Shown here: positions 1-64,000 of the stretch, piece after piece
Layout: each line of letters begins with the position of its first letter
Numbering within the stretch: position 1 is the first letter of the stretch
Assembly (NCBI GenBank): GCA_018609125.1
Contig: JABAYF010000002.1
Location: forward strand, 25,540-89,539
Direction of reading: 5' to 3'
Source: Candidatus Nanopelagicales bacterium
GTDB lineage: Bacteria; Actinomycetota; Actinomycetes; S36-B12
Length of the DNA: 64,000 bases
The notes under the pieces: model-generated
What the model saw: only the letters and a program-made list of their open reading frames with translations
Database searches by the model: none
What the model was told of the DNA's origin: nothing
Program-made: the position numbers and the translations under genes

Positions 1-43
1 GTGCAGGTGACGTCACTGCCCCAGGCTAGGGCAGACTAGATTC

Positions 44-367
44 ATGGGTTTATTTAGTCGAAGAAAACGGCATGCCGCGTGGGATCGTGGGTCTACCTCT
101 GAAGACATTGCTCACCTGAAAGAGTTCGTCGACTCGCGCAAGGGAGTCGAGGCCTATCTAGAACCGGTCACGATGGCAACGGAGACCACGGTGGTGCTCA
201 TCGCCCACGACGGTGAGTGGACGCGCCGCCGGGTGGAGAGCGCAGATGAGGCCCACAGCCTTGCCAAACACTGGAAGATCCCGATCTACGACGCTGCCGT
301 CGTGGGGTACCCGGGCCGGATGCGCGAGTGGACTCAGACACACAAAGACAGTCGCCGCCAGCTTTGA
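44..367 (+). CDS. hypothetical small protein (107 aa)
   Basis: ATG-initiated ORF with G/C-biased third codon positions like neighbouring genes. No catalytic or binding motif recognised by eye. Confidence 0.45.
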   Translation: MGLFSRRKRHAAWDRGSTSEDIAHLKEFVDSRKGVEAYLEPVTMATETTVVLIAHDGEWTRRRVESADEAHSLAKHWKIPIYDAAVVGYPGRMREWTQTHKDSRRQL

Positions 368-377
368 CGCTCGTCGG

Positions 378-1094
378 TCATGACTGGATATCTGCTTCGC
401 CGATGTCTTCGGGCCGAGGCGCGCTCCCGCCCAACCGTGCCGGAATCCACCACGCGTCCTTAGGCCCGGGGTATCGCTGCACGGTCGCGTCGAGAAGTGC
501 ACGCATGTCCTGGCGAAGTTGCTCGGTCACCTCTTCGGCGTTATCGGCACGCGTGGCGTAGATGGGTGCACCTACGGTCATCGCAATCGTTTTGCCCCGT
601 TTGAAATCCTTGTGATCGTAGGAATAAAGCCGAGCACCGCCGAAGACGCACATGGGCACGATCGGAACGCCAGCGGCAACTGCCATGCGCACAGCGCCAG
701 ACTTAATGGGTTTGATATCCATGGATCGACTCATGGTCGCCTCAGGAAAAACTCCCACGAGCTCCCCCTCCTTCAGCGCACTGACCGCTGCGCGAAACGC
801 CTGCGAGCCAGCATCACGGTCCACCGGGATGTGTTTCATACCACGCATGAAGGGTCCAGATACACGGTGTTTGAACACCGAATCCTTAGCCATGAATCGC
901 ACCAGCCGCTTACCCCGCCTGTGTGCCGGAATACCGGAGAGCGCGAAATCCAAATAACTCGTGTGGTTGATCGCAATCACGGCTCCACCCGTGGCTGGAA
1001 TGTTGTCGACACCCACGATGTCGAACTTCAAACCAACAGCGGCAAAGAAGCCTTTGAATCCGGTCACAATAGGTCGGTACACGGGATCAGCCAC
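378..1094 (-). CDS. 1-acyl-sn-glycerol-3-phosphate acyltransferase family protein (PlsC/LPLAT)
   Basis: HX4D acyltransferase block (INHTSYLDF) and FPEATMS block, with length typical of PlsC-type acyltransferases. Confidence 0.85.
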   Translation of the reverse strand: MADPVYRPIVTGFKGFFAAVGLKFDIVGVDNIPATGGAVIAINHTSYLDFALSGIPAHRRGKRLVRFMAKDSVFKHRVSGPFMRGMKHIPVDRDAGSQAFRAAVSALKEGELVGVFPEATMSRSMDIKPIKSGAVRMAVAAGVPIVPMCVFGGARLYSYDHKDFKRGKTIAMTVGAPIYATRADNAEEVTEQLRQDMRALLDATVQRYPGPKDAWWIPARLGGSAPRPEDIGEADIQS

Positions 1095-1244
1095 GACGAC
1101 GACGGTACCGGGGTTGATCCCAACCTGTCAGCATCCCCCCGATCACGATCCATACAGTTGACCCATGACCGACGTCTTGATCATCGGTGCCGGATTCAAG
1201 CGCCGATCTAGCCGAGTACCGCCAACGACTGTGAGAAAACGCTG

Positions 1245-2618
1245 ATGACTTCGCATTTGAGCTGGGACCGTGAGCGGGCGCTGGATCATGCACGTGAACT
1301 TGTATCGCAAACCTGGCGCAACTTTGACAGCGCTCGCGAGTACCAACCCACCGTGAGCCCTGAACTCCTAGACTTACTCAACGCGCCACTGCCCAATGAA
1401 CCGTGCGACGCAGTGCAAGCCCTGGATGAAGCGGCTGAAGCGCTAGATACCACGACCTCACAGGCTCGTCCGCGTTACTTTGGCTACATCGGGTCCAGCG
1501 GCCTTGAAGTCGGTGCCCTCGCCGACCTGCTCGTGGGCTCCCACGACGCCAATCTCGCCATCGACGCCGGCGCCGCGACCCTGGTGGAAGCCCAGGCGCT
1601 GCGGTGGGTGGCGGAATTCATCGGCTACCCCGCACAGGGCGGTTCGTTTACCTCCGGTGGAACAGTTTCGAACATCACGGCGCTCACCGCTGCGCGCGAA
1701 CGTGCGTTTCCCGGGTCGCGGCAGCACGGCGTAGTTCCGGGTTCTGCCACGGCGTATTGCTCAGCTGATGCGCACTATTCCATCTGTCGAGCCATTGAAG
1801 TGCTTGGCATTGGCTCGCAATGGTTGCGCCCGATTCCCGTTGACGTGAATCGGCGCATGAATCCCATCGCGCTATCGCACGCCATTGATGACGACATTGC
1901 CCAGGGACGCACGCCTATGGTGGTCGTTGCCACATCTGGCACCACGCTGACCGGTGCGATTGACCCCATCGATGCCATCGCCGACGTCTGCGACGTTCAT
2001 GGCGTCTGGCTACACATTGATGGTGCATACGGGCTGCCTGCAGCTGCGGTGATGCCCGATGCCTTCACCGGATTAGCCCGGGCCGACTCGGTCAGCGTGG
2101 ATGCACACAAGTGGATGTTTGTGCCCAAAGCCTGCGGTGTGGTGATGGTGCGTGAACCGCAAGCGCTATCAAAAGCTTTCGGCCACGCCACCAGTTACAT
2201 TCCTGGCGCTACCTTAAACGCTGTCGACGTGACGCTGGAATATTCCCGCCCCTTACGGGCACTCAAAATGTGGCTGGCGTTTCGGGTTCATGGCGCGGCC
2301 GAGATGCGGGCAGCGCTGCAGCGCAACATTGATCAGGCCAGACTTCTGCACGACCTGGCTACCCAGCGTCCCGGCTGGCAGGTCGCGCTACACCCGGCAC
2401 TGTCGATTGTGCTGATAAGACACGAAGGCGTCAACAACGCTGCCTTAGTGGAGGCCATTCAGCAAGATGGCCGCGTCTACGTGTCCCATGCCCAACTGGA
2501 TGGGCAGACCTGGCTGCGGCCCTGCTTCACTAACCCGCGCACCACTTCGGCTGATGTCCAGGCTCTCATCGATGTAGCCGATGAGATTGTGCACTACCGG
2601 GAAAACAGTGCGCTATAA
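1245..2618 (+). CDS. PLP-dependent group II amino-acid decarboxylase
   Basis: PLP-lysine motif SVSVDAHKW, HIDGAYG block and GGTVSNITAL block typical of group II decarboxylases. Confidence 0.85.
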   Translation: MTSHLSWDRERALDHARELVSQTWRNFDSAREYQPTVSPELLDLLNAPLPNEPCDAVQALDEAAEALDTTTSQARPRYFGYIGSSGLEVGALADLLVGSHDANLAIDAGAATLVEAQALRWVAEFIGYPAQGGSFTSGGTVSNITALTAARERAFPGSRQHGVVPGSATAYCSADAHYSICRAIEVLGIGSQWLRPIPVDVNRRMNPIALSHAIDDDIAQGRTPMVVVATSGTTLTGAIDPIDAIADVCDVHGVWLHIDGAYGLPAAAVMPDAFTGLARADSVSVDAHKWMFVPKACGVVMVREPQALSKAFGHATSYIPGATLNAVDVTLEYSRPLRALKMWLAFRVHGAAEMRAALQRNIDQARLLHDLATQRPGWQVALHPALSIVLIRHEGVNNAALVEAIQQDGRVYVSHAQLDGQTWLRPCFTNPRTTSADVQALIDVADEIVHYRENSAL

Positions 2619-2740
2619 CCGTTACTGGCTGGCTGGTACCAGCACATCGTGGAGTTGATCCTCCTCATCGACAGTAACCGCGACATCGCCGGCGCACCCT
2701 GGTTGACGCTGAACTGTGGCGCACGATAATGTCCTACATT

Positions 2741-2800
2741 GCAGCCGGGCTGCGTTATTGTCCCCCCCGTCAATAGCGCCCCGGCTGCCCTTTTTTCTTC
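2741..2800 (+). terminator. intrinsic terminator downstream of the decarboxylase gene
   Basis: Long hairpin GCAGCCGGGCUGCGUUAUUG / CAAUAGCGCCCCGGCUGC (one G-U pair) at 2741-2788, followed by the TTTTTTCTT tract at 2791-2799. Confidence 0.7.
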
Positions 2801-2843
2801 GGGGTTCACCCCCCAAGTGAGCTTCCTAGGACACAATGGCCCT

Positions 2844-4922
2844 ATGGCCAACCGACGTCTTGTCTCTTTTTTGCACCGTCCCGCGTGGGTGACGCGCTGG
2901 GTGAGCGACGTTCCCGCCCAGGCCGGCGTCATCGGCGCCGCATGGAGCGTAGCCGGCAGCCTTTCTCGCGGCCTGCTCCCTCGATCCCCGATCCAGCAGG
3001 CCGTCGCCACCGGCGTCGTGGCCACCATCAACTACGAAATCACCGCCACCGGATGGGCCTCGCTGGAAGCAGCGGCTGCTCTGCCAGGCCAGCGCCCCGG
3101 CACCCGCGCCCGCGTTGTGGTCGCGGCAGCAGCCATCTCGGTCGGCTACGCGACCGCCTTCGCCACCGCCTCTCGGGCACCACATTCAACCGTGGCCGCC
3201 GGCGCTTACGCTCTCGGTCGCCAAGCCGCATTCGCTGGCATTGCCGGCGGTGCCGCCTCGATCTGGGATGAGATTTTGCATCGGCAATTAAAGTTGCGCC
3301 CCGGCATCGACACAACCGTGATTCCCAACGTCATCACCGGTGCGGCCATTGCAGCGGGCAACGTATTTTTCGCCGTTCGACGGGCACATCGCTACGGCAC
3401 CGCGAGTGACAATCATCGATTCTCCGGGGTGAACGCACGATCGGTTTCGGTGGCGGCGGCAGCCGGCTTGGGCAGCACGCTCGGCCTGGCCACGCTCGTC
3501 ATCACCGAGCAGGCAGCAGCCCGGGTACTCGAACACGGCATCGCCCGGGTTATCCGCCGCGACCCCGGCGCGATCGGCGCGCTGGCCGCACACACCGTGC
3601 TTCTCGGCGGAATGGCCGCGCTTTCCGTTCGCGCGATTCGGGCCACCACCCTGCGGCTGCAGTTTCGCGACAACACCGTCGAACCGGCCTACCCGGAACC
3701 ACCCACCTCCGGTCACGTGTCCGCCGGCCCCACCAGCGCGATGCCCTTCGCCAGTATCGGCAAGGAGGGACGTCGTTTTGTTCTGATGGCGCTCACCGCC
3801 GCCGAAATCACCCGGGTCACCGGCCAGCCGGCGATCGACCCGGTGCGAGTGGTGGGTGGGTTTGAGTCTTCCGCCGATGTCGCCGAGCGCGCCAAACTCG
3901 CTCTGGCAGATCTGCAGGCCTGCGGCGGTTACGAGCGCAGCATCATCTGCGTGGCCGTTCCCACCGGCGTGGGCTATGTGAACTACACGATTACCGAGGC
4001 ATTGGAATACCTGACCGGTGGCGACTGCGCCACGGTTGTTCCCCAGTACGCGCTCGTACCCAGTGCCCTCGCCATGCCGCGTACTGCCGAAGGCGTGCAA
4101 CTGACCCGGTTAGTTCTCGTCGGTATCCAGGCCCATATCCAATCCCTGCCCACCGACCGTCGCCCCGTCGTGGTGTTGCTGGGGGAAAGCCTCGGCGCCA
4201 ATGTCGCCCTCGACGTCTCTACCGTGCCCGGGCCCTATGTCGGAATCCCCGCTCTCGATCACCTCGGCGTCGCTGGCGGCGTCTATTACGGCGTGCCCTT
4301 CCGCACCCAATTTTGGCACCGCTGGCAGGCCAATCCTGAGGCGATGGATCCCGGGGATCACCTCGTGTGCGTCAGCCAGCCTAGTGACGCCCCACCACTG
4401 GGACCGGGGCAGATGCGCCACATGATGGTCATCCATGACGACGATCCGGTGAACAAATACGGGTACCGGATGGCTTTTCAACCACCCTGGTGGATGGGAC
4501 CGCCAGCCACTCGCCCACCGATGGTTCCGCGCGAATCACGGTTTCGCCCGATCAGCACCTTCGTCCTGGCTACCGTCGACCTACTCAATGGCATGAACTC
4601 CAAGCCGGGTACGTTCGTGCGCCGCGGCCACGACTACCGCATCGAAGCTCGAGAAAGCCTCGAACAGTCTTTCGGACTGAGTTCTACCCCGGAACAAGCG
4701 CAGGCCATTGAGGCAGCCCTGCGCCATCGCGAAACTGACTGGGCCGCCCGGCGCATGATCGCTCGCAAACTGGCGACCACCTGGCGCAGTGTGCAGCAAA
4801 CCCTCAACGCCTGGGGTGAGGCACCGGTGGATGTCGCTGATCTTGACCCCACATTGATACCCAAGGGGGCTATGTCACCCCTGGCCCGAATCGGACAAAT
4901 TAGTGCACCACCGGCTGCTTAG
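2844..4922 (+). CDS. membrane-anchored alpha/beta hydrolase (Abhydrolase_9-type), paralog 1
   Basis: Hydrophobic multi-TM N-terminal half, GESLG nucleophile elbow and C-terminal GHDYR. The start is moved from ORF-track 2739 to ATG 2844 because the first 60 nt of the long ORF are the terminator hairpin. Confidence 0.75.
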   Translation: MANRRLVSFLHRPAWVTRWVSDVPAQAGVIGAAWSVAGSLSRGLLPRSPIQQAVATGVVATINYEITATGWASLEAAAALPGQRPGTRARVVVAAAAISVGYATAFATASRAPHSTVAAGAYALGRQAAFAGIAGGAASIWDEILHRQLKLRPGIDTTVIPNVITGAAIAAGNVFFAVRRAHRYGTASDNHRFSGVNARSVSVAAAAGLGSTLGLATLVITEQAAARVLEHGIARVIRRDPGAIGALAAHTVLLGGMAALSVRAIRATTLRLQFRDNTVEPAYPEPPTSGHVSAGPTSAMPFASIGKEGRRFVLMALTAAEITRVTGQPAIDPVRVVGGFESSADVAERAKLALADLQACGGYERSIICVAVPTGVGYVNYTITEALEYLTGGDCATVVPQYALVPSALAMPRTAEGVQLTRLVLVGIQAHIQSLPTDRRPVVVLLGESLGANVALDVSTVPGPYVGIPALDHLGVAGGVYYGVPFRTQFWHRWQANPEAMDPGDHLVCVSQPSDAPPLGPGQMRHMMVIHDDDPVNKYGYRMAFQPPWWMGPPATRPPMVPRESRFRPISTFVLATVDLLNGMNSKPGTFVRRGHDYRIEARESLEQSFGLSSTPEQAQAIEAALRHRETDWAARRMIARKLATTWRSVQQTLNAWGEAPVDVADLDPTLIPKGAMSPLARIGQISAPPAA

Positions 4923-4990
4923 CCGGCCAGATCTGCCAGAATGGACACACTCTGGGCATTGTCCGGTCAGAAAAACCCGCGAGATTACTC

Positions 4991-5014
4991 AATTGTCCAC
5001 ACTTAACTGTCCAC
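4991..5014 (+). promoter_or_regulatory. tandem direct repeats AATTGTCCAC / AACTGTCCAC upstream of bldC (candidate operator)
   Basis: Two 10-mers with 9/10 identity, 14 bp apart, 25-48 nt upstream of the bldC GTG. Further TGTCC cores lie at 4958-4966 and, inverted, at 4941-4950. Confidence 0.35.
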
Positions 5015-5038
5015 GCAGCATCCAACGATGGGGACCTG

Positions 5039-5251
5039 GTGAATCCACCCGTAACCGCCGGCGCCGACCGGCTCCTCACTCCGGCTGAGGTGGCAAGCCT
5101 TTTTCACGTGGACCCTAAAACCGTGACGCGCTGGGCCCAATCGGGCAAAATTTCTAGTATTCGCACCCTTGGTGGGCACCGTCGTTACCGCGCGAGTGAG
5201 GTTTATGCCCTCCTCGGCCAACCGGTGCCTAACTCCTCGCCGCATTCCTAA
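5039..5251 (+). CDS. bldC: BldC-like MerR/excisionase-type DNA-binding developmental regulator
   Basis: The 70-aa product contains LLTPAEVASLFHVDPKTVTRWAQSGKISSIRTLGGHRRYRASEV, near-identical to the recalled Streptomyces BldC core. GTG start is preceded by GGGGA. Confidence 0.85.
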   Translation: MNPPVTAGADRLLTPAEVASLFHVDPKTVTRWAQSGKISSIRTLGGHRRYRASEVYALLGQPVPNSSPHS

Positions 5252-5283
5252 CTTTTCGTCGGGGTGACACCTGCGACATAGCA

Positions 5284-5316
5284 GGGGATGCCCGCTCCCC
5301 CGTCGCGGACATCCCC
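5284..5316 (+). terminator. hairpin with C-rich loop downstream of bldC (possible terminator)
   Basis: GGGGATG (5284-5290) pairs with CATCCCC (5310-5316), and the inner CCGC/GCGG extends the stem. There is no U-tract. Confidence 0.35.
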
Positions 5317-5431
5317 TATGCCTGCGCACAATGACACAGGCGGGTAGTGACCGGAACTAAAAATGATCAATTCGGTCATAATTGTTCAGAATGCGACATG
5401 GCCGAGATCTAGGTCTTAGCGACCCAACAGC

Positions 5432-6367
5432 CTAGACCGCGATGACGGCGAGCACCACTGCCGCTCCCACCGAGATCACCAGCACCAGTTGAAGTACACC
5501 CACCGCAGATCGCACCGACAGTCCTCGATCCATGAGTACATGACTGAGGTGATCGCGACCGGGAGTAAAGGGGTGCCGGCGCTCCCAGAGCCGGCGCACC
5601 ACCACAAATGTCGTGTCGGCTACCGGCAAGAACACCAGCAGCAGCGGAATAAGGGCGCTCCAGGGCAGATTGATGCCGACCGGTCGCAATCGCAAAGTCA
5701 CGATGGCCAGCAGGAAGCCCAGGAAGTAGGCCCCGGCATCACCGAGGTACACCCGGGCCGGTGCCCAGTTGTACATCAAGAATCCCAGGGCAATTCCAGC
5801 CAGCGCAAAGGCCAACCCACCCACGAAATACTGGCCATACAAAGCTGCGATCGCACCCGTGCCTAGCGCGGCAACGAGGGTGGTGGAGGCGGCCAGGCCA
5901 TCGGAGTTATCCAGCAGATTCATCGCATTGGTCAGACCCACGATCCACAATACGGTGATGGCCAGGTCGATGACCATGATCGAAGTGAAGTTCACCTGGG
6001 TGCCACTGACCCACACGATCACGGCAAGCACCGTTTGACCCGCGAGGCGAATCCAGGGATTGAGATTACGTACATCGTCAACGAAACCCAGTGCGGCTAC
6101 AGCAAGCGCGGGTAGCAAGACACTGGCGAGCAACCCGAATTCACTCGTGTCACCCGACACACCCACCGCCACCATGAACACCACGGTGAACGTCACCGCT
6201 ACCGCGATACCACCGATCTTGGGGATGGGACGATCCTGCTGTTTGCGTTCGCCATCGGGACCATCCACCAGCCCGGTGCGGTGGGCAATCTTGATGGACG
6301 CCCACACCAGCAGCGTGGACATAAGACCAGCACCAACGAACGCCGCAAGATAGATCAGTGGATTCAT
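5432..6367 (-). CDS. glycosyltransferase family 4 (MraY/WecA-like polyprenyl-phosphate N-acetylhexosamine-1-phosphate transferase)
   Basis: Polytopic membrane protein with the NAMNLLDNSDGLA and VDDVRNL blocks typical of the MraY/WecA family. Confidence 0.85.
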   Translation of the reverse strand: MNPLIYLAAFVGAGLMSTLLVWASIKIAHRTGLVDGPDGERKQQDRPIPKIGGIAVAVTFTVVFMVAVGVSGDTSEFGLLASVLLPALAVAALGFVDDVRNLNPWIRLAGQTVLAVIVWVSGTQVNFTSIMVIDLAITVLWIVGLTNAMNLLDNSDGLAASTTLVAALGTGAIAALYGQYFVGGLAFALAGIALGFLMYNWAPARVYLGDAGAYFLGFLLAIVTLRLRPVGINLPWSALIPLLLVFLPVADTTFVVVRRLWERRHPFTPGRDHLSHVLMDRGLSVRSAVGVLQLVLVISVGAAVVLAVIAV

Positions 6368-6382
6368 AGGTGAAGGGCAGCC

Positions 6383-7348
6383 CTAAGCGCGCGTGCGAAT
6401 GTCCTCGGCCACGTCAGCAATGATGTTGCGCAACCGCAGTTGGGGACTCCAACCGAGCAGTTCATTGATCCGTGCGGTGTTAGGAACTCGACGGGGCATA
6501 TCTTCGAATCCTTCTTCATAGGCGTCGTCATAGGTGACCTTGACCACGTCGGAGTCCGATCCCAGCTGGTCGGTCACCGTGGTGGCCAGCCCGGCGATGG
6601 AGATCTCCTCGTTGGAGCCGACGTTGAACACCTGACCTTCGGCCTCACGGGAATCCACCAGGCCCAGCAGGGCCTGAACAGCGTCTGTCACATGGCAAAA
6701 ACAGCGACGCTGGGTGCCATCGCCGTACACGGTAATGGGGGCGCCCTTCAGTGCCTGTTCCACGAACCGCGGCACGACCATGCCGTAGTGGCCCACCTGG
6801 CGTGGACCCACCGTGTTGAACAGTCGCACGATGACCACGGGTAGACCCTTTTCGCGCCAGTAGGAATAGGCGAGCACCTCTTCAATTGCCTTGGCCTCAC
6901 TGTATGACCAGCGGGTCTTCAGCGGGGAGCCAAGAATGCGATCGTCATCTTCGCTGAGCAGGTCGGATTCGTTCTTGCCGTAAATCTCACTCGTGGAGGT
7001 GACCAGCACCTTACGGCCATATTTATGACACTTCTCCAGCACGATTTCACTGCCGCGAATATTGGTTGCCAAACTCTCCAGCGGGCGCCCCACGATCAAT
7101 TCCACACCAACGGCAGCAGCGAGGTGGAGCACTACATCGACCCGGCGCACCGAATCGTCAACGAGGGCCTCGTTAAGAATGGAACCCATCACAAATTCAA
7201 AGTTGGGATCAGCCAAATGCGCACGAATATTGTCATGCCGACCGGTAGATAGGTCGTCGAGCACCATTACCTGATCTCCACGGGCAAGCAGGGCGTCGGT
7301 GAGATGTGATCCGATGAAGCCGGCTCCGCCAGTAATGAGATAACGCAT
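6383..7348 (-). CDS. NAD-dependent sugar-nucleotide epimerase/dehydratase (UDP-glucuronate decarboxylase-like SDR)
   Basis: The Rossmann motif GGAGFIGSH follows directly after MRYLIT, and a YSEAK catalytic motif is present. The start is trimmed to ATG 7348 because the longer ORF overlaps the upstream gene and adds a non-homologous leader. Confidence 0.85.
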   Translation of the reverse strand: MRYLITGGAGFIGSHLTDALLARGDQVMVLDDLSTGRHDNIRAHLADPNFEFVMGSILNEALVDDSVRRVDVVLHLAAAVGVELIVGRPLESLATNIRGSEIVLEKCHKYGRKVLVTSTSEIYGKNESDLLSEDDDRILGSPLKTRWSYSEAKAIEEVLAYSYWREKGLPVVIVRLFNTVGPRQVGHYGMVVPRFVEQALKGAPITVYGDGTQRRCFCHVTDAVQALLGLVDSREAEGQVFNVGSNEEISIAGLATTVTDQLGSDSDVVKVTYDDAYEEGFEDMPRRVPNTARINELLGWSPQLRLRNIIADVAEDIRTRA

Positions 7349-7412
7349 GGGTTGATCGTAGGGGTCAGCAACAACTCCGCTACGCGAGGCACAGATTTTG
7401 CATGCTGGGCTG

Positions 7413-9053
7413 CTACGCCGGGATAATGACGCGCTTGCTTTGCTCACCGGATGCGGATCGGAAATAGACGTAGATTTTCTTGCCCGTTCGCCGCTGCCAG
7501 GTGAACTCTCCACGAGTGTCCGACACCACACTCACCCGGCGCACTCCCACGCCGCGCGTATAGCTCGTTTCCCCAGGGAACTTGGTGTAGGGCGTCACTA
7601 ACTCCCCCTCGGGGAGTCCCAGGGTGGTGCCATCGACGAGCACACCGTTTCGGCCACGTACCGTGCCCCGCTCACCGTCCAGGGTGATAGGGGCGGCCAG
7701 CAGGTCGAAACTGAGCAGACCGGCCCCGCAGGTCACCAGGGTGCAGTCTTGGCCACCGGTGACAGGAAAAGATCGGACGGCGGCACCTAACTGCTGCTCA
7801 ATGGCCCCCGGACCGGTCACGCCCGATGATGCGATCAGTGCCGCTGCGGCCGCGACCAGCGGGGTGGCCATGGAGGTACCCGCCTTGACATCGAAATCAG
7901 GTTGCGCAGGTGAGGTCAGCCCGGTGTTGTCGGTGGACAAAATCCCTCGGCCACCACCGCCACCGGGTGCAGCGATAAAAATCTGCCCGGCCGTCACACC
8001 AAAGTTGGAATAGGACGCTTGAGCGCCGGTGGCGTCGGTTGCGGCAACCGCCAGCGCACCGGGGCAGTTGGCCGGCAGGTACGACGACACCGGCGCCGCC
8101 TCGTTACCGGCAGCGGCAATCACCACAGATCCCAGTGCCCGCGCAGTTGACACCGCGTCGGCCATGGTCCTTGTGCACGCGGATGCACCACCGAGGGACA
8201 GGTTGATGACATCGGCCGGGGTGGGGTTCATCGGCACGGCGATCCCGGTGAGTTCATCGACGACGGTGTCACCAGCGGCCCAGCGAATGGCGGCCGCGAT
8301 ATCGCTGATCGTGCCGCCACACTTGCCCAAGCCCCGCACGTTTTGAACGGTGACATTGGGTGCAGCACCACTAATGCCGTACTCGTTATTCCACTGCGCG
8401 GCAATAATTCCGGCCACATGCGTGCCGTGCCAGGTTGACGCGGTGAGATCGCATCCAGAAGAAAACTCACCTGAGTTGATATCGGCCTGAGAAATCCAGT
8501 CGCCCGGATCTGCCGGGTTGGCATCCCATCCATTGCCGTCATTGGCCATCGCAATGTCAGATACAAAGTCATATCCAGCGATGACTCGCGCAGCGAGATC
8601 TGGGTGAGCGGCGACCCCGGTATCGATTACCGCAACCACGACACCGGGGTCACCAGAATCAATCCCCCAGATCAGGGGGGCACGCACGCTCACGTCATCG
8701 GTTGAACCGCCCTCCCACAGTGACCACTGCTGATCGAACAGCGGGTCATTGGGGATGGTGATGTCGCTGGGACCAAGCACGAGGTCAGGCTCCGCCCAGG
8801 TAACGCCCGGCTCCTGTGCTACCTGCTCGGCCCTGAGCAGCGCCTGGCTGAGTGGCAGGAATTCGTCGAAGGCTCGAAGCGTGGTGCGCGTTGGATTTTC
8901 AGTGCGCACGAGGATTCCTCGTGCCAGCGCCTCGTCACCGCGTTCTGCTCGCGGTTCATCGGGCAGGGACGCTTCGGCCTGCACTGCCACGGCAGTGCCC
9001 GGCACCACGAGTAAGCCCATGGCCAAAAAGACGACGAGTACGCGACGAAACAC
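7413..9053 (-). CDS. secreted S8 family (subtilisin-like) serine peptidase
   Basis: Signal peptide, catalytic triad blocks VIDTGV / HGTHVAG / GTSMATP, and a good SD (GGAGAA) before the ATG. Confidence 0.9.
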   Translation of the reverse strand: MFRRVLVVFLAMGLLVVPGTAVAVQAEASLPDEPRAERGDEALARGILVRTENPTRTTLRAFDEFLPLSQALLRAEQVAQEPGVTWAEPDLVLGPSDITIPNDPLFDQQWSLWEGGSTDDVSVRAPLIWGIDSGDPGVVVAVIDTGVAAHPDLAARVIAGYDFVSDIAMANDGNGWDANPADPGDWISQADINSGEFSSGCDLTASTWHGTHVAGIIAAQWNNEYGISGAAPNVTVQNVRGLGKCGGTISDIAAAIRWAAGDTVVDELTGIAVPMNPTPADVINLSLGGASACTRTMADAVSTARALGSVVIAAAGNEAAPVSSYLPANCPGALAVAATDATGAQASYSNFGVTAGQIFIAAPGGGGGRGILSTDNTGLTSPAQPDFDVKAGTSMATPLVAAAAALIASSGVTGPGAIEQQLGAAVRSFPVTGGQDCTLVTCGAGLLSFDLLAAPITLDGERGTVRGRNGVLVDGTTLGLPEGELVTPYTKFPGETSYTRGVGVRRVSVVSDTRGEFTWQRRTGKKIYVYFRSASGEQSKRVIIPA

Positions 9054-9178
9054 GATTCCTTGGTTCTCCTACCGTCTGTGTCGGGTTGGGCTCAAGACCC
9101 TAGTGTCGCTCAGTCGAGCCCATGGATCGATTATTCCTCCCCTAGGACGTCCACATTCACAGAGGAATCACAGACCAC

Positions 9179-10471
9179 CTACAGATGGGACAGAGGCAAA
9201 TCGGCTTCTGCAGGTGGGAGTGCCCCGACTCGACGATGGAGTTGCAGGTGAGGGGAATGCAGGTGCCCGGTCACTCGCATCTCGCGTCTGCGGAGCAACT
9301 GCCAGGACAGTAGTGCGGTGCTGGCCACCACCCCGATTCCGCCACCGATGAGACCCACCCGTGCGCCGAGAATATCTGACAGCCAGCCAATCAGCGGCGC
9401 ACCGATGGGCGTACCGGCAAAAAACAGCATCGTGTAGATACCCATCACTCGCCCACGTAGGTGATCTGGCGTGGCTAGTTGCAAAAAGGACTGCGCCGCA
9501 GTCGTGAAGGTCATTGCGGTGATTCCACAAAGCGGCAACACCAAGGCAAACAGCGCCCACGTTGGCATGACGCCAGCCAGCAATGTTGCTGACCCAAAAG
9601 CTAGGGCCGACACCACAATCAAGCGCACTCGCACCTGCGTCCTGCGTGCCGCTAGAAGTGAGCCCACCAAACTTCCCAGCGCCAGGAAGGTCGACAAAAT
9701 ACCAAAGGAAGCGGCTCCCCCTGCGAATTCCTGGGTTGCCATCAGTGCGGTGGTCAGCTGAAAGTTGAGTCCGAAGAGCGCAACAAAAAAGACCAGCGCG
9801 AGCAGAAACATCAATTCCGGCCGCGATCGAAGAAACTTCAGTCCATCAGAAAACGTCGCGCGTGGCAGATCCCCCTTTCGTGTTTTCGGTATGCGGCGCA
9901 AACTCGCAATCGCAGTCAGCGCAATCGCGAAGAAGGCGACGATGACTCCGATAACGACCGGCAACCCGGTGCCGGCAATGAGCACACCGGCGATAGCCGG
10001 GCCACTGATGCGCGCCAGATTGAACGCGACTGAGTTCAATGCGACGGCATTGGTGAGGTGTTCATTGCCCACGAGTTGGCCAACCAGCGCCTGCCGAGAG
10101 GGGAAATCGATCGCCGCCATGGAGCCGGTGAGAGCGGCGAGGACAAACACCACCGCGACGTTGGCGGTATTAGTCAGGAGTGCGACCAGGAGCACGATCG
10201 AGATGGAGACGAGGCCTATGTGGGCCCAAATCATCAGCGTTCGGCGCGAGAATCGGTCGGCCATGACGCCGGCGAAAGGAGTGATGATGAGAAAGGGAAT
10301 GAACTGCAGCGCAGTAGCAATGCCAACCGCTACACCTGAGCCGTCGGTGAGGTCTAGCACCAGCCAGTCTTGGGCCAGGCGCATCATCCAAAAACCGATA
10401 CCGGTCGATAGTTGCGCTAGCAGGTAACGGCGGTACTGACCGTAACTTAGAGCGGCAAAGGTGGGGCTCAT
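9179..10471 (-). CDS. MFS transporter
   Basis: About 12 predicted TM helices, MFS-type N-terminus (YRRYLLAQLSTGIGFWM) and a GVMADRFSRR loop motif. Confidence 0.8.
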   Translation of the reverse strand: MSPTFAALSYGQYRRYLLAQLSTGIGFWMMRLAQDWLVLDLTDGSGVAVGIATALQFIPFLIITPFAGVMADRFSRRTLMIWAHIGLVSISIVLLVALLTNTANVAVVFVLAALTGSMAAIDFPSRQALVGQLVGNEHLTNAVALNSVAFNLARISGPAIAGVLIAGTGLPVVIGVIVAFFAIALTAIASLRRIPKTRKGDLPRATFSDGLKFLRSRPELMFLLALVFFVALFGLNFQLTTALMATQEFAGGAASFGILSTFLALGSLVGSLLAARRTQVRVRLIVVSALAFGSATLLAGVMPTWALFALVLPLCGITAMTFTTAAQSFLQLATPDHLRGRVMGIYTMLFFAGTPIGAPLIGWLSDILGARVGLIGGGIGVVASTALLSWQLLRRREMRVTGHLHSPHLQLHRRVGALPPAEADLPLSHL

Positions 10472-10881
10472 AAACCAACGAGCCGATCCATGATCACAGC
10501 TGCATCTGCGAGCGTGCGTCGGTCACCGACGCTGAGCTCTTTGAGTTGACGGGCCAGCCATGCTTCACGCTGCGCCCGGTCAGCGGCGAGTAGTACCTGT
10601 CCCTGCTCATTCAGCGTCAACAACACCTGACGGCCATCATCGGGATGGGGTGCGCGTTCAATCAGGCCAAGATCCACCAGGGCCGCCACGGTGCGCGTCA
10701 TAGACGGGGGTCGCACGCGCTCGTGTGCAGCGAGTTCACCGGGGGTCATGGACCCATGACGTTGGAGGCCGGTAAGGACAGATAGTTGACTCAGGGTGAG
10801 GCCATGATCGGCGCGCTCTGCCCGCAACCGACGCGCCAGCCGCATGACGGCTACCTGGAGTTCGTGACTGACCTTCTGCAT
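10468..10881 (-). CDS. MarR family transcriptional regulator
   Basis: 137-aa winged-HTH pattern (LTLSQLSVLTGLQRHGSMTPGELAA...VRPPSMTRTVAAL). It overlaps the MFS start by 4 nt, consistent with an operon. Confidence 0.85.
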   Translation of the reverse strand: MQKVSHELQVAVMRLARRLRAERADHGLTLSQLSVLTGLQRHGSMTPGELAAHERVRPPSMTRTVAALVDLGLIERAPHPDDGRQVLLTLNEQGQVLLAADRAQREAWLARQLKELSVGDRRTLADAAVIMDRLVGL

Positions 10882-10905
10882 AGGTCGTTAGTGTAACTCA
10901 TTAGT

Positions 10906-13074
<2,169 letters not shown>

Positions 13075-13092
13075 AAGGCAGACGCTAGCGAT

Positions 13093-15729
13093 TTAACTAT
13101 CGGGTTGCAGCGTAAGGGTGTCCACGGTTGATTCTGCGACCGCAGCAAGGCTCCACGGCCAGGGAAATTGATCACCGTTTTGCCAGGCGCTGATCTGATC
13201 GGTGTAGTTGGGCGCATAAGCGTGCCCGGAGTTGCCGGTGAGGTTGACCCACGTGGAGGAGTCAAAATTGGCCAGATCCACCACCTGTCTCATGCTGGGG
13301 ACCGCCAAGACTTCGTACCCCTCACTAGGCAACCAACTCGTGGCGTTCACTATGGCGCTGCCACCGGCCACCTCAATGGGTCCGCGATTAAACAGCGCCT
13401 CAATGGGTGCGATACCGCTGCCACCCAGGGTCGAATTTGTCAGGGTGAGCGTGTGCAGTGCACCCCAGGACCAACTCTGCGGGTCATCGCCTTGTAACTC
13501 ACGCAGTTCCGCTGCTGCGGCATCCATGCTCGTCTGGAGCATCGCGTCACGGTCCTCCACCGCCGCAGTGGTGGGATCATCCCACCATGGATCGTCAATG
13601 GCTTCCCAGATGATGCGGATGACCTCAAAGTACTGGTCGTCACCGCTGGTCGTGGTGAGTTCGGTGTCGATGTGGGAGTTGAACATGCCGTTCACCATCT
13701 GTCGCCAGATCGCGTTGAAGTAGGCCGCCGGGGCTGAGTCAATGGGTTGGTCGAATTCCCAACCGGTAAACAAACTCATCGCCGGATTCGATGCGGTCGT
13801 ATCCGAAAGGCGCGGCACGATGAACTCGGCGTTGGCGTTGCGTGAGTCCATTTGGATGTCCGCCATGATCGCCGGGGTAAACGACTCACCGGCATCGATG
13901 CGGTCGGTGAGCAGTTCCACGATGCGCTGACTGCGTGCCCCATAGGCCCAGTCGTTGGTGATGAAGTAGTCATAGTCTGGGCCGATCACCGCCTGATTGG
14001 CCGTCACGATCCAGCCTTGCGGTGGGTTGATTTCATACGGCAGTGCTTCGAATGGAATCGAGCCCTCCCACCCGAAGTCACTCGACCAACCCGGCACCGG
14101 CCACTTACCGTCATAGCCCTTGCGGATCGGAACACTTCCCGGCATCTGGTAGGCGATATTTCCGGCCGTATCGGCGTACAACAGGTTCTGGGCCGGTACC
14201 GCCAGGAATTTCGCTGCCGCCCGGAAACCATCGAAGTCGGTGGCGGTGTTGAGGAGATGAATCGCATCAAAGGTGGGTGCGGGGGTAAGTGCGGTCCACC
14301 GAAGTGCCACCTCGTATCCGTCAGCACGACCGGGAACCGGGTTGGCATTGCCGCTTTGTCCCGGCGCAGGTTGGGGTGCGCTCTCACCTACAACCGCATA
14401 CACATCGGGGTCATCTAGCACCCCGGAGATGATCGGGCCGTCCTGTGTTTCGCGGACCGTGAGCGTCACCGGGTCGCCACCGGCCACGTCTATTATTTCG
14501 GTGCGCACCGTAAGCGCCTGAGGTTGGCCGTCAACGATGTAGGTGTCGCCCTCGACTTTGGTCAGCACCAGGTCGGTTACATCAGGGCCGACATTGGTAA
14601 AGCCCCACGCAAAGTTGCTGGTGTGCCCAATGAAGATGCCGGGCAATCCGGCCATGCTCCACCCGCCCACATCGAAATCGCAGTCTGGGTTCAAGGTGCG
14701 ACAACGTAGGTTTGTTTGATACCACAGGCTCGGCATAGCCGGGGCAAGGTGAGGATCGTTGGCCAACAGAGGTTTACCGGTGGTGGTGTACTCACCCGCC
14801 ACCGCCCATGAGTTCGAACCCAATCCCCGTGCAGGTGCGCCTAACCAGTCGTTGAGCCCGGCACTGGCCTGGAGCACATCGGTGAGTGCGGGCATTGCCG
14901 CAGCCGGAATCGCAGCCGGGCCATAGGCCGCAGCAGTCACCTGCAGGCCGGGCGGGTCCTGCACAAACTCACCATCCACCACGTTTCCACCATCAACAAT
15001 GGGGCGGTTGCGGTCGAAGGGATAGGGCGGGTACAGGGTTTCGGTGCGATCTACACCCACGGCCGCAGACATGATCGTGCGATAGATCTCATCCGACATA
15101 TTTCCGCGCAGATCCCAGGCCAGTGCCTTCAGCCACGACACCGAATCTGCCGGTCCCCACGGTTGAATTTCATAGTCTGGATTGATCAGGCCGATAACGC
15201 TGTACTCCAGGCTAATGTCGGCCGGTGAGCGGTCCTGGAGGTAGGCGTTGACCCCCTGGGAATAGGCGGCCAGAATTCGCAGGGACTTTTCGTCAAGCAG
15301 GCCAAGTTCCTCCTCGGCAACCTTGCGCCAACCCATGGTGCGAAGAAATGAATCGGTAGGCACCTGATCTTTACCGAACATTTCCGATAGGCGCCCGGCG
15401 GTGATGTGACGGCGCACATCCATTTCATAGAAACGATCCTGGGCATGTACATAGCCTTGCGCGAAAAGCAGATCGTCCATCGTGTCGGCGTACAGCGTAG
15501 GAACACCGCGTTCATCGCGCAGGACGTCGACAGGGGCCGAAAGTCCGGCAAGTTCAATCACCCCACTGGTTTGGGGAAAGGACCGCTTCACGGAGTAGTG
15601 GCCAAAGGACACACCGGTAAGCAGCCCCAGGGTAAGCAACACGGTGAGTCCGCCCACCACCCACGGCCACACTCTGCGTTTGCGGCCTTCGGGAAGTGGC
15701 AGCGACATCGGTGTGGTTTCGGTGCTCAC
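13093..15729 (-). CDS. penicillin acylase family protein (Ntn hydrolase, penicillin/AHL amidase type)
   Basis: An 878-aa precursor with N-terminal TM/signal and the GLGSNSWAV motif containing the Ntn nucleophile Ser. Confidence 0.9.
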   Translation of the reverse strand: MSTETTPMSLPLPEGRKRRVWPWVVGGLTVLLTLGLLTGVSFGHYSVKRSFPQTSGVIELAGLSAPVDVLRDERGVPTLYADTMDDLLFAQGYVHAQDRFYEMDVRRHITAGRLSEMFGKDQVPTDSFLRTMGWRKVAEEELGLLDEKSLRILAAYSQGVNAYLQDRSPADISLEYSVIGLINPDYEIQPWGPADSVSWLKALAWDLRGNMSDEIYRTIMSAAVGVDRTETLYPPYPFDRNRPIVDGGNVVDGEFVQDPPGLQVTAAAYGPAAIPAAAMPALTDVLQASAGLNDWLGAPARGLGSNSWAVAGEYTTTGKPLLANDPHLAPAMPSLWYQTNLRCRTLNPDCDFDVGGWSMAGLPGIFIGHTSNFAWGFTNVGPDVTDLVLTKVEGDTYIVDGQPQALTVRTEIIDVAGGDPVTLTVRETQDGPIISGVLDDPDVYAVVGESAPQPAPGQSGNANPVPGRADGYEVALRWTALTPAPTFDAIHLLNTATDFDGFRAAAKFLAVPAQNLLYADTAGNIAYQMPGSVPIRKGYDGKWPVPGWSSDFGWEGSIPFEALPYEINPPQGWIVTANQAVIGPDYDYFITNDWAYGARSQRIVELLTDRIDAGESFTPAIMADIQMDSRNANAEFIVPRLSDTTASNPAMSLFTGWEFDQPIDSAPAAYFNAIWRQMVNGMFNSHIDTELTTTSGDDQYFEVIRIIWEAIDDPWWDDPTTAAVEDRDAMLQTSMDAAAAELRELQGDDPQSWSWGALHTLTLTNSTLGGSGIAPIEALFNRGPIEVAGGSAIVNATSWLPSEGYEVLAVPSMRQVVDLANFDSSTWVNLTGNSGHAYAPNYTDQISAWQNGDQFPWPWSLAAVAESTVDTLTLQPDS

Positions 15730-15810
15730 AACGGCAGGCTAGTGCGGGAATTGACATCGCGAGGGCACGTACAGTTATTCGTTTTCGTTCTCGCCCGCTA
15801 CCGTCTGCCC

Positions 15811-16698
15811 ATGGCGCGCGCAGTTTCTGTCCAAATTGTGGGAGGCCTGGGCAATCAACTGTTCGGCTATGCCGCAGGTGCCGCTCTCGCCGGACAGCGG
15901 CGGGCGGCACTCATCCTGGACACCAGCCACACCCGCCATGGCATCACCGACCACGGCCTGGCCATCACCGGCTTTGACCTACCCGGTACCTGGCGTCCAG
16001 AGCGACGCTGGTGGTCCACCCCGGGTCGCTACCCCAGCCGTGCGTGGGCTCGACTTATTCGCAAAAGTCCGTGGCTGCGCCGCCGACTGCGTATCTACTC
16101 CTCCGATGTGGTGGGTCATGATCGGGCCATCCTGCAACTACCCGCCGGCACTGCGCTGCGAGGATATTTTCAGTCTTGGAAACTGGCCGCCACCGCCATG
16201 GATTACGGCATGCCGCGCCGCCCAGAGTTACGGCAACCCAGCCAATGGGCCCTGGACCTGGCGCGACGCTCAGCGGCGGAAAAGCCGCTCATCGTGCATG
16301 TGCGTCGCGGTGATTATGCGTTGGTGCCCCAGTTTGGCCTGCTCGATTCTGACTACTACGCGCGCGCGATAGCCCGACATCGCTCTCGCGGAATTACCGG
16401 CCCGGTCTGGATTTTTTCCGATGACCACCGTGCTGCCGCCACGATGGTGACTGGTGAAGTGATCACCGGAGCGCCCGATGCGGCACATGAAATGTGGGTC
16501 ATGAGCCACGGTGCGGCCTATGTGATCGCGAACTCCACGTTTAGCTGGTGGGCGGCGTGGATGAGTGGGTCGCGCACCCCCGTGGTTGCCCCCGCGCCCT
16601 GGTTTGCCCAGGGCCCGGTCGTCGATGGTCTCATTCCCCCGGAATGGGACCTACTCGACGCCCAGTGGCTGCAACCCGGTGGAGATGAGTCGGCGTAA
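15811..16698 (+). CDS. glycosyltransferase family 11 (alpha-1,2-fucosyltransferase-like)
   Basis: GGLGNQLF N-terminal motif, HVRRGDY and NSTFSWWAAW motifs. Start set at ATG 15811, because the upstream part of the long ORF overlaps the acylase gene on the other strand. Confidence 0.8.
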   Translation: MARAVSVQIVGGLGNQLFGYAAGAALAGQRRAALILDTSHTRHGITDHGLAITGFDLPGTWRPERRWWSTPGRYPSRAWARLIRKSPWLRRRLRIYSSDVVGHDRAILQLPAGTALRGYFQSWKLAATAMDYGMPRRPELRQPSQWALDLARRSAAEKPLIVHVRRGDYALVPQFGLLDSDYYARAIARHRSRGITGPVWIFSDDHRAAATMVTGEVITGAPDAAHEMWVMSHGAAYVIANSTFSWWAAWMSGSRTPVVAPAPWFAQGPVVDGLIPPEWDLLDAQWLQPGGDESA

Positions 16699-18669
16699 TT
16701 CTTCTTCGTCTACCTCGTGGCCCACATACTTCGTTGCGGTTGCGAGTACTTTCTGCAGCGCCTCTTTTTGCTCATCGGCCGGCTTGGCCATTGCCGCTGC
16801 CTGATCGCGATGCAACTCCCACGCCAATTCCCGCTGCCGAAGCGCCACGTTTATCCGCTGCATCTGCTCCGGAGTCGCCGTCAACCGCCAGGTTCGAGAC
16901 AGTGCCTCAGGTAGCACATCGCGGTAGTCGTGGCCGCCCTCAGCAAAGGTGCCCGGCGTGGGCGTGAGGGCATTCAACATGTCGAGGAATGTCATCAGGA
17001 AGGTGGTGCCCGGTACCCACTGGGTAGACCTGGGTGCACCGAGTGGGCGATCGGGGCCGAGCCAGTCGGGGCGGCGCCACATGACCTGGGTGCCGAACTT
17101 TGGAATCGGGTCATCGCCGTTTTGCAAAAGTAGATAATCGATCGCATCGCGCTCGGTTGAATCAAGATGGCGCCAGTCGGGTACCGACCGTGGCAGGTAG
17201 GTGGCACCCGGGCCGAGCGTTGGCGCATCGGCCAGACTGCGCTGACCCCAGAGTTCCTTGCGCCAGGTAGACGCCGACGGTGTACCAATCCACAGCGCCG
17301 CAGTAACGCCGGCACCGGATGGCCCGTAGATCCAACTGCCCCGGAACATGTCCTGACTCACTTGGGAGCCCAGGCTTTCGCCAAACAGATAGAACTTCGG
17401 TCGCGTATTAGCCGGCATTGCCAGCAGACGCTTGATGATGCCGTCAATCACCATGCGTGTTTGTGCCGTGCCCGCGCTCACATCGCCCAGGGATAGCGCT
17501 GAGGGCAGTACCGAGTACTGGATCGCTGCCGATGCGCAGTCACCCAGGGTGAGAAACTCAAAGGTTTCGGTGGCAACATAGTTTACATAGCCCGACCCGG
17601 TGGGGGAGAAAAGCGCAAAAGCACTGCGCTGCAATGCATTCGTTCGGTCAATTTCATCAAGCAACACCTGCGCCCGAGCAGCCTCCGACTCGGCGATGTC
17701 CAGTGAGGCATACACGCGAATCGGCTGCTCAGCGCTGGCCACACCCATGACGGCTGCAATGGATGCCGGCGGCAGGGTCATGCTCAACCATCGGGCACCC
17801 TCGCGAGTTTGCTTGTCCCAGGCCAGCCCAGAGGCCGCCGACCCGGTGATCATCGGTGAATCAGGTGCCCTCGCGTGCCCGGGTTCAATCGAGCCACCAC
17901 CTTTGGACAACATCTTTGACACCCGATCGATCGCCAGATATGCCGCAGTGCCGGTGAAAACAGTGGCGGTCACGCGGCCCAGCAGCCGATGGTCGGCCGG
18001 TTCGCCACCGATGACCACGGTGGCGACTCGGCTGGCCAGGTTGGTCAACCGAGACTCTGCACGAGCCAGGCCGTAGGTGACAACGCCCACCACACCGGCG
18101 ATGCCGAGAGCTTCGATCGGGCGAACCTCGCGAACGGTGTCTTCCAGGAAGTATTCAGTGCCGCGCGACAAGGCCCCGGGCAATTCTTCCCCGATGAGCG
18201 ATCCGGGGGCTGCCCGCCAGGGCGTGGTGACCAGCCAGGATGCGGCCCCGGCGAGGGCTGAGGCGGCCAATGCTGTGCGCCGCCCGGTGTCGTGGCGCCC
18301 GGTGAGGGTGGACAGCGTGCTCACCGAACTCCCCACGGTGAGTGCCTGGCCGGTAAGCCGGATTGCGGCTCGCCGGTTAGATTCATGCTCACGCCATTCC
18401 ACGCTGCGCACCACGGCCCCGCCGATGATGCCCACGGCCGCAGCCACGCCCAGACGTGCCGCTGAACTGGGATGCTCTGATCGGGAGATACGGGCGGCCA
18501 CCGCATTGATGAGTGAGTCACCGCTGGAGAACAGCCCGTAGGCGAACGCCGAGGTGGCACCGGAGATGATCGCCTGATCGACGCTGCCTCGGGTGAGCAG
18601 GTTGGGTTGAAAGCTACGGCCTACGGCTACGGCCGCTCCGATGAGTCCAGCGCGCGCGGGATGATCCAT
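16651..18669 (-). CDS. membrane-anchored alpha/beta hydrolase (Abhydrolase_9-type), paralog 2
   Basis: Same architecture as 2844-4922: TM-rich N-half, PTGSGYVNY block, GESLG elbow and GGHDYR. Confidence 0.75.
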   Translation of the reverse strand: MDHPARAGLIGAAVAVGRSFQPNLLTRGSVDQAIISGATSAFAYGLFSSGDSLINAVAARISRSEHPSSAARLGVAAAVGIIGGAVVRSVEWREHESNRRAAIRLTGQALTVGSSVSTLSTLTGRHDTGRRTALAASALAGAASWLVTTPWRAAPGSLIGEELPGALSRGTEYFLEDTVREVRPIEALGIAGVVGVVTYGLARAESRLTNLASRVATVVIGGEPADHRLLGRVTATVFTGTAAYLAIDRVSKMLSKGGGSIEPGHARAPDSPMITGSAASGLAWDKQTREGARWLSMTLPPASIAAVMGVASAEQPIRVYASLDIAESEAARAQVLLDEIDRTNALQRSAFALFSPTGSGYVNYVATETFEFLTLGDCASAAIQYSVLPSALSLGDVSAGTAQTRMVIDGIIKRLLAMPANTRPKFYLFGESLGSQVSQDMFRGSWIYGPSGAGVTAALWIGTPSASTWRKELWGQRSLADAPTLGPGATYLPRSVPDWRHLDSTERDAIDYLLLQNGDDPIPKFGTQVMWRRPDWLGPDRPLGAPRSTQWVPGTTFLMTFLDMLNALTPTPGTFAEGGHDYRDVLPEALSRTWRLTATPEQMQRINVALRQRELAWELHRDQAAAMAKPADEQKEALQKVLATATKYVGHEVDEEELRRLISTGLQPLGVE

Positions 18670-18709
18670 GAAGCGAAACAGTACCGGGCGGGTAATCTTT
18701 GCCGCGGCG

Positions 18710-19480
18710 CTACAGCCGTTGTTGGCTCAACCGAATCGCCTCGGCGTTAAAGATGATCCATTCGGCCATGCCTGCTGGCTCACCGCTGGCATAGGCCTTC
18801 AATGCTTTGACGTAGGTCGGGCGCCCCTGGGCCAGGAGACCGAGCTCCGGGCAGCCCCACAGGTCCGGGTCCACGCCTCGCGCAGCGAGCACCAGGCGCA
18901 GGCTCGCCCGAGCTATCAGCCCCGACCCCCAGGTGAAGGGACGCAGCGCCAGCAACTCCCCGTGCGCGATGGCGGCCACGAGCACAGCCGGCGCTTGGGT
19001 GGGACGAGTGAGCACCGTGGCGAGAGCATCGAAGCGTGGGGAAATATCGGTTACCGGCGGGATGAGACCGATGTGTAGTGGATCAACCACCTCGTCGGTG
19101 TCACGTGGGCGACCGCGAGCGTCATCTCGATCGAAACCGCGAGCGGCCACCACGTGTAGATGGGCGATCACCTGGAGCGGGGAACGCGACCAGGTGTCGA
19201 CCTGACGCGGGATGGCTGCGGTCACAGCTTCGGCAGCGGCCACCGCCCGGCCCATGGGTGAGTCCTCGTCGCTAACCCCGGCCCGCATGGCGTCGATAGA
19301 CACCTCGGCGCCTTCCAGAGCCGCGCTTGCTCGGGCACCCTGGATGGCCGACTCGGCCACAATTTCTGCCGCCTTGGCTCGCAGCGACCGATCCCACAGC
19401 AGTGCATCAACCTCGTCGCGGGCCCGGGCACATGCGTCGGCAACGCCGGGTAGACCAGCAAGGTCAGCGAGGGGATCCAT
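18710..19480 (-). CDS. Fic-fold-like protein with degenerate active-site motif (function unknown)
   Basis: The N-terminal SAALEGAEVS resembles the Fic_N SxxIEG block. LRPFTWGSGLIAR aligns to HPFx(D/E)GNGRxxR but lacks His, Asn and the first Arg. Start set at ATG 19480, just after the upstream gene's stop at 19513. Confidence 0.5.
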   Translation of the reverse strand: MDPLADLAGLPGVADACARARDEVDALLWDRSLRAKAAEIVAESAIQGARASAALEGAEVSIDAMRAGVSDEDSPMGRAVAAAEAVTAAIPRQVDTWSRSPLQVIAHLHVVAARGFDRDDARGRPRDTDEVVDPLHIGLIPPVTDISPRFDALATVLTRPTQAPAVLVAAIAHGELLALRPFTWGSGLIARASLRLVLAARGVDPDLWGCPELGLLAQGRPTYVKALKAYASGEPAGMAEWIIFNAEAIRLSQQRL

Positions 19481-19512
19481 AGCGACAACCACGGCGCTAA
19501 GTAGATCGGGTG

Positions 19513-20763
19513 CTAGTACAGCTGGGTGCCGCGGGCCTGCAATGCAGCGAGCACCGCAGGGTCTTGGGCGTCCATCCACTCGGCCAATTGCGCGAAACTC
19601 ACGAATCGCACGTCGGGAAACTGCGCCGTGGCATTGGTGACGAACTCATTCGTGGCCTCGATGAACGCACCGCATGCATAGTTGCTCCAGTGCATGCCCC
19701 AGATGAGTGGCGCGCGGGTGTCGTTATAGGACGCGGTGAGAGCGTTCATCAACGTGTCGTAGGAGAGGCGCTTGATTTCTGCGCATTCGGTTGGATCGGT
19801 GATGTTGGTCTCGCCATTGGATGCCTGGTAGTAGATGTTGTAGTCCATGGCGATCGCTGAGCGGCCGGTGTCGCCTACCTTCAGCGTTGCCAGTGGGAAG
19901 TCCCACAGGCCGTATGAGTTTTGGACCGGCCACTGGAAGAATCCGGAGTTGGATGCGTCGTAGGTGAAACCGTGGTCAACAAAGACCGGGTACATCGCGT
20001 CGCGATCGCCCTCTAGGCACGGCGTGCGCGCACCCTTGAAGACAGAACCGTTGAAGGGCAACGGGTTCGGGGTACTGGTCCCGGTGTTCGCAGCCCAATC
20101 GTCGAGGAAGAGTTCCATCTGACTCAGCTCAGAATCCCAATCGGCGCCGCTGAAATCAACGACAGAGCCACCGTTGGTTTGGCAGTAGTGGCCACCGAAG
20201 TGGGTGCCAATCTCGTGGCCTTTCTCATAGGCCTCTCGGAAGTTTTCTGCCCGGCCACGGACATCGTCGGCAGTGCCACCGAAACCAATTCCGGACTCTC
20301 CGGCTGAGCGTCCGGGGTTGGTGTATTCATAACGCTTCTCGTCAGGCAGCATGTAGAGGCCGGAGAGAAAAAACGTGTACTTGGCTCCGGTGGCGTCCGC
20401 GGTTTCCATGAAGCGATGGAACACCGCGTCGTTACCGGACCCGTCGAAGGACACCACGACGAACTGCGGCGGCGTCTCGCCCGGGGCGAGCGGCGTTATG
20501 TCGAAGGCAGGCTGGGGCAGGTTGACCGCGGATACGCCGCCGCCGGCGCCGATGACATCGCCCACCGCAGGGGCCGGTGCTGTACCGGAATCGGGTTCGG
20601 AATCGGGTTCGGAATCGGGTTCCGGCGCGGGGTCGGCGGGGGCAGCGGAGTCGGCATCACCGGCGGCCACGGTGCTATTGCTCGAGGGCAGCACAGCACC
20701 AATGACAAGGCCGAGCGCGGCAGCGATAGCGAAAAGCAACGGAACCAGCACGCGGGGTTGCAC
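19513..20763 (-). CDS. exported polysaccharide-deacetylase-like protein
   Basis: N-terminal TM/signal, an (EPDS)3 linker and a VVVSFDGSGND...FFLSG...HEIGTHF pattern reminiscent of the CE4-like deacetylase family. GTG 20763 is chosen because AGGAGA lies 6 nt upstream. Confidence 0.55.
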   Translation of the reverse strand: MQPRVLVPLLFAIAAALGLVIGAVLPSSNSTVAAGDADSAAPADPAPEPDSEPDSEPDSGTAPAPAVGDVIGAGGGVSAVNLPQPAFDITPLAPGETPPQFVVVSFDGSGNDAVFHRFMETADATGAKYTFFLSGLYMLPDEKRYEYTNPGRSAGESGIGFGGTADDVRGRAENFREAYEKGHEIGTHFGGHYCQTNGGSVVDFSGADWDSELSQMELFLDDWAANTGTSTPNPLPFNGSVFKGARTPCLEGDRDAMYPVFVDHGFTYDASNSGFFQWPVQNSYGLWDFPLATLKVGDTGRSAIAMDYNIYYQASNGETNITDPTECAEIKRLSYDTLMNALTASYNDTRAPLIWGMHWSNYACGAFIEATNEFVTNATAQFPDVRFVSFAQLAEWMDAQDPAVLAALQARGTQLY

Positions 20764-20972
20764 AGACACTCTCCTGATCCGATGACACACACTCAGATGA
20801 CGCACATTCGATGGGGAGTCTCTATCTTGACGCATTCGGGCACCTCATCGTTCCCTCCGACGCGCCTAGCCAGCGCGGCAAATACCCTAAATACCGCCCA
20901 GATGGTGGTCCTCGGCGGCAAAATAGCGGGGGTTCCCCGTCGCGCCCCACCATCAATCTCAGGAGCACACTC

Positions 20973-22943
20973 ATGACCCACGATGACGACGCCCTGTCTA
21001 ATCTGCTCAGTGAGTCCCGCGAATTTCCCCCGAGTGCCCCCTTTGCGGCTCAGGCCAACGCCACGGCAGACATGTACGCCCAGGCTGATGCGGACCGGCT
21101 GGGATTTTGGTCCGATCAGGCCGAGCGGCTCACCTGGGCACAGCCGTGGTCGCAGGTGTTGGACTGGAGCCAGCGGCCCTTCTCGCGCTGGTTCGTCGAC
21201 GGAAAACTCAACGTTGCATACAACTGCGTGGACCGGCATGTGGAGGACGGTTTCGGCGATCAGGTAGCGATCCACTTCGAAGGTGAGCGCGGGGACACCC
21301 GCAGCATCACGTACGCCGAACTTCACACGATGGTGTCCCAGGCTGCACACGCCCTCACCGAACTTGGCGTGAAAGCCGGTGATCGGGTGGCGATCTACCT
21401 GCCGATGATTCCCGAAGCGGTGGTGGCCATGCTGGCCTGTGCGCGCATCGGCGCACCCCACTCGGTGGTGTTCGCCGGATTCTCCGCTGAAGCCCTGCGG
21501 TCCCGCATTGACGATGCCCAAGCCACCGTGGTGATTACCGCCGATGGCCAGTTCCGGCGCGGCTCCACCATGGCGTTAAAGCCTGCGGTGGACGATGCGG
21601 TGGAAACCGCGGCCAGCGTGAAGCATGTTTTGGTGGTGCGGCGCACCGGTGCAGAAACTGCGATGACCTCGGGCCGTGATGTGTGGTGGCACGACATCGT
21701 GGATCGCCAACCCGTGCAGCACACCCCCGAGGCCTTTGATGCTGAGCAACCGCTGTTCATTCTCTACACCTCCGGTACGACCGGAAAGCCCAAGGGCATC
21801 TTGCACACCAGCGGTGGCTACCTCACCCAGGCTGCCTCCACTCACTCCAGCGTCTTTGATCTGAAACCCGAATCAGATGTGTACTGGTGCACCGCCGATG
21901 TGGGCTGGGTTACCGGGCACACCTACATCGTTTACGGCCCCCTGGCTAATCGAGCAACCCAGGTGATTTATGAAGGCACTCCCGACACACCACATCGTGG
22001 CCGCTGGTGGGAGATCGTGGCCAAATATGGCGTCACCCTGTTCTACACCGCACCCACGGCCATCCGAACGTTCATGAAGTGGGGCGCAGATATTCCGGCC
22101 GGCTATGACCTGTCCAGCCTGCGGCTCCTGGGCAGCGTGGGTGAACCCATCAATCCCGAAGCGTGGATGTGGTACCGCAGCGTTATCGGCGGTGATCACT
22201 GCCCGATCGTGGACACCTGGTGGCAAACCGAAACCGGCGCCATGATGATTGCGCCCCTGCCCGGGGTCACCGCGTGTAAACCCGGCTCAGCGATGGGACC
22301 ACTGCCCGGTATCGGCGCTGCGGTGGTTAACGATGAGGGCCACCCGGTGGGTGCTGGCGGCGGCGGCTACCTGGTGTTGACCGAACCATGGCCGGCCATG
22401 CTGCGCGGAATTTGGGGTGACAACGAACGCTACGTGGACACCTACTGGTCGCGCTGGCCGCAGTACTACTTCGCCGGCGACGGTGCCAAACTTGACGATG
22501 ACGGGGCACTGTGGCTGCTGGGCCGGGTCGACGATGTCATGAACGTTTCCGGGCACCGAATTTCTACCACCGAGGTGGAATCAGCTCTGGTTTCCCACCC
22601 CCGCGTCGCTGAAGCAGCCGTTGTGGGCGCTCATGATGACACCACCGGACAGGGCATCGTGGCCTTCGTCATCCTGCGTGGTGGGGTGAGCACCGATGAC
22701 GACCCAGCTGACCTGGTGAGCCAACTACGCAGTCACGTTGCCCACGAAATTGGTCCGATCGCGAAACCGCGGCAGATCATGGTGGTAGATGAACTACCTA
22801 AAACCCGGTCGGGCAAAATCATGCGGCGGCTGCTGCGCGATGTGGCTGAGCACCGTGCGCTGGGTGATGCCACGACCCTGGCTGACCCTGCGGTGATCAA
22901 CCTCATTGCCCAGGGCATGTCCGGCGCCGATAGTCAGGACTAG
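20973..22943 (+). CDS. acs: acetyl-CoA synthetase
   Basis: AMP-binding motif YTSGTTGKPKG and Acs-specific blocks (WWQTETG, GRVDDVMNVSGHR, PKTRSGKIMRR). AGGAG lies 7 nt before ATG 20973. Confidence 0.95.
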   Translation: MTHDDDALSNLLSESREFPPSAPFAAQANATADMYAQADADRLGFWSDQAERLTWAQPWSQVLDWSQRPFSRWFVDGKLNVAYNCVDRHVEDGFGDQVAIHFEGERGDTRSITYAELHTMVSQAAHALTELGVKAGDRVAIYLPMIPEAVVAMLACARIGAPHSVVFAGFSAEALRSRIDDAQATVVITADGQFRRGSTMALKPAVDDAVETAASVKHVLVVRRTGAETAMTSGRDVWWHDIVDRQPVQHTPEAFDAEQPLFILYTSGTTGKPKGILHTSGGYLTQAASTHSSVFDLKPESDVYWCTADVGWVTGHTYIVYGPLANRATQVIYEGTPDTPHRGRWWEIVAKYGVTLFYTAPTAIRTFMKWGADIPAGYDLSSLRLLGSVGEPINPEAWMWYRSVIGGDHCPIVDTWWQTETGAMMIAPLPGVTACKPGSAMGPLPGIGAAVVNDEGHPVGAGGGGYLVLTEPWPAMLRGIWGDNERYVDTYWSRWPQYYFAGDGAKLDDDGALWLLGRVDDVMNVSGHRISTTEVESALVSHPRVAEAAVVGAHDDTTGQGIVAFVILRGGVSTDDDPADLVSQLRSHVAHEIGPIAKPRQIMVVDELPKTRSGKIMRRLLRDVAEHRALGDATTLADPAVINLIAQGMSGADSQD

Positions 22944-23278
22944 CTTTCCCGCGTATCCCGATCCGCAGGTTCATCAATGACGGTCACCGGTGCCTTGGCC
23001 GTCCCGGATCTATACGCAGCGCGGGCCAGGGCGAAGCCGGACAGCGGCACGGTCACCAGGTGTGCGATGAGCACGAGGGTGAGGACAACCACCGAACGCA
23101 CCGACCAATCGGCGATCATCGCGGCAAAAATGATAAGCAGCAGACCGAGCGCTGCCGCCTTGGAGACCGCACTTGCCCTGGTGAGGGGATCAGGAAGTCG
23201 CAGGATCCCAAGACCGGCCAGCGTGATAAGTCCGGCACCCACAATGATCAAGATGCCCACCGCGACCGTGGCAATCAT
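22940..23278 (-). CDS. mrpG: Na+/H+ antiporter subunit G
   Basis: Small 3-TM protein, last in the overlapping mrp operon, with MnhG-like sequence. Confidence 0.8.
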   Translation of the reverse strand: MIATVAVGILIIVGAGLITLAGLGILRLPDPLTRASAVSKAAALGLLLIIFAAMIADWSVRSVVVLTLVLIAHLVTVPLSGFALARAAYRSGTAKAPVTVIDEPADRDTRES

Positions 23279-23577
23279 GACCGATCCTGCCGTGTGACTT
23301 TGGTTCTCAGCTCTTTGGTGCGCGGCACCAACCGGGACAGACCGATGGTGGTCAAGAATCCGATCAGGACCGCGATGAGCGCGAAGTCGAACAACACCGG
23401 TTCGTCTAGGAGCAGCGCGATCAGCACAATTGCGGCCACGGTGGCGACGAAGCCAAGCTCGGCTGCCACGATGCGATCAGCGAGTGTTGGCCCAATCGCT
23501 GCCCGAATAATGCCCGCGAAAGCTCCGATCACCACCAAGGCCAGGGCGACGCTAATCAGGATCTGTTCTGTGGTCAC
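23275..23577 (-). CDS. mrpF: Na+/H+ antiporter subunit F
   Basis: 100-aa 3-TM protein with 4-nt overlaps to both neighbours, in the MnhF position. Confidence 0.8.
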   Translation of the reverse strand: MTTEQILISVALALVVIGAFAGIIRAAIGPTLADRIVAAELGFVATVAAIVLIALLLDEPVLFDFALIAVLIGFLTTIGLSRLVPRTKELRTKVTRQDRS

Positions 23578-23933
23578 TGGGCACCCACTAAATGGTCGGC
23601 GAAGGATCGACTCACGCGCAGTTGTAGATCGCGCAGGTCATCCTTCAGCGCCTGCGGGTCACCGGCGTACAAACTGTGCACCCAGGCTTCGTCAAGGTCA
23701 TCGGACACGTCGATGGTCAATGTGCCCGGCGTCAGATTGATCAGGCTCACCCACACCGCAAGTTGTGTCGGCGTACGTAGGTAGACCGGAACGATCACGA
23801 TGCCGGGCTTTAATTTTGCCGAGGGCGCGATGATGTCGCGGGCTACCTGAAGCGACGCGGTTGTGATGGCACCTGCCGCCCACAGCACAAGCAGCGGTAA
23901 ACGCCACAGAAGTTGGATCACTTTCATCATCAA
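23574..23933 (-). CDS. mrpE: Na+/H+ antiporter subunit E
   Basis: INLTPGTLTIDV block typical of MnhE, plus operon position. Confidence 0.8.
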   Translation of the reverse strand: MMMKVIQLLWRLPLLVLWAAGAITTASLQVARDIIAPSAKLKPGIVIVPVYLRTPTQLAVWVSLINLTPGTLTIDVSDDLDEAWVHSLYAGDPQALKDDLRDLQLRVSRSFADHLVGAQ

Positions 23934-25519
23934 GACCCGCCCCCCAACACTGCTGTGACATAACCGGCCGTGTCGTTCAAGGACTCACCTGCGGTCTGGG
24001 TGAGATCAAGTAGCCACTCCGGAAAAATTCCGATCCCTAAGCTGAGCAATGCCAGGGCGAGTCCGGGGAAGACCAGAAACGGACGCCACCGAGTCATCGG
24101 TGGTGCCTCGACCGCTGCCGCGATATCGATCGCGGTACCCGTCGCGCCTGCCCTGCCTGCTGTTGTATCGGCCACGACCGTGACGTCGCTGGGGGTGTCC
24201 TCGTCTTCGCGCGCACCCTTGGGCAGGCCCCAGAAAACACCCGTTCCCAGTTTGAGCATCGACATCAATGTTCCAACGCTCACCAGCAAGACCACCACGA
24301 CTACTAGGGCGCTGCCGGCGTCCACAGCGGCGGTCAGCACCCCCAGTTTCGCCCAGAATCCCGAGAACGGCGGCAGACCCACCAACGATGCCGCAGATAG
24401 GAAGAAAGCAAATGCAGCGATGGGGTGGGCCTTGGCTAATCCACCCAATCGACCAACGACGCCGGTTCGCTCTTCGTGTTCCACGCTGCCACCGGTCAAG
24501 AACAACGACGTCATCACGATCATGTGGTGGATGAGGTAGAACACGACAGCAGCCATTCCCACAGCGCCGGCAAGCACCACGCCAACGAGGATGTAGCCCA
24601 TCCCACTGACCATTTGGAATGTCAGTCCCCCGCGGATGGTGCCCTCGCCCAGCGCGCCGAGTACGCCCACGATCATGCTGGCCACGCACACCGCAATAAC
24701 GATGACGGTGATGAGTTGGCCAGGCTCGTAGACGATGGAGATGATGCGCACGATCGCGTACGCGCCGATCTTGGTGAGTAGGCCGGAGAAGAGTGCGGTG
24801 ACCGCCGGTGAGGTGTAGGGGTAGGTCGCCGGTAGCCAACTGTGCGTGGGCACCAGGGCAGCCTTGAGCATCATCGCCATCATGATGACGCCGACGGCAA
24901 TACCAACCACGGGGAAAATTCCTAAGCCGGCCAGCGCCGCCAGGTTTACCGTGCCGGTCACTCCGTAGACCACACCGAGCCCGGCGAGAAACAGGGTTGA
25001 GGCCGTGAGGTTCACGATGAGGTACAGCCGGGCCGATCGCAGCGCTGTCAAAACACCGCTGCGTGACATCAGAACGTATGAGGGCAGTAGCGCCACTTCA
25101 ACCATGACGAACAGGTTGAACAGATCGCCGGTCACGAAAGCTCCGTACACCCCTGCGGTCATGATGGATACCGACGGAATAAACCACCGGTCCATTCCGA
25201 GGCCGGCTGAATAGGCAAAAACCAGACAGGTGAACACCATGACCGACGTGGCGGCGAGCATGAGCGCGCTGAATAGGTCACCGACGAAGGCAATGGATAC
25301 ACCACCGGGCCACCCGGCAATCTGGGCAACGACAACGCTGCCATCTGCGGTCGCCACGATCAGTAAAACCGCGATGACGAACACCACGATGGGAACGAGC
25401 AGGCCGATTAATCGGCTCGCCCAGCGCGCGCCCAAAATAAACGTCGCGACAGCGGCAAAGAGTGGAACGCCGAAAACTGCCGGCAGCACCCACGTCGTCA
25501 GGAACGACACATCAGTCAT
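23930..25519 (-). CDS. mrpD: Na+/H+ antiporter subunit D (NuoM/N-like)
   Basis: Polytopic NuoL/M/N-family sequence. Start set at ATG 25519 (MTDVSFL), giving a short overlap with the mrpC stop. Confidence 0.85.
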   Translation of the reverse strand: MTDVSFLTTWVLPAVFGVPLFAAVATFILGARWASRLIGLLVPIVVFVIAVLLIVATADGSVVVAQIAGWPGGVSIAFVGDLFSALMLAATSVMVFTCLVFAYSAGLGMDRWFIPSVSIMTAGVYGAFVTGDLFNLFVMVEVALLPSYVLMSRSGVLTALRSARLYLIVNLTASTLFLAGLGVVYGVTGTVNLAALAGLGIFPVVGIAVGVIMMAMMLKAALVPTHSWLPATYPYTSPAVTALFSGLLTKIGAYAIVRIISIVYEPGQLITVIVIAVCVASMIVGVLGALGEGTIRGGLTFQMVSGMGYILVGVVLAGAVGMAAVVFYLIHHMIVMTSLFLTGGSVEHEERTGVVGRLGGLAKAHPIAAFAFFLSAASLVGLPPFSGFWAKLGVLTAAVDAGSALVVVVVLLVSVGTLMSMLKLGTGVFWGLPKGAREDEDTPSDVTVVADTTAGRAGATGTAIDIAAAVEAPPMTRWRPFLVFPGLALALLSLGIGIFPEWLLDLTQTAGESLNDTAGYVTAVLGGGS

Positions 25520-25841
25520 GGGCGCCACCCTCCCCGGCATTTCGTGCAGACCTCTTCGCCGTTCGCGCCACCAGGCTGAGCAGATAGACGGTGACGCCGA
25601 ACGTGATTACGATTGCGGTCAGCACGAACGCTTGCGGTAGCGGATCAGCCATCGTCTCCAGCACGACACCACCATCAACCAGGGGCGCCTCACGACGGAA
25701 GGTGCCACCGGCAGCGATGATGATCAGGTTGGCTGCATGGCCGAGCAGGATGAAGCCCAGGATCAGGCGCACCGCTCCACCGCGCACGATCAGGTATGTT
25801 CCGACAGCGGCGAGGACGGCCACGGCGATGGCGAGAGTCAT
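25512..25841 (-). CDS. mrpC: Na+/H+ antiporter subunit C (NuoK-like)
   Basis: NuoK-like 3-TM protein. Start set at ATG 25841, which overlaps the mrpA stop as ATGA. Confidence 0.85.
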   Translation of the reverse strand: MTLAIAVAVLAAVGTYLIVRGGAVRLILGFILLGHAANLIIIAAGGTFRREAPLVDGGVVLETMADPLPQAFVLTAIVITFGVTVYLLSLVARTAKRSARNAGEGGAHD

Positions 25842-28669
25842 GATCGAGCCTCCGTCACATCGACCGCCGATGACCGATCTTGGCCATCCCATTCGAGATC
25901 ATTGCCGTCGTCCGTGTCATTGCCGTCGTCCGTGTCATTGCCAGCGTCGATGTGCATGCCGTCTAGACGCTCCAGGGCGACGCGCACCAGACCAACCACG
26001 ATCAGTAAGACACCCAAATCAAAGATCAACGACGAGGTCAAGGAACCAACGATGGGCACGTCTACTTTCACCGGAGCCAGTACCGCGCCACCGGTGAGTG
26101 GACCGATAAGTGCAGACACCAGCGCGGTTCCTAACCCCGCCGCCAGCATGGCCCCCGAGCTCGGCAACGCAATCCTGATGCCGGCGATCATGGCCACTGC
26201 AACGGCCGAACCCGCGGTAAGTCCAGCGATGAAGCCGCCGCCGGGTTCATCGTGGCCGCGCCAGAACAACACGACCGTGGCAATAAGGAGAAGTGGAATC
26301 ACGATGCGTGCTCCCACGCGCAGTACCGTTTGCTCTCCACGGCCGAGCACTTCGATCACCGCGTCTTTCCTTGCTCGAACTCCCACTGCGGTGGCCGCCA
26401 ATAAACCGAGTGCTGCAGCGAAAAGCACCGTAATTTCACCCAGGGTGTCCAGGCCGCGGAAGTCCACCAGAATGGTATTCACCACGTTTGTGCCACCGGT
26501 GAGTTCTTCGGCTTCGGTGAGGAAGTAGGCGGAAAGTTCGGAGGGCCCGCGACGCCCGGTGAATGCCCACACGGCAAGACCGCTGCTGACTCCGACGACC
26601 ACAGCTGCCACCGCAGCCATGGTCGGGCGTCCCACATCTCGGTGTCGGGGTAGGCGGGCCAGCACCGGGGCTGCGACCACAACGGTGAGGAACTCCACTA
26701 GCAGCAGGGTCAACGCAACATCAGGGGCGCCGAGCAGGAGGAGCCAGACCGAAAGGATGAGGCCCACGAATCCGGCGAGGACCAGCGCGGTAATCGTGGT
26801 TCGAGCTCGGGCCAGGAAGGCAACGGTGGGCACGAGCAGGGCGAGGATCGCGACGTCGACCAATTGCATCGAGTCTGGAATCACCGGCGCCAAACCATCG
26901 GTCGCACCCGGGATGATCGCGAAACCAAGGATCGTGAGAGCAACGATAAGCACACCGACACCGAACAGGTGAACCCCAACCGATGCGCTATGCGCGGAGC
27001 GACCCACCCATGAGCCGGTGCGCACCAGTGCGAACCAGATGCGATCGAAGATGAGCGGGCCACTGGCCACGGGTGGCTCTTCGCCCAGCCAGCGAATAAC
27101 CCAGCGCCGCCTGAAGTGCAGCAGCAGCCCAAGGCTGATGGCAATGGCAGACAAACCCAGGGCGATGCTGACGCCATGCCACAGGCTCAGATCGGAGCCA
27201 ACCATCGTGAAACCAACGTCCACGGTGGTGCGATCGATGATGCTGTTGAGTAAACCGGGTGCGATTCCTAGCACCAAGCCCGCCACGGCCGGCACCACGG
27301 CTGGTGCCAGAAACAGCCACGAAGGTTCATAGAGGTTGCGTTGCTTTAGCGGCCCGAAGAAAGCACCTGCAAAGATCCGCGCGCTGTAGGCGAAGGTCAA
27401 CGATGCGGCAAGCACCGCGATGACGGCGGCTGCGATGCCCGCCCACTGTTGGCCTTGGGCCCAGGAGGATTGCGGGACATCCAGGAAGGAATAGAAGGCT
27501 TCTTCTTTGGCAACGAAGCCGACCAGGGGTGGCACGCCGGCCATCGACATCGCGGCTAATCCGGTGAGGCCGGCCGTGATCGGCATCACTCGCCATAGCC
27601 CGGACAACTCATCCAGATCTCGGCTCCCTGCCTCGCGATCAACGATTCCCACCAGCATGAACAGGGTGGCCTTGAACAGCGCATGGGCAACCACAAGCAG
27701 AGCTGCGGCTGCGAGCGCGGCGGAGGTACCCACGCCCACGAGGGCCACCATCGTGCCAAGCTGACTGACGGTGGAGTAGGCCAGTAGTGCCTTGAGGTCT
27801 CGCTGTCGGAGCGCTTCGAAAGCACCGAACAGCGCGGTAGCCAGACCAAAAACGAGCAGCGTGATGTTCCAGGCGGGGAAGTCCAGGAAGAGCGGAGACA
27901 TCAATAACAGCAGGTAGATCCCTGCCTTGACCAGCGTCGCGGCGTGCAGATAGGCGCTCACCGGTGTGACGGCAACCATTGCTCCGGGCAGCCAGAAGTG
28001 GAAGGGCAACTGCGCGGACTTGGTAAACGCGGCGAGGATGATCAGGGCAGCCACGATGGACAGGTCTGTCACCGACAACCGTTCGGGCGCGAGGGCAAAT
28101 ACGGTGGCGATGTCGGTTGTCTGTGTCTTCACGGCCAGGAGCACCACCGCACCGAACAGGGCCAGTCCACCGAAGCCGGTGACAACGAGTGCCCGTATTG
28201 CCGGCCTCGCCCCCGCGGTGCCGGCACCGGCGACCAGCAGGAAGCTGCTCACGCTGGTGATCTCCCAGAAGACCAGAAGCAAGACCAGGTCTCCGGCCAA
28301 CACGATGCCCAACATGGCCGCGGCGAATAGGGTCAACACCGTGTAGAGGCGGCGCACTTCGTAGTGCGGATCGAGGTATTGGGGCGCATAGCTGAGGACC
28401 AGGGCTCCCACCCCGAGCACGAGCATGGCGAAGAGCAGGGACAGGCCGTTCAATCGCAGCGTGAATTGCACATCGAAGGCGGCGACCCACTGCCAGGACT
28501 GCACCACCGTTTCCCCGCGCATTACTTCGGGGGCTTGGGTGAGCAGGAGCCCGGCGGCCACGAGAAAGATCACGGCAAGGGGATATCCGGTGTACCGCCC
28601 GAGGTAGCGAACGACGAGGGGAACCACGGCGGTGGTCAGGCCGATGAGAGCAAGGGAAGCCACGAGCAT
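25838..28669 (-). CDS. mrpA: Na+/H+ antiporter subunit A (fused MrpA/MrpB)
   Basis: Very large NuoL-like polytopic protein with an MrpB-like C-terminal part. ATG 28669 (MLVASLAL) is preferred over 28750 because of the GGGGTGG SD-like element, but the start is uncertain. Confidence 0.85.
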   Translation of the reverse strand: MLVASLALIGLTTAVVPLVVRYLGRYTGYPLAVIFLVAAGLLLTQAPEVMRGETVVQSWQWVAAFDVQFTLRLNGLSLLFAMLVLGVGALVLSYAPQYLDPHYEVRRLYTVLTLFAAAMLGIVLAGDLVLLLVFWEITSVSSFLLVAGAGTAGARPAIRALVVTGFGGLALFGAVVLLAVKTQTTDIATVFALAPERLSVTDLSIVAALIILAAFTKSAQLPFHFWLPGAMVAVTPVSAYLHAATLVKAGIYLLLLMSPLFLDFPAWNITLLVFGLATALFGAFEALRQRDLKALLAYSTVSQLGTMVALVGVGTSAALAAAALLVVAHALFKATLFMLVGIVDREAGSRDLDELSGLWRVMPITAGLTGLAAMSMAGVPPLVGFVAKEEAFYSFLDVPQSSWAQGQQWAGIAAAVIAVLAASLTFAYSARIFAGAFFGPLKQRNLYEPSWLFLAPAVVPAVAGLVLGIAPGLLNSIIDRTTVDVGFTMVGSDLSLWHGVSIALGLSAIAISLGLLLHFRRRWVIRWLGEEPPVASGPLIFDRIWFALVRTGSWVGRSAHSASVGVHLFGVGVLIVALTILGFAIIPGATDGLAPVIPDSMQLVDVAILALLVPTVAFLARARTTITALVLAGFVGLILSVWLLLLGAPDVALTLLLVEFLTVVVAAPVLARLPRHRDVGRPTMAAVAAVVVGVSSGLAVWAFTGRRGPSELSAYFLTEAEELTGGTNVVNTILVDFRGLDTLGEITVLFAAALGLLAATAVGVRARKDAVIEVLGRGEQTVLRVGARIVIPLLLIATVVLFWRGHDEPGGGFIAGLTAGSAVAVAMIAGIRIALPSSGAMLAAGLGTALVSALIGPLTGGAVLAPVKVDVPIVGSLTSSLIFDLGVLLIVVGLVRVALERLDGMHIDAGNDTDDGNDTDDGNDLEWDGQDRSSAVDVTEARS
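25901..25954 (-). repeat. 18-nt tandem repeat (2 perfect + 1 degenerate) encoding the acidic GNDTDD tail of MrpA
   Basis: attgccgtcgtccgtgtc x2, then attgccagcgtcgatgtg. Translated on the minus strand as DDGNDTDDGNDTDDGND. Confidence 0.9.
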
Positions 28670-28895
28670 GTGCGTGAGCCACCCCTTTCTCGGTGTGAGT
28701 TTTCTTTCGCATTGTTTTTGCGCTTCGGCCCTGACCGTGTCCTCGCCCACATTAGCCTGATCGGTGCTGGCCCACCCCGACCTGCTCCGCGCACAAATGA
28801 TCAGCCCAAACGGTCAAACCACGGGCAACGACCACGCGGGACGCGCTGACCCACTAGCCTCATGGCGTTCGTACGTCTGTTGAAAGGAAGCGCTG

Positions 28896-29321
28896 ATGTC
28901 AGATCTGAGTACCCAAACCTCTCTCAAGACCCTGCTCGCCACGACCGTTGCAGATCTTCAACGACTCATCAAGGCCCAGGTTGACCTCGCCAAGGCAGAA
29001 CTCGCCGGCAGCACACAGGCCGCCGCCAAGACCGGTGTCATTCTCACCGCAGCCATCCTCCTAGCCGGCCTCGCTGGCATCTTTGCCCTGGTCACCATCG
29101 CCTATGTTCTGGTCGCGCTCGGGCTGCCAGTATGGGCCGGTTTCGGCATCGTCACCGTTGTGTTATTCCTCATCGCGGTCGTTCTCGGACTCATCTCACG
29201 CAGTTCGGCCAAGAAGATCAAGGGACCCGAGCGCACGATCGCAGAGATCGCAAAAACAAAGGCGGCTCTGAGCAGTTCTGGCCCTGCAGATCCGTCGTTA
29301 CCGCCAGGTTCATCACATTGA
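28896..29321 (+). CDS. holin-X/DUF1469-like small membrane protein
   Basis: 141 aa, an amphipathic N-terminal helix then two TM helices. It occupies the Rv3669 position, and GAAAGGAAG lies before the ATG. Confidence 0.6.
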   Translation: MSDLSTQTSLKTLLATTVADLQRLIKAQVDLAKAELAGSTQAAAKTGVILTAAILLAGLAGIFALVTIAYVLVALGLPVWAGFGIVTVVLFLIAVVLGLISRSSAKKIKGPERTIAEIAKTKAALSSSGPADPSLPPGSSH

Positions 29322-29334
29322 ACCAGCGCGTCCG

Positions 29335-30261
29335 GTGAGCCAACCAGACCTGCTTGACCCCCAGCAGGTCATCCACGCTCCCGGGCCGTGGACGCATCGA
29401 GATATCTCGGCCAATGGTGCCCGTTTCCATATTGCTGAGGTTGGCACCGGGCCCCTCGTGGTCTTCCTGCACGGATTCCCCATGTTCTGGTGGACCTGGC
29501 GCCACCATCTCCAAGACGTCGCTGACGCTGGTTTTCGCGCGGTAGCCATGGACATGCGCGGCTACGGTGGCAGCGACCACACCCCCCATGGCTATGACCC
29601 CACCACGTTGGCTAACGACGTGGCCGGCGTCATCCGGTCGCTGGGTGAAGAGTCGGCAATTGTCGTAGGGCATGGCTGGGGTGGATTGATTGCCTGGACG
29701 ATGCCCGTACTCACCCCCGATGTTGTCCGGGCGATCGCTGTCGTCTCCATGCCCCACCCCCGCCGACTCCGCCGATCGGTCTTTCGCGATGGGCTGCAAC
29801 GCCAATCAATGTATGCGGTGGGATATCAGTGGCCATTCCTGCCTGAGCGCTCACTGATGGCTGACGACTGCGCTCGGATCGGCGACATGCTGCGCGACTG
29901 GTCGGCTACCACACAGTGGCTTGATAGCGAAACAGAGTTGACCTATCGCTCGGCGTTCGCGCTGTGGCCCACAGCACACTGCGCGGTGGAGTATCACCGC
30001 TGGGCGTTTCGATCTTTTCTGCGCAGCGATGGGCTGCGCTATGCCCAACGCATGAAGTCTCCCATTACGGTGCCGGTGCTTCAGGTGCACGGGTCCTTGG
30101 ATGCGTCGGTGCCACTACGCGCAGCGGCAGGATCTAACCTGTGGGTCAGCGGCGAATACGAATACGCTGCCATTGATGGTGCCGGTCACTTCCCGCATGA
30201 GGAGCAACCGGAACTCTTTCGTGATCGGCTGTTGACGTGGCTGAAATCAATCGACGCCTAA
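29335..30261 (+). CDS. alpha/beta fold hydrolase (EphE-like by position)
   Basis: HGFP oxyanion motif, an elbow reading GHGWG, and a C-terminal GAGHFPHEEQP histidine block. Confidence 0.8.
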   Translation: MSQPDLLDPQQVIHAPGPWTHRDISANGARFHIAEVGTGPLVVFLHGFPMFWWTWRHHLQDVADAGFRAVAMDMRGYGGSDHTPHGYDPTTLANDVAGVIRSLGEESAIVVGHGWGGLIAWTMPVLTPDVVRAIAVVSMPHPRRLRRSVFRDGLQRQSMYAVGYQWPFLPERSLMADDCARIGDMLRDWSATTQWLDSETELTYRSAFALWPTAHCAVEYHRWAFRSFLRSDGLRYAQRMKSPITVPVLQVHGSLDASVPLRAAAGSNLWVSGEYEYAAIDGAGHFPHEEQPELFRDRLLTWLKSIDA

Positions 30262-30668
30262 GCAACACCCGGCCCCGGGACGAACTGGGGCGGCCGCTGC
30301 CGTGGGGCTCAACCGGATTCCCCCAGGTACCCGAGCGAGATCACGTTGCTACCGACCTCGCCATCAACGAAGCGCTGACTTATCTAGCGAAGGGATACCC
30401 GTTTCACGCGCACGAGGTGCTTGAGCAGCGTTGGCGCAGTTGCCCGGAGGCTGAGAGAACCTATTGGCGGGCGATGGCACAAGCCGCTGCTGCGGCTACC
30501 CAGGCTGCCCGCGTGAATATCGTGGGTGCGCAACGGCTATGGACTCGAGCCGCCGACACGATCTGCAGTCCTGACACGGCCGTGCCCGCTGATGTTTCAG
30601 TCCGCCTGCACCACGAACTTATTCACCAACTGTGGTTGGGTGACCCACCGGTGAGTTTGCGCCCCTAG
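30237..30668 (+). CDS. DUF309-like protein
   Basis: The FHAHEVLEQRW...YWRAMAQ pattern recalls DUF309. The GTG start overlaps the end of the hydrolase gene. Confidence 0.55.
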   Translation: MAEINRRLSNTRPRDELGRPLPWGSTGFPQVPERDHVATDLAINEALTYLAKGYPFHAHEVLEQRWRSCPEAERTYWRAMAQAAAAATQAARVNIVGAQRLWTRAADTICSPDTAVPADVSVRLHHELIHQLWLGDPPVSLRP

Positions 30669-30683
30669 TACGTCAGGTAAACG

Positions 30684-31865
30684 TCAGCGGCACGCGGTGT
30701 CTGCTAGCCCCACGGTCGCGTTTCGTCCCGTGGCAGCAACCTGGGCCACCTGGTCGGCAGTAAGTGCATAGCCGGTGTCGGGATCTCCCGCGCCAGAGGC
30801 GAAGATCACGCCCAGCACATCACCAGATGGTGACAGCAGTGGGCCACCGGAATTTCCTGGTCGCACCTCACCGCGGAAGGTATAAACCTCGCGGGTCGGC
30901 CCCACCCGGCCGTAGATGTTCTCCCCGCGGGCATCAACTACAGCACGGATTCGAGCGGGTGATGCGCGCAGGTCACCACCGCCGGGAAACCCTGCTGCAA
31001 CAGCGGAATCACCGGTGTCTGCCTGCGCTGCGCTGAATTCCAGTGCAGGTGCGAGCAGGTCTGGCACATAGATGACCGCCAGATCAAGTTCAGGATCAAA
31101 TACCACGACGCGACCGCGATAGGAATTGGGATCACCAGGAATCTGGATGCGCGGCTCGCTGATTCCGGCCACGACATGGGCGTTGGTCATGATGCGTTGT
31201 GGGGCATAGACAAAACCCGATCCGGTGATGTTGGTGGAGCAGGCCGGACCAAATACCCGCGCCAGTGAGGGCCAGGCCGCTCGCACGGCCACGTCACGCA
31301 ACAGGTCGGCATCGGGGGCGGGCACATCGGGCCCGGCATCAATGCCGATCCCCGCGAAGACGCGCGGTAAACCTGAGGCATCCACCGCGTCGCGCAGACC
31401 GATAAACCAGTCGCGGGCAGCGTCAGGAACCACGCGGTCGATACCGGTAATCACCACCGAGCTGCGCACCTGGCGCACCACGTTCTGATCAGGGAGAACC
31501 GTGACGGCCGAGGCCACGATCCACAGGATCACCGCGAGCGCGGTGACGTTGAGTGCGGCGCCGCCGATGTTGTCCAGGGTGCGCACGCTGTTCCATTCGA
31601 TTCCTGCGCGCAACCGGCGTCCAATAATGGATGCCAGAGTTTGGCCGATCAAGGCGAGGGTGACGATGGATCCGGCCAAAATGATCGCACCGGCGAAGTC
31701 AGAGATGGAAAATCGTTCCACCAGTGGGGGTAGGGCGATCGCGGCAAGTAACCCACCGCTGAGAAATCCGGCGAAAGAGGCCAGCCCGGCGACGAATCCT
31801 TGACGCCATCCTGTCCAGGCGAAAACCAGCAGGGCGCCGATGAGGACCCAGTCGACGATGTTCAC
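30684..31865 (-). CDS. marP: MarP-type membrane serine protease (CvpA-like TM domain + trypsin-like domain)
   Basis: Four N-terminal TM helices and triad blocks TNAHVV / DLAVIYV / GNSGGPL. GTG 31865 overlaps the upstream stop as GTGA. Rv3671c position. Confidence 0.85.
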   Translation of the reverse strand: MNIVDWVLIGALLVFAWTGWRQGFVAGLASFAGFLSGGLLAAIALPPLVERFSISDFAGAIILAGSIVTLALIGQTLASIIGRRLRAGIEWNSVRTLDNIGGAALNVTALAVILWIVASAVTVLPDQNVVRQVRSSVVITGIDRVVPDAARDWFIGLRDAVDASGLPRVFAGIGIDAGPDVPAPDADLLRDVAVRAAWPSLARVFGPACSTNITGSGFVYAPQRIMTNAHVVAGISEPRIQIPGDPNSYRGRVVVFDPELDLAVIYVPDLLAPALEFSAAQADTGDSAVAAGFPGGGDLRASPARIRAVVDARGENIYGRVGPTREVYTFRGEVRPGNSGGPLLSPSGDVLGVIFASGAGDPDTGYALTADQVAQVAATGRNATVGLADTACR

Positions 31866-32542
31866 GCAGCAGGACCCTCGAGATCTTCGATTCGATCTCG
31901 ATCCCAAGGTTGTGCCCAGCCACCAAAATCAAGGAGGCCACTGATGATTCCGGCGGTGAATCCCCACACCAGCAACCCGTGCACGCGAAAACCCATGCCG
32001 ACATAGCCGCTGGGATGACGGACCTGCAGCCGATTATCGGGGTCCACCAGGTCGGCGATGCTCACCCGATGCACGCTGGCTACCTCGTCGGCATCAACCA
32101 CGCTTACCGGGCCGGGGGTGTGCCACCAGGCCAGGATCGGGGTGACGATGAACCCCGATACCGGCACCCAAAGATCAGGCAGGGCACCGAAAATGCTGAC
32201 GCCGCTGTCATTGAGTCCAACTTCTTCTGCTGCTTCGCGCATGGCACAGGAACGCGCGTCAAGATCACCGGCATCCATTGCCCCGCCGGGGAAGGAGGGT
32301 TGTCCGGCGTGTGAACGCATGGTGTGGGACCGCTCGGTGATGAGTAGATCGGCAGCACCGTTGGATTCACCGATCAAGACCAGCACGGCCGAGTTACGGC
32401 CACCTTCGCGAGGTGGGGTGAACCGGGTGAGGGCGGTGGCCGGAACCCCGCGCACCCGGTCCTTTAGCGGCTCCAGCCAGGTGGGTACCGGCGCGGTGTC
32501 ATCAATCCAGCCAGTGCCTGGGGTTCGCTCCACAAATTTCAT
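31862..32542 (-). CDS. NUDIX hydrolase (CoA pyrophosphatase-like)
   Basis: Nudix box FPGGAMDAGDLDARSCAMREAAEEVGL. ATG 32542 lies 10 nt after the upstream stop. Confidence 0.8.
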   Translation of the reverse strand: MKFVERTPGTGWIDDTAPVPTWLEPLKDRVRGVPATALTRFTPPREGGRNSAVLVLIGESNGAADLLITERSHTMRSHAGQPSFPGGAMDAGDLDARSCAMREAAEEVGLNDSGVSIFGALPDLWVPVSGFIVTPILAWWHTPGPVSVVDADEVASVHRVSIADLVDPDNRLQVRHPSGYVGMGFRVHGLLVWGFTAGIISGLLDFGGWAQPWDRDRIEDLEGPAA

Positions 32543-32552
32543 GCCGGATCCT

Positions 32553-33983
32553 TCATGCCGGATCAATGCCCAGGTAGCTGGACAGCTGCTCGGCCAGTGC
32601 CTGCTGGGTGGGGAAAGCTCCGTCTTGGCGGCCTTGAATAACCCCGTCGGCATCAACGAAGAACGTCACCGGTGGGCCAGGAATAACCAGTGGCGCCCGA
32701 ATATCAAAACCTGGATCGCTCACCGACGCAAAACCGATGTCCAAGGCTGCGGCGAGGTCCAGGGCCGATCCGGGGCGGTCCTGCACGTCGATGCCCAGCA
32801 CGAGCAGTTCGTCGGAGTGATCGCGCGCGGCCTGGGCCAGATAGGGCATTTCGGCAATACAGGGCGGACACCACGAAGCCCAGATATTGATCAGCATCGG
32901 GGTGCCGCGCAGCCCAGACAGCACCACATCGGGTCCATCTCCCAAACAGGGCAGGGTGAGCACCGGCAGTCCACCGCCCACGCGACCGATCGGTTCAATC
33001 GCCACGGCAGTGCGGTCAGAGTCCGGGCACGGCGCTAACCCGGCGGCAATGATCAGTGCGGCCAGCGCCGGGTCGCGCGGTGAGGTGGTGGCGGCCCCAT
33101 CTGCTTGCGTAGTCGCCGTGGTGGAGACGCGTTCGCCAGCAATATTTCCATCGGCTGCCGAACATGCCGTGACCATGAAGACCGCAGCGATCGCGAGCAG
33201 GGCACCGCTTGATCGACGCTTCGGTGCGGGTTTAGGTTTCTTTGCCACCGGCAAGGTCTCCGCCGCATCCGTGGCACCCTCAGCCGAGGGGCACAGGGTC
33301 GCAAGTGGGCACTGCCCACATCGGGGTTTCCGCGCTACGCAACAGCGGCGGCCATGCCAGATCAGGTCCTGACTCACCATGGTCCAGTCAGGCTGCGGCA
33401 GGAGTTGCATGAGATCCTGCTCCACCTTGACCGGATCGGTCTGACTCGTCCAGCCCAGTCGCCGCGCCACCCGGCCCACATGGGTGTCCACGGTGATTCC
33501 GGGAATGCCAAACGCATAACCAAGCACCACGTTCGCTGTTTTTCGGCCCACTCCTGGCAGCGTCACCAACGCATCAAGTTCAGCGGGAACCTCCCCGCCG
33601 AAGCGTGCACATAATTGCCCGGCCAGCCCTTGAATATTGCGCGCCTTTGCCCGGTAGAACCCGGTGGTCCGGATCAGTTCTTCCAGCTCATCAGTGTCGG
33701 CACCGGCAAAGGCGGCCGCGTCGGGATAACGATCAAATAGCGCGGGCGTGACCGCGTTGACGCGCTTGTCGGTGCACTGCGCCGACAGCACCGTGGCGAT
33801 GAGTAGCTGCAACGGGTTGGCGAAGTCCAACTCGCAGTCAGCCTCGGGGTAGGTCACCCGCAAAACCTCAGCGGCGCGCAGAGCCTGCCCTGCCGATACG
33901 CCAGTGGTTGGAGATGACACCTCAAAAGGGTACGCCTGACCTGCGATCCATGGGCATCTCGGTGCAGCGCGTCGTCCATACAT
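32553..33983 (-). CDS. nth: endonuclease III fused in frame to a TlpA/ResA-like thioredoxin-fold lipoprotein domain
   Basis: HhH-GPD Nth core with a C-x6-C-x2-C-x5-C 4Fe-4S loop (CVARKPRCGQCPLATLC). It continues without a stop into a KKPKPAPKRR + hydrophobic + VTAC lipobox and a WASWCPPC redoxin domain. The 5' start (ATG 33983 or GTG 33920) is uncertain. Confidence 0.8.
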   Translation of the reverse strand: MYGRRAAPRCPWIAGQAYPFEVSSPTTGVSAGQALRAAEVLRVTYPEADCELDFANPLQLLIATVLSAQCTDKRVNAVTPALFDRYPDAAAFAGADTDELEELIRTTGFYRAKARNIQGLAGQLCARFGGEVPAELDALVTLPGVGRKTANVVLGYAFGIPGITVDTHVGRVARRLGWTSQTDPVKVEQDLMQLLPQPDWTMVSQDLIWHGRRCCVARKPRCGQCPLATLCPSAEGATDAAETLPVAKKPKPAPKRRSSGALLAIAAVFMVTACSAADGNIAGERVSTTATTQADGAATTSPRDPALAALIIAAGLAPCPDSDRTAVAIEPIGRVGGGLPVLTLPCLGDGPDVVLSGLRGTPMLINIWASWCPPCIAEMPYLAQAARDHSDELLVLGIDVQDRPGSALDLAAALDIGFASVSDPGFDIRAPLVIPGPPVTFFVDADGVIQGRQDGAFPTQQALAEQLSSYLGIDPA

Positions 33984-34042
33984 ACGACACAATGTCGGGA
34001 GTAGACGTACGTGTCTTTCGCCTAGACGAGGAGTGAACCGCG

Positions 34043-34717
34043 GTGGACGACGCCTTAATGCAGGCTCCGCTCTTTTCCGCTTTGGATGCCGAAGCGGCCG
34101 TAGCGCTGCGCGCATCCATGGTGGAGACTCTCGCCCCTCGTGGCACGATCATTTTTAACGAGGGCGAGATCGGCGACCACATGTATGTGATCGTCGGCGG
34201 CAAGATCAAACTTGGCCACGCCTCCAGCGATGGACGTGAGTCGCTTCTTGCGGTGCTCGGCCCCGGTGAAATTTTCGGCGAACTCTCCCTTTTTGATCCC
34301 GGCCCACGCACCGCCACCGCAACCGCCCTGACCGATGCCCGCGTGCTCGCGCTCGGCAACACCAGCCTGCATCCGTGGCTGGCGGGTCGACCCGAGGTTG
34401 CCGAGGCGCTGCTTGCCGCTCTGGCTCGACGGCTGCGTCGCACCAACGATGCTCTTGCTGACCTGGTGTTTTCCGATGTGCCCGGACGCGTGGCAAAAGC
34501 ACTGTTGGAGTTAGCCGATAAGTTCGGCACCTGGCACGAGGAGGGCACCCTGGTCAAGCACGACATGACCCAGGAAGAGCTCGCGCAGTTGGTGGGGGCC
34601 TCACGCGAAACGGTGAATAAGGCGCTGGCTGACTTCACCCAACGCGGCTGGATTCGGGTGGATCAGCGCGAGGTACTGCTGCTCAGCGTCGACCGTTTAG
34701 CTCGTCGCGCTCGCTAA
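34043..34717 (+). CDS. crp: Crp/Fnr family cAMP-responsive transcriptional regulator
   Basis: cNMP-binding domain (GEIFGELSLFD) and C-terminal HTH (REELAQLVGASRETVNKAL). Close to the recalled Mtb Crp/GlxR. Confidence 0.9.
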   Translation: MDDALMQAPLFSALDAEAAVALRASMVETLAPRGTIIFNEGEIGDHMYVIVGGKIKLGHASSDGRESLLAVLGPGEIFGELSLFDPGPRTATATALTDARVLALGNTSLHPWLAGRPEVAEALLAALARRLRRTNDALADLVFSDVPGRVAKALLELADKFGTWHEEGTLVKHDMTQEELAQLVGASRETVNKALADFTQRGWIRVDQREVLLLSVDRLARRAR

Positions 34718-35547
34718 CCGGCGTTGAGATAATCCAGTTGCGCCTGCGCTGATAGTTGCGCGGCAGGTCGCACCGCAGCCGGTATGTCGCCGTACACGAT
34801 CGACACAATCTCCGCCGCCGTGGTGGCACCCGCCGCCACTGCAGCGCGCACCTGGTTGAGTCGCTCATGACGATGATCGAGATAGTCGGCCACCACCGCA
34901 CCGGGGTTGTGTAGCGCCGGCCCATGCCCGGGCAGTAGCACTGCCGATTCTTGGTCGGCAATCACATCGGTGAGCCGGTGCAGTGAGTCAAGGTAGGCCT
35001 GCAGTTGGCCATCGGGCCAGGCCACGACCGTGGTGCCGCGGCCGAGCACCGTGTCGCCGGTGAGGAGTTGACGGTCATCGGCGAGAACAAAACACACCGA
35101 GTCTTGGGTATGCCCCGGTGTGGCGACGACTTCAACCGCGAGATCCCCGGCGCGTAAGTAGTCGCCCTCGCTGAGGCCTTCGCTGCCGTAGCGGTGCTGG
35201 GGATCTAGAGCCAACACGGGGGCACCGGTGCGTTCGTGCCAGCGGCGCGCGGCGGCCGAATGATCGCTGTGCCCGTGGGTGAGCAGCGTTGCGTGCACCC
35301 GGGCACCTTGAGCATTGATGTGCGCAAGCACCGCATCGAGGTGAGCATCATCTTCGGGCCCGGGATCAACGACAATGACCTCACCTGCGTCGGGCGACCC
35401 CAGGACCCAGGTGTTCGTGCCATCCAGGGTCATCGGGCTTGGGTTGGGGGCCAGGACACAAAACGCACGTTCGCCGATACGTCCCCCGGACCAGGGTTCG
35501 TCCATGCCACCGATATGTGCACCACTCACAATCGGGCGCCCGCTCAT
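34714..35547 (-). CDS. MBL-fold metallo-hydrolase
   Basis: THGHSDH metal-binding motif. Rv3677c position. Confidence 0.85.
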   Translation of the reverse strand: MSGRPIVSGAHIGGMDEPWSGGRIGERAFCVLAPNPSPMTLDGTNTWVLGSPDAGEVIVVDPGPEDDAHLDAVLAHINAQGARVHATLLTHGHSDHSAAARRWHERTGAPVLALDPQHRYGSEGLSEGDYLRAGDLAVEVVATPGHTQDSVCFVLADDRQLLTGDTVLGRGTTVVAWPDGQLQAYLDSLHRLTDVIADQESAVLLPGHGPALHNPGAVVADYLDHRHERLNQVRAAVAAGATTAAEIVSIVYGDIPAAVRPAAQLSAQAQLDYLNAG

Positions 35548-36416
35548 GCGTGGACACCCAGCGACTCCGAACCCGCCGGTGGGTCACCCATTGACCACAA
35601 CACGTCGCCGGTTGTTGCGTTGATGACCTCCCACACCACTTCGCCTGCCTCACTGAGTCGAGGTCGAGGAAGTAGGGGCTGCACGATGCGCTGTAGGGCG
35701 TGACTAGCTAGATCGCCCACCGACGTCAGCTCGCTCAGTTCGCGCAGGGTCGCAACCGTGGGGGGCAGCATCGCTAGTTCGCCGCGCGCGTAGGCGGCAA
35801 GTCCTTCGGTCGGCGTTATCCAGCGCACATGATCCGCTTCGCCGCTGACATCGCGAACCGGATGGTGTGCGGGCACCACGGCGGCATAAAACCGCACGTC
35901 ATACCGCCTGGTCTCGACCTCCGGAGTTATCCAGTGGCCCCACAGCGGTAGCAACGAGGTGTCGATGTGTAGACCGCGGCGTTGCAGCACCTGCGCAAAC
36001 TGCGCTGAATCGGCATCCACGGCGTTTCGATCGGCATCCCAGGTGTCGTCGATGATGGGCCAATCTCCCTGCTCATCGACAGCGAGCAGAACACCGGTTT
36101 CTTCGAAAACTTCCCGAATCGCACCCACAATGAGTGCCCGTGCTGATGGTTCGTCGGCGTTCATCCGCACCGCGTCAATGGGCCCCCGGATACCAATTTC
36201 GCCATCATAATCTTGGGCGTCGATCCGGCCGCCGGGGAAGACATGCATTCCTGCGGCGAAGGCCATGGTGGTGGTGCGACGCATCAGATAGGTCGAGATA
36301 CCGGCAGGCGTCTCGCGCAACAGAACCACGGTCGCTGCAGGCGCAGCCTCGGGCACCAACCACGAGCCATCACCGGCTGCGAGTGCGGCTGCGCGCCGAG
36401 TGAGTTCAGCCGGCAA
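35544..36416 (-). CDS. NUDIX hydrolase
   Basis: Nudix box elements FPGG...REVFEETGV. 4-nt overlap with the downstream MBL gene. Confidence 0.7.
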   Translation of the reverse strand: MPAELTRRAAALAAGDGSWLVPEAAPAATVVLLRETPAGISTYLMRRTTTMAFAAGMHVFPGGRIDAQDYDGEIGIRGPIDAVRMNADEPSARALIVGAIREVFEETGVLLAVDEQGDWPIIDDTWDADRNAVDADSAQFAQVLQRRGLHIDTSLLPLWGHWITPEVETRRYDVRFYAAVVPAHHPVRDVSGEADHVRWITPTEGLAAYARGELAMLPPTVATLRELSELTSVGDLASHALQRIVQPLLPRPRLSEAGEVVWEVINATTGDVLWSMGDPPAGSESLGVHA

Positions 36417-36430
36417 GCGCGGGGCGGAGC

Positions 36431-36895
36431 TCAGGCGGTCACCTCAAAAACAATTTCAACCTCCACCGGCACACCGAGAGGCAGGCTTGCTACGCCCACG
36501 GCAGAGCGCGCATGTCGCCCGGCATCCCCGAAGATTTCCAGCAAGATCTCACTGGCCCCATTAATCACCGCGGGTTGGGCGGTGAAGTCTGGTGCGCTGG
36601 CCACGAAGCCGAGCACCTTGACCACCCGCGCTAACCGGTCGACACCGCCGGCGGCCGCAGCGGCAGCCGCGATCGCATTGATCGCGCATTGGCGCGCACA
36701 GGCGTAGGCGGTGTCGGTGTCAACGTCACGGCCCACAATTCCGGTGGCCAAAAGTTCGCCCTTGCGGCTGGGCAGTTGCCCGGAGGTGTACGCGTAGGAG
36801 CCGGTAACCACTGCAGGCACGTACGCTGCCAGCGGGGGCACTACCTCGGGCAGTTCGATATCGAGCTCGGCTAGCCGCGCACTGATCGTGGTCAT
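36431..36895 (-). CDS. RidA/YjgF family reactive-intermediate deaminase
   Basis: Typical RidA length and C-terminal VEVEIVFEV block. Confidence 0.85.
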   Translation of the reverse strand: MTTISARLAELDIELPEVVPPLAAYVPAVVTGSYAYTSGQLPSRKGELLATGIVGRDVDTDTAYACARQCAINAIAAAAAAAGGVDRLARVVKVLGFVASAPDFTAQPAVINGASEILLEIFGDAGRHARSAVGVASLPLGVPVEVEIVFEVTA

Positions 36896-36899
36896 GGCT

Positions 36900-37058
36900 C
36901 TAGCCTGCCAGCGGGCGCTTGAGATAGGCCACCATGTTTTCCGGCTGCGGGCCGGGCACTACCTGCACCAGTTCCCAGCCGTCTGATCCCCAGGTGTCCA
37001 GGATCTGCTTGGTGGCATGAATGAGTAGGGGCACAGTTGCGTATTCCCAGGTCGTCAT
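36900..37058 (-). CDS. DUF4177-like small protein (52 aa, below the ORF-track cutoff)
   Basis: My own translation of the minus strand is MTTWEYATVPLLIHATKQILDTWGSDGWELVQVVPGPQPENMVAYLKRPLAG. The WEY...GWELV pattern recalls DUF4177. The gene fits exactly between ridA and the divergent ATPase gene. Confidence 0.6.
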   Translation of the reverse strand: MTTWEYATVPLLIHATKQILDTWGSDGWELVQVVPGPQPENMVAYLKRPLAG

Positions 37059-37129
37059 AGCCCGACCTTAGCGTGCATGGATCACCGCTCATCGCCACGT
37101 TGCGGCCGGGTCACCGTTAGTCTCATCAG

Positions 37130-38158
37130 GTGCCTGATCCCGACGATGCAACAACCCCCGACGGTAACGACTGGTCGGAGGTGATGCTGCACGTCGTTTC
37201 CGGCAAGGGCGGCACCGGCAAGACAACGGTGGCCGCCGCCCTGGCTTTGGCCCTCGCCCATGGCGGCAAACGGGTGATGCTGATGGAGGTTGAGGGTCGC
37301 CAAGGCCTCGCCCAACTCTTCGATACCCCGCCCCTGCCGTATGAAGAAACCAAATTGACCGTAGCGCCCGGTGGTGGCGAGGTGTGGGGTCTGGCTGTTG
37401 ATCCAGAGGAGGCGCTCCTGGAATACCTCGAGATGTTCTACAACCTGCGTCGAGCCGGATCCGTGTTGCGACGCATGGGTGCGATTGACTTCGTTACCAC
37501 CGTTGCCCCCGGTTTGCGCGATGTTCTCCTCACCGGCAAAGCAGTGGAGTTAGTGCGCCGCAAAGATAAGGACAGCAAAAGTCCCTACGATGCGGTGGTG
37601 GTGGATGCTCCACCCACCGGTCGCATCACTCGGTTTCTCAATGTCAACACCGAGATCGCGGGGCTGGCGAAGGTAGGTCCGGTTCGAAATCAAGCCGACT
37701 CGGTGATGAACGTCTTGCGCTCACCGCACACGGCAGTGCACCTGACCACCCTGCTGGAGGAAATGCCGGTACAGGAAACTATCGATGGCGTGGCAGAGCT
37801 CCACGACGCCGCACTCCCGGTAGGCGGAATCGTGGTCACCATGACTCGCCCGCCCCAGCTCAGTGACGAAGACCTCGAGTTGGCCCTGGTCGATAATCTG
37901 CCGCGCAGCACCATCGCTGCAGCCGTTGCGAGTGCAGGCCTAGGCTCGGCCCGCTCCAAGCAGGGCCGCGGGATCACCGATGCGCTGTTGACTGAAGCAC
38001 ACGACCATGCCACCCGAGTGCGCCTCGAGACCACCGAGCGCGACCGAATCAATCAACTGGGGCGACCGGTGTATGAATTGTCTTTCGTGCCAGGCGGTAT
38101 TGACCTGGCCGCGCTTTATGATCTCGCCGAATCCCTCCGACAGCAGCACATGGCATGA
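37130..38158 (+). CDS. ArsA/Get3-like P-loop ATPase (Rv3679-like)
   Basis: Deviant Walker A GKGGTGKTT and a DAPPTG block. The start could instead be the ATG at 37184. Confidence 0.8.
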   Translation: MPDPDDATTPDGNDWSEVMLHVVSGKGGTGKTTVAAALALALAHGGKRVMLMEVEGRQGLAQLFDTPPLPYEETKLTVAPGGGEVWGLAVDPEEALLEYLEMFYNLRRAGSVLRRMGAIDFVTTVAPGLRDVLLTGKAVELVRRKDKDSKSPYDAVVVDAPPTGRITRFLNVNTEIAGLAKVGPVRNQADSVMNVLRSPHTAVHLTTLLEEMPVQETIDGVAELHDAALPVGGIVVTMTRPPQLSDEDLELALVDNLPRSTIAAAVASAGLGSARSKQGRGITDALLTEAHDHATRVRLETTERDRINQLGRPVYELSFVPGGIDLAALYDLAESLRQQHMA

Positions 38159-39330
38159 GTCAGACTCCGCTTGAGATCAACGCACCAGTCCTTGATCTCA
38201 ATTCCGTCATCGCCGACCCGGATACGCGCATCATCGTGTGCTGCGGCGCCGGTGGGGTGGGCAAAACCACCACCGCAGCCGCCCTGGCACTCGTTGCAGC
38301 GGATCAAGGTCGCCGCGTGTGCGTGCTCACCATCGATCCAGCCCGGCGGCTTGCCCAAGCCATGGGCCTTACCGAACTCGATAACACTCCGCGCGCAGTG
38401 CAGGGCGTCACCGGTACCGGCACCCTCGACGCGATGATGCTCGACATGAAGCGCACCTTTGACGAAGTGGTCGAATCACACAGCGATCCTGAACGGGCGC
38501 AACAGATATTAGAGAATCCGTTTTACCAGGCCCTGTCCTCATCTTTCGCCGGTACACAGGAGTACATGGCGATGGAAAAACTGTCTCAGCTGCGTGCACA
38601 GGCCGATGCTGACGGACGCTGGGATCTCATCATCGTTGACACCCCGCCATCACGATCTGCACTGGACTTTCTCGATGCACCCGAACGTCTTGGGTCTTTT
38701 CTTGATGGTCGCTTCATTCGGGTTCTCACCGCTCCCGCTCGTGGCGCCGGGCGCGGAATCGGCCGACTGCTGGGGGCTGGATTCGGGTTGTTCGCCAACG
38801 TGCTCACCAAGATTCTTGGTGCGCAGTTGCTGACCGATCTTGGTTCTTTTGTCGCTGCGGTTGACACCATGTTCGGCGGTTTCCGCGAACGCGCGGTGGC
38901 CACCTATGAACTGCTCAAAGACCCCGGCACGTCCTTCGTAGTTGTCGCCGCCCCCGAACGCGATGCGCTGCGCGAAGCTTCGTTTTTCGTGGAACGTCTT
39001 GATGACGATCAGATGCCCCTCGCCGGCCTCGTACTCAACCGGGTGGCACAGACCCGCATGCGCGACCTGAGCGCGGCGGAAGCCACTGTGGCTGCTGACC
39101 ACGTAGCGCAAACATCGCCGGCGACGGCATCACTGCTCAGACTGCACGCGCAGCGCCAGCGCAGCGTGGGCGATCAGGAGCGCTTAGCTCAGCGGTTTAT
39201 TGGTGCCCATCCCAGCGTTGCCATTGCCCAGGTCATCGCGCTGCCCGAAGACGTGCATGATCTCAACGGGCTGCGCCAGGTGGGTGAGCTCCTCGTCGGG
39301 GCGGACAGGCCGACGTCGGAGGAAAATTAG
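38155..39330 (+). CDS. ArsA/Get3-like P-loop ATPase (Rv3680-like)
   Basis: Walker A GAGGVGKTT and a DTPPSRSALDFL block. 4-nt overlap with the preceding ATPase gene. Confidence 0.8.
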   Translation: MSQTPLEINAPVLDLNSVIADPDTRIIVCCGAGGVGKTTTAAALALVAADQGRRVCVLTIDPARRLAQAMGLTELDNTPRAVQGVTGTGTLDAMMLDMKRTFDEVVESHSDPERAQQILENPFYQALSSSFAGTQEYMAMEKLSQLRAQADADGRWDLIIVDTPPSRSALDFLDAPERLGSFLDGRFIRVLTAPARGAGRGIGRLLGAGFGLFANVLTKILGAQLLTDLGSFVAAVDTMFGGFRERAVATYELLKDPGTSFVVVAAPERDALREASFFVERLDDDQMPLAGLVLNRVAQTRMRDLSAAEATVAADHVAQTSPATASLLRLHAQRQRSVGDQERLAQRFIGAHPSVAIAQVIALPEDVHDLNGLRQVGELLVGADRPTSEEN

Positions 39331-39641
39331 GAAGCTTGCGAGACCTCAGCGGCCGGATCGGCGGCGCGACGGTACTCATCGCGAGCACTGATCAGAAGTT
39401 CGCGCCAGGAGGTGACCTGCGGGCGACGGCGCAAAAGTGCACGACGCTCACGCTCGGTCATGCCGCCCCACACACCAAACTCAACTCGATTGTCGAGGGC
39501 ATCGGCGAGGCACTCGGTGCGTACGACGCAGCGGGAGCAAATGACCTTGGCGCGGTTTTGGGCCGCCCCCTGCACGAAAAGTGCATCTGGGTCCGACGTA
39601 CGACAGGCGGCCTGGGCCGTCCACTCGTTCGAGGTTGACAT
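39327..39641 (-). CDS. whiB4: WhiB family Fe-S redox-sensing transcription factor (WhiB4-like)
   Basis: Four Cys pattern C-x22-C-x2-C-x5-C and GVWGGMTERERRAL. Very similar to recalled Mtb WhiB4. ATG 39641 is chosen because AAGGGGAG lies 7 nt upstream (ORF track start is 39689). Confidence 0.9.
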   Translation of the reverse strand: MSTSNEWTAQAACRTSDPDALFVQGAAQNRAKVICSRCVVRTECLADALDNRVEFGVWGGMTERERRALLRRRPQVTSWRELLISARDEYRRAADPAAEVSQAS

Positions 39642-39761
39642 TGATGTGCTCCCCTTCCCTCGAGGCCCGGTAGCCTCATTTCGCACCATGAGTCACGCGT
39701 GAGCACTTCTGTCCCGTGTGATGGCCGGGACGTTACGCGCCTGACTCATCAGCAGACAGGT

Positions 39762-39793
39762 CTATTATGACTAGTTCTTTATAGTCATAATAG
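39762..39793. promoter_or_regulatory. perfect 12-bp inverted repeat CTATTATGACTA-N8-TAGTCATAATAG in the AT-rich whiB4/PBP intergenic region
   Basis: Read directly. It sits in the most AT-rich stretch of the window, 121-152 nt upstream of the whiB4 start. Confidence 0.4.
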
Positions 39794-40046
39794 GCTATTT
39801 AAGTGATCGGCGTCACTCTATTTCGATCGAAAGACGACATCAATCGAGTTTTCGCCCTCCACAGAACAGGCCATCGGACCCCTAGGTGACCTACCCTGGA
39901 ACGCAGTCGACGTTGGGTTCGTCTACTCCTCACACCACCTCAACTGATCAGAAAAGGTGTTCTGCCTCGTGCCCGCCACTTCGCCACCACCGCAGGGCCC
40001 GCCCACGCCGCGCGCCCAGGTTGAGCGGGTGCGATGGAGCGGTCGG

Positions 40047-42605
40047 ATGGGTCGATCGCTGACCTTCCTCGGGGTGGCGGGGCTCGCCGGCGTGGTCGCC
40101 GCGGCCATGGTGCTTCCCCTCGCCGCCGGAGCCGGTGCACTCACCCGCAGCGCGGTGGAAAGTTTTGAGTCCCTGCCTACCAACCTCGATGCTCCCGATC
40201 TGCCCGAGCGCTCGGTGATTTTGGCCGCCGATGGCTCGATCATGGCCACGATCTACTACCAAAACCGCATCGCGGTACCTCTCACTGCGGTCTCGGCTGT
40301 CATGCGCCAGGCCATCGTGGCTGTGGAAGATGTTCGCTTCTTGGAGCACCCAGGCCTGGACCTCCGCGGCACCGTGCGCGCCATGGTTTCCAACGCCAGC
40401 TCAGCCGGTGGCGTACAGGGCGGCTCCACCATCACCCAGCAGTACGTGAAAAACGTACTCATTGCCGAAGCCAGCAACGAGGCCGAACTTGAAGCCGCCC
40501 AGGGCCGCACACCTGCACGCAAGCTCCGTGAAATTCGCTACGCCCTAGCTTTGGAACGACGATTCACTAAAGAACAAATCCTGGAGAAATACCTCAACAT
40601 CGTGTATTTCGGGGCGGGGGCCTACGGCGTTGAGGCCGCCTCGCGCCGGTACTTCTCCAAGCCGGCGAGTGAACTCACCCTATCCGAAGCAGCAACCATC
40701 GCCGGAATTGTTCAGCGGCCCACCGCTTTTGACCCCACCCGTAATCCGGAGCGGTCGCAAGAACGCCGCAACCTTGTGCTTGGCGAAATGGTGCAGGCCG
40801 GCTTTATTACCGCGATGGAAGCCGATGCTGCGCGCCAGGTACCACTTGAGGACATACTCAACCCATCACTCCCGCGCAATGGCTGCACGTCTTCTTATGC
40901 GCCCTACTTTTGCGAATACGTGGTGCGCACACTGGCCAATGACCCGGTGTACGGCGCCACCGCCGGTGAACGCGAGGCATTGCTACGCCGCGGTGGGCTC
41001 ACGATTCGGACGACCATGGAGCCGGTCGCCCAGCGCGGTGCCACCGATTCGGTCAATTCCTACATTCCGGCCAAAGATCCCAGCCAGCGCGCAGCCGCTA
41101 TCACTCTGGTGCAGCCGGGCACCGGCAATATCATTGCGATGACGCAAAACCGAGTGTGGGGGTTGAAGGGCAAGGGCAAAACCACTTACAACTACAACGT
41201 TGATCAAGACATGGGTGGCACCATTGGCATGCAGGCCGGGTCCACGTTCAAGGTGTTCACCCTCGCCGAAGCTCTGGAGGCTGGCTTCTCACCCAGTGAA
41301 ACGATCGACTCCCCCAACCCCAAGACGTTTAGCAATTTTGTGAACTGCACTGACGGTGAAGAGTTTGATCCGGTCACCGTGCGCAACTCTGGCTCTGCCG
41401 GCGTGCTCGACATGTGGCAGGCCACCGCATTTTCCACCAACACCTACTTCGTCACCCTGGCCGAACGCTACGGACTGTGCCGCCAGGCTGAGATCGCTGA
41501 AGCTATGGGAGTTAACCGAGCCAGTGGTGATCCGCTACTGCGGGTGCCCACCTTTTCCCTTGGCACCATGGAGGTTTCACCCCTGTCCATGGCCGGCGCG
41601 TACGCTGCTTTTGCTAATCACGGTGAATACTGCGATCCTCGCCCGGTGTTGGAGATCACCGATCGAAACGGGGATCAGGTGGCGGTGGCACCCCCGCGCT
41701 GCCGACAGGTGATTGACCGCGGCGTGGCCGACACCGTGACTGCAGTCTTGACCGGCGTCATCGACGGTCCACTGTCGGGTCGTACCGGTGCGGCCATGTC
41801 GCTCCCCGACCGCGCCGCCGCCGGGAAGACCGGATCTACCAACGAAAATGCCGCGATTTGGTTTGCTGGATTTACTCCCGACCTTGCCGGTGCGGTCTGG
41901 GTGGGTGACCCGCGCGGTGGATTCGCCTACCCCATGACCGACGTCACGATCAACGGGCAGTACTACTCCTATGTCACCGGTGGTCAGATTCCCGGACCCA
42001 TTTGGCGAGAGTCGATGATGGCGGCCCTGTCGCGTTCGGCGCCCACTGACTTCCAACTGCAAAGCCCCTGGGGCGTAGGCGCGGTACGCAGCGTGACCGG
42101 CGGTAGCGTTTTCATTCCCACCCCCACCATTCCCCAGCTGCAGCGCGCGGGCGCACCTAGCAATATCGATTTCACCGCCCAAAATGCTGAGGGGACCTCG
42201 GTGAGTGTGAGTTGGGATGCCGGGGACTCAGATGGTTCACCCACACCGGTTCGGTATCGCGTATCGGTGCAGCCCGGTGACCAGGTGTGCGAGGTCACTG
42301 CCGCACCTCGTCGCATGTCCTGCATTATCGATGGACTCACCCCGGGTGAGACCTACTCGATTTCGGTGGTCGGCATTGATTCCACCGATGAACTTAGTGA
42401 GGCAAGTTCACCTCGCTCCTACACCGTGCCCGGTGGCATTGAGCCCACACCCGAACCCACACCCGAGCCCACACCCGAGCCCACACCCGAACCCACACCC
42501 GAACCTACCCCTGAACCCACACCCGAACCTACCCCTGAGCCCACACCGGAAGCGCCCGCAGACGTACCACTGGATGCCGCGCTTATGAAGATAAGGCTGC
42601 TTTAA
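40047..42605 (+). CDS. class A penicillin-binding protein (transglycosylase/transpeptidase) with C-terminal FN3-like domain and (EPTP)9 tail
   Basis: GT51 motifs (AVEDVRFLEHPG, GGSTITQQ, RKLRE) and transpeptidase motifs (STFK, SGS-type, KTGST). ATG 40047 is preceded by GGAG at 7 nt. Rv3682 (ponA2) position. Confidence 0.9.
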   Translation: MGRSLTFLGVAGLAGVVAAAMVLPLAAGAGALTRSAVESFESLPTNLDAPDLPERSVILAADGSIMATIYYQNRIAVPLTAVSAVMRQAIVAVEDVRFLEHPGLDLRGTVRAMVSNASSAGGVQGGSTITQQYVKNVLIAEASNEAELEAAQGRTPARKLREIRYALALERRFTKEQILEKYLNIVYFGAGAYGVEAASRRYFSKPASELTLSEAATIAGIVQRPTAFDPTRNPERSQERRNLVLGEMVQAGFITAMEADAARQVPLEDILNPSLPRNGCTSSYAPYFCEYVVRTLANDPVYGATAGEREALLRRGGLTIRTTMEPVAQRGATDSVNSYIPAKDPSQRAAAITLVQPGTGNIIAMTQNRVWGLKGKGKTTYNYNVDQDMGGTIGMQAGSTFKVFTLAEALEAGFSPSETIDSPNPKTFSNFVNCTDGEEFDPVTVRNSGSAGVLDMWQATAFSTNTYFVTLAERYGLCRQAEIAEAMGVNRASGDPLLRVPTFSLGTMEVSPLSMAGAYAAFANHGEYCDPRPVLEITDRNGDQVAVAPPRCRQVIDRGVADTVTAVLTGVIDGPLSGRTGAAMSLPDRAAAGKTGSTNENAAIWFAGFTPDLAGAVWVGDPRGGFAYPMTDVTINGQYYSYVTGGQIPGPIWRESMMAALSRSAPTDFQLQSPWGVGAVRSVTGGSVFIPTPTIPQLQRAGAPSNIDFTAQNAEGTSVSVSWDAGDSDGSPTPVRYRVSVQPGDQVCEVTAAPRRMSCIIDGLTPGETYSISVVGIDSTDELSEASSPRSYTVPGGIEPTPEPTPEPTPEPTPEPTPEPTPEPTPEPTPEPTPEAPADVPLDAALMKIRLL
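42441..42548 (+). repeat. 12-nt tandem repeat x9 (gaRcccacaccc / gaacctacccct) encoding (EPTP)9
   Basis: Read directly at the 3' end of the PBP gene. Confidence 0.9.
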
Positions 42606-43047
42606 CCTGTGCTGCAACAAATCCACCGTCAGCACGGCCCTTCACTTTCGGTTGCACGATCTTCATCACCGCACCGATAGCCGCCGGGCCCGACCTACCT
42701 TCGGCAGCAACAGCGGCCACCGCCGCATTGACGATTTCACTGATCTGATCGGTGGTGAGTTGTTCGGGTAGGTATCCGGTAATAACCGCAAGTTCAGCGC
42801 GCTCAAGATCGGCGCGGTCGGTTGCACCGGCATTGTCGTAGGAGGTAGCAGCCTCGCGGCGCTTCTTCGCTTCGGTGGCGAGCACGTCAGTGACGTCGGC
42901 ATCGGTGAGTTCTCGCACTGTCTTACCCGAGACTTCCGCATTGGTGACCGCTGTCAGCACCATCCGCACGGTTCCCAGCCTCACCTCGTCCTTATCTCGC
43001 ATGGCCTGCGTGAGATCAGACTGCAGCCGTGCCTTCAATTCACTCAT
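42583..43047 (-). CDS. GatB/YqeY domain-containing protein
   Basis: N-terminal LKARLQSDLTQAMRDKDEVRLGTVRMVLTAV is typical of YqeY. Confidence 0.85.
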   Translation of the reverse strand: MSELKARLQSDLTQAMRDKDEVRLGTVRMVLTAVTNAEVSGKTVRELTDADVTDVLATEAKKRREAATSYDNAGATDRADLERAELAVITGYLPEQLTTDQISEIVNAAVAAVAAEGRSGPAAIGAVMKIVQPKVKGRADGGFVAAQVKAALSS

Positions 43048-43083
43048 GTTCCCATCCTGTCATGCACATGACAGACTCCTGAC

Positions 43084-43980
43084 GTGTCGGCCACGTCAAC
43101 TCTGCCATCGCGCGCCCTCGTTGGAGCTTCGACGCTGGCGATAGCGGGAGCGGCGGGCCTTGCTTATGCGCGCTGGGAGGCAGCGAATTTTCAGCTGCGC
43201 CGAGTCACGATTTCCCCACTTCCCATCGGGCATGATCCGATCCGCGTGCTGCACCTATCCGACCTGCACCTCACCCCCGGGCGCCGACGTCTTCAAGAGT
43301 GGGTACGCGCACTGGCTGCGCTCTCTCCGGACCTTGTTGTGGTGACCGGCGACATCATGTCGCACGAAGATGCGGTTCCATTGGCCCTGCACGCGCTAGC
43401 ACCACTTGAGGGAGTGCCATCGGTATTTGTGTTGGGCAGCAACGACTATTTTGCTCCCCGACCGGTTAATCCCCTGTCCTATTTTGCGGGACCGAGTACC
43501 TGGGACCCGCAGCGTCAGCAATTGCCGTGGGCCGACCTAATTACCGGTCTGCAAGCAGCCGGTTGGCACTACCTGGGCAATACAAGCGATTCCATCGAAC
43601 TACCCCAGGGGCGCTTAGATCTGCGCGGCGTTGACGATCCGCACATCGAACGCGATGACTATGCAAGCGTGAGTGGCGCGGTTGATCACCTCACTTTCGG
43701 CATAACACACGCGCCCTATCGTCGGGTGCTTGATGCGATGTCGACCGATGGCGTCAACCTGGTGCTGGCCGGGCACACCCACGGCGGGCAGTTGCGGGTT
43801 CCCGGTGTTGGCGCGCTGGTGACCAACTGCGATATCGACCGGGCGCGGGCCCGCGGGGCATCTCGATACGGAACTGCCCACCTGCATGTGTCAGCCGGTT
43901 TGGGCACTTCACCCTTCGCACCATTCCGGTTTGCCTGCCCACCCGAGGCCACACTGCTAACGCTGACAGCCTCCGGCTAG
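43084..43980 (+). CDS. metallophosphoesterase
   Basis: HLSDLHL, GDIMS and GHTHGG motifs, with an N-terminal TM helix. Rv3683 position. Confidence 0.85.
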
Positions 43981-43995
43981 ACTGCCACGGCACTT

Positions 43996-44069
<74 letters not shown>

Positions 44070-44081
44070 CACCATGCTGTT

Positions 44082-44115
44082 CGTGGCGCTGCTGCTCATC
44101 AGCGGGAGCGCCACG
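44082..44115. terminator. 9-bp-stem hairpin between tRNA-Pro and the convergent asd gene
   Basis: CGTGGCGCT (44082-44090) pairs with AGCGCCACG (44107-44115). No U-tract on either strand. Confidence 0.45.
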
Positions 44116-44119
44116 GGGG

Positions 44120-46446
<2,327 letters not shown>

Positions 46447-46486
46447 GGCCGCATTCTAGCCCGCGATCTTGTCAGCCAATCTGGTG

Positions 46487-47083
46487 CTAGTCCACCCGGC
46501 GGCGACCGGCGAAGGCACGACCGAGGGTGACCTCGTCGGCATATTCAAGATCGCCACCCACCGGCAGGCCACTGGCCAAGCGGCTGACGGTCAACCCCAG
46601 CGGGTTCAATGCGCGGGCCAGGTACGTGGCGGTCGCCTCACCCTCCAGATTGGGATCGGTGGCAATGATGACCTCTTCGATCGCGCCGTCGCTGAGTCGC
46701 TGCATGAGTTCGCGCACCCGCAACTGCTCGGGGCCGATCCCGTCGATGGGGCTGATGGCGCCACCGAGCACGTGATAGCGACCGCGGTACTCCCCGGTGC
46801 GTTCAATGGCAATCACATCGCGCGACTCTTCCACCACGCAGAGCATGCTCGGATCTCGTCGCGGGTCTCGGCAGATGCGGCAAATGTCTTCCTCAGACAC
46901 GTTGCCGCACTGTTCACAAAACTTCACCCGCTCTTGCACTTCAAGCAGGGTGTTGGCCAGGCGTTTAACGTCTTCTTCCTCCGCTTGGAGCAGGTAAAAG
47001 GCAATCCGCTGTGCACTTTTAGGGCCGATTCCGGGTAGTTGCCCGAGTTCGTCAATGAGGTCAGCCAGAACACCCTCATACAC
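46487..47083 (-). CDS. recR: recombination protein RecR
   Basis: Zinc-finger C-x2-C-x12-C-x2-C ([18 protein letters not shown]) and a Toprim domain. Confidence 0.95.
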
Positions 47084-47085
47084 GG

Positions 47086-48762
47086 TCAGCCCTGCTCAAT
47101 CTCACCGATGACGGTGGCTCCGAGTTCGGCGATAGCCAAAGACTCGCCAACGAGCGAGGCGTCCTCGGCATCGTCATCGGTCAGGCTTGGTGTGTCGGCT
47201 TCAACGGCGGGTACGCCCGGTGATGTGGGATCTGCTTTACTCCCGCCACCTCCACCGGTTCCGATCGGCACCACATCAACGCTGACGGAGGCATGCATCG
47301 TCGTTTGCACGGCGCGTTGCATGAGTTCGTCGTGGCGAGCTGAACGAATGTTGTTGAGTTTGCCGATATCGGCCACTCCCACGGCCAGTACCGCGTCGTC
47401 GACGGACAGGGGCTGGGCATCGGAAAAAGCCATCCAAGCGATGCGACGCTCGGCCTTCAACGCCTCCAGAATCGCGGGCCACATGATGACAACGTCGGCC
47501 AGGGTGACCGCACCGCTTGCTACCGTCGCTGGCTCTGTTTTCGCTGGCTCTGTTTTCGCTGGCGCCGGCGCCGTGCTCGGCGCAACGCTGGACAGCTTCG
47601 GTGGTGCCGGCGTTTCGATCGGGCGCGGTGGCGCTTTCGGCGCTGGTGGGGTGGGCGCCGCCGACAACGACGGCAGCAGCAATCGCGCGGCGAGGAGTTC
47701 CAATTGCAGCCGAGGTGCCGTGGCGCCACGTAGATCAGACAGAGCAGAACTGACCAGGTCAGCAGCTGCAGAAAGTTGCGGCAGGTTAAAGCGCGTCGCT
47801 TGCTCTCGCATCTGCTCGATCTCGGCCTCGGGTGCATCCAGGAGCGGCTGGGCCTGCTCCCACGACATCGCCGAAATGACGATCAGATCGCGTAAACGCT
47901 GGAGCAGGTCGGTGGCGAAACGACGTGGATCGTGCCCGGCACTGATCACCGCATCCACGGTGCCTAGGAGGGCGGCACCATCACTGTCGGCAAGTGCTGC
48001 CATGGCCGCATCGACCAGCGCCACATCGGTGACACCCAATTGGGCGACCGCGTCTGGGTAGGTGATGCCGTCGATGGAACCTGCCACCAATTGGCCGAGC
48101 ACCGAGAGGGCATCGCGCACACTGCCCGCACCCATGCGTGCCACGAGCGCGAGCGCGTCTGGGTCGGCGGTAATTCCTTCTGCGGCACATACATTTTCTA
48201 GGTGCGCCTGCAAAGTTTTGGTGGGCACGAGCCGAAACGTGTAGTGATGCGTGCGTGATCGAATGGTGGGCAGCACCTTGTCTGCCTCGGTGGTGGCAAA
48301 AATGAACCGCACGTGCTCAGGGGGTTCCTCCACCAACTTCAACAAGGCATTGAATCCTGCTGTGGTGACCATGTGTGCCTCGTCGATGATGTACACCTTG
48401 TAGCGGGAGGAGACCGGTGCAAACATCGCGCGTTCTCGAAGATCGCGGGTGTCATCAACTCCGCCGTGGCTGGCGGCATCTAGTTCGATCACGTCAAGGG
48501 AACCCGGCCCATTGGGGGCAAGCTCGACACAGCTGATGCAGGTGCCGCACGGTTCAGGGGTGGGGCCCTGTTCGCAGTTGAGAGAGCGAGCCAGGATGCG
48601 TGCTGTTGATGTTTTGCCACACCCCCGCGGGCCGGACAATAGATAGGCGTGATGCACGCGGTCGTTGGCGAGGGCGCGAGCGAGGGGCTGGGTGACGTGT
48701 TCTTGACCCACAACCTCACTCAGCCGGCCCGGCCGATAAGTGCGGTAGAGAGCCAGGGACAT
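47086..48762 (-). CDS. dnaX: DNA polymerase III subunit gamma/tau
   Basis: Walker [10 protein letters not shown], a zinc module CGTCISC and an IIDEAHM box. ATG 48762 (MSLALYR) is preferred because AGGGTGG lies upstream (ORF track start is 48771). Confidence 0.95.
47528..47557 (-). repeat. 15-nt tandem duplication encoding [10 protein letters not shown] in the DnaX linker
   Basis: gctggctctgttttc x2, read directly. Confidence 0.85.
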
Positions 48763-48867
48763 AACGGCCACCCTAACGCCCAGGTCCTACCACCTGTGAC
48801 TACTCACCCGCTAGCCTGCAGGGCACCCAAAAGGACTCAGCCACCCAGTTGGTGGCGCCGTTGATGT

Positions 48868-48960
48868 AGGGACCCCCCGCGCACCCGCTAGAGCTCGCTT
48901 ACCCTTGCTGCCTTCCGGCCCTGGGGGAGTTGGGCGAGATTGCGCCGCACGAGGGGTCAG
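48868..48960 (-). ncRNA. ffs: signal recognition particle RNA (small bacterial type); ends approximate
   Basis: The minus strand contains the conserved domain IV core CCCAGGGCC-GGAA-GGCAGCAAGGG (tetraloop at 48913-48916). Flanking helices pair by hand (CUCGC/GCGAG, GCGCA/UGCGC, GACCCC/GGGGUC). The location upstream of dnaX beside tRNA-Ser is classic. Confidence 0.7.
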
Positions 48961-49029
48961 TGCAAAAGCATAGGCGGCTTCACAACAGCGTTGGCGGCCC
49001 ACCCCAAAGGAGTAAGCCGCCAACCACGG

Positions 49030-49114
49030 CGGAGGATACGGGATTCGAACCCGTGAGGGGTTGCCCCCAACACGCTTTCCAAGCGTGCGCCCTAGGCCAC
49101 TAGGCGAATCCTCC
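49030..49114 (-). tRNA. tRNA-Ser (anticodon GGA)
   Basis: Hand-folded: acceptor GGAGGAT/ATCCTCC, anticodon stem CACGC/GCGTG with loop TTGGAAA, a long variable arm TTGGGGGCAACCCCTC and T-arm ACGGG-TTCGAAT-CCCGT. Confidence 0.95.
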
Positions 49115-49258
49115 GCCGGCAAGGCTACCCGTGCGTTGGCACCGGTTGATGTCCGGCCGCGTCTACACCGATTCCACTCGACATCACACTTAGACTGAGC
49201 ACAGATTTTTTGCCCATCACACCCTCATTCACCGCAGCCCTGCTGGAGGCATCACCAC

Positions 49259-49933
49259 ATGAGCACAACGCCCACCGGACCCCGCGCTGCCAGCCGACAT
49301 CGGCGGCGGCGGAATCCGGCAACATCGATCGTGCTGGTCGTGGTGGGCATGGTGGTGTTGTTCGCAGCCGGTTTCGGGCTCTCCGTCATCATCCGCGGTG
49401 CCGCATCAGACACCGATGCCAACGGTGGTGGCGGCGGTGGTGGCGGTGGTACTTCTTCACCGAGCCCCACCCCGCTGCCGTGTGTCACGGTCACCGTCAC
49501 CCCCGGTGCCGGGCTGCCCAATCCTTCCTCGGTGACCACCAACATTTTCAATGGCACCGACCGAGCCGGGCTCGCCGCCACCACGGCTGAAGACCTGCAG
49601 ACCCGCGGCTTCATCATTGGCACGATCGATAACGATCCCCTGGGTCGAGCGGTGAGTGCCACCGCCGAGATCCGACATGGCCCGGCTGGCCTGGCTGCTG
49701 CCCAACTCATGACCTACTACGTTCCGGGTGCAGTTTTGGTCGATGACGCCCGCACCGATGCCACGATCGATACTGTGCTCGGACAGGCATTCACCACGGT
49801 GGCCTCACAGGCTGAGGTGGATGCCGCGCTCCTTGCCCCATCGCCCTCGGCGTCTGGCCCGGGCTGCCCTAGCCCCACCGGTTCGGTGCCCGATCCCAGT
49901 ATTGAGCCAACGGGCACCATTCCCTCGGCATAA
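49259..49933 (+). CDS. LytR_C domain-containing membrane-anchored protein
   Basis: Arg-rich N-terminus plus one TM helix, a Gly8 tract, then the FNGTDRAGLAATTAEDLQTRGF pattern typical of the LytR C-terminal domain. GGAGG precedes the ATG. Confidence 0.7.
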   Translation: MSTTPTGPRAASRHRRRRNPATSIVLVVVGMVVLFAAGFGLSVIIRGAASDTDANGGGGGGGGGTSSPSPTPLPCVTVTVTPGAGLPNPSSVTTNIFNGTDRAGLAATTAEDLQTRGFIIGTIDNDPLGRAVSATAEIRHGPAGLAAAQLMTYYVPGAVLVDDARTDATIDTVLGQAFTTVASQAEVDAALLAPSPSASGPGCPSPTGSVPDPSIEPTGTIPSA

Positions 49934-49966
49934 GTTCCCTCCTACGCCGCGATCGAAAGGATCCCC

Positions 49967-50968
49967 ATGCTGCGAGCCGGTGTAGATCTTGGCGGCACCA
50001 AGATTCAAGTTGCCATCTTGGATCCCAATCTCGATGTGGTGGGCCAGTGCCGAGTTCCCACCCCGCAGGACCACGGCAGCAACGGTGTTCTCGACGCCAT
50101 GATTGGCGCTGTTGGTACCGCGCTCACCGCTGCCAACGCCACCGCCGATCAACTCATCGGTGTCGGCGTCGGTGCTCCCGGACAAATTGACAAGGCCGCT
50201 GGCACGCTCAGTCACGCCATCAACCTGCCCGACTGGATGGGCACCGTTGAGGTCTCCTCGGTGATGCGCACGGCGCTGGGCGTTCCCATTGAACTTGCCA
50301 ACGACGTGCAGGTGGGGGTGATGGCCGAGTCACGCCTGGGGGCGGGACGTCCCTATGACTCCATGCTCGGTGTGTTTTGTGGCACCGGCGTTGGCGGTGG
50401 TGTTGTGATGCACGACACCCTTTGGTTGGGTCGTGGAGCGGCCGGCGAAGTTGGGCACATGGTGGTCGAACCTGATGGAGCAAAGTGCACGTGCGGGCGA
50501 CGCGGCTGCCTGGAGGCCTATGCCGGTCGCGCCGCCATGGAGATTGAGGCACGCCACCGGGTGAAGCACGGTCACAAGACCGACCTGTTCGACATCATGG
50601 AACACAAGGGCCGCACCCGCTTGGCCAGTGGTGTGTGGGCAAAAGCTTTGGCGCACGACGACAAAATGGCGACCCGGCTCATCAAGCGAGCCGAGTGGGC
50701 CCTGGGCCTGGCCATCGCCAGCGCGGTGAACCTGCTCGACATCGAAGCGGTCATCATCGGCGGCGGTCTCGGTTGTCGCCTCGGTGCACCCTTTGTTGAT
50801 CGCATCCGCGAACAAATGATGCCCCACCTCGTGCTGCCCGAACGTCCACCGCAGGTGCTCGTTGCCGCCCTCGGCGATCTCGGCGGAGCCACCGGCGCAG
50901 CGCTGCTCGTTGAGCACACTGTGGCGCCCACGGAACAGCTAGGCGCTGTTTTGGACCCCGACGCTTAG
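49967..50968 (+). CDS. ROK family sugar kinase (glucokinase-like)
   Basis: DLGGTK N-terminal ATP motif and the zinc motif CTCGRRGCLEAY. Confidence 0.85.
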   Translation: MLRAGVDLGGTKIQVAILDPNLDVVGQCRVPTPQDHGSNGVLDAMIGAVGTALTAANATADQLIGVGVGAPGQIDKAAGTLSHAINLPDWMGTVEVSSVMRTALGVPIELANDVQVGVMAESRLGAGRPYDSMLGVFCGTGVGGGVVMHDTLWLGRGAAGEVGHMVVEPDGAKCTCGRRGCLEAYAGRAAMEIEARHRVKHGHKTDLFDIMEHKGRTRLASGVWAKALAHDDKMATRLIKRAEWALGLAIASAVNLLDIEAVIIGGGLGCRLGAPFVDRIREQMMPHLVLPERPPQVLVAALGDLGGATGAALLVEHTVAPTEQLGAVLDPDA

Positions 50969-50977
50969 GCTGCACCC

Positions 50978-51277
50978 ATGAATGTTGCCGCACTCACCCG
51001 CCGCCAGATGCCATCTCGATGGTCATGGGCTTCGAAGAATTCCACCCTGAGCATCGCCTCGCGCGGATCGGTGTTGAGTATCGCCTCAATTGGTTCATCG
51101 GGATCAATCCTGAGCATTGGTTCCTCGGCGTCAATCGGCAGCATCGGTTCCTTCGCGAGTTTGGGCAGCATCATGTCCTTCGCCTCTCGCTTTTCGGTCA
51201 TGTCTTCGCGAAGCGCCTGGGCCATGCTGTCACCTCGTGGTCGCGGGGTGTCGACTGTTACCGATGCGGCACAATAG
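50978..51277 (+). CDS. Ser-x-x triplet-repeat small protein (99 aa), function unknown; strand assignment provisional
   Basis: Ser falls at every third residue from residue 13 to 79, encoded by both TCN (16) and AGY (7) codons. A competing antisense ORF lies at 50965-51225 (see findings). Confidence 0.5.
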   Translation: MNVAALTRRQMPSRWSWASKNSTLSIASRGSVLSIASIGSSGSILSIGSSASIGSIGSFASLGSIMSFASRFSVMSSRSAWAMLSPRGRGVSTVTDAAQ

Positions 51278-51346
51278 ATTTATGGCTTCTCCGGAATCCC
51301 AGATTCGTGCGTGCCCTGCATGTGCAGCAAAAAATCGGCTGCCCCA

Positions 51347-51763
51347 ATGAACATGCCGGCCGGTTGGTATGCCGACCCCTTCACCGATCATCTCCAGCGC
51401 TACTGGACCGGGGACTCCTGGACCAAAGAAACCCGACCGCTTGCACCGGAACCAACCCCGGCCGAGGCGCCACCTGTCACCACCGATGGCCAACCCGTCG
51501 TGGTGCGCGACTATCTCGTGGTTTCTATCCTTACCTTGATTTTTTGCTTTTGGCCGCTGGCAATTCCGGCGGTGTACTTCGCTGCCCGTGCGAACTCAGC
51601 CAAAAGTAAAGGTGATCTGGCTGTTGCGGTGCGATATAGCGAGCGGGCGCGCCTGTTCATCATGCTCTCACTCGTTGGGGGTGCCCTGGTTGCTCTTTAT
51701 TTGGGTTTCGTGGTCTTCACCCAAGGCACCGACGGGCTCGGATTACTCGGCGAGGTAACGTAG
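51347..51763 (+). CDS. DUF2510 + CD225/dispanin family membrane protein
   Basis: An N-terminal GWYADP...RYWTGDSW (DUF2510-like) motif, then a two-TM CD225-like segment (LVVSILTLIFCFWPLAIPAVYFAARANS). Start set at ATG 51347. Confidence 0.7.
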   Translation: MNMPAGWYADPFTDHLQRYWTGDSWTKETRPLAPEPTPAEAPPVTTDGQPVVVRDYLVVSILTLIFCFWPLAIPAVYFAARANSAKSKGDLAVAVRYSERARLFIMLSLVGGALVALYLGFVVFTQGTDGLGLLGEVT

Positions 51764-51810
51764 TAATCCGTGGTCAGTCGTCCACGACACGTCCACGTCA
51801 GGAGAAGTTC

Positions 51811-52272
51811 GTGCACTTGCCCAGCTTTGCGGCCATTGGCGCTGCCTCCCTCATCGCCGTAACCGGGCTCACCGCGTGCTCCTCCGGTGACGATGGTGCC
51901 GCTTCTGGCAACGTAGATTGCGCCGCCGCCAACGAGGCCATTTTGAATTACAGCACCGCATTGGCCGAGTTCGTGCAGGGCCTCACCGAGGAGAATCCCG
52001 ACATGGCTCGTGCGGGCGCCGACGCATTCTTGACCGCGGCAACCCAAATCCCACGCGCACTTCCCGGCGTTCCCGCCGCCGCAGAATCTTTCGTCACGGT
52101 GTCTGAAGATGCTAGCCGGTTGATCAACAACGCTCTCAACGATGGCGTGAGTGGTGAAGAAATCCTCGACGAGTTGAACGTATTGTTTAACTCTGAGGAA
52201 TTCAGTACCGGCGGCGACGCGGTCGATGACTACTTCCGCACCCAGTGCCCCGACGAAGCAAACCCGAGCTAG
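51811..52272 (+). CDS. lipoprotein of unknown function
   Basis: Signal peptide with lipobox LTAC (AASLIAVTGLTACSSG). GTG start. Confidence 0.7.
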   Translation: MHLPSFAAIGAASLIAVTGLTACSSGDDGAASGNVDCAAANEAILNYSTALAEFVQGLTEENPDMARAGADAFLTAATQIPRALPGVPAAAESFVTVSEDASRLINNALNDGVSGEEILDELNVLFNSEEFSTGGDAVDDYFRTQCPDEANPS

Positions 52273-52425
52273 CGCCAAGACACACATCGCGATGTAGCCG
52301 CGCACCTTGCAAGTCGATCTTGACGACTGCGAGACACCAATGGTGCTCAATGTTGAACTGCTGTGCGAGAAATACCTCACCTAGGAATAAAGGTGGTCCC
52401 CGTCAATACGGGTGAGAGAAAGGAC

Positions 52426-55400
52426 TTACACACTGCGGCGATATTGGCCGCCCACTTCGAAGAATGCCTCGGTGATTTGCCCAAGCGAACAGTGCCGCAC
52501 TGCGCTCATCAGGGCCGCAAAAACATTGCCACCGGTGAGCGCTACCTGCTTAAGGTGGGCGAGTTCCCGTTGCGCATCAACAGCGTGTTCCTGCTGAAAC
52601 GCCACGAGCCGATCTAATTGGGACTGCCGTTGCGTTTCGGTACCGCGAGCGAGTGACTGTGGTTGATCAGTCACCCGTGATGGGCCAGGGTTAAGAAACG
52701 TATTCACACCGACGATGGGAATGGAACCATCATGTTTACCGTGTTCGTATCGCATTGATTCATCTTGAATCTTGCCGCGCTGATAGCCGGTCTCCATCGC
52801 GCCAAGAACCCCACCGCGATCCGCCATGCGATCAAACTCGGCTAGGACAGCCTGCTCAACAAGGTCGGTCAACTCCTGCACAATGAAGGAACCCTGAAGG
52901 GAGTTTTCATTGAGCAGCAGACCCCATTCGGAGTCAATGATCATCTGAATTGCCAGGGCACGGCGCACTGATTCAGCCGTGGGTGTGGTGACCGCCTCGT
53001 CATATGCGTTGGTGTGCAGTGAGTTCGCGTTGTCATAAAAAGCGCATAGCGCCTGCAATGTGGTGCGAATGTCGTTGAAGTCCATCTCTTGGGCGTGCAG
53101 CGAACGCCCAGAAGTCTGAATGTGATACTTCAGCTGTTGAGAGCGAGAATCTGCTTCGTACACATCGCGCATCGCTAGCGCCCAGATGCGTCGAGCCACC
53201 CGACCAATGACGGTGTACTCAATGTCCATGCCATTGGAGAAAAAGAAGGAGAGGTTGGGCGCGAAGTCATCCACCTGCATGCCACGAGCAAGATAGGCCT
53301 CCACATACGTGAAGCCATTGGCCAGGGTGAAAGCAAGCTGGCTAATCGGGTTCGCGCCTGCCTCGGCAATATGGTAGCCGCTGATCGACACCGAATAGAA
53401 GTTGCGCACCTCGTGATCAATGAACCACTGTTGAATATCTGCCATGCAGCGCAATGAAAATTCGGTGGAGAAGAGGCAGGTGTTCTGCCCCTGATCCTCC
53501 TTCAAAATATCGGCCTGCACTGTGCCGCGCAGCACGCTGAGTGTGTGCCGGGAAATCTCCGCGGCCTCCACTGCGTCTGGTGACCGGCCATGTTGTGTGG
53601 CAAATGAATCAAGTTGGGCGTCGATTGCTGTGTTGAAATACATCGCCAAAATTGCCGGTGCCGGGCCATTGATGGTCATCGACACCGATGTGTTCGGGGC
53701 GCACAGGTCGAAACCCGCGTACACCTGCTTCATGTCGACAAGCGTGGCCACGCTCACCCCAGAGGTGCCGACCTTGCCGTAGATATCGGGTTGGCGGGCC
53801 GGATCGCGGCCGTAGAGGGTGACCGAATCGAATGCGGTCGACAGGCGCACCGCGGGTTGACCCGCACTAAGTAAATGAAACCGAGCGTTCGTGTGCGCTG
53901 GGTCTCCTTCTCCGGCAAACATGCGCGCTGGGGATTCTCCCGTTCGCTTCAGCGGAAAAACACCGGCGGTATACGGGAAATAACCCGGCAGGTTTTCATC
54001 GCGCAGAAAACGCAGGATGGCCCCGGGTTCATCGTCGGGGGGCAATGACACGCGCGATATTTCACTGTCACTTTGGGTCCTGCGCTTTAGGGGCGCTTGA
54101 ACATCGCGCCCCCGGATCGGATAGGTGAGTTCATCAGCTTCGTACCTCGCCCGGGTGGTCGGCCATTCGTCGAGTTGCTTGAGCACACCCGGTGCCAATA
54201 GTGACTGCACATCCTCAGCCAAAGTGTTGGCTGCTTGGGCTGCGGTGTCTTGACTCGCCTCGGTTAACTGTACGGCCGCGCTCCTGAGTGCTGTCCAGTC
54301 ACGCACGCGGTCAATCTGTTCAGCCGTTTCATCGTGATACGCGCGCACAGCGGCACTAATTTGCGCCAGGTGACGTTCACTCCCACGCGGAATAACCACG
54401 TGCTGCGGTGCTTTGTGCGTTTGCAGAGTTGGCATCGGGAGTGCATCGAGTCCGTGTTCGGTGAGCCGCATGATGAGATCGATCGCAAGTCGGTCTACGC
54501 CGGCGTCGGCGAAATGTGCGGCCGAGGTAAGAAAGACCGGCATCTGCTCCCAGGTTGCAGCGAAGTCTCCTCGGTTGCGCAGCACCTGGCGGGCAACATC
54601 GCGTCGAGCGTCATCTGCCCCTCGGCGTTCAGATTTGTTGATTGCCACGACATCGGCGAAATCAAGCATGTCGATTTTCTCCAACTGTGACGGCGCACCA
54701 AACTCAGGGGTCATCACATATAGCGCCACGTCGCAGTGACCCACAATGGAGGTATCGGCTTGGCCCATGCCTGGTGTTTCAATGATCACGAGGTCATAGC
54801 CGGCTGCTGCACAGGACTTCACCATGTCGTTGATGCCTGGTGGCAACCCCGAACCCGCATCGCGCATGGCCAGTGACCGGAAAAAAACAACATCCGGGTC
54901 GATGGAGTTCATTCGAATGCGATCACCAAGCAGCGCACCACCACCCCGACGGCGGGTCGGATCGAACGCCAAAACTGCAATCCGCACCTTGTCTTCCCCG
55001 TGTCGCCGGAACCGGCGGATCAATTCATCGGTGAGCGAGGACTTCCCCGATCCTCCGGTGCCCGTGATACCCAGTACGGGCACCCGAGGGGGGTCGTCGG
55101 TGCGCAACCGTGCGACGAGGTCGTCGTCGGGTGAGTTCTCGATCAGCGTGATCATACGAGCCAGGTCAGCGACACAACCCGCACGCAGCCCTTCCCAGGA
55201 TGGCTTGTCTTCGGTGAGATCAACATCGCACTCACGGATAAGCTCGTTTATCATTGCCGCCAGCCCCAGGGATTGGCCCTCTTCCGGTGAAAAGATGCGC
55301 ACACCGATGCTGGCTAACTCGCTGATCTCTGCGGGGATGATGACGCCCCCGCCACCGCCATAGATGCGAATGTGAGAACCACCGTGAACGTTGAGTTGTT

Positions 55401-55653
55401 CTCGCAGGTATGCGAAATACTCCAGGTGCCCACCCTGGTAGGAAGAGATGGCCACACCCTGTACGTCTTCACTAATCGCCGCTGCCACTACGTCAGCAAC
55501 ACTGCGGTCGTGACCGAGGTGGATCACTTCTGCGCCCTGGCTCTGCAGGAGGCGGCGCATGATGTTGATCGCGGCATCGTGGCCGTCAAATAGGCTCGCG
55601 GCCGTCACGAAACGCACCGGATGATGCGGAACGTGCAGTACGGGAGTCCCCAT
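52426..55653 (-). CDS. icmF: fused isobutyryl-CoA mutase (B12-binding domain + MeaB-like GTPase + mutase domain)
   Basis: 1075 aa. The N-terminal FDGHDAAINIMRR B12 domain is followed by a P-loop GTGGSGKSS, then a methylmalonyl-CoA-mutase-like catalytic domain. Confidence 0.9.
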   Translation of the reverse strand: MGTPVLHVPHHPVRFVTAASLFDGHDAAINIMRRLLQSQGAEVIHLGHDRSVADVVAAAISEDVQGVAISSYQGGHLEYFAYLREQLNVHGGSHIRIYGGGGGVIIPAEISELASIGVRIFSPEEGQSLGLAAMINELIRECDVDLTEDKPSWEGLRAGCVADLARMITLIENSPDDDLVARLRTDDPPRVPVLGITGTGGSGKSSLTDELIRRFRRHGEDKVRIAVLAFDPTRRRGGGALLGDRIRMNSIDPDVVFFRSLAMRDAGSGLPPGINDMVKSCAAAGYDLVIIETPGMGQADTSIVGHCDVALYVMTPEFGAPSQLEKIDMLDFADVVAINKSERRGADDARRDVARQVLRNRGDFAATWEQMPVFLTSAAHFADAGVDRLAIDLIMRLTEHGLDALPMPTLQTHKAPQHVVIPRGSERHLAQISAAVRAYHDETAEQIDRVRDWTALRSAAVQLTEASQDTAAQAANTLAEDVQSLLAPGVLKQLDEWPTTRARYEADELTYPIRGRDVQAPLKRRTQSDSEISRVSLPPDDEPGAILRFLRDENLPGYFPYTAGVFPLKRTGESPARMFAGEGDPAHTNARFHLLSAGQPAVRLSTAFDSVTLYGRDPARQPDIYGKVGTSGVSVATLVDMKQVYAGFDLCAPNTSVSMTINGPAPAILAMYFNTAIDAQLDSFATQHGRSPDAVEAAEISRHTLSVLRGTVQADILKEDQGQNTCLFSTEFSLRCMADIQQWFIDHEVRNFYSVSISGYHIAEAGANPISQLAFTLANGFTYVEAYLARGMQVDDFAPNLSFFFSNGMDIEYTVIGRVARRIWALAMRDVYEADSRSQQLKYHIQTSGRSLHAQEMDFNDIRTTLQALCAFYDNANSLHTNAYDEAVTTPTAESVRRALAIQMIIDSEWGLLLNENSLQGSFIVQELTDLVEQAVLAEFDRMADRGGVLGAMETGYQRGKIQDESMRYEHGKHDGSIPIVGVNTFLNPGPSRVTDQPQSLARGTETQRQSQLDRLVAFQQEHAVDAQRELAHLKQVALTGGNVFAALMSAVRHCSLGQITEAFFEVGGQYRRSV

Positions 55654-55731
55654 CTTTTGATCCTAGGCAATCAAGGAGACACCCGCACGGCGCTATGCCA
55701 AACTGACGTTCCCCGAATTGGAGCGTGGTAT

Positions 55732-56631
55732 ATGCAAAATAGAGCCTGGACGACGACTGTCGCTATGGGTCTTGGTCTTACCTTGATTGCTGCATTGCCC
55801 GCGGCTGCGGTGCAAAGTTCTGGCACTACCCAACCGGATGTAGCGGTCACCGGCGACGTTGCACCCGGGGTGAGCAAGCTCTACGTTCAACAATCGCGCA
55901 CGGCAACGGCCGAACGTATTCGTGGTGCGCGCTACGAAGTGAAGTTGCGCGGCGTTGACCCCACTACCCTGTGGTTCGCTGATCGACCCGATCGAAGCGC
56001 GGGGTCGCAGAGCACCCGCTCCTTCATCAATACCTGGGCCAGTCTCGGTTTCGCCAGTGACCCGCCCAATGCGGTCATTCAATTCGGTGAAAACGAAGGG
56101 GTCGCGGTGGAGCTAAAGAGGCCCCGTTATAACGCGACCAAGCAGGTTTTGCGCTACACCGCCGTGGTCATTGATCAACAAACACCGCGCTTGCCGAAGA
56201 AGCTTGCCAATGTGTCTGTATTCATTGATGACGCGGGCCTGGAGTATGCAACCGCTACTTTTCAGATCTCCAATTGGCAACCAGGACAGCAAGTTTCAAT
56301 TGATCTCACCCAGGCACTAGGTGCAGTTGCTTTTTCTTCCGGAGAATTCCCAACGGTGTCTGGTATCTCGATCATTGGTGAAGATGGACCGATACCGCTC
56401 ACCGAATTCCGGATGACCGAGGCCTCTTTGATCTTGCAATCTTCAGCTTCTGAATCCGCCGAAGCGATCGAGGCACAGGTGATGCTGTCCCTCTCCGCCG
56501 AATCAGATACCCAATCGTTCTACCTGTCAAACCGCTCTGACCCCGGGGTTGAAATCTCGTTCGCACTGGGCACTTCTGTGCCGCAAACAGTGAACAACTC
56601 ACTCACGCTATTTTCATGGGAAAATAATTAG
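55732..56631 (+). CDS. secreted protein of unknown function
   Basis: Signal peptide (MGLGLTLIAALPAAAVQ) and a WFADRPDR...DPPNAV pattern recalled from uncharacterised secreted proteins. ATG 55732 with GGAGCG upstream. Visibly lower GC than its neighbours. Confidence 0.6.
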   Translation: MQNRAWTTTVAMGLGLTLIAALPAAAVQSSGTTQPDVAVTGDVAPGVSKLYVQQSRTATAERIRGARYEVKLRGVDPTTLWFADRPDRSAGSQSTRSFINTWASLGFASDPPNAVIQFGENEGVAVELKRPRYNATKQVLRYTAVVIDQQTPRLPKKLANVSVFIDDAGLEYATATFQISNWQPGQQVSIDLTQALGAVAFSSGEFPTVSGISIIGEDGPIPLTEFRMTEASLILQSSASESAEAIEAQVMLSLSAESDTQSFYLSNRSDPGVEISFALGTSVPQTVNNSLTLFSWENN

Positions 56632-56937
56632 ATGCGCGCTCTTGCTGCCGGTGTTGCCGCCGGATCGTTGATCGGCGGCTACGCCGTGGCCCGCTACACG
56701 AAACGTCGTGAACTAGGTGGCGTCGTGCTCGCTGCTGGCGGGGCTACCTGCGGGGTGATGTGGTGGCGCGTGGCTGGTCCCGTGCCTGCCGCGCTCTCCC
56801 TCGCGGTCTATCTCGGGGCCTTCGGTGGCTCGCACCCACTGGCCAAGAAAATGGGGGCCTGGCCATCGGTGCTGAGCGCGGCAGCCACCACGGCTATGAG
56901 TACCTACGCGTTATCGGCGCCGCGCTCGACCACGTAA
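56632..56937 (+). CDS. small membrane protein (3 predicted TM helices)
   Basis: The ATG directly abuts the stop of the preceding gene (TAGATG). Hydrophobic, Gly/Ala-rich sequence. Confidence 0.5.
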   Translation: MRALAAGVAAGSLIGGYAVARYTKRRELGGVVLAAGGATCGVMWWRVAGPVPAALSLAVYLGAFGGSHPLAKKMGAWPSVLSAAATTAMSTYALSAPRSTT

Positions 56938-57323
56938 TCTCCCAACTGGTCAAGGACCTCCTGCGGAATGCGAATGGGCCGGCCAGACTCAGCATCAATG
57001 ACGGCTAGTTTTGTTACTGCGGTGGCTGCGACCACACCGTTTTCGTCGTGGATGACGTAGTTGATGTCGTAGGAAGACCGACCCAGCCGAGACACCCACA
57101 GATCAATGCGCAGCGGCTCGCGCGCATACCCCAACGGTTTCACGTAGCGCAGGTTGTGATCAACCACAATCTGGCTGTAACCCCGGCCAAAGACCAGACT
57201 CACGTCTTCGATCAAACCCACCCGTGCTTCTTGGAGATAGTCCAGGTAGATCACATTATTCACATGCCCGAGCGGGTCAAGATCGGAAAATCGACGGTAC
57301 ACCGCAACAGATTTCATGGCCAT
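56904..57323 (-). CDS. acyl-CoA thioesterase (4HBT/YbgC-like hotdog fold)
   Basis: DLDPLGHVNNVIYLDY motif with the catalytic Asp. Confidence 0.8.
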   Translation of the reverse strand: MAMKSVAVYRRFSDLDPLGHVNNVIYLDYLQEARVGLIEDVSLVFGRGYSQIVVDHNLRYVKPLGYAREPLRIDLWVSRLGRSSYDINYVIHDENGVVAATAVTKLAVIDAESGRPIRIPQEVLDQLGDYVVERGADNA

Positions 57324-57326
57324 CGG

Positions 57327-57854
57327 CTAGGACCAATCGGGGTTGAGCGGTTGGGGTCGCGGGTCAATCAGGTGGGGTGAATCGCGCCGATGCACCAGGA
57401 AGGTGCGCTTAAACGAACACACTTCCTCTCCGTTTTGGTTCAAGGTTCGGGTTTTCACCGTGACGATGCCGGCATGTGGGCGTGAACTCGACGGACGCAC
57501 CCCCAGCACTAGCGACTCCGACCACAACGTGTCACCGGCAAACACAGGATGGGTCATGCGCACTTCATCCCAGCCAAGATTCGCGACACCATTTTGAGTG
57601 AGGTCGGTGACACTTTGCCCGGATGCGATCGCCAGGGTGAGTGGAGAGACGATGAGTGGTCTACCAAACTCGGTGAGCTTGCCGTACTCCACATTGAAGT
57701 GCAGTTCGCTGGTGTTCATGGTGAGCAGGGTGAACCAGGTGTTGTCGTCCTGGGTGACCGTGCGACCGAGCGGATGACGATAGATCGCACCCTCCTGAAA
57801 GTCCTCGAAGAAGCGACCTTTCCAACCGTCCACCTCGTACGCATCAGAACTCAT
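57327..57854 (-). CDS. MaoC family dehydratase (hotdog fold)
   Basis: MaoC-like blocks (FTLLTMN..., HPVFAGDTL), about 175 aa. Confidence 0.85.
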   Translation of the reverse strand: MSSDAYEVDGWKGRFFEDFQEGAIYRHPLGRTVTQDDNTWFTLLTMNTSELHFNVEYGKLTEFGRPLIVSPLTLAIASGQSVTDLTQNGVANLGWDEVRMTHPVFAGDTLWSESLVLGVRPSSSRPHAGIVTVKTRTLNQNGEEVCSFKRTFLVHRRDSPHLIDPRPQPLNPDWS

Positions 57855-57905
57855 CTGGGCCTGCCTCGACGTTGAAGTAATTTTCCTTGATCCTAGGCAG
57901 CGCGC

Positions 57906-58838
57906 CTAGATGTTGCGGTGGTCAACACGCGTCATGCGCGGGCCGCGTCGGGGCATGTCCTTGAAGCGAGTGAGTTCCAGTAAGCGAACGACGCGTTGGC
58001 GGTGAGGGCGAAAGGGCTCGAGGAGTTCCAGCATGTCGGCGTCGGTGCCGTCGAGTCGTCCGGTGAATGCCCAGGTAATTACTCTCCCCAGGTGGTAGTC
58101 ACCCACCGAGACTGCATCGGTGTCACCCAGGGCCGTCTTAGCGATTTCTGCAGATGTCCACGCCCCGATGCCACGAATAGCCTGCAGTCTTATGTAAGCG
58201 TCAGTGCGATTCATCGTGATAGCTTCTTCGATCCGCGATGCGTATCGCGCCGCATTCACGATCGTTCGTGAACGTTGGGGGTCGACTCCGGCCCGATGCC
58301 ATTCCCATGAGGGAATCTGGCGCCATTCATCGGCGCTCGGTGGCACGTACATGCCATCGGGTGCCGGCCCAGGTGCTGGGGTGCCGAACTTCTTCAGCAG
58401 CCGATTGCGTGCGGCAATCGCGTCTAATCCCACCACCTTTTGTTCCAGCACGGCGAACACCAGTGCTTCGAACACACACTGGGTGCTCGGCACGCGAAGG
58501 TGTGCGTACCGCCGATAGGCATCGCGGAGGCTGTCGCTATTCCTGGTCAGTTCAGCCAACGGATCTTCGCGAACCTCATCGGTGCTATGTCCGAGCAGTT
58601 GGGGAACATTGTGTAGCTGCCAGGTGGCGCCCGCTCCCCACGCGCGAGCATCCACGGTGTGTTCATCCACCTGATGCAGGTGCAAGGTGACCGGACCATC
58701 AGGTGTGTGGGCGGTGCGCCACATATGCGCGTCCACTACCCGATACACCGGGTCGTAGCGGCCTCGATTGAGAACTGACAACGTGTGCGCGGCATTGATG
58801 GGTGTGGGTGAGCTCCAATGTCGCACTCCCTGGGTCAC
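57906..58838 (-). CDS. DNA-3-methyladenine glycosylase 2 family protein (AlkA-like, HhH-GPD)
   Basis: HhH motif LQAIRGIGAWTSAEI followed by the catalytic-Asp block VSVGDYHL. Confidence 0.8.
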   Translation of the reverse strand: MTQGVRHWSSPTPINAAHTLSVLNRGRYDPVYRVVDAHMWRTAHTPDGPVTLHLHQVDEHTVDARAWGAGATWQLHNVPQLLGHSTDEVREDPLAELTRNSDSLRDAYRRYAHLRVPSTQCVFEALVFAVLEQKVVGLDAIAARNRLLKKFGTPAPGPAPDGMYVPPSADEWRQIPSWEWHRAGVDPQRSRTIVNAARYASRIEEAITMNRTDAYIRLQAIRGIGAWTSAEIAKTALGDTDAVSVGDYHLGRVITWAFTGRLDGTDADMLELLEPFRPHRQRVVRLLELTRFKDMPRRGPRMTRVDHRNI

Positions 58839-58962
58839 CCCCGCATTGTTTCAGTCGGTGGTTTGACTCCTTACCCAGGTGACATTTGATGAAATCACCG
58901 GTGGTGCTGGCGCTATCGCGATGCTCCGGGAGGCAAAAGAGTCAGTGCTGCGTGCTTTTTAG

Positions 58963-59856
58963 TCAGTTATTCGTGCCGGTTGCAATACCGAGTTCGCGCG
59001 CTAGGTCACGTGCACCATGACGATTTACGGTGCCGGTCTGTCGATAGAAGCCGATGAGATCACTGCGCACGGTGGATTGGCTGTAATCAAGAGCCCGAGC
59101 GATCTGGGCATAGGTCATACCCGACGCTTGCAGGCGAAATACCTGCAACTGCCTGGTGGTCAACCCTTTTTCTCGACCCCAGGCAATCAAATCCACCGCT
59201 GGCTGGTCCGCATTTTCACTCCGCTTGGACACCGATGGGGATGAGCCAAATAGTTGTTGACTGACTGATAGATACATGCCGCATAGATCGGCGAGTTGAT
59301 TGAGCAAGCGCACTGACCGCGAGGGCACCGAAACACTTTCCTTGAATGTCATGCACAGCGCGCCGAGTAGGCCCGCCTGCGATTGCATTCGAGCAACCAT
59401 CCACTCAATGCCGATGCGGGCGTCGAACAGTGGCAGGGCGCTTGGGTCGGGTGTGCTGATTTCATGGGTGGAACGCAGGCGTGGTTCGGCACGTAAAAGC
59501 GCATGAGCCACACCATGATCAGAGAATAGGTTGACTGGTTCATCTGTTTCGTCTATTGGCTGATATGGACCAAATGAGGCGAGTCGGGCAATCTCACCAC
59601 TGCTATCAGCTGAGATCAAGGTGGTGGCAATCGCCATCTCCGGCCAACCAATCGATAGCGTGAGATAGCGCACAATGTCTGCTGGCAATGGCTTTTGGGC
59701 GAGAAACTGAATGACTCGCGGCAGTACAGCGCCTGGATTTACCGCGCTATTTTCCGGCTGGAAACTTGCTCCCGCACCGGGCATTTCGTTGTGTTCATTC
59801 ATTGCGTCCCCCCCGAATTTCCGGGAAATCATGGTGCTTGTGTAGAGGTTGTTCAA
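58963..59856 (-). CDS. LuxR family transcriptional regulator (N-terminal sensor domain + C-terminal HTH)
   Basis: C-terminal LTTRQLQVFRLQASGMTYAQIARALDYSQSTVRSDL LuxR/GerE HTH. The start codon is uncertain. Confidence 0.8.
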   Translation of the reverse strand: MNNLYTSTMISRKFGGDAMNEHNEMPGAGASFQPENSAVNPGAVLPRVIQFLAQKPLPADIVRYLTLSIGWPEMAIATTLISADSSGEIARLASFGPYQPIDETDEPVNLFSDHGVAHALLRAEPRLRSTHEISTPDPSALPLFDARIGIEWMVARMQSQAGLLGALCMTFKESVSVPSRSVRLLNQLADLCGMYLSVSQQLFGSSPSVSKRSENADQPAVDLIAWGREKGLTTRQLQVFRLQASGMTYAQIARALDYSQSTVRSDLIGFYRQTGTVNRHGARDLARELGIATGTNN

Positions 59857-60089
59857 CTTTACTGAACACTGAAGTTAGCGGATGTCTTCATGATTTTCTC
59901 AAAAGTTGTCAAAGAGATGTCTCGCAACTTCACTTGGAATCTGTGACCGAGGATTGCGTTTTCGCGGGGGAATTGGGCAAACCAAAAGTCCGACAAAAGG
60001 TACCGCGGTCTCCCCTTGCCTTGTACGTCACACCACATATGCGGCACCGCCGTATCGTTGCCCAATCGCAGACTGGCTAGGTTAAGCCT

Positions 60090-61469
60090 GTGAGTATGTT
60101 GAGCCCCAGAGCGAGCGTCTACGACGCCGGGGCATTGCCCGCCTTGACTGAAGAAGTGGAACTCACGCAGGCATTGATTCGTAATGCTTGCGTGAATGAT
60201 GGTGGCACCAACGTCAGTGAATTACCCAATGCGGACTTGATGTTGGCCATTCTTGATGGAACAACTGCCGATATTGAATATTTCGATGCGGCCCCAGGGC
60301 GACGCTCAGTCATCGCTCGACTTCCCGGCACCGACTCGACGGCACCGACACTGATGTTGCTTGGCCATACCGATGTTGTACCGGCGAATCCTGATGCGTG
60401 GCAGCGGGATCCCTTCGGCGGTGAGGTTGTTGATGGTTTCCTTTGGGGGCGTGGTTCCCTGGACATGCTCAGTTACGTGGCGACCATGTCGCTGGCCTTT
60501 CGAGACTATGCAGCCCAAGGAATTCATCGTGGCGGTGATGTTGTTCTTGCCCTGGTGGCCGATGAGGAAGCACTGGGATCCCAGGGCATGGGTTGGCTTC
60601 AAGAGCATGAACCTGACGCTGTGACGGCACAGTGGGTGGTCACTGAATCCGGTGGTATCCCAAGCGGTACGCCAGCCGATCGGAGATTGGGTGTCTTGAC
60701 TGCTGAGAAGGGCGCATGGCGGATGGCAATTACCGTGCGCAGCGCTGGAGGACATGGCTCAATGCCACCGATCTCAGCAAGTGCTCTGGAGAAGGCTGCC
60801 GAGGTGATTGTCAGACTGCGAAAGCACCAACCACAAATCGTGGTGACCGAAGAGTGGCACACATACGTGCATGCGGCCTGGGATCAATCCGTTCACGAAG
60901 CGCTAACGAATCCGAGCACCGTTGATTTAGTAGTGGACTTGTTGCCGGAGTCCGCGGCACGGACGGTAAGTGCACTGACCCGAATGACGATCGTACCTAC
61001 CACCGTCGAGACATCAGGTTCTTTGAATGTGGTTGCTGATACAGCCAGAATCAACCTCGACGTCCGGACACTGCCGGGACAAGATCGCGTCGATGTCCTG
61101 AACGAAATCAATGCAGCCCTAGGTGACCTGTTCGAGGAAGTTCAAGTAGAAGTTGTTGTAAGTGGCGCCGCAACCAGAACTCCCCCGGTTGGCCCGTGGT
61201 GGAATTTATTGCAAACAGCTGCACGACTTCAGTATCCAAACGCCCGACTCACTCCGGCGGTATCTCCAGGCGCTACGGATGCTCGTTTTATGAGGCAGCG
61301 GGGGGCTGAAGCTTTTGGCTTTGGGCTCATGAGCGAACATTTCCCAGCGGCGGAGATATCCACCATGTTGCACGGGGTGAATGAGCGAATTGATCTTTCC
61401 TCTTTGGCGATGATGCGCACACTGTGGCAGGACCTGCTCGCCATGTTTGCGGCTGAAACAACTAGGTGA
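60090..61469 (+). CDS. M20/M25/M40 family metallopeptidase
   Basis: LLGHTDVV metal-ligand block, DMLS, and a VADEEALG (Glu-Glu-type) block. Confidence 0.85.
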   Translation: MSMLSPRASVYDAGALPALTEEVELTQALIRNACVNDGGTNVSELPNADLMLAILDGTTADIEYFDAAPGRRSVIARLPGTDSTAPTLMLLGHTDVVPANPDAWQRDPFGGEVVDGFLWGRGSLDMLSYVATMSLAFRDYAAQGIHRGGDVVLALVADEEALGSQGMGWLQEHEPDAVTAQWVVTESGGIPSGTPADRRLGVLTAEKGAWRMAITVRSAGGHGSMPPISASALEKAAEVIVRLRKHQPQIVVTEEWHTYVHAAWDQSVHEALTNPSTVDLVVDLLPESAARTVSALTRMTIVPTTVETSGSLNVVADTARINLDVRTLPGQDRVDVLNEINAALGDLFEEVQVEVVVSGAATRTPPVGPWWNLLQTAARLQYPNARLTPAVSPGATDARFMRQRGAEAFGFGLMSEHFPAAEISTMLHGVNERIDLSSLAMMRTLWQDLLAMFAAETTR

Positions 61470-62283
61470 GGTAACCCAATCGTTTCATTACCGGCCCGTG
61501 ATCGAGGCAGACTCGGTCGATAGTCTCGGCATCGACTTCCCATTTCCATGCTTCAGCTTCTCCTCGACGGAAGAAAGACGCACCGGGGCGGGCAGCCTCG
61601 CTGAAACCCTCAAATATTTCTCGGGCGGCCAACGACGAGAACTCACACGCCTGTGTTGCGTTTGCAATGTCCTCGGCGGTGGTGGACATGTCCATGAAAT
61701 CAGCCATCCGAGCTAGTTCGCGTTCAGGCTCTAAGAGCATGTCTTCGTATCGCACCATCAGCAGTGGCAGGGTGCAATCGTCAAGCCAGGACGTCACATG
61801 TTCAGACCACGAGACCAAATCCTGCTCACCATGAGCATCCGGGAGTCCATTTTCGACTTTTGTCATGCCCATGACCTCCACCGCTTCCTCCATACCCACG
61901 CCAAGATGGTGTGCCCAACTGGCAACGACAGCTCGGGGATCCCGCACGATATAAATTACCTTCGCATGTGGTGGTTGCCATGGAATGGGAAAACCATCAG
62001 CTGCCACCGACCACGACCGATGAGTCTTTCGCCGGATCACCGCACCGTGACTGGGTCGATAAACCGCCCAGGATAGACGCAACATGCTTGCGGTCTCAGC
62101 ATCAGAAAGGTCTCCAAGAGGTACGCCCAGGGAGGAGTCCATGCGGTCGTGCGTGCCAGATTTATTCAGCGAATTGAAGTCCGGCTGCTGTCCAGACTCC
62201 AAAGCGTCTAACTGTGCGCGGACCCAGGTGTTTCCTGACTTCGGATAGGAAGCTAACCAGGTGGTTGCACTGGTAATTGTCAT
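61462..62283 (-). CDS. sulfotransferase domain protein
   Basis: 5'-PSB motif SYPKSGNTW, 3'-PB motif RDPRAVVAS and a FFRRGEAEAWKWE block. Confidence 0.85.
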   Translation of the reverse strand: MTITSATTWLASYPKSGNTWVRAQLDALESGQQPDFNSLNKSGTHDRMDSSLGVPLGDLSDAETASMLRLSWAVYRPSHGAVIRRKTHRSWSVAADGFPIPWQPPHAKVIYIVRDPRAVVASWAHHLGVGMEEAVEVMGMTKVENGLPDAHGEQDLVSWSEHVTSWLDDCTLPLLMVRYEDMLLEPERELARMADFMDMSTTAEDIANATQACEFSSLAAREIFEGFSEAARPGASFFRRGEAEAWKWEVDAETIDRVCLDHGPVMKRLGYLT

Positions 62284-63080
62284 AGAACCTCGACCAACTG
62301 TTCATTGATCGCTCGGGCGAGCGCGGGCGGCCCAAACAGTGGTATCTCATCCATTGATTGGGGGTGGCTGCGAACAAACATCCATGACGGGAGAGCCGAA
62401 ACGTGATCCAAAAGTGATGCCGGCACCGGTACTGCGCTCAATGCGTGAGATCGCAGACGAGAGGAAAAAAGTGAGTGCTGCCAACTACTCATTGGGTACA
62501 CCATGATTTTGGTTAGACCGCCAGACACCTTCAGCAGGACACCGGCGGTCAAAGTGCAATCGCCAGCGCCAGGAACCGTGACGTCTACCCGATCAGTTGC
62601 GGTATCTCGAAGAGATCTGGGCAAGTCCGTAAAGAGCCGTTCGGCCACACGTGTGTCGATGGCCGCCCGGGGTTGTTGCCCAAGAGCGACTCCTTGATCA
62701 TCGATGATCGTGAATCCATCACTGAGCAGCTTGAATCCTGATCGAGTGAGTTGTAACGCGGTGGTTGAGCAGCCCATCCGGGACGCGCCAACAATGGCAA
62801 CAGCTCGACCATCTCGAGCCACGGTTGCTCCCGGCAGCACAATGCATCCTTGAAAGACGTACCACTGACCTGTTGCCCAGTTGCCCAACCTGGCCCACGT
62901 GCGGCCGATGCTGGCCTCATCTGGAGCGCGGACGCTAATCTCACTCGCTGTGATTTCGACACAACCAAGCCCTGGCAGCCCCATCGTTATTTGGTTGTCC
63001 GTGACGTGCCAAAGTGGAAGTGGGCCATCAGCCACCATCGGTCCATCGACGTGCTTGATCTGCGGCTGAAGGCGAGGCAT
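62280..63080 (-). CDS. HPr-kinase-like (HprK C-terminal domain-type) protein with degenerate P-loop
   Basis: LPGATVARDGRAVAIVGASRMGCSTTALQL aligns to the HprK-type block LHAS-V...G-x-S-G-x-G-K-S-T with Lys replaced by Cys. ATGA overlap with the sulfotransferase gene. Confidence 0.55.
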   Translation of the reverse strand: MPRLQPQIKHVDGPMVADGPLPLWHVTDNQITMGLPGLGCVEITASEISVRAPDEASIGRTWARLGNWATGQWYVFQGCIVLPGATVARDGRAVAIVGASRMGCSTTALQLTRSGFKLLSDGFTIIDDQGVALGQQPRAAIDTRVAERLFTDLPRSLRDTATDRVDVTVPGAGDCTLTAGVLLKVSGGLTKIMVYPMSSWQHSLFSSRLRSHALSAVPVPASLLDHVSALPSWMFVRSHPQSMDEIPLFGPPALARAINEQLVEVL

Positions 63081-64000
63081 TAGTTCCCTCGCGACATGAG
63101 CGGCTCGCCATCTCCAACTATGGAAAACTCTTGATCGCTGTCGACCAGTCCGATACCAAATAGAGCTTGATGTGCTCTCAGCGACAGATTGATTCCATCC
63201 AAGAGTTCGGCGATGGATCCGAGTTCGACTGCTTCGACGTAAGCGCTGAGATCATCGGGCATTTCCCAAGTACCCAGCGCCGCCATCGACCTAAACGATT
63301 GTTCAATCGTGGGCGAGGGCGAAAAGGTGATTCCTTCAGCGGCTGACTTCTGAAAAGCGGTTGCATCCCTTTGAGACTGGTAACGACCACTCAAACGAAG
63401 ATGATTGAGATACGGGGTGGTGATCTCACCGAGTCGAGATCGAGCCAACCAACTATTTTCTAATCTCTCAATCAACGCTTGGCCCATGATCAGATCGCGC
63501 AATTGGTCGGGGTCAAGGTCAACGCTATTCGCCCATTCATCCAAGCCATCCGCGCTGACCTGAACCTGTCGAGCCAAATTGTCACGTGCTAACGAGCACT
63601 CCTCAACCGTGGGGAGCCCTCCGAGCCAAACCGAAAACTTAGTTAGGACGAGTCTGGTCTTGGCTACGCGCATATCGGCAGCAAAGTTGGGATCATGTAG
63701 TGCGCCGTACCGCCGAATGCGATCAAATGTGACGGAAACTCCATCCGTGGAAGTGACGGCAATATCTCGAGCTAGCGTTGCGGTAAATACCCCGGAGATG
63801 ACCGTCTTCGGTCGCGCTTCGATGGGCATCGGACCTTCGGGTAGTTGCTGCATCTGCTGAAGTAGTGCGATTGCATCGGAACGCTTAGGATCGACCGCTT
63901 TTGTGCGAACAAATTCACGCAGTCTGAGTACGCGGTCAGGAGCAAATCCCATCTCGATGGTGTCGGCAATTACGGTGCTCAGTCGACGATCTGGGAACCA
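63080..64000 (-). CDS. uncharacterised protein, 5'-truncated by the window edge (possibly TfuA-like N-terminal region outside the window)
   Basis: The reading frame stays open upstream of the ORF-track ATG (63952) to nt 64000 (WFPDRRLSTVIADTIE MGFAP...). Its stop overlaps the HprK-like start as TAATG. Confidence 0.5.
   Translation of the reverse strand, partial: WFPDRRLSTVIADTIEMGFAPDRVLRLREFVRTKAVDPKRSDAIALLQQMQQLPEGPMPIEARPKTVISGVFTATLARDIAVTSTDGVSVTFDRIRRYGALHDPNFAADMRVAKTRLVLTKFSVWLGGLPTVEECSLARDNLARQVQVSADGLDEWANSVDLDPDQLRDLIMGQALIERLENSWLARSRLGEITTPYLNHLRLSGRYQSQRDATAFQKSAAEGITFSPSPTIEQSFRSMAALGTWEMPDDLSAYVEAVELGSIAELLDGINLSLRAHQALFGIGLVDSDQEFSIVGDGEPLMSRGN

Follow-up and report, generated by a model that had tools for sequence, protein, structure and literature searches.

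HxsA proteins (NCBIfam NF038313) are presumed radical-SAM-modified peptides, and like the protein described here they are small and carry Ser at each third residue over tens of residues. The two differ in that our protein has no His at the first triplet position and its intervening residues are hydrophobic where those of HxsA are polar; nor were HxsB, HxsC or HxsD genes found near the locus or recurrently in the 81 loci that we compared. Strict tripeptide periodicity is likewise a property of collagen-like Gly-X-Y proteins and Gly-rich polyproline II (PPII) bundles, among them bacterial collagens, snow-flea antifreeze and spider-silk GGX. Set against the general requirements of collagen and PPII folds, the present protein has periodic Ser instead of Gly, a core devoid of Pro and bulky aliphatics at the other positions. 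A polar residue at each third position also occurs in voltage-sensor segments of the S4 type (Arg-x-x with hydrophobic x), and a 3(10) helix is the only kind in which a period-3 polar pattern comes to lie along a single face. The likeness is an analogy only, as the residue is Ser and not Arg, no channel domain surrounds it and there is no sequence relation.

Two further groups were compared. Serine-rich repeat glycoproteins of Gram-positive cocci (Fap1/GspB type) combine a signal peptide and an LPXTG anchor with Ser-X dipeptide repeats of great length. Our protein has 99 residues and a period of 3, and it lacks both a hydrophobic signal at the N-terminus and an LPXTG. Type I toxin-like small membrane peptides, which are marked by toxicity when overexpressed and by an antitoxin in the form of antisense RNA, share with it only a variable stand-alone context and hydrophobicity, and a size of about 100 aa is atypical of them.

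The Ser-x-x protein is encoded on the plus strand of the window (the whole 64-kb stretch of DNA that was analyzed), where its neighbors are genes for a ROK kinase and a CD225/DUF2510 protein. Its parts are listed below.

50978-51277, plus strand: Ser-x-x protein gene, 99 aa plus stop (open reading frame, homologues and frame tests)
51014-51214, plus strand: core, residues 13-79, made up of 23 Ser-x-x triplets in succession (codon and family comparison)
51089-51150, plus strand: 27-nt (nonapeptide) tandem repeat within the core, 2.3 copies, 80% match (TRF)
51215-51274, plus strand: C-terminal tail AWAMLSPRGRGVSTVTDAAQ with the post-core A-x-[ML]-x-x-R motif of the family

The original prediction placed Ser at every third residue from 13 to 79 (nt 51014-51214), and we reconfirmed this as 23 uninterrupted triplets. 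A codon-by-codon recount of the periodic Ser gave the same 16 TCN and 7 AGY codons that had been reported. Across all six frames, the window contains no second Ser-x-x run of this kind. The core opens with SRWSWAS, continues with a LSIASRGSVLSIAS block and (S-[IVFA]-[GAL]) repeats and closes with SRFSVMSSRS; the roughly 45 residues between the Arg-Trp motifs are uncharged and consist of Ser, Gly and Ala together with Ile, Val and Leu. His is absent from the protein, and its two Pro both lie outside the core. The nonapeptide super-period that had been proposed is real but modest within the window, where TRF detects 2.3 copies of 27 nt. In the family at large it stands out clearly, with recurrence of Gly at triplet position 3 after a lag of 3 triplets 1.9-fold over expectation.

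The prediction had also pointed to SxLSIGS-rich hypothetical proteins in other actinobacteria, and these were recovered by word, profile and pattern searches alike. A word-based protein search returned 29 matches, and a profile search of 1.84 billion proteins returned 1,438 cluster representatives at E<=1e-3, 757 of them at E<=1e-10. A pattern scan of 185,579 species genomes, built on a 10-sequence alignment, found 305 loci, mostly in Actinomycetota. All of the retrieved loci (80 of 80) carry the motifs SRWSLWS-DSxLSIASRGSVLSIGS...SRWSxMSxRS. Taken at the level of these matches, the proteins form a widespread undescribed family, mainly of high-GC soil bacteria, with members in Chloroflexota and other phyla. 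Members are 90-130 aa long. After a short N-terminus, the consensus begins with SRW-S-[LI]-[WA]-S-[EQ]-[DN]-S-x-L-S-I-[AG]-S-[RKT]-G-S-V-L-S-I-G-S, followed in mid-core by about 10 further S-[IVFA]-[GLA] triplets with the 9-residue super-period. The core ends with S-R-W-S-[VL]-[ML]-S-x-R-S and then A-V-[ML]-x-x-R, after which roughly one quarter of members have a transmembrane-like helix that is rich in Ala and Val and has Arg-rich sequence at its end.

Membership was judged by criteria that we defined from 81 loci. The window protein has SRWSWAS at residues 13-19, in agreement with S-R-W-S-[LIW]-[WA]-S within about 15 residues of the start, and reads LSIASRGSVLSIAS for the block L-S-I-[AG]-S-[RKT]-G-S-V-L-S-I-[GA]-S. 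Its 23 triplets compare with a minimum of about 15, and its core end, SRFSVMSSRSAWAML, corresponds to S-R-[WF]-S-x-[ML]-S-x-R-S plus A-x-[ML]. The best genomic match was Demequina mangrovi NBRC 105856 (L002), at 71% over residues 11-80; other cultivated carriers are Cellulomonas cellasea, Terrabacter aerolatus, Blastococcus haudaquaticus and Streptomyces polygonati. Three entries named only 'hypothetical protein' belong to the same family: WP_389120877.1 (Streptomyces sp. NPDC001549), WP_342397746.1 (Candidatus Chlorohelix sp.) and HEY7143751.1 (Streptosporangiaceae MAG). They share with the window protein its motif architecture (SRWS..., LSI[AG]S[RKT]GSVLSIGS, (S-x-x)n, SRWSxxSxRS), its size and its stand-alone position. 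What sets the window protein apart is that more of its Ser codons are AGY (7 of 23), that its N-terminus has 12 residues, that its tail is short and lacks the hydrophobic helix, and that its neighbors are the ROK kinase and CD225/DUF2510 genes.

Pfam gave no match to the window protein at E<=1 and none to 30 members at E<=0.1, and no NCBIfam or PADLOC family matched Ser-x-x proteins above cutoff. A profile search of the PDB found no relative, only matches to engineered (TGS)n linkers, and full-text literature searches yielded nothing relevant to the family. Long family members contained no fused Pfam domains, their extra length being due to over-extended ORF calls. Plasmids and phages gave no match in tblastn, a search in which low-complexity filtering may mask this query. 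The one locus from an IMG/VR scan (L082) was a false positive, a viral collagen-like Gly-x-x ORF. The family comprises more than 1,400 sequence clusters of a conserved small protein and has neither a Pfam or NCBIfam model, nor a structure, nor a paper.

A second open reading frame faces the gene on the opposite strand.

50965-51225, minus strand: antisense shadow ORF, 86 aa, EPMLxID-like, wobble-aligned, judged not to be a gene

ORF listing recovered both frames with the same translations that the prediction gave. As the prediction stated, the third codon positions of the two frames coincide (plus 50980+3k, minus 51223-3k, both congruent to 1 mod 3), and GAGGTGA with a 4-nt spacer precedes the minus ATG (51225-51223). 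If the minus ORF, an acidic protein with a [DE]-P-x repeat, were the true gene, the Ser-x-x ORF would be its shadow. This good Shine-Dalgarno sequence favors such a reading, as do the openness of the antisense frame over the repeat in almost all GC-rich loci and the choice of the minus ORF by a gene caller in one contig, where it became protein P0001. That protein is the sole database match of the antisense ORF, which has no database family, and its contig (L001) has 2x coverage, comes from the same organism and carries homopolymer indels that break the plus ORF. Since L001 differs by these indels only, it is uninformative for substitution analysis and was set aside. Frame openness inside the repeat was likewise discarded as a strand test: the antisense wobble frame is so rarely closed that openness does not discriminate.

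The Ser codons do discriminate. Over the 81 loci, periodic Ser positions are written as TCN in 1602 cases and AGY in 138, with 28 non-Ser codons, so that the two-step switch between codon families is 5-fold commoner than all single-step replacements combined. Both families occur together in single alignment columns that hold no more than one non-Ser codon (62 TCN to 15 AGY, for example), and on the other strand the same 138 cases would turn Asp/Glu into Leu. In pairwise comparisons the plus frame exceeded the antisense frame in identity (71% vs 46%) and BLOSUM62 score (3.23 vs 2.34), although the loci were ascertained by plus-frame patterns and tblastn, which inflates plus-frame identity inside the pattern blocks. 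The codon-family, pN/pS and low-GC arguments are unaffected by this ascertainment. pN/pS was 0.19 for the plus frame and 0.42 for the antisense frame. Differences at codon positions 1, 2 and 3 numbered 163, 87 and 641, and 72% of the substitutions between related loci fell at position 3. The low-GC case is the Chloroflexota (Chlorohelix) member (L083). Its gene has 40% GC, writes Ser with 23 AGY and 7 TCN codons and has AAGGAGG as its Shine-Dalgarno. The antisense frame is broken in this locus and shows no conservation: it contains stops and reads Leu almost throughout where the actinobacterial antisense frame reads Asp/Glu. The claim that selection acts on the plus-strand protein was therefore upheld by codon-family switching, identity, BLOSUM score, pN/pS and the low-GC homologue. 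A coding minus strand has next to no probability left and is effectively refuted already; its GAGGTGA is a single-locus coincidence.

Equally improbable is that the region is tandem-repeat DNA or a fortuitous ORF without function on either strand. The 27-nt repeat is present, no known domain is encoded and the gene is known from sequence alone, all of which would suit such a reading, but the excess of substitutions at codon position 3, protein-level conservation across phyla with GC from 40% to 75% and a conserved start-codon context already contradict it. The comparison shows a real gene, standing alone, in the plus-strand ORF, whereas the antisense ORF is only its shadow and owes its existence to wobble alignment in GC-rich DNA. 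For the explanation as a whole, namely a plus-strand gene of an undescribed family with a probable leaderless promoter of its own, we consider the probability high; for the self-packing helical protein proposed as its product, it is low. The approach is transferable, as Ser codon-family switching and a low-GC homologue can settle the strand from sequence. It also bears on annotation: where a wobble-aligned antisense frame is open in GC-rich DNA, gene callers can choose the wrong strand, and a nearly identical ENA contig is annotated with the antisense call only.

Two features upstream of the core bear on the start of the gene.

50966-50971, plus strand: putative -10-like promoter hexamer TAGGCT (sequence; family-wide hexamer)
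51008-51010, plus strand: alternative in-frame ATG, giving MPSRWS... (N-terminus of about 9 homologues)

The plus ATG lies 9 nt past the ROK stop codon TAG (50966-50968), as described originally. TAGGCT begins with this same TAG and is separated by 6 nt from the ATG at 50978; the identical arrangement of TAGGCT, 6 nt and ATG occurs in locus L060. Across the family, a NANNNT hexamer with a 6-nt spacer precedes the start in 55 of 78 loci and in 26 of the 38 loci with a single possible start, relative to a background of 9% for all ATG/GTG triplets (binomial p 6e-19 for 26/38). Among the single-start loci, A is found at -11 in 23 of 38 and T at -7 in 26 of 38, while the first base of the hexamer is C or G more often than T. 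Shine-Dalgarno-like motifs are absent in 61 of 76 loci. The window locus conforms to this pattern, with NANNNT 6 nt before the start and no Shine-Dalgarno.

Leaderless mRNAs are common in Actinomycetota, and leaderless actinobacterial genes (-10 TANNNT, transcription start at the start codon) likewise have A at -11, T at -7 and no Shine-Dalgarno; this likeness, drawn here from sequence alone, concerns the mode of expression and not the protein family. The conserved -10 signal suggests that the gene is apparently expressed from a leaderless mRNA, its own promoter starting transcription at the A of the ATG or adjacent to it, which would explain why the plus ATG has no Shine-Dalgarno. That absence had been counted as evidence against the plus-strand gene. 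The observation stands, but it is explained by the leaderless expression, from a -10 hexamer, that is typical of the family. A -35 element was not detected, a sigma-70 two-hexamer scan of 50700-51500 detected no promoter and the same interval has no plus-strand terminator. The ATG at 51008 seems a less likely start here because neither a -10 hexamer nor a Shine-Dalgarno precedes it. The leaderless-promoter signature supplies a start site for the whole family and a cleaner gene model.

As to function, we offer a low-confidence guess: the protein may be helical, associate with itself and perhaps also with membranes. The core would form helical segments that pack tightly on themselves and bind either one another or the cytoplasmic membrane, Ser hydroxyls would provide inter-helix hydrogen bonds and the optional C-terminal helix would anchor the protein in the membrane. 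Consistent with this, the best 19-aa core window has a Kyte-Doolittle hydropathy of 1.3-1.9, in 19 of 81 tails a segment reaches 1.6 or more and leads into Arg-rich ends, and AlphaFold places a helix over residues 38-84 (pLDDT 72-77 at residues 60-80), although its overall confidence is low (pLDDT 52-57 in runs with 30 and 150 sequences). Against it, the Hessa translocon scale does not class the core as a canonical transmembrane segment (its best 19 aa have a median of +3.55 kcal/mol), the window protein itself has no C-terminal hydrophobic helix, its short tail lacking the transmembrane-like segment found in about one quarter of homologues, and an alpha-helix does not place period-3 residues along one face. 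The original suggestion of a PPII, collagen-like or solenoid fold was neither borne out nor contradicted: AlphaFold gives only this low-confidence helix, and Gly and Pro show no periodicity. A somewhat less probable possibility is that the core forms a beta-rich or extended assembly of period 3 or period 9 (a beta-solenoid, an amyloid-like Ser ladder or a 3(1)/PPII-like bundle) in a self-assembling cytoplasmic structural protein. The strict period 3 with its 9-residue super-period is unlike alpha-helical periodicity, beta-branched residues predominate at the first intervening position (Ile plus Val 45%) and the second is 36% Gly, a composition that favors beta or extended structure, and failure of the Hessa criterion points the same way. 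AlphaFold, at low confidence, predicts no strands, however, and the left-handed beta-helix hexapeptide, RTX and pentapeptide repeat families gave no Pfam match, the PDB holds no relative and the core has neither the Pro nor the regular Gly that PPII and collagen-type helices need. Some 23 invariant Ser at an exact 3-residue spacing among aliphatics are unlike known tripeptide-repeat folds, so a structure could reveal a new fold or assembly principle. More speculative still is that the Ser stripe in its Ile/Val/Leu/Gly background represents such a new principle, a 3(10)/PPII-like helix or a 9- or 18-residue solenoid with ladders of Ser hydroxyls, perhaps in a membrane-active or filamentous oligomer of Actinomycetota and other high-GC soil bacteria.

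The periodic Ser might instead be modified (dehydrated, cyclized, cross-linked, glycosylated or phosphorylated) in a ribosomal precursor or substrate by an enzyme encoded elsewhere, the HxsA radical-SAM system being the closest analogue; we regard this as improbable. Ser is strictly invariant and not exchanged as Ser/Thr/Ala, which suggests that the hydroxyl itself matters, and 22 of 30 members have sub-threshold matches to NCBIfam HxsA4 (best E 1.8e-6). The window protein scores 21.9 bits (E 2.4e-4) with NF038313, below the curated cutoff of 55 bits. Scores of this kind fall far under the cutoff and reflect period-3 Ser only, and His is absent. Within 6 kb on either side of the 81 loci there is no recurrent modifying enzyme, whether of the radical-SAM, YcaO, lanthipeptide or another type, and proteins of 90-130 aa with conserved motifs flanking the core on both sides have no recognizable division into leader and core.

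As for the self-associating protein that we favor, its gene appears to stand alone, without a conserved partner: when the 6 kb on either side were clustered by BLAST and the nearest genes were tallied by Pfam, no neighbor family was seen in more than 4 of 79 loci, and two further gene contexts likewise differ. With no conserved neighbor, no enzymatic partner is implied. We discarded a role as a Ser-codon attenuation leader, for which the ORF has too great a length and conservation and too varied a set of contexts. A link to a nearby tRNA-Ser was also dismissed as a coincidence of the dnaX-ffs-tRNA-Ser neighborhood. ABC ATPases occurred around 22 of the 81 loci, a frequency judged to be background.

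The original prediction placed a 99-aa ORF with serine at every third residue opposite a wobble-aligned antisense ORF, and an ORF listing recovered both as described.

50978-51277, plus strand: plus ORF, 99 aa, sequence MNVAALTRRQMPSRWSWASKNSTLSIASRGSVLSIASIGSSGSILSIGSSASIGSIGSFASLGSIMSFASRFSVMSSRSAWAMLSPRGRGVSTVTDAAQ (ORF listing)
50965-51225, minus strand: antisense ORF, 86 aa (ORF listing)
51014-51214, plus strand: core of 23 consecutive S-x-x triplets, Ser at residues 13, 16 ... 79
51089-51150: 27-nt period within the plus ORF (Tandem Repeats Finder)
50966-50971, plus strand: -10-like hexamer TAGGCT, whose TAG is the ROK stop codon; then 6 nt, then ATG 50978

Recounting the periodic serines gave the same 16 TCN and 7 AGY codons, and the third codon positions of the two ORFs do coincide. 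The Ser periodicity is real and far beyond chance, and a six-frame look through the 64-kb window showed no second period-3 Ser run. The gene upstream encodes a ROK-family kinase (Pfam ROK, E 9e-57), and its TAG lies 9 nt before the plus ATG. The minus ATG does have the better Shine-Dalgarno, GAGGTGA with a 4-nt spacer.

A database family exists for the plus-frame protein and none for the minus-frame one. When both translations were searched, the plus translation had 29 matches with a common architecture, and the minus translation had a single match, P0001, among 5.8 billion proteins. P0001 comes from L001 (ENA ERZ26868619, ctg14411_2.22x), a 49-kb, 2x-coverage long-read contig of the same organism that differs from the window by homopolymer indels only; these break the plus ORF. 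On this contig the gene caller picked the antisense shadow ORF instead of the real plus-strand gene, and indels also fragment dnaX, the ROK kinase and the IcmF-like mutase, among other genes.

Openness of the frames within the repeat did not discriminate between the strands, as nearly all GC-rich loci have an open antisense wobble frame there. Across 81 loci, the periodic position was TCN 1602 times, AGY 138 times and non-Ser 28 times (62 TCN, 15 AGY and 1 other in one example column). The change between TCN and AGY takes two substitutions, and every single step loses Ser. The two-step (AGY) state was nevertheless five times as frequent as all one-step states combined, which means that the amino acid Ser is under selection. 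Read in antisense, the same positions would alternate between Asp/Glu and Leu. In an ungapped 36-codon block of 78 distinct loci, mean pairwise identity was 71% for the plus frame and 46% for the wobble-aligned antisense frame (BLOSUM62 3.23 and 2.34, respectively), a comparison inflated inside the pattern blocks because plus-frame patterns were used to find the loci. This ascertainment leaves unaffected the Ser-codon test outside the pattern blocks, the pN/pS test and the low-GC homologue test. Among 33 related pairs, differences were concentrated at position 3 of the plus frame (163/87/641 at positions 1/2/3), and pN/pS was lower for the plus frame (0.19) than for the antisense frame (0.42). 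The low-GC homologue, from Candidatus Chlorohelix (Chloroflexota), has 40% GC, uses AGY for 23 Ser residues and TCN for 7, carries a canonical AAGGAGG Shine-Dalgarno and keeps the protein ...SVLSIGSFNSVLSIGS...; its antisense frame contains stops, and has Leu where the actinobacterial antisense has Asp/Glu.

The plus frame is thus a conserved protein-coding gene and the minus ORF its shadow. The central inference of the original prediction, that selection acts on the plus-strand protein, was right: Ser codon switching, identity and BLOSUM62, pN/pS and the Chlorohelix homologue agree. The pattern named as refuting it, a conserved minus protein beside a decaying plus frame, was not seen; stops interrupt the Chlorohelix antisense frame instead. 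That the antisense ORF is the gene, despite its better Shine-Dalgarno, is extremely improbable, and with substitutions concentrated at third positions it is just as hard to believe that the locus is non-coding DNA.

The plus ATG indeed lacks a clear Shine-Dalgarno, and this is usual in the family, with no such motif before the start codon nearest SRWS in 61 of 76 loci. Instead, 55 of 78 loci have a NANNNT hexamer (approximate consensus cAtgAT) whose end lies 6 nt ahead of an in-frame ATG/GTG. It occurs in 26 of the 38 loci with one possible start only, whereas 9% of all ATG/GTG triplets in this DNA are so preceded (binomial p 6e-19). Of the 38 single-start loci, whose genomes have a GC content near 70%, 23 have A at -11 and 26 have T at -7. 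A bacterial -10 element depends chiefly on these two bases, and at such spacing it would make transcription begin with the start codon's first base. Leaderless mRNAs are common in Actinomycetota. One further locus (L060) has TAGGCT-N6-ATG, identical to the window arrangement; a promoter scan found no -35 element. From the sequence we strongly infer that the window gene is transcribed from a promoter of its own as a leaderless mRNA, which would account for the missing Shine-Dalgarno. The hexamer placement favours the start at 50978 over the internal ATG 51008. The strand, start and likely leaderless promoter of the gene are now defined.

The window gene belongs to a sizeable, hitherto undescribed family of small proteins with Ser at every third position. 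Searching 1.84 billion proteins with a profile from the 29 plus-frame matches gave 1,438 hits at E<=1e-3, each representing a 50%-identity cluster; 757 of these reach E<=1e-10. With each of 185,579 species represented by a single genome, a search by patterns and tblastn yielded 305 family loci. The 80 loci retrieved came from Demequina, Cellulomonas, Terrabacter, Blastococcus, Longivirga and Streptomyces, many Acidimicrobiia and Thermoleophilia MAGs, and a few non-actinobacterial bins (Rubrivirga, Candidatus Aeolococcus); the SxLSIGS-rich hypothetical proteins that the original prediction placed in other actinobacteria do exist. All loci examined contain SRWSLWS-[EQ][DN]S-x-LSI[AG]S[RKT]GSVLSIGS[VI]GS ... 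SRWS[VL][ML]SxRS. Members that are named at all are called 'hypothetical protein' (e.g. WP_389120877.1, WP_342397746.1, HEY7143751.1). A second subfamily (P0014, P0020, P0025, P0026, P0030, P0087, P0102, P0120) is without the SRWSLWS start and has an Arg-rich N-terminus (MRNR...), near-perfect GS[AST]GSILSI nonapeptide repeats and an SRWSVLAWR end. The MAG MFD05841.bin.1.21 holds two copies on separate contigs (L022 and L048), so paralogous or duplicated loci exist; both have a Sulfotransfer_3 gene upstream and an ABC-2 permease downstream. The period-3 Ser scan also turned up (SRTSPE)n, a perfect hexapeptide repeat not related to the family, in an Acidimicrobiia MAG (L057, 8899-9027, minus strand).

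Neither the window protein nor a set of 30 members matched any Pfam model, PADLOC gave no match, and engineered (TGS)n linkers were the sole relatives in the PDB. Long members have no fused domains, and a full-text literature search found nothing on the family. The sole named similarity was a sub-threshold one to the His-Xaa-Ser repeat protein HxsA4 (NCBIfam NF038313), matched by 22 of 30 members (best E 1.8e-6); the window protein scored 21.9 bits, where the cutoff is 55. Both have period-3 Ser, which explains the match, whereas His and radical-SAM partners belong to the HxsA system alone; with these absent and the score below cutoff, HxsA membership was rejected. Collagen-like, hexapeptide, RTX and serine-rich-repeat glycoprotein families were rejected because the defining features of each were absent. 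The strictly conserved, unusual periodicity and complete lack of annotation are why the family matters.

No conserved operon surrounds the gene. Clustering of ORFs by BLAST within 6 kb on either side of 81 loci returned only the family itself, the antisense shadow and generic ABC ATPases (22 of 81 loci, at scattered positions). The nearest genes (79 per side) fell into 72 Pfam families upstream and 93 downstream, none in more than 4 loci, and those were from related genomes; the Chlorohelix and Streptomyces contexts were again different. This absence of recurrent neighbours indicates an autonomous unit. The gene is passed vertically within genera (DUF218 - gene - FeoB in two Demequina species) and is probably not phage-borne. 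A tblastn search of plasmids and phages had no match, though the low-complexity filter may mask the query. The single IMG/VR match (L082, UViG_3300020048_000063, a viral contig with 36% GC) was rejected because its ORF, 2923-3276 (GSIGSIGSTGSLGSTGSQGSTGPSGPQ...), is Gly-x-x collagen-like and matched the patterns by chance. In Chlorohelix (L083, 3646-5601), two same-strand genes without Pfam match precede the family gene, one for a 337-aa Cys-rich, zinc-ribbon-like protein with a hydrophobic segment and the other for a 108-aa protein that has two such segments and a linker rich in Pro and Thr; the family gene overlaps a small downstream CxxC...CxxC ORF. This cluster could be a membrane-related operon in that one phylum.

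In the S-x1-x2 triplets, the commonest residues at x1 are Ile (25%), Val (20%), Ala (12%), Leu (10%) and Phe (7%), and those at x2 Gly (36%), Leu (24%) and Ala (10%). Gly recurs at x2 every third triplet 1.9 times as often as expected, which, with the 27-nt repeat, bears out the proposed nonapeptide super-period (S-V-L-S-I-G-S-V-G). The core of about 45 residues has one Arg/Lys as its only charge and Arg-Trp motifs at both ends, and is followed by a conserved A-V-[ML]-x-x-R. Tails with a 19-residue window of Kyte-Doolittle >=1.6 and then an Arg-rich end occur in 19 of 81; the window protein is without such a hydrophobic segment. AlphaFold2, run with 30 and with 150 sequences, modelled a single long helix (residues 38-84) at mean pLDDT 52 and 57, respectively; pLDDT exceeded 70 only around residues 60-80.

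We tentatively suggest that the Ser/Gly/Ala and aliphatic core between the Arg-Trp motifs, behind which some members have a hydrophobic anchor helix, may form self-associating helices at or in the cytoplasmic membrane that pack via Ser hydroxyls. By the Hessa translocon scale, the core does not qualify as a canonical transmembrane segment (median +3.55 kcal/mol). A non-helical beta or extended assembly of period 3 or period 9 is rather unlikely. Some unlinked enzyme might also modify the protein at its Ser residues, but no radical-SAM, YcaO or lanthipeptide enzyme recurs near family loci, and we consider this improbable.

Around the plus-strand gene, the window carries the following.

47086-48771, minus strand: dnaX
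48865-48961, minus strand: bacterial small SRP RNA (Rfam RF00169, 64.8 bits)
49028-49114, minus strand: tRNA-Ser(GGA)
51284-51352, plus strand: 22-aa ORF MASPESQIRACPACAAKNRLPQ, CxxC motif, A6 run
51311-51763, plus strand: DUF2510 + CD225 membrane-protein gene
52426-55653, minus strand: 1075-aa fused B12-binding / MeaB-like GTPase / methylmalonyl-CoA-mutase-type protein, IcmF-like (L001 Pfam annotations)

The SRP RNA and tRNA-Ser sit between dnaX and the genes upstream of the ROK kinase. The tRNA-Ser is 1.9 kb from the plus gene, whose product is 28% Ser; this closeness is probably a neighbourhood coincidence. The IcmF-like gene lies downstream of the CD225 gene, whose start is uncertain (GTG 51311, or an ATG giving MNMPAGWYADP). 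The 22-aa CxxC ORF terminates just within the start of that gene, and either a frameshift or an N-terminal zinc-ribbon fusion could be imagined there.
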